DNA from: Promethearchaeota archaeon
GTDB taxonomy: Archaea > Asgardarchaeota > Hermodarchaeia > Hermodarchaeales > Hermodarchaeaceae
DNA length: 12,157 nt
NCBI GenBank assembly: GCA_048939625.1
Contig: JBHLPH010000040.1
Coordinates: 1 to 12,157 of the forward strand
Direction: 5' to 3'
Shown here: positions 1-12,157 of the stretch, piece after piece
Layout of the letters: each line of letters begins with the position of its first letter
How positions within the stretch are numbered: position 1 is the stretch's first letter
The notes under the pieces: model-generated
Seen by the model: the letters and a program-made list of their open reading frames with translations, nothing else
Database searches by the model: none
Told to the model about the DNA's origin: nothing
Position numbers and translations under genes: made by a program

Positions 1-551
1 TCAAGCATACCTTCACTGAAGCCAATGCGTTGATCGCCAACAAGGAGTTTTGCTATATACTTGGCTTCAATGGGGGTTGCTCGTGTAAATAGGGCTCGAA
101 GCAATCCTGTTTTCCGTTTTCTTGAACCAGGCCCTTGGGCATCAGCAATGTCGATGAATGTGGAATATACATCAGAGATAGTTAAAGCGGTCGAGAAGAG
201 TGTAGATTGTCGGACCGCCCCTGATTGTAAAAATATTTGGTGGATAACTTCACCAATATCCCCGGATTGAGCAAAAAGTGAATGCACCATTTCTGGAGAA
301 GGTTTGAATAATTCATCGAGAATCTGATTTAGAGCCTTCCAGTCCAATGCGAGGGCTCTTTGACTTGTCCGTGGAAACGGTCGCCCGATTAATAGCAGAG
401 CTGCCGCTTCGATTTCATCAGAATTAAGTTGTGAAAGGAAACTCCCAGCTATGTCCATTTTTTCGAGTCGTTTTGTAGTACCCATGATAGCCTCAGAGAC
501 TTTCGCTAGCGTTCGAAACGGTGTAGTTGGAGAAGTTGGAGCCTGAGACAT
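1..551 (-). CDS. lig: ATP-dependent DNA ligase, N-terminal DNA-binding domain (runs off the left edge; absent from the ORF track)
   Basis: Manual translation from ATG at 551: MSQAPTSPTTPFRTLAKVSEAIMGTTKRLEKMDIAGSFL...GDIGEV...LTISDVYSTFIDIADAQGPGSRKRKTGLLRALFTRATPIEAKYIAKLLVGDQRIGFSEGML. This matches the archaeal ligase DBD pattern (GDxG, LTxxxVY, GxGS, EAKYxxxxxxGxxRIG). The frame is open to the window edge. Confidence 0.92.
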   Translation of the reverse strand, partial: MSQAPTSPTTPFRTLAKVSEAIMGTTKRLEKMDIAGSFLSQLNSDEIEAAALLLIGRPFPRTSQRALALDWKALNQILDELFKPSPEMVHSLFAQSGDIGEVIHQIFLQSGAVRQSTLFSTALTISDVYSTFIDIADAQGPGSRKRKTGLLRALFTRATPIEAKYIAKLLVGDQRIGFSEGML

Positions 552-589
552 TAATGAACCCTTCTTTTCTGATTTTTTCTGCGTTCCTA

Positions 590-616
590 CAAGCTTAAAA
601 AGTGTGCTTTAATACA
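590..616. promoter_or_regulatory. Probable divergent TATA-box region between lig and ssb
   Basis: AT-rich CTTAAAAA (594-601) and TTTAATA (608-614) lie about 40-45 nt upstream of the divergent starts at 551 (-) and 653 (+). Confidence 0.4.
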
Positions 617-652
617 TCCTTGTTAAATTTCTGTTACAAAGGTTCTGAGATT

Positions 653-991
653 ATGAAAGTCCATGAATTATCCTCTGCATCCCGAAGCGTCAATATCCGT
701 TTACGTATACTCTCCCTTGAGCCTGTTCGAGATGTTCAGACACGGTATGGAAAAGCACGTGTCACCACAGCACAAGCTGGAGATGAAACAGGAACCATCA
801 AACTTTCACTTTGGAATGATGACATCGATAAAGTCGATGAAGGCACTATTGTGGAAGTGGAAAATGGGTTTATCAAAACTTTTCGTGGTGAAATGGAACT
901 CTCTGCGGGTCGATACGGAACAATAGCAGTCGTTGATGATCCAGAGTTTCCATCACGCGAAGAAATTATGAGCAAGCATCCAGGTGAGTAA
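653..991 (+). CDS. ssb: Single OB-fold ssDNA-binding protein (crenarchaeal SSB/RPA-like)
   Basis: MKVHEL...VNIRLRIL...GDETGTIKLSLWND...EGTIVEVENGFIKTFRGEMELSAGRYG is the archaeal SSB OB-fold signature. ATG 653 is preferred over the ORF-track start at 602. Confidence 0.9.
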   Translation: MKVHELSSASRSVNIRLRILSLEPVRDVQTRYGKARVTTAQAGDETGTIKLSLWNDDIDKVDEGTIVEVENGFIKTFRGEMELSAGRYGTIAVVDDPEFPSREEIMSKHPGE

Positions 992-1039
992 CAATAAATT
1001 AAAGACCCCCCTTTGTTGTTCACATTTGAGGGAAGACAA

Positions 1040-1759
1040 TTGATTATTGAGGCAATTATCGCCTGGTTACATGCCATTGATGCATGGATTGATAGCATCA
1101 TATTGCTCCTTATTTCCTGGGTTCAAGCCCTAGGTCCACTTGGCGTCTTCATCGGCGTGATGATTGAGACGTTTATCGCCCCGCTTCCATCACCACTTGT
1201 ACCCATGGCGGCAGGATTTTTCTTAACTTTGGGATTAGACCCCATTTCACAAATATTGGTTATTCTTTTCAGCGTAATGTTCGTTGGAGCTCTTGCCGCT
1301 ACCATTGGGTCGTTTTTCGGTTATGGAATTGCCTACTTTGGTGGGTATCCTATCATCGAAAGATATGGTAAATATCTGGGAACATCCATTGAAGAAATCG
1401 AGTACATGCGCAAAAACATGGAAAAATCTTCACGCGACGAAATTTACCTCTTCACCGCACGGGCTGTGCCTATCATCCCGCTTTCGGTTGTCTCCCTTCT
1501 TTATGGGGCGATTCGGGCAAACACCAAAAGATTTGCGCTTATTACATTCCTAGGCGCCTTGCCGCGATATTTGGCGTTAGGGCTATTAGGATGGATAATT
1601 GGCGTAGGGTTCACATCTGCAGTACAGATGATTGATTTTTTCGAAACCTTGATTCTTGTGCTCCTCATCATCTTCTTAGTGGTCTTCATCGTTTACAGAA
1701 TAATTATTCGTCGTCGTGCACGACAGGCACAAATTATACCTACTAAAGAAGATGCCTAG
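1040..1759 (+). CDS. DedA/VTT family membrane protein
   Basis: Motifs IETFIAPLPSPLV, ATIGSFFGYGIAYFGG, ARAVPIIP...S...G and F...TFLGALPR, with several hydrophobic helices and a basic C-terminus. TTG 1040 follows GAGGG; 1013 is the alternative start. Confidence 0.9.
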   Translation: MIIEAIIAWLHAIDAWIDSIILLLISWVQALGPLGVFIGVMIETFIAPLPSPLVPMAAGFFLTLGLDPISQILVILFSVMFVGALAATIGSFFGYGIAYFGGYPIIERYGKYLGTSIEEIEYMRKNMEKSSRDEIYLFTARAVPIIPLSVVSLLYGAIRANTKRFALITFLGALPRYLALGLLGWIIGVGFTSAVQMIDFFETLILVLLIIFLVVFIVYRIIIRRRARQAQIIPTKEDA

Positions 1760-2049
1760 GATTCCGTGTGAGGGTCACCTACAACTGCAGGACGCAATTC
1801 AAAGAAAAAGAGCACCTTACACCCCTGTTCTTGAAGATCCGCTTGGAGAGCAGCAGCACGACCCTTAGCATCATGAATCGAGTCGTAAAGTGGCGAAACA
1901 CAAATTGGCATGGTTTCACCTGGTGGAGTAAGACAGCTGAAATCCTCCGGAACTTTCGCCGGTGGAGGGAGTCGGGAGGAGACGCGGAACTTCCCATTAA
2001 GGAGGCTAAGCCATATTTCGGGATATTTACACTCTGTCATGTTAGCCAC
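1756..2049 (-). CDS. Hypothetical protein, about 95 aa
   Basis: Fills the gap between DedA and rnhB. Its stop overlaps the DedA stop in a shared CTAG (1756-1759) and the composition is protein-like. No recognised family; the start could be 2049 or 2040. Confidence 0.55.
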   Translation of the reverse strand: MANMTECKYPEIWLSLLNGKFRVSSRLPPPAKVPEDFSCLTPPGETMPICVSPLYDSIHDAKGRAAALQADLQEQGCKVLFFFELRPAVVGDPHTES

Positions 2050-2126
2050 ACAGATGCAAACTCAGTAAGAACTAATAAGTCTGAGCAGTTGTTAATGGTT
2101 TCGGAAGTATCCTAGTTCCCAAGCTG

Positions 2127-2789
2127 GTGTTGGATTTGACGCAATTAATAGCTGGTATAGATGAAGCTGGTCGGGGTCCAGTCATTGGGCCTCTTGTGAT
2201 TGCAGGTGTAGTGATTACTCCTTCTCAGGAGGCGGCCTTTCTTGAGTGGGGAGTACGTGACTCGAAGCAATTAAGTCCCCGGCGTCGTGAAACCCTTGCT
2301 CATCATATTCGACAAGTGGCGACCAAAGTAGAGGTCCTGGAAATCAGTGCAAAAAAAATCGATTCTGAACGCCAGAAGAAGAGCCTCAACGCCTTGGAGG
2401 TCGATTGGATGGCACAAGTATTGAACCGACTTCGTTGGGACGTGGCTTATGTCGATGCTTCGGATGTCAATGCGGATCGTTATGGTAGAATGATTACTGC
2501 CCAGTTGAAAAATCCCAAGAAGCTAATTAGTGAACACAAAGCTGATTCGGCATATCCCATTGTCGCTGCAGCCTCCATTATAGCAAAAGTTCGACGTGAC
2601 CAACGAATTCGAGAATTCCATGAGCAGTACGGAGACTTTGGGAGTGGGTATCCTAACGATCCCAAAACTCGCCGCTTCCTCACTAAATGGATTAAAACGA
2701 ATAATTCGTACCCAGATATTGTACGGACAAGTTGGGAAACGGCACGAGATATTCTCGCAGCAAATCGCCAGCGAACTCTTCAAGATTAA
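2127..2789 (+). CDS. rnhB: Ribonuclease HII
   Basis: GIDEAGRGPVIGPLV, GVRDSKQL, YVDA, EHKAD, VAAASIIAKVRRD, DFGSGYPNDPKT, VRTSWET. Confidence 0.97.
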   Translation: MLDLTQLIAGIDEAGRGPVIGPLVIAGVVITPSQEAAFLEWGVRDSKQLSPRRRETLAHHIRQVATKVEVLEISAKKIDSERQKKSLNALEVDWMAQVLNRLRWDVAYVDASDVNADRYGRMITAQLKNPKKLISEHKADSAYPIVAAASIIAKVRRDQRIREFHEQYGDFGSGYPNDPKTRRFLTKWIKTNNSYPDIVRTSWETARDILAANRQRTLQD

Positions 2790-2809
2790 AGATTGAGGAA
2801 TTTTAAAAA

Positions 2810-4354
2810 CTAAGACTCTTCTTTTTCAGCTTCTTTCTTCTTTTCCTTCTTTTTTTCTTTCTTCTTCTTTTGTTTCTCTTCTTCCTTCCGTTTTTGTTCC
2901 TCTTCCTTCAGGCGCTTTTCTTCTTCCTTCCGTTTTTGTTCCTCTTCCTTCAGGCGCTTTTTCTCTTCTTCCTTCGCCTGTTTTTCCGCCTCTTTGCGTT
3001 GTTTTTCTTCCTCTTTCCTTCGCTTCTTTTCTTCCTCTTTGCGAAGCTTCTCCTCTTCCTTCCGCTTCTTTTCTTCCTCTTTCTGAATACGCGTAGCCTC
3101 TTTTTCGTCTTCCTCTGTTAATTCTGCGGTATCGGGTGCTTCAGCCTCTGTGTATTCAGGAGGTGGTGTCATTTCGGCTTCCATTTCCGGTAGCTCTTCT
3201 TCACCTTCTTCTTTCTTGCGTTTCTTGCGTTCTTTCATCTTTTCACGCATACGCATATACGTCTCGCTAAGCAGCTCTAAATGGCGTTTCGCGATATCTG
3301 GGTGAATATCCTTCGATTCGAGGCGTTCCTGAATACGAAGCACTAAAAACTCGGGGAAGAAGGCTTCAAAATGCACATCCGCTGTCAACATAATCAACGG
3401 ATCATCCTTACCTGATACTTCAACAGAATCGGAGCCCATCTTCGTTATCACTTGAGCTTGTTCTAGCCGGCGCATGACATTATCCAAAGAAGCTTCTTTC
3501 TCCACAACATTTGTTAATTCAGATTTGTGTGCTATTTTTCTGCGTAACGTCTTTGTCACATCGTAGATATCGGGGTCAAGGAGCAGTTGACCAATCATCA
3601 TGGTATCTTCTTCGGTCCACTGATATTCTTCAAAGAAGCTTTTCACTCGGTTCTCGTACTCATTGTACTGTTGTTTGTTCAATCCACCACTCTTTGCGAG
3701 TTTCAGTGATTGTTCCGGTGGAAACCGAGCACCCAACAAGTCATTCACTAAAAAGACACAGTTATCGGACACGGCGTTAATCCAATCTTCTTCCACCAAG
3801 CCACTCCGAAGTAGCGGCAACGTAACAAGTCCTAAATCAGGATAGTGCTTCCCAGTTTGGAGTTCTAGCCATTCTCGCAACTCCTCTGCCGGAATACCAC
3901 CCCGAGCCAGCTTATGCATGAGTAACCGAGTTTCCTGATCCACGAAGACTTTGGCAAGCCGCTGTTCCACTGATAGCTCCACCATCCGCTTCAGCTTCTC
4001 AAACACTTCACCCAGATACTCAACAAACTCTGGTTCCCCAATATTCTCCACAACCTCCCCTGATGCAAGCGTCAACCCTTCCTCATACGCACGGGGTTCC
4101 TCTTCTAAATCCATAAACAACATAATACAAAACTGATCACGACCCCGTAAAATCCCTGTATAATAACTTGAAACCGCGAGGTTCGTACCCTCAAGGGTCA
4201 TCGTGAGAAAACCTGCTTCGGGTTTACCCATGGCGTGAGCGGTAAATACCCGGAGCATATCATCTTCAGTGACATCCAAGTTTCGCGGGTAGACACCAAC
4301 AACACGAAGCCCAACCTTGTCGTCCCACCTCGCGATTGATAAACCTTTTGGCAT
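2810..4354 (-). CDS. uDENN/longin-like N-terminal domain + two winged-helix-like repeats + E/K/R-rich helical tail (514 aa)
   Basis: The N-terminus MPKGLSIARWDDKVGLRVVGVYP fits the uDENN-type [FW]DxxxGxxxxxxYP pattern. An internal repeat spans about aa 134-215 and 255-340, and a charged tail spans about aa 414-514. RBS GGGAGG lies upstream of ATG 4354. Confidence 0.75.
   Translation of the reverse strand: MPKGLSIARWDDKVGLRVVGVYPRNLDVTEDDMLRVFTAHAMGKPEAGFLTMTLEGTNLAVSSYYTGILRGRDQFCIMLFMDLEEEPRAYEEGLTLASGEVVENIGEPEFVEYLGEVFEKLKRMVELSVEQRLAKVFVDQETRLLMHKLARGGIPAEELREWLELQTGKHYPDLGLVTLPLLRSGLVEEDWINAVSDNCVFLVNDLLGARFPPEQSLKLAKSGGLNKQQYNEYENRVKSFFEEYQWTEEDTMMIGQLLLDPDIYDVTKTLRRKIAHKSELTNVVEKEASLDNVMRRLEQAQVITKMGSDSVEVSGKDDPLIMLTADVHFEAFFPEFLVLRIQERLESKDIHPDIAKRHLELLSETYMRMREKMKERKKRKKEEGEEELPEMEAEMTPPPEYTEAEAPDTAELTEEDEKEATRIQKEEEKKRKEEEKLRKEEEKKRRKEEEKQRKEAEKQAKEEEKKRLKEEEQKRKEEEKRLKEEEQKRKEEEKQKKKKEKKKEKKKEAEKEES
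2877..2960. repeat. Exact 42-bp tandem duplication (2 copies) in the charged-tail coding region
   Basis: tcttcttccttccgtttttgttcctcttccttcaggcgcttt occurs at 2877-2918 and 2919-2960, encoding KRLKEEEQKRKEEE twice on the minus strand. Confidence 0.92.
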
Positions 4355-4523
4355 TATAATTAGCCTCCCGTTTAATTAAATGGTTTCTGTAGCTTTGGGT
4401 TTTAAAGTGACCTATTGGCACTCCTTTTTGACTATTTGGTTTCCCGTATTTAACTTGTTTGTCGGTTCCGGTGTTGAGCTTGTAGTTGTTGTGGCTTTCT
4501 GCATTTTTTCGCAATAAATCAAG

Positions 4524-4541
4524 GTGAAAATAAAAACGAAA
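4524..4541 (-). terminator. Possible oligo-T terminator after the GTPase gene
   Basis: The minus strand reads TTTCGTTTTTATTTTC immediately after the TAG stop at 4542-4544. Confidence 0.35.
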
Positions 4542-5411
4542 CTAATCGGTTGTGGCTTCGGCGACTGCACCGAGGATAATTTTGTAGAGGACTTCGCGGT
4601 AACGGGGATCAATGGCGACGAGACCATATGCTTGGACGCCTAGGATGCGTTGGACGAGTTTGGGGGCGAGAGCACCAGGGAGATCCTGTTTGTTGCCGAT
4701 GGCCCAGACGATGGAAGAGGGCGAGTTTTTGCGGACAATTTCAAGGATGTCGCGGGTTTCGAGTACGTTTTTTAGAGTAGAGTCGGTGACGAGGAGGACG
4801 GCGTCAGCATTACGTAGATAGTAGTTCCAGAGGGAGCGAAAACGGTCCTGACCAGCAAAGTCCCAGACGGCGAGTTCGTAGGGACCAAAGCGGACACCTT
4901 GCAGAGTTTCGATGTCGACAGCAATTGTGGGGTAGTAGTCGCCGGGTATGCTGTCGGCTGTGAGGAGTTTGAGCATGGTAGATTTACCAACGCCACCTTG
5001 CCCTAGGAGGCAGATTTTGAGCATGGTTACGATGACGTTGTCGAGTTCGGAAGCAAAGCCTTTGAAGCCTTCGCCGAGGGGAACTGGTTTCTGGATATAT
5101 GCGTCGATTTCGTGCCCGAATTTGCTGATGAGGAGTTCCCTGGCTTTTTTGAGTGTTGTTTTGATTTTTTCGTCTTCGTCATTCATGTCGACGGCGAAGA
5201 CGAGGAGAAGGTGGGTACCTGCATCAGCATAGATGAATTTGACGTTTTTAACGTGAATGGGTAAGTCGACTTGGCTGCCAAGTTCGGATTCAAAGTGTTT
5301 GTATGTGGCGAGGAATTCTTGGCGTTCTTCGGCACTGATGTCGACGGCCCAGTATTGACGATGAAAGGCAAGGCGTCCGTCACGAGTCATAAGAAAGACG
5401 TTGTGAATCAT
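4542..5411 (-). CDS. Longin domain fused to an Arf-like (Ras-superfamily) small GTPase (289 aa)
   Basis: aa 1-~128 (MIHNVFLMTRDGRLAFHRQY...KFIY...LLLVFAVD) has the adaptin sigma/mu- or SRX-type longin pattern. G1 GQGGVGKST (aa 137-145), G2 YPTI, G3 WDFAGQDRFRSLWNYY, G4 NKQDLPGA, atypical G5 region GLVAID. Confidence 0.92.
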   Translation of the reverse strand: MIHNVFLMTRDGRLAFHRQYWAVDISAEERQEFLATYKHFESELGSQVDLPIHVKNVKFIYADAGTHLLLVFAVDMNDEDEKIKTTLKKARELLISKFGHEIDAYIQKPVPLGEGFKGFASELDNVIVTMLKICLLGQGGVGKSTMLKLLTADSIPGDYYPTIAVDIETLQGVRFGPYELAVWDFAGQDRFRSLWNYYLRNADAVLLVTDSTLKNVLETRDILEIVRKNSPSSIVWAIGNKQDLPGALAPKLVQRILGVQAYGLVAIDPRYREVLYKIILGAVAEATTD

Positions 5412-5432
5412 AGTATGGGTTTCTCCATGGGA

Positions 5433-6449
5433 TTATTCTGCGCGGGTGTGCGCCTTTTTCTGTGCAGTTGTGCGTCTTCGATGTGTATGATTGGGAAGCT
5501 TTTTTTCGTCGGAGCTGAGCAATGTTCGTAGTTCTCGGTAATTTCGACGTAATGATGTACGTGAACAACCTACAAGTTCGATTATATCGTTTTCGGGTAT
5601 TGATTCTCCGGTTTGTTTTGCACTATAATAAGCAATAGATGCAGCGATGATGGGTCGGGGATGACCTTGGAAGAGCCCTTCTTGGTTCACATATTCAACA
5701 ATATTGTGGGCGTATTCCTCGGTTTCGTGTTCCACTTCGAGAATAGCAAAGAGGCGATCCAGGATGGCGTGAACCGGTTCACCCCACGATCCGGGTTTTT
5801 GGTCTTTGAATTTTTGACGTTCGTTATCGTAGTCTTCGAGGATTCGTTGAATCCCCACCCGTATTAGTTGACGGGCATTTGCTAACTGAATTTGGCGTTG
5901 ACGGCGAATATATCGAGGGCACTGTGGGTAGCCTGGCATATCATAAATGGTGAGATAGCATTGCTTCTTAACAACGCGACAAAAAGAGGTTAATTCGCTG
6001 TTTTTGATTGGGCGTTCATACATGTAGGGGCACAGTGATTGATCGCGGGACCCACCACGGCGTTCGATATTCCGATAACTATCGGAGAGGATTTGGCGGT
6101 ACCGTCGTTTTCGGTTCGCCGGATTGCCCGCAGTTTTGATGATTCGTTGCAAAGTTTTGTACAGAATTTCTTTATAAGCCGAAGCTTCTTCCTCGGCAGT
6201 GAGTAGAACGGTGAGACAAACATCATCGTCAGCACCTTCGCGTTTTGCACGTGTGCAAGTAACAGCAGCCCGTTCTTTAACTTCTTTAGTGGGAAAGACT
6301 TGAAAAGAGGTGCCATTACCTTCGGGAGCACAACTATAATACATCAGAGAAAGCTCGCTTTCGTCGAGGTCCAAAGAGGCAGGATATTTGGATAGAATCT
6401 TGAGTCCTTCTTTGGTGTCCCACTGACTGACGACAAGCCCCCGAGGGAT
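5433..6449 (-). CDS. uDENN/longin-like + Cys4 motif + TFB/TFIIB C-terminal cyclin-fold fusion (338 aa from proposed ATC start; ORF track starts at TTG 6374)
   Basis: The frame is open upstream of 6374 as IPRGLVVSQWDTKEGLKILSKYPAS, which aligns with the N-terminus of 2810-4354. It contains C-x16-C-x6-C-x12-C. The C-terminal ILDRLFAILEV...A.NIVEYV..EGLFQGHPRPIIAASIAYYSAKQTGESIPENDIIELVGCSRTSLRRNYREL matches the second TFB cyclin repeat. Confidence 0.82.
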   Translation of the reverse strand: MPRGLVVSQWDTKEGLKILSKYPASLDLDESELSLMYYSCAPEGNGTSFQVFPTKEVKERAAVTCTRAKREGADDDVCLTVLLTAEEEASAYKEILYKTLQRIIKTAGNPANRKRRYRQILSDSYRNIERRGGSRDQSLCPYMYERPIKNSELTSFCRVVKKQCYLTIYDMPGYPQCPRYIRRQRQIQLANARQLIRVGIQRILEDYDNERQKFKDQKPGSWGEPVHAILDRLFAILEVEHETEEYAHNIVEYVNQEGLFQGHPRPIIAASIAYYSAKQTGESIPENDIIELVGCSRTSLRRNYRELRTLLSSDEKKLPNHTHRRRTTAQKKAHTRAE

Positions 6450-6455
6450 AATAAG

Positions 6456-6463
6456 TCACCTTC
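6456..6463 (-). promoter_or_regulatory. Shine-Dalgarno GAAGGTGA upstream of the proposed ATC start
   Basis: The minus strand reads GAAGGTGA-CTTATT-ATC-CCT. The same GGTGA precedes the starts at 7768 (-) and 11751 (+). Confidence 0.65.
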
Positions 6464-6530
6464 CAGCAAAGCGTAGGATATGATTTTTGAAATCTGTCAC
6501 CTGGCTTCAATCAACGTTTAGGAGGGCGGC

Positions 6531-6546
6531 AGAAAAAGGTTTTTGC
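6531..6546 (-). promoter_or_regulatory. Possible BRE/TATA-like promoter of the longin gene cluster
   Basis: The minus strand reads GCAAAAACCTTTTTCT (an A-run then a T-run) about 80-95 nt upstream of 6449. Confidence 0.3.
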
Positions 6547-6601
6547 ACGCACATAAGGGCAGTAAATTCATTCCGAGATACTGAACACATGTAACAGCTG
6601 A

Positions 6602-7768
6602 TTAGCGGTTCCTTCGTTTCCAAAACAGGATTGTTGCACCAACTATTCCTCCGAGTATAACAATTCCAACAGCCCACGGTACAATTTGATCGAAAGTGGA
6701 AGTAGGAAGGCTTGTAGGTTCTCCGATTATGGCGGGAAAGATGTATTCATCAAGGTAGGCATAATAGTCTTCTGACCCATATGGTGCAGCTCCAAAAACA
6801 AGAATGAGATCTTGATCGGGGAGCACAAAGAGCCGCATACCTCCTGCACCTCTCATTGAGTAACCGTTGATGGGAAGATCAATCCACCATTGATAGCCAT
6901 ATCCTTCGCCATATGGAAAAACGAAGTGGGGATTAGTGCATTCCTCGATCCATTCTGTCGGTAGCAGTTGCAGAGTATTCCAGCTGCCGTTATTCAAGTA
7001 GAGATAACCGAGTTTGGCTAAGTCGCGTAGAGTTAGGCTTAAGCCTGCCATTCCGGTGGTAACGCCTTGTGGATCTTCACCCCATTCATAAATGGAGATG
7101 CCTAGAGGTGTAAATAGTCGATTATATACGAGAGTCTCCATTGATACATGCATGGTTTCGGTAATAATTGCGGAGAGGAGATGGCTACAGCCGCCATTGT
7201 AATTCCAGAACTCACCTGGTTCATGGGACATTGGAGAATCGAGGAGATATTGTACCCAATCAGATGATGCACCCATCCCGAAATCACTCCGTTCAAAACC
7301 TGATGACATAGTAAGTAGATGCCAAATCGTCATGTTGGATTTTCGTGGATCAGGATTTTGGATTGTGCGATCGGGAAAATAGCTGAGTACAGAATCTTGA
7401 ATGCTGGTAACATATCCATCAGTTAATGCAAGCCCAAAAGCTGCTGCAGATACACTTTTCGTGATGGAATAGACTCGCCAGAGATGGTTGGCACTAATAC
7501 CAGGAGCATATCCTTCGTATAATAAGTAGCCATTACGAATTAGCAGAAAGCCTTGGACATTGTCTGAGAGGTGGATTGTCGCCCAAAATTCATCTAAGAG
7601 TGTTGAATTCATTCCCTGGACCTCTGGGATGACCCCCCGCCATCCCGATGTTGGCCAATAATCACGGAATGGGACTGAACTGCTAACTACGCTTGAATCA
7701 GTGTTTAAAGTAAAGGGTACAAGAATCAAAGGAAGTAATAGAAGACTCCAGGTTCTGTGATAGGGCAA
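6602..7768 (-). CDS. Serine hydrolase, beta-lactamase class C/AmpC-like family, with N-terminal signal and C-terminal membrane anchor
   Basis: SxxK (YSITKS), TIWHLLTMSSG, EPGEFWNYN, RDLAKLGYLYLNNGSW, GYGYQWW, GAGG; C-terminal TM followed by KRRNR. TTG 7768 after GAAGGTGA is preferred over 7804. Confidence 0.9.
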   Translation of the reverse strand: MPYHRTWSLLLLPLILVPFTLNTDSSVVSSSVPFRDYWPTSGWRGVIPEVQGMNSTLLDEFWATIHLSDNVQGFLLIRNGYLLYEGYAPGISANHLWRVYSITKSVSAAAFGLALTDGYVTSIQDSVLSYFPDRTIQNPDPRKSNMTIWHLLTMSSGFERSDFGMGASSDWVQYLLDSPMSHEPGEFWNYNGGCSHLLSAIITETMHVSMETLVYNRLFTPLGISIYEWGEDPQGVTTGMAGLSLTLRDLAKLGYLYLNNGSWNTLQLLPTEWIEECTNPHFVFPYGEGYGYQWWIDLPINGYSMRGAGGMRLFVLPDQDLILVFGAAPYGSEDYYAYLDEYIFPAIIGEPTSLPTSTFDQIVPWAVGIVILGGIVGATILFWKRRNR

Positions 7769-7772
7769 TTGT

Positions 7773-8738
7773 TCACCTTCTTCGCTGCTGAATATCAATG
7801 GCAAGAGTCACAATCATGACGATACTGAACACGCCTCCAATCAGAGCCAAGGAGCTGAGATACCATGATGATGGGATACCGGGTGAGGAGGCAATGAGCC
7901 AACATGATACCTTATAGAGAAAGTCCCATTCGGAGTCAGGATCATAGAGAGTCTGATAGGTTGGCCAGTGGGAAATATGGTCTGCATTTAATCCATCGCG
8001 ATCCGTTCCTTCCTCGAATTCTGGGTGAGGGCTCGAAAGACAGACCGTTCCTTGGCCATATCGGAATGCGATGACTCCGGGTAGCCCTGATTCTGCATAA
8101 GATAAAAGGGGAATGACTGGGGTATTGTCGTGGAATTCAAAATAGGAAGCGCCTGTAGTAAAGACCATATAGGACTCAGGTTCCTCTGACAAGTCTGGAC
8201 CGGTGGAAGCGCGATTTACACTCATTTCACTAACCGCTAGTTCGCCGTTGTGAGTATCATGGCATTGGACACCAATAGGGCCGAAATAGTGCAGGGTTGC
8301 ATCAATAATTCCTAACTGGATTACGGCAAATTCAGTGCCCCGACATACACTGAAGAGTGAGCCTCCTGTGGCGAGGAATTGTCGAATTCGTTCTTTTCCA
8401 AGCGGGGTTAAATCGCGTTCATAAGTGCTAGGTCCATGGGCGGGTAATACTAAGAGATCAAAGCGGTCCAGAGCCCCTTGTTGGATTTCAGTTGCCGAGA
8501 CGAGTTCAACGGAGGCGTTCATCCATTCAAACAAGTGAATACATGCGATGAAGCTGAAGTTGTCGAATCGTTGAACATTGTAGATGGCAACGCGAGCAGA
8601 AGCCATATCTTGTGACGTCTGGGCAACTGTGGTATTGAAATCGTAGTGTAAGAGAAGCGGAGGAGTAATTACCCCAATTAAGAGAATGCCGAGAATTAAA
8701 ATTCCTGTTCTACGGTATTTCAGAGACCTTGGATGCAC
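7773..8738 (-). CDS. BPL_N / class I glutamine amidotransferase-like domain protein, membrane anchored
   Basis: FDLLVLP, IRQFLATGGSLFSVCRG (nucleophile-elbow Cys), YGQGTVCLSSPHPE (His-Pro-Glu). It has an N-terminal hydrophobic helix and a C-terminal TM followed by QQRRR. Confidence 0.8.
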   Translation of the reverse strand: MHPRSLKYRRTGILILGILLIGVITPPLLLHYDFNTTVAQTSQDMASARVAIYNVQRFDNFSFIACIHLFEWMNASVELVSATEIQQGALDRFDLLVLPAHGPSTYERDLTPLGKERIRQFLATGGSLFSVCRGTEFAVIQLGIIDATLHYFGPIGVQCHDTHNGELAVSEMSVNRASTGPDLSEEPESYMVFTTGASYFEFHDNTPVIPLLSYAESGLPGVIAFRYGQGTVCLSSPHPEFEEGTDRDGLNADHISHWPTYQTLYDPDSEWDFLYKVSCWLIASSPGIPSSWYLSSLALIGGVFSIVMIVTLAIDIQQRRR

Positions 8739-8905
8739 TATTAGGAACCATCCTTTGATGCTGTTTCATTAGTTGAAACGCAGATGGTATAATTTATGGT
8801 CTTGGATACCGGCTAGGAGTGAAAATCTGAAAAAATGATATAGGAGCATGCTTTTTGCGAACCCGATGATTCATAAAACAGCGTAAAATCAGCCCGAACG
8901 TGTTA

Positions 8906-9487
8906 TTAAAACTCCGTAGCTAAAAGTCCAAAATATACAAGCCCATACCGTTCGCCTTTTTCGATTCGGGCTTCACGAAAATGACCTTCGCGTTTGAAAC
9001 CTAATCGCTCTGCTAATTTTATGCTGCGGTGATTGGTATCACGAGTGATTACAATGACTTTGTGAGCATGAAGATGGTGGAAGATGAAGTCAAGAGAGAG
9101 AAGAGCGGCTTCAGTTGCCAATCCTTTTCCTTGAGCGCCTTTATCCAGAAACCAGCCTAGCTCAAATGACGGAACATCCCACCTTTGAGGTTCAATCCAA
9201 AGCTCGCCAATATAGGAGAGAGGGGTATTAGTCCAGATGCCCATCACGAATCGTTTGCGTAAATCCCATTCCGCCGCATGTCTACGGACCTTTAGTTCTG
9301 CGGCTTCGACTGTCTGCAGAGTGGCGACTTCTTCTACATTTGGGAAAAGGAAGGCTCGATTGTCGTTTCGTTCTAAGAGAGCATAGATAGCGGTTCCATC
9401 ACCAGCACTGTATTTTCGAATTAAGAGCCGAGTTGTACTGAGTTTTTCAGGTAGGTCTAGGAGGAGGGGATCCATTTTCGTTCTCAT
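8906..9487 (-). CDS. GNAT acetyltransferase, RimJ/RimL family
   Basis: TTRLLIR, ELGWFLDKGAQGKGLATEA, NHRSIKLAERLGFKREG. Confidence 0.93.
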   Translation of the reverse strand: MRTKMDPLLLDLPEKLSTTRLLIRKYSAGDGTAIYALLERNDNRAFLFPNVEEVATLQTVEAAELKVRRHAAEWDLRKRFVMGIWTNTPLSYIGELWIEPQRWDVPSFELGWFLDKGAQGKGLATEAALLSLDFIFHHLHAHKVIVITRDTNHRSIKLAERLGFKREGHFREARIEKGERYGLVYFGLLATEF

Positions 9488-9498
9488 CTGAGTTTAGG

Positions 9499-9870
9499 TC
9501 ACTTCGCCGTTGAATCGTATTCCATTATACCTAAGAGGTTACCTTCAGTATCTTTGAAATACTGATAGTAACCCACACCAGGTATTGTAATTTTGTCACC
9601 AACAAGCGTGCCTTTGTGTGCTTTGATTAACTGCATATATTTGTCGATGTCATCCACACCAATCACGTTGACCGGGATGCCTTCAGGAAATTCCTCTCGT
9701 TTTCCAAATGACCCATTAATTCCAGGTTCAGACTCATCGCCAGTAATCAGGAACCAGTGATCGACTGGTCCAGGCCATTTCTCAACTTTCCAGCCAAAGA
9801 CCGTTTTGTAAAATATTGCAATGCGATCAACGTTATCTGCAGGGAGCTCAAAATCAATTACTCGTGGCAT
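9499..9870 (-). CDS. VOC / glyoxalase-bleomycin resistance family protein
   Basis: FELPADNVDR...FYKTVFGW, GING, VDDID, IPGVGYYQYFKDTEGNLLGIME. Confidence 0.93.
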   Translation of the reverse strand: MPRVIDFELPADNVDRIAIFYKTVFGWKVEKWPGPVDHWFLITGDESEPGINGSFGKREEFPEGIPVNVIGVDDIDKYMQLIKAHKGTLVGDKITIPGVGYYQYFKDTEGNLLGIMEYDSTAK

Positions 9871-10119
9871 CGTTAATCACGTCCAGTAAACAAACAGATA
9901 TTCCGTGTGGTCTCAGATTAGTGTGTATCGGTAGCGACCTATTCTGTATTCTATGGGTAACAGCGTTACATTCTTCGGTAAATGGTTTGAAGCTCCAATG
10001 GTTGTACAAGAAGTAGGGTATGATGAATAACTGATGATGGTGTAAAATGTAACTGGATCTTATCAGGAATGCATTTTAATATCGAGGAAAATAATCAACC
10101 CTTGTGGAGTGGTTGCATA

Positions 10120-10500
10120 ATGTCTGATGAGAAAGCCGCATCATCACTGCTTCGAATCGCAGCAATTCTCCAAATCCTTTTTGCTGGAATAATGCTTTTA
10201 GGTTTCTATAATATTCCTGTGGTAATCATTCTCCAATTCTTTATTGCTTTAGGAGTCTACACGATGTTACTAGGAATTAGTCTCCAAGTACTTACAATTA
10301 CAATGATGGTCGTAGGAATCTTGTTTGGCGGTCTTTGGTATCAGTGGCGTTATGACCCCAACGAACATAAAACAGGGATGATTGTGACTGGTATCCTAGG
10401 AGCATTATTAATTTGTGTGGTGCCGGGATTCCTTATTTTGGTTGCACGCGCCATTCTGCCTAGCGAGAATGGCAGAGCAAAGCGGGAAACAGTATGGTGA
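10120..10500 (+). CDS. Small integral membrane protein (about 4 TM)
   Basis: Four hydrophobic segments. ATG 10120 follows GGAGTGG and is preferred over 10069. Confidence 0.7.
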   Translation: MSDEKAASSLLRIAAILQILFAGIMLLGFYNIPVVIILQFFIALGVYTMLLGISLQVLTITMMVVGILFGGLWYQWRYDPNEHKTGMIVTGILGALLICVVPGFLILVARAILPSENGRAKRETVW

Positions 10501-10518
10501 AGAATGTAACTCGGTTTT

Positions 10519-11322
10519 CTAAGGAATATAACGATTATGAAGGGAAATTTTGCCAACCGGTGAAATATAGACCACGAATTCGTCGGTTCCATCAAGACCA
10601 AGAAGTTCATCGATTGCAGTCTGATCATACGCTGCAATGGCACAGGTGCCTGCTCCTATTGCTTCACAAGCAAGGTAGAGGTTTTGCCCGATATGTCCAG
10701 CTTCAATCGCTGTTCCCTTATGAGCAGCAACGCTATATCGCCATTCGATGCGATATGGAACTACTGCCCAAATGAAGATGGTCGCAGCACGGGCAACAAA
10801 TGTCTGTCGATGACATATCTCGCTGATTCGAGTACACAAGTCAGATTCTGTTAATGATATCCCCAAAAGTTTGTGTTCCAAAGCAAGATAGCGGTACAGA
10901 CCGGGCTTCAACCCTGTCACCTTTGAGACTGCCAAATAGGTTTCATAGGGATGACGTGACCCTCCAGAGGGAACAGTCCGTTTTGTGGTGTCGATTTTAC
11001 CATGCCGATTATCGATTGCCACTTCACGAATTCCTTGAGTGGTCCAAAGAAGAAAAGACAGTTCTTCCAGGGAGAGAGATTCGTTAATAAATCCTCGGCG
11101 ACTCTTGCGACGATTAATGACTTCAAGTAAAGGTATGGGAGGAATCGTAAAATCCTGAGGCGCCACCAAATCAATCAATTTAGCATTATCGGGGTATGAT
11201 TTCTGAAAAGGAGGTGGAGAAACCCCTCTTTCTTGGTCCGTCTGTATATCCGGACCTTGACTCCAATCGTAAGCCTTGAGAAATTGTCGACCAGCGGCAA
11301 TCATCTGTTTCACTGATTTCAT
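10519..11322 (-). CDS. SagB/ThcOx-family dehydrogenase (nitroreductase fold)
   Basis: INRRKSRR, LSLEELSFLLW..QG, RTVPSGGSRHPYETY, GLKPGLYRY...EHKL, EAGHIGQNLYLACEAIGAGTCAIAAYD. ATG 11322 is preferred over 11364. Confidence 0.93.
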   Translation of the reverse strand: MKSVKQMIAAGRQFLKAYDWSQGPDIQTDQERGVSPPPFQKSYPDNAKLIDLVAPQDFTIPPIPLLEVINRRKSRRGFINESLSLEELSFLLWTTQGIREVAIDNRHGKIDTTKRTVPSGGSRHPYETYLAVSKVTGLKPGLYRYLALEHKLLGISLTESDLCTRISEICHRQTFVARAATIFIWAVVPYRIEWRYSVAAHKGTAIEAGHIGQNLYLACEAIGAGTCAIAAYDQTAIDELLGLDGTDEFVVYISPVGKISLHNRYIP

Positions 11323-11393
11323 AAGGACTTCATGGAGAAGATAAGATAAATAATGATTACCCAAGAGATTGATGGTAAGGAGTCAAGGGTATA

Positions 11394-11663
11394 ATGATTC
11401 CATTTTCGGATGTCTGGCAACGAATAATTCTCAATGGGGGAAAAGTGTTCTACACAAAAAGAGGATTGAAATTCAAGTATCGTGTCCAAAACGATTTGCT
11501 ACGCATCGATAGAGTGGATTACCATTTGACCCGTAAGGACATCATGTCAGCATTTCGTCATGTTCCCTTGGGCGGCCCGGGAGAACTAACCGGACTGGTT
11601 CGTGGACAGGGCTATATCTGGGCCATTTTACATGACAAACGTATTCGTCTCACTGACTGGTAA
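11394..11663 (+). CDS. Conserved hypothetical small basic protein (89 aa)
   Basis: Compact ORF with AAGGAG upstream. The pattern FYTKRGLKFKY...GPG...VRGQGYIWAILHDKRI looks like a recurrent prokaryotic hypothetical family of unknown function. Confidence 0.75.
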   Translation: MIPFSDVWQRIILNGGKVFYTKRGLKFKYRVQNDLLRIDRVDYHLTRKDIMSAFRHVPLGGPGELTGLVRGQGYIWAILHDKRIRLTDW

Positions 11664-11750
11664 CTGAAAGCCTATCCTCAGATAATAGTATCAAGCTGTT
11701 GTGACAGCGTTTTTATCCTTTCATAAGTCAATGGTGGATAGGTGAGCCTG

Positions 11751-12157
11751 ATGGGACTTGTTCGAACACCTGAAGAACTCAAACAAAGGACTCAGCACTT
11801 CGCTCAAGGAGTGTTAATCGGTGATGTTAAGATGGTTTTTGCCCGATTCCGAACTGATCCGAATATTGTGAACCAGCTCTTACCTCCCCCCCTTGAACCT
11901 GGACCTAAGCCCCTAGGATTTGTCTATGTCGCCGAGTTCGAAAACCCCAACTTCTGCCAGCCATATAATGAAGCTGGCGTCTTCTTAGATGCCCAATACA
12001 AAAACGCGATTGGTAACTATTGCCTTTCCATGCCTGTCACTGTGGACTCGCCATTGTGGCAGGGCAGAGAAACCCAAGGCTATCCGAAAAAAATCGCTGA
12101 ATTCATTGCAGTTGAAGAACGAGGTAATTATGTAACCGGCAATTGTATTCGACGCGG
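11751..12157 (+). CDS. Acetoacetate decarboxylase family protein (runs off the right edge; absent from the ORF track)
   Basis: Manual translation: MGLVRTPEEL...FRTDPNIVNQLLPPPLEP...PYNEAGVF...GNYCLSMPV...GRETQGYPKKIA. The LLPPPL and GRExxGYPKK (Schiff-base Lys) motifs are present, with RBS GGTGA at 11741-11745. Confidence 0.9.
   Translation, partial: MGLVRTPEELKQRTQHFAQGVLIGDVKMVFARFRTDPNIVNQLLPPPLEPGPKPLGFVYVAEFENPNFCQPYNEAGVFLDAQYKNAIGNYCLSMPVTVDSPLWQGRETQGYPKKIAEFIAVEERGNYVTGNCIRR

Follow-up and report, generated by a model that had tools for sequence, protein, structure and literature searches.

Eukaryotic longin GAP pairs, namely, NPRL2-NPRL3 (of GATOR1), FLCN-FNIP, and C9orf72-SMCR8, act on small GTPases of the Arf/Rag kind and join a longin domain to a C-terminal DENN or winged-helix part. 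In C9orf72, residues W33-D34 and the G38-P39 "GP motif," which lie before strand 2, are essential, and stand-alone Asgard longins of the FLCN/SMCR8 type are discussed in the same study (PMC12290439). Asgard genomes code for many small GTPases and many longin/roadblock proteins, and it is hard to pair the one with the other because they are rarely encoded together, the GTPase genes as a rule sharing no operon with genes for longin or roadblock proteins (Tran et al., PMC10933270).

The second set of relatives that concerns us is archaeal TFB and its eukaryotic counterpart TFIIB, which comprise two cyclin repeats together with a ribbon, a B-reader, and a B-linker. In crystal structures of TFB/TFIIB-TBP-DNA complexes, the stirrup of TBP is contacted mainly by repeat 1. 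The helix-turn-helix (HTH) of TFB repeat 2 reads the BRE, and the N-terminal zinc ribbon recruits RNA polymerase (PMC13502027).

The window analyzed here, i.e., the whole stretch of DNA under study (12,157 bp), is an entire contig of a 2.3-Mb genome that is 88% complete; its features are collected in Table 1. It encodes a protein (the target protein) that runs from the N to the C terminus through a longin domain, four cysteines, a long basic helix, a single five-helix cyclin fold, and a basic tail. The first-pass annotation had read it as a uDENN/longin-like domain fused to a Cys4 motif and to a single TFB/TFIIB cyclin repeat, the C-terminal one with its HTH. Homology, the AF2 fold, and the homologues bear this out, and the architecture of uDENN/FLCN-type longin, Cys4 module, and lone TFB repeat is confirmed. 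A literature search combining longin, TFIIB, and archaea found no paper. We propose, at a probability of roughly 45%, that the target protein is a GTPase-coupled DNA-binding regulator, namely, a subunit of a longin/GTPase module with a TFB-derived HTH as its output. We also present the difference in charge from true TFBs, a conservation profile by domain, the range of the third-gene family, and the codon-level evidence on the start.

Table 1. Features of the target gene, its upstream region, and its two downstream neighbors in the window
Feature	Position	Strand	Residues	Basis or remark
Three conserved intergenic blocks upstream	6491..6585 (6567-6585, 6529-6548, 6491-6514)	(-)		Conservation
Shine-Dalgarno-like GGAAGGTGA	6456..6464	(-)		Its TGA is the in-frame stop closing the frame upstream
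Probable noncanonical start, ATC	6447..6449	(-)		6 nt after GGTGA
Target open reading frame	5433..6449	(-)	338 aa	338 codons, uninterrupted
Longin domain, FLCN/NPRL/C9orf72 kind	6057..6449	(-)	aa 1-131	AF2 topology, Foldseek, VIA-align, Atlas
Cys4 module, C-x16-C-x6-C-x12-C, probably metal binding	5919..6056	(-)	aa 132-177	C140, C157, C164, C177
Long, strongly basic helix	5805..5918	(-)	aa 178-215	Modeled helix aa 178-213; block pLDDT 68-86
Single cyclin fold, TFB/TFIIB repeat 2 homologue	5505..5804	(-)	aa 216-315	Sequence, profile, and fold matches
HTH of the cyclin fold	5520-5606	(-)	aa 282-310	
Disordered basic C-terminal tail and stop codon	5433..5504	(-)	aa 316-338	Low pLDDT, charge
Next gene: N-terminal longin-like domain and Arf-like small GTPase	4542..5411	(-)	289 aa	Pfam, gene order
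Third gene: paralogous longin protein	2810..4354	(-)	514 aa	Paralogy, conservation, gene order

Layout, lineage range, and start of the fusion protein

The AF2 model of the target protein, made from an alignment of 25 homologues (mean pLDDT, 74.9), has a longin topology at aa 1 to 131, a poorly modeled stretch at aa 132 to 177, a helix at aa 178 to 213, and a five-helix bundle at aa 223 to 313. The same architecture is found in 42 homologues, some of which are named "cyclin family protein" at NCBI. A member is present in every one of the 18 further genomes sampled from the GTDB family to which the window belongs (two genera; Hermodarchaeota by record titles), and in none of the 381 other Asgard genomes among the 400 sampled in the phylum at an E value of 1e-10 or better. 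A pattern scan of one genome per species in 185,579 species recovered 17 loci, in records titled Hermodarchaeota (including Candidatus Hermodarchaeum yapensis) or in loosely labeled MAGs. An assembly chimera, which the first-pass annotation had named among the outcomes that would refute its reading, is ruled out by the 42 homologues of the same layout, their presence in 18 of 18 genomes, and the 17 loci of the species scan. Thus, on the genome sample and the species-wide scan, the fusion is real, old within the Hermodarchaeota lineage, and confined to it. Conservation differs along the protein: the mean frequency of the major residue is 0.86 in helix 3 and the HTH, 0.78 in the Cys4 module, 0.77 in the basic helix, and 0.64 over the bulk of the longin domain. 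Constraint is strongest in the C-terminal module, which is therefore functional, its TFB-derived part being clearly under selection for function.

Twenty aligned loci bear on the start codon. No in-frame ATG, GTG, or TTG lies upstream of the conserved N terminus in any of them except one (L026). GGTG is invariant in all 20 upstream regions, and codon -3 is TGA in 15 loci, the other 5 having TGT. Six different amino acids are specified at codon -1 and seven at codon -2, whereas codon 0, which precedes P-R-G-L, is ATC in 15 loci and ATT in the other 5. From codon 0 on, the residues are conserved with synonymous variation, one leucine position being specified by six different codons. Judged by this codon pattern, the target gene appears to start at the conserved ATC/ATT codon. 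Two other candidates were rejected. The TTG at 6374, called as the start in the list of open reading frames, is a TTG in just 8 of the 20 loci and would delete longin strands 1 and 2; an out-of-frame GTG within the Shine-Dalgarno opens a frame that closes within about 30 codons here and within 3 codons elsewhere.

The three upstream blocks are conserved across the g1 genus and at one locus designated L005, and may represent a promoter, operator, or leader. Each is found once in the 2.3-Mb genome, and since they are thus unique to the target locus, no regulon motif is evident. Rfam returned no family for the upstream region. By RNAalifold, ACCUUUU in one of the upstream blocks may pair with GGAAGGU of the Shine-Dalgarno, at only -2.3 kcal/mol and with no covariation.

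Longin domain, Cys4 module, and TFB-type cyclin fold

The modeled longin domain consists of two strands, a helix, three strands, and two helices, in that order. Foldseek matched it to a chain of the FLCN-FNIP2 complex (6ulg_N; E = 1.2e-4), a chain of the GATOR1 complex (9v0j_A), the Lst4 longin, and a Lokiarchaeota longin (8yqg). The last of these is the best single structural match in VIA-align (8yqg_B; Z = 13.6; rmsd, 3.3; 131 residues), and NPRL of GATOR1 (8fw5_B) reached a Z of 12.0. A shape search of the ESM Atlas matched models of NPR2, NPRL3, C9orf72, SMCR8, and uDENN and also stand-alone Asgard longins of 154 to 164 aa (TM, 0.70, normalized by the hit). The loop joining strands 1 and 2 carries a W-D-x3-G-L motif (here W-D-T-K-E-G-L), in which the W-D-x3-G spacing equals that of W33-D34...G38 in C9orf72. 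The motif glycine is invariant and followed by leucine in every family member, so that the C9orf72 proline is replaced by leucine and the GP motif proper is absent from the target longin.

The region that follows is less readily placed. Its four cysteines are invariant in both alignments (25 and 16 homologues), as are 17 of the 46 positions of the module in the 25-sequence alignment, and the module is predicted to be, and probably is, metal binding. AF2 confidence is low here (pLDDT, 43 to 64). The cysteine spacing is unlike that of the TFB zinc ribbon (C-x2-C...C-x2-C; PF08271), and hhalign comparison of aa 128 to 225 with the N termini of the genome's six TFBs (ribbon, reader, and linker) gave no similarity (Prob, 0.3); a 24-column resemblance of the Cys4-helix region to the end of TFB repeat 1 (Prob, 0.4) is not significant. 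No relatives of the module or of the helix region after it were recovered from Pfam, a PDB profile search, the Atlas, or a library of 1.84 billion proteins. The basic helix has a pI of 11.25 and a net charge of +6 in the target protein (+4 to +11 across the family), with 14 of its 38 positions invariant in the 25-sequence alignment. The tail, at the other end of the cyclin fold, has a pI of 12 and a net charge of +7. Among 16 homologues, 14 have a tail charge of +4 to +9 and the two g2 members one of -2; in most family members the tail ends in -RAE. Block pLDDT values over aa 311 to 338 are 62, 41, and 43, and aa 322 to 338 lie below 50.

The TFB-like region had been placed by the first-pass annotation at aa 225 to 312 (nt 5514 to 5777), which is correct. 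The NCBIfam TFB model NF001658 matches at model positions 225 to 306 of 312, i.e., at repeat 2, and the Pfam TFIIB repeat (PF00382) matches aa 231 to 307 with an E value of 0.0035, at a score (17.8 bits) that does not reach the gathering score of 23.6. The Pyrococcus TFB core (1ais_B) matches the target sequence at E = 0.0024. A phmmer search of 1.84 billion representatives recovered three representatives of the family and then 17 others (E = 5e-7 to 7e-4), all 17 of them confined to target aa 209 to 324; the 10 that were scanned are all TFIIB-repeat proteins. Compared with the six TFBs of the same genome, the family profile gives a Prob of 96.6 (E = 5.7e-10) for repeat 2 and a Prob of 92.9 (E = 3.7e-7) for repeat 1. 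In structure, the cyclin fold (model aa 223 to 313) superimposes on 1ais_B with a Z of 12.2 (VIA-align; rmsd, 1.7; 92 residues). The HTH segment C-S-R-T-S-L-R-R-N-Y-R-E-L aligns residue by residue with V-T-E-V-T-V-R-N-R-Y-K-E-L of TFB repeat 2, and R301, invariant in the family, falls at the arginine of the TFB V-R-N. On these sequence, profile, and fold matches, the cyclin fold is homologous to the TFB/TFIIB repeats, with repeat 2 fitting better than repeat 1. With cyclins, the target protein has only the fold in common; its sequence relatives are TFIIB repeats instead.

The rest of TFB is missing from the protein. Pfam gives no match to Zn_Ribbon_TF (PF08271), hhalign finds nothing of the B-reader or B-linker of the genome's six TFBs, and a second cyclin repeat is absent by Pfam, the AF2 model, and profile comparison, in agreement with the first-pass statement that zinc ribbon, B-reader, and first cyclin repeat are lacking. 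With neither zinc ribbon nor reader, the target protein cannot be a basal or alternative initiation factor, and the earlier proposal of an alternative-specificity factor fails for want of the ribbon that recruits RNA polymerase.

Also proposed in the first pass was mimicry of TFB: the target protein would act as a general repressor, either by sequestering TBP or by competing for TBP-TATA-BRE complexes with canonical TFB. The repeat that was retained is indeed the BRE-reading one (PMC13502027). The genome, moreover, offers one TBP and six true TFBs, each with two cyclin repeats, for such a protein to compete with. However, repeat 1, the main contact of the TBP stirrup, is absent. The recognition helix, as the first pass had remarked, differs from that of TFB at several positions (C-S-R-T-S-L-R-R-N versus V-T-E-V-T-V-R-N-R), and the canonical BRE is therefore not an obvious target. 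The net charge of the cyclin domain is -8 (-8 to +4 across the family, mostly -1 to -6), whereas the true TFB repeats of the same genome carry 0 to +11, and so acidic a body argues against TFB-like broad contact with DNA. Since the domain is acidic and the main TBP-contacting repeat is missing, neither a TBP sequestrator nor a basal factor is likely, and we hold a mimic of this kind to be highly improbable.

This acidity, which sets the domain apart from true TFB repeats, would also suit a cyclin fold that has lost DNA binding and serves solely as a protein-protein scaffold, in a subunit of a GAP/GEF complex with no link to transcription, where it would substitute for the DENN or winged-helix domains that hold the eukaryotic longin pairs together. 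Cyclin folds are common protein-protein modules; many solved complexes in which they hold another protein match the target equally well (CDK-cyclin complexes; Z = 10 to 11.6 in VIA-align), and the Atlas alignments with NPR2/NPRL3 models cover 200 to 223 residues and so extend into the C-terminal half (TM, 0.43 to 0.47). Yet no part of the protein is more conserved than the recognition helix, which is invariant, and the HTH lies between a helix and a tail that are both strongly basic, a pattern more typical of nucleic acid binding. We consider such a scaffold somewhat unlikely. The exposure in the model of S296, T298, R301, R302, and N303, all invariant, together with the basic flanks, instead points to nucleic acid binding, and sequence-specific binding of DNA by the target protein through the conserved HTH is a plausible prediction.

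The conserved longin/GTPase gene trio

The context of the gene was underplayed in the first-pass annotation: the target is the first gene of a conserved three-gene longin/Arf-like GTPase cluster. The product of the second gene matches the Pfam Roc, Arf, and Ras families (E = 1e-18 to 5e-21) and, at aa 1 to 94, weakly Clat_adaptor_s; its nearest solved relatives are Arf1/Arf2 (E = 2.5e-18). Thirteen loci have long flanks, and all 13 keep the order of target, longin-GTPase, and paralogous longin gene; in each of them the GTPase gene either follows the target after 17 to 22 nt or overlaps it by 4 nt. The third-gene product ranges from 430 to 534 aa across loci; here it consists of a core of 380 aa, which is conserved, and a helical tail rich in K and E. 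Neither it nor six distant relatives belong to any family in Pfam, a PDB profile search found nothing for it, and its AF2 model (pLDDT, 47.7) is unusable because the alignment is shallow.

The N terminus of the 514-aa protein is paralogous to the target longin (hhalign Prob, 97.6; E = 4.7e-12). In the hairpin between its strands 4 and 5, R70 is invariant and R72 nearly so; the aligned R70 of the target varies (R/K/Q/L), and the R67 of the target is at least 90% conserved. Because R70 is invariant in the one and varies in the other, the 514-aa paralogue would be the stronger candidate for the catalytic role and the target protein for that of a noncatalytic partner. A complex prediction for the GTPase with the longin parts of the 514-aa protein (aa 1 to 140) and of the target (aa 1 to 135) gave no verdict (score, 0.13; mark, 0.32) and is evidence neither way.

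Of the 400 Asgard genomes sampled, 300 contain the 380-aa core family, frequently with more than one copy. Among six loci inspected in other Asgard families, two have the third-gene relative near a full-length longin-GTPase relative, which is its immediate neighbor at one locus and lies 1.5 kb downstream of it at the second; at one of the six, a 168-aa stand-alone paralogous longin adjoins the third-gene relative. Because the third-gene family is widespread and occurs elsewhere near the same GTPase type, the pairing of longin and GTPase is probably the older state, and Hermodarchaeota would have added to it a partner with a Cys4-TFB module.

A wider block (RNase HII, VTT, OB-fold, and DNA ligase) is likewise syntenic in the family, and the gene order may therefore partly reflect general synteny within one family. 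The target protein could then be a stand-alone transcription regulator that uses its longin domain only for dimerization or ligand sensing, its adjacency to unrelated GTPase genes being inherited. Such an account draws on the fact that all loci lie in a single GTDB family with the larger syntenic block and on the general separation of Asgard GTPases from longin/roadblock genes (PMC10933270). We nonetheless judge it improbable, given that the gap or overlap to the GTPase gene is kept at 52 to 95% protein identity, that longin domains occur in the products of all three genes (two of them paralogous), and that third-gene relatives stand near the same type of GTPase in other Asgard families.

Proposed role and comparison with known systems

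The GTPase operon and the FLCN/NPRL-type longin lead us to tie the target protein to the neighboring GTPase, whether as controlled by it or as controlling it. Domain composition, homology, conservation, gene order, and lineage range are observed; from them we infer that the protein contacts others, binds metal and DNA, and may affect transcription. In the reading that we favor, that of a GTPase-coupled DNA-binding regulator, the target protein would be a lineage-specific subunit of a longin/Arf-like-GTPase signaling module. Its longin domain would most likely dock on the longin-GTPase, the 514-aa paralogue, or both, as the NPRL2-NPRL3, FLCN-FNIP, and C9orf72-SMCR8 pairs dock on their GTPases. 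The C-terminal half, with its Cys4 knot, basic helix, TFB repeat-2-derived fold, and basic tail, would form the output or targeting part and would most likely bind nucleic acid, probably specific DNA via the conserved HTH helix. The target protein would be a dedicated GTPase-coupled regulator and not a basal initiation factor, and a putative link from the GTPase to gene control at this locus is plausible. The points against this reading are the acidic cyclin domain, the frequent use of cyclin folds for protein-protein contact, the Pfam score below gathering, the wider synteny, and the restriction of the upstream blocks to this locus. In a stronger form, the Arf-like GTPase would directly control a promoter-binding protein, its nucleotide state, set by the paralogous longin pair, gating DNA binding by the HTH module. 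We regard this stronger form as unlikely; if true, it would make the GTPase-gated HTH a prokaryotic one-step analogue of the eukaryotic FLCN/GATOR-Rag route to transcription.

The locus presents a fixed trio of an Arf-like GTPase and two longins of the FLCN/NPRL type, one of which carries what looks like an output domain from the basal transcription machinery. With recombinant proteins, the trio makes it testable whether Asgard FLCN/NPRL-type longins are GAPs on a defined GTPase and what such a GTPase switch controls in a cell without organelles. It also shows that one repeat of TFB can be put to use apart from the initiation factor. Since the family is confined to one GTDB family, its bearing is on the biology of Hermodarchaeota more than on eukaryogenesis in general.

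Compared with the eukaryotic longin GAP pairs, the locus is alike in encoding two paralogous longin proteins with a small GTPase of the Arf/Rag kind, and the longin folds of NPRL2-NPRL3, FLCN-FNIP, and C9orf72-SMCR8 are among the best structural matches of the target N terminus. It differs in having the Cys4 module, helix, and TFB-type cyclin fold where those pairs have their DENN or winged-helix part, and the arginine aligned to the invariant R70 of the paralogue is not invariant in the target. The Asgard FLCN/SMCR8-type longins and the Lokiarchaeota Roadblock-Longin (8yqg) either stand alone or are joined to a roadblock or GTPase domain, and in the literature searched none is reported with a TFB repeat. 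With repeat 2 of archaeal TFB and eukaryotic TFIIB, the target shares the five-helix fold and the terminal HTH, in an alignment that ends in ...R-x-x-Y-[KR]-E-L. In contrast to their two repeats, ribbon, B-reader, and B-linker, it has one repeat and none of the other elements, and where true TFB repeats are basic, its cyclin domain is acidic and fused to a longin. The truncated TFB paralogue TFB3 of Sulfolobus is likewise derived from TFB, keeps part of the factor, and is a regulator rather than a basal factor. Its truncation is the opposite one: TFB3 keeps the N-terminal ribbon and has lost the DNA-binding core, whereas the target protein keeps one repeat of that core and is, in addition, fused to foreign domains.

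Start codon and upstream region of the fusion gene

As judged from its codon-level pattern, coding of the gene for the fusion protein (longin domain, Cys4 motif, and single TFB repeat) probably begins exactly at a conserved ATC/ATT codon. The conserved GGTGA element, which reads GGAAGGTGA in the window, is situated 6 nt ahead of this codon, and its TGA constitutes an in-frame stop at 15 of the 20 loci. The intergenic blocks retained across the genus are TTCAGTATCTCGGAATGAA, GTGCAAAAACCTTTTTCTGC, and a 24-nt leader block, each of which occurs only once in the genome. An inverted repeat, TTCA-N11-TGAA, is embedded in the first of these; pairing between the second and the fusion gene's Shine-Dalgarno sequence is possible, with weak energy and without covariation. 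At the other end of the protein, the C-terminal [TS]-R-A-E peptide is missing from members of the second genus carrying the fusion.

Features of the fusion gene, its flanks, and the neighboring longin protein
Feature	Position	Strand	Remarks
Three intergenic blocks	6491-6585	-	Sense on - strand; conserved throughout genus
Start-codon region of fusion gene	6447-6464	-	Non-canonical ATC/ATT codon and preceding GGTGA, both conserved
C-terminal [TS]-R-A-E of fusion protein	5436-5447	-	Common to most family members
K/E-rich tail of 514-aa protein, aa 415-513	2813-3112	-	KEEEKRLKEEEK-like repeats
Further Arf-like GTPase gene, 347 aa	L006:4803-5846	+	Directly upstream of fusion gene; also L033-L035

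Upstream GTPase gene and wider synteny

The 347-aa Arf-like GTPase gene of the second genus is additional to the others and lies immediately 5' of the fusion gene. The codons at the end of this GTPase gene (…E-K-Y-V-G-T-A) are similar to a non-coding block, TTCAGTATCTCGG, conserved in the first genus, as though a remnant had been retained. Outside the three-gene cluster, RNase HII, a small ORF, a VTT-domain protein, an OB-fold Ssb-like protein, and DNA ligase form a block that is syntenic across the family (window 1013-2789; compared loci L003, L005, and L006).

The 514-aa longin protein and the canonical TFBs

The 380-aa core of the 514-aa protein encoded by the third gene of the cluster (window 2810-4354, - strand) belongs to a family with no Pfam model, found in 300 of the 400 sampled Asgard genomes, often in 2 to 4 or more copies. 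At some of the loci L051-L056, its gene is near a longin-GTPase gene or adjoins a 168-aa stand-alone longin. The long K/E-rich tail is predicted to form one continuous helix (block pLDDT, 72 to 86; aa 421 to 510) and differs in length among genomes, with one genus having only a short remnant. Six full two-repeat TFB paralogues (contigs C9, C38, C12, C3, C45, and C34), two of them side by side on C9, and one TBP are encoded in the window's own genome (G000).
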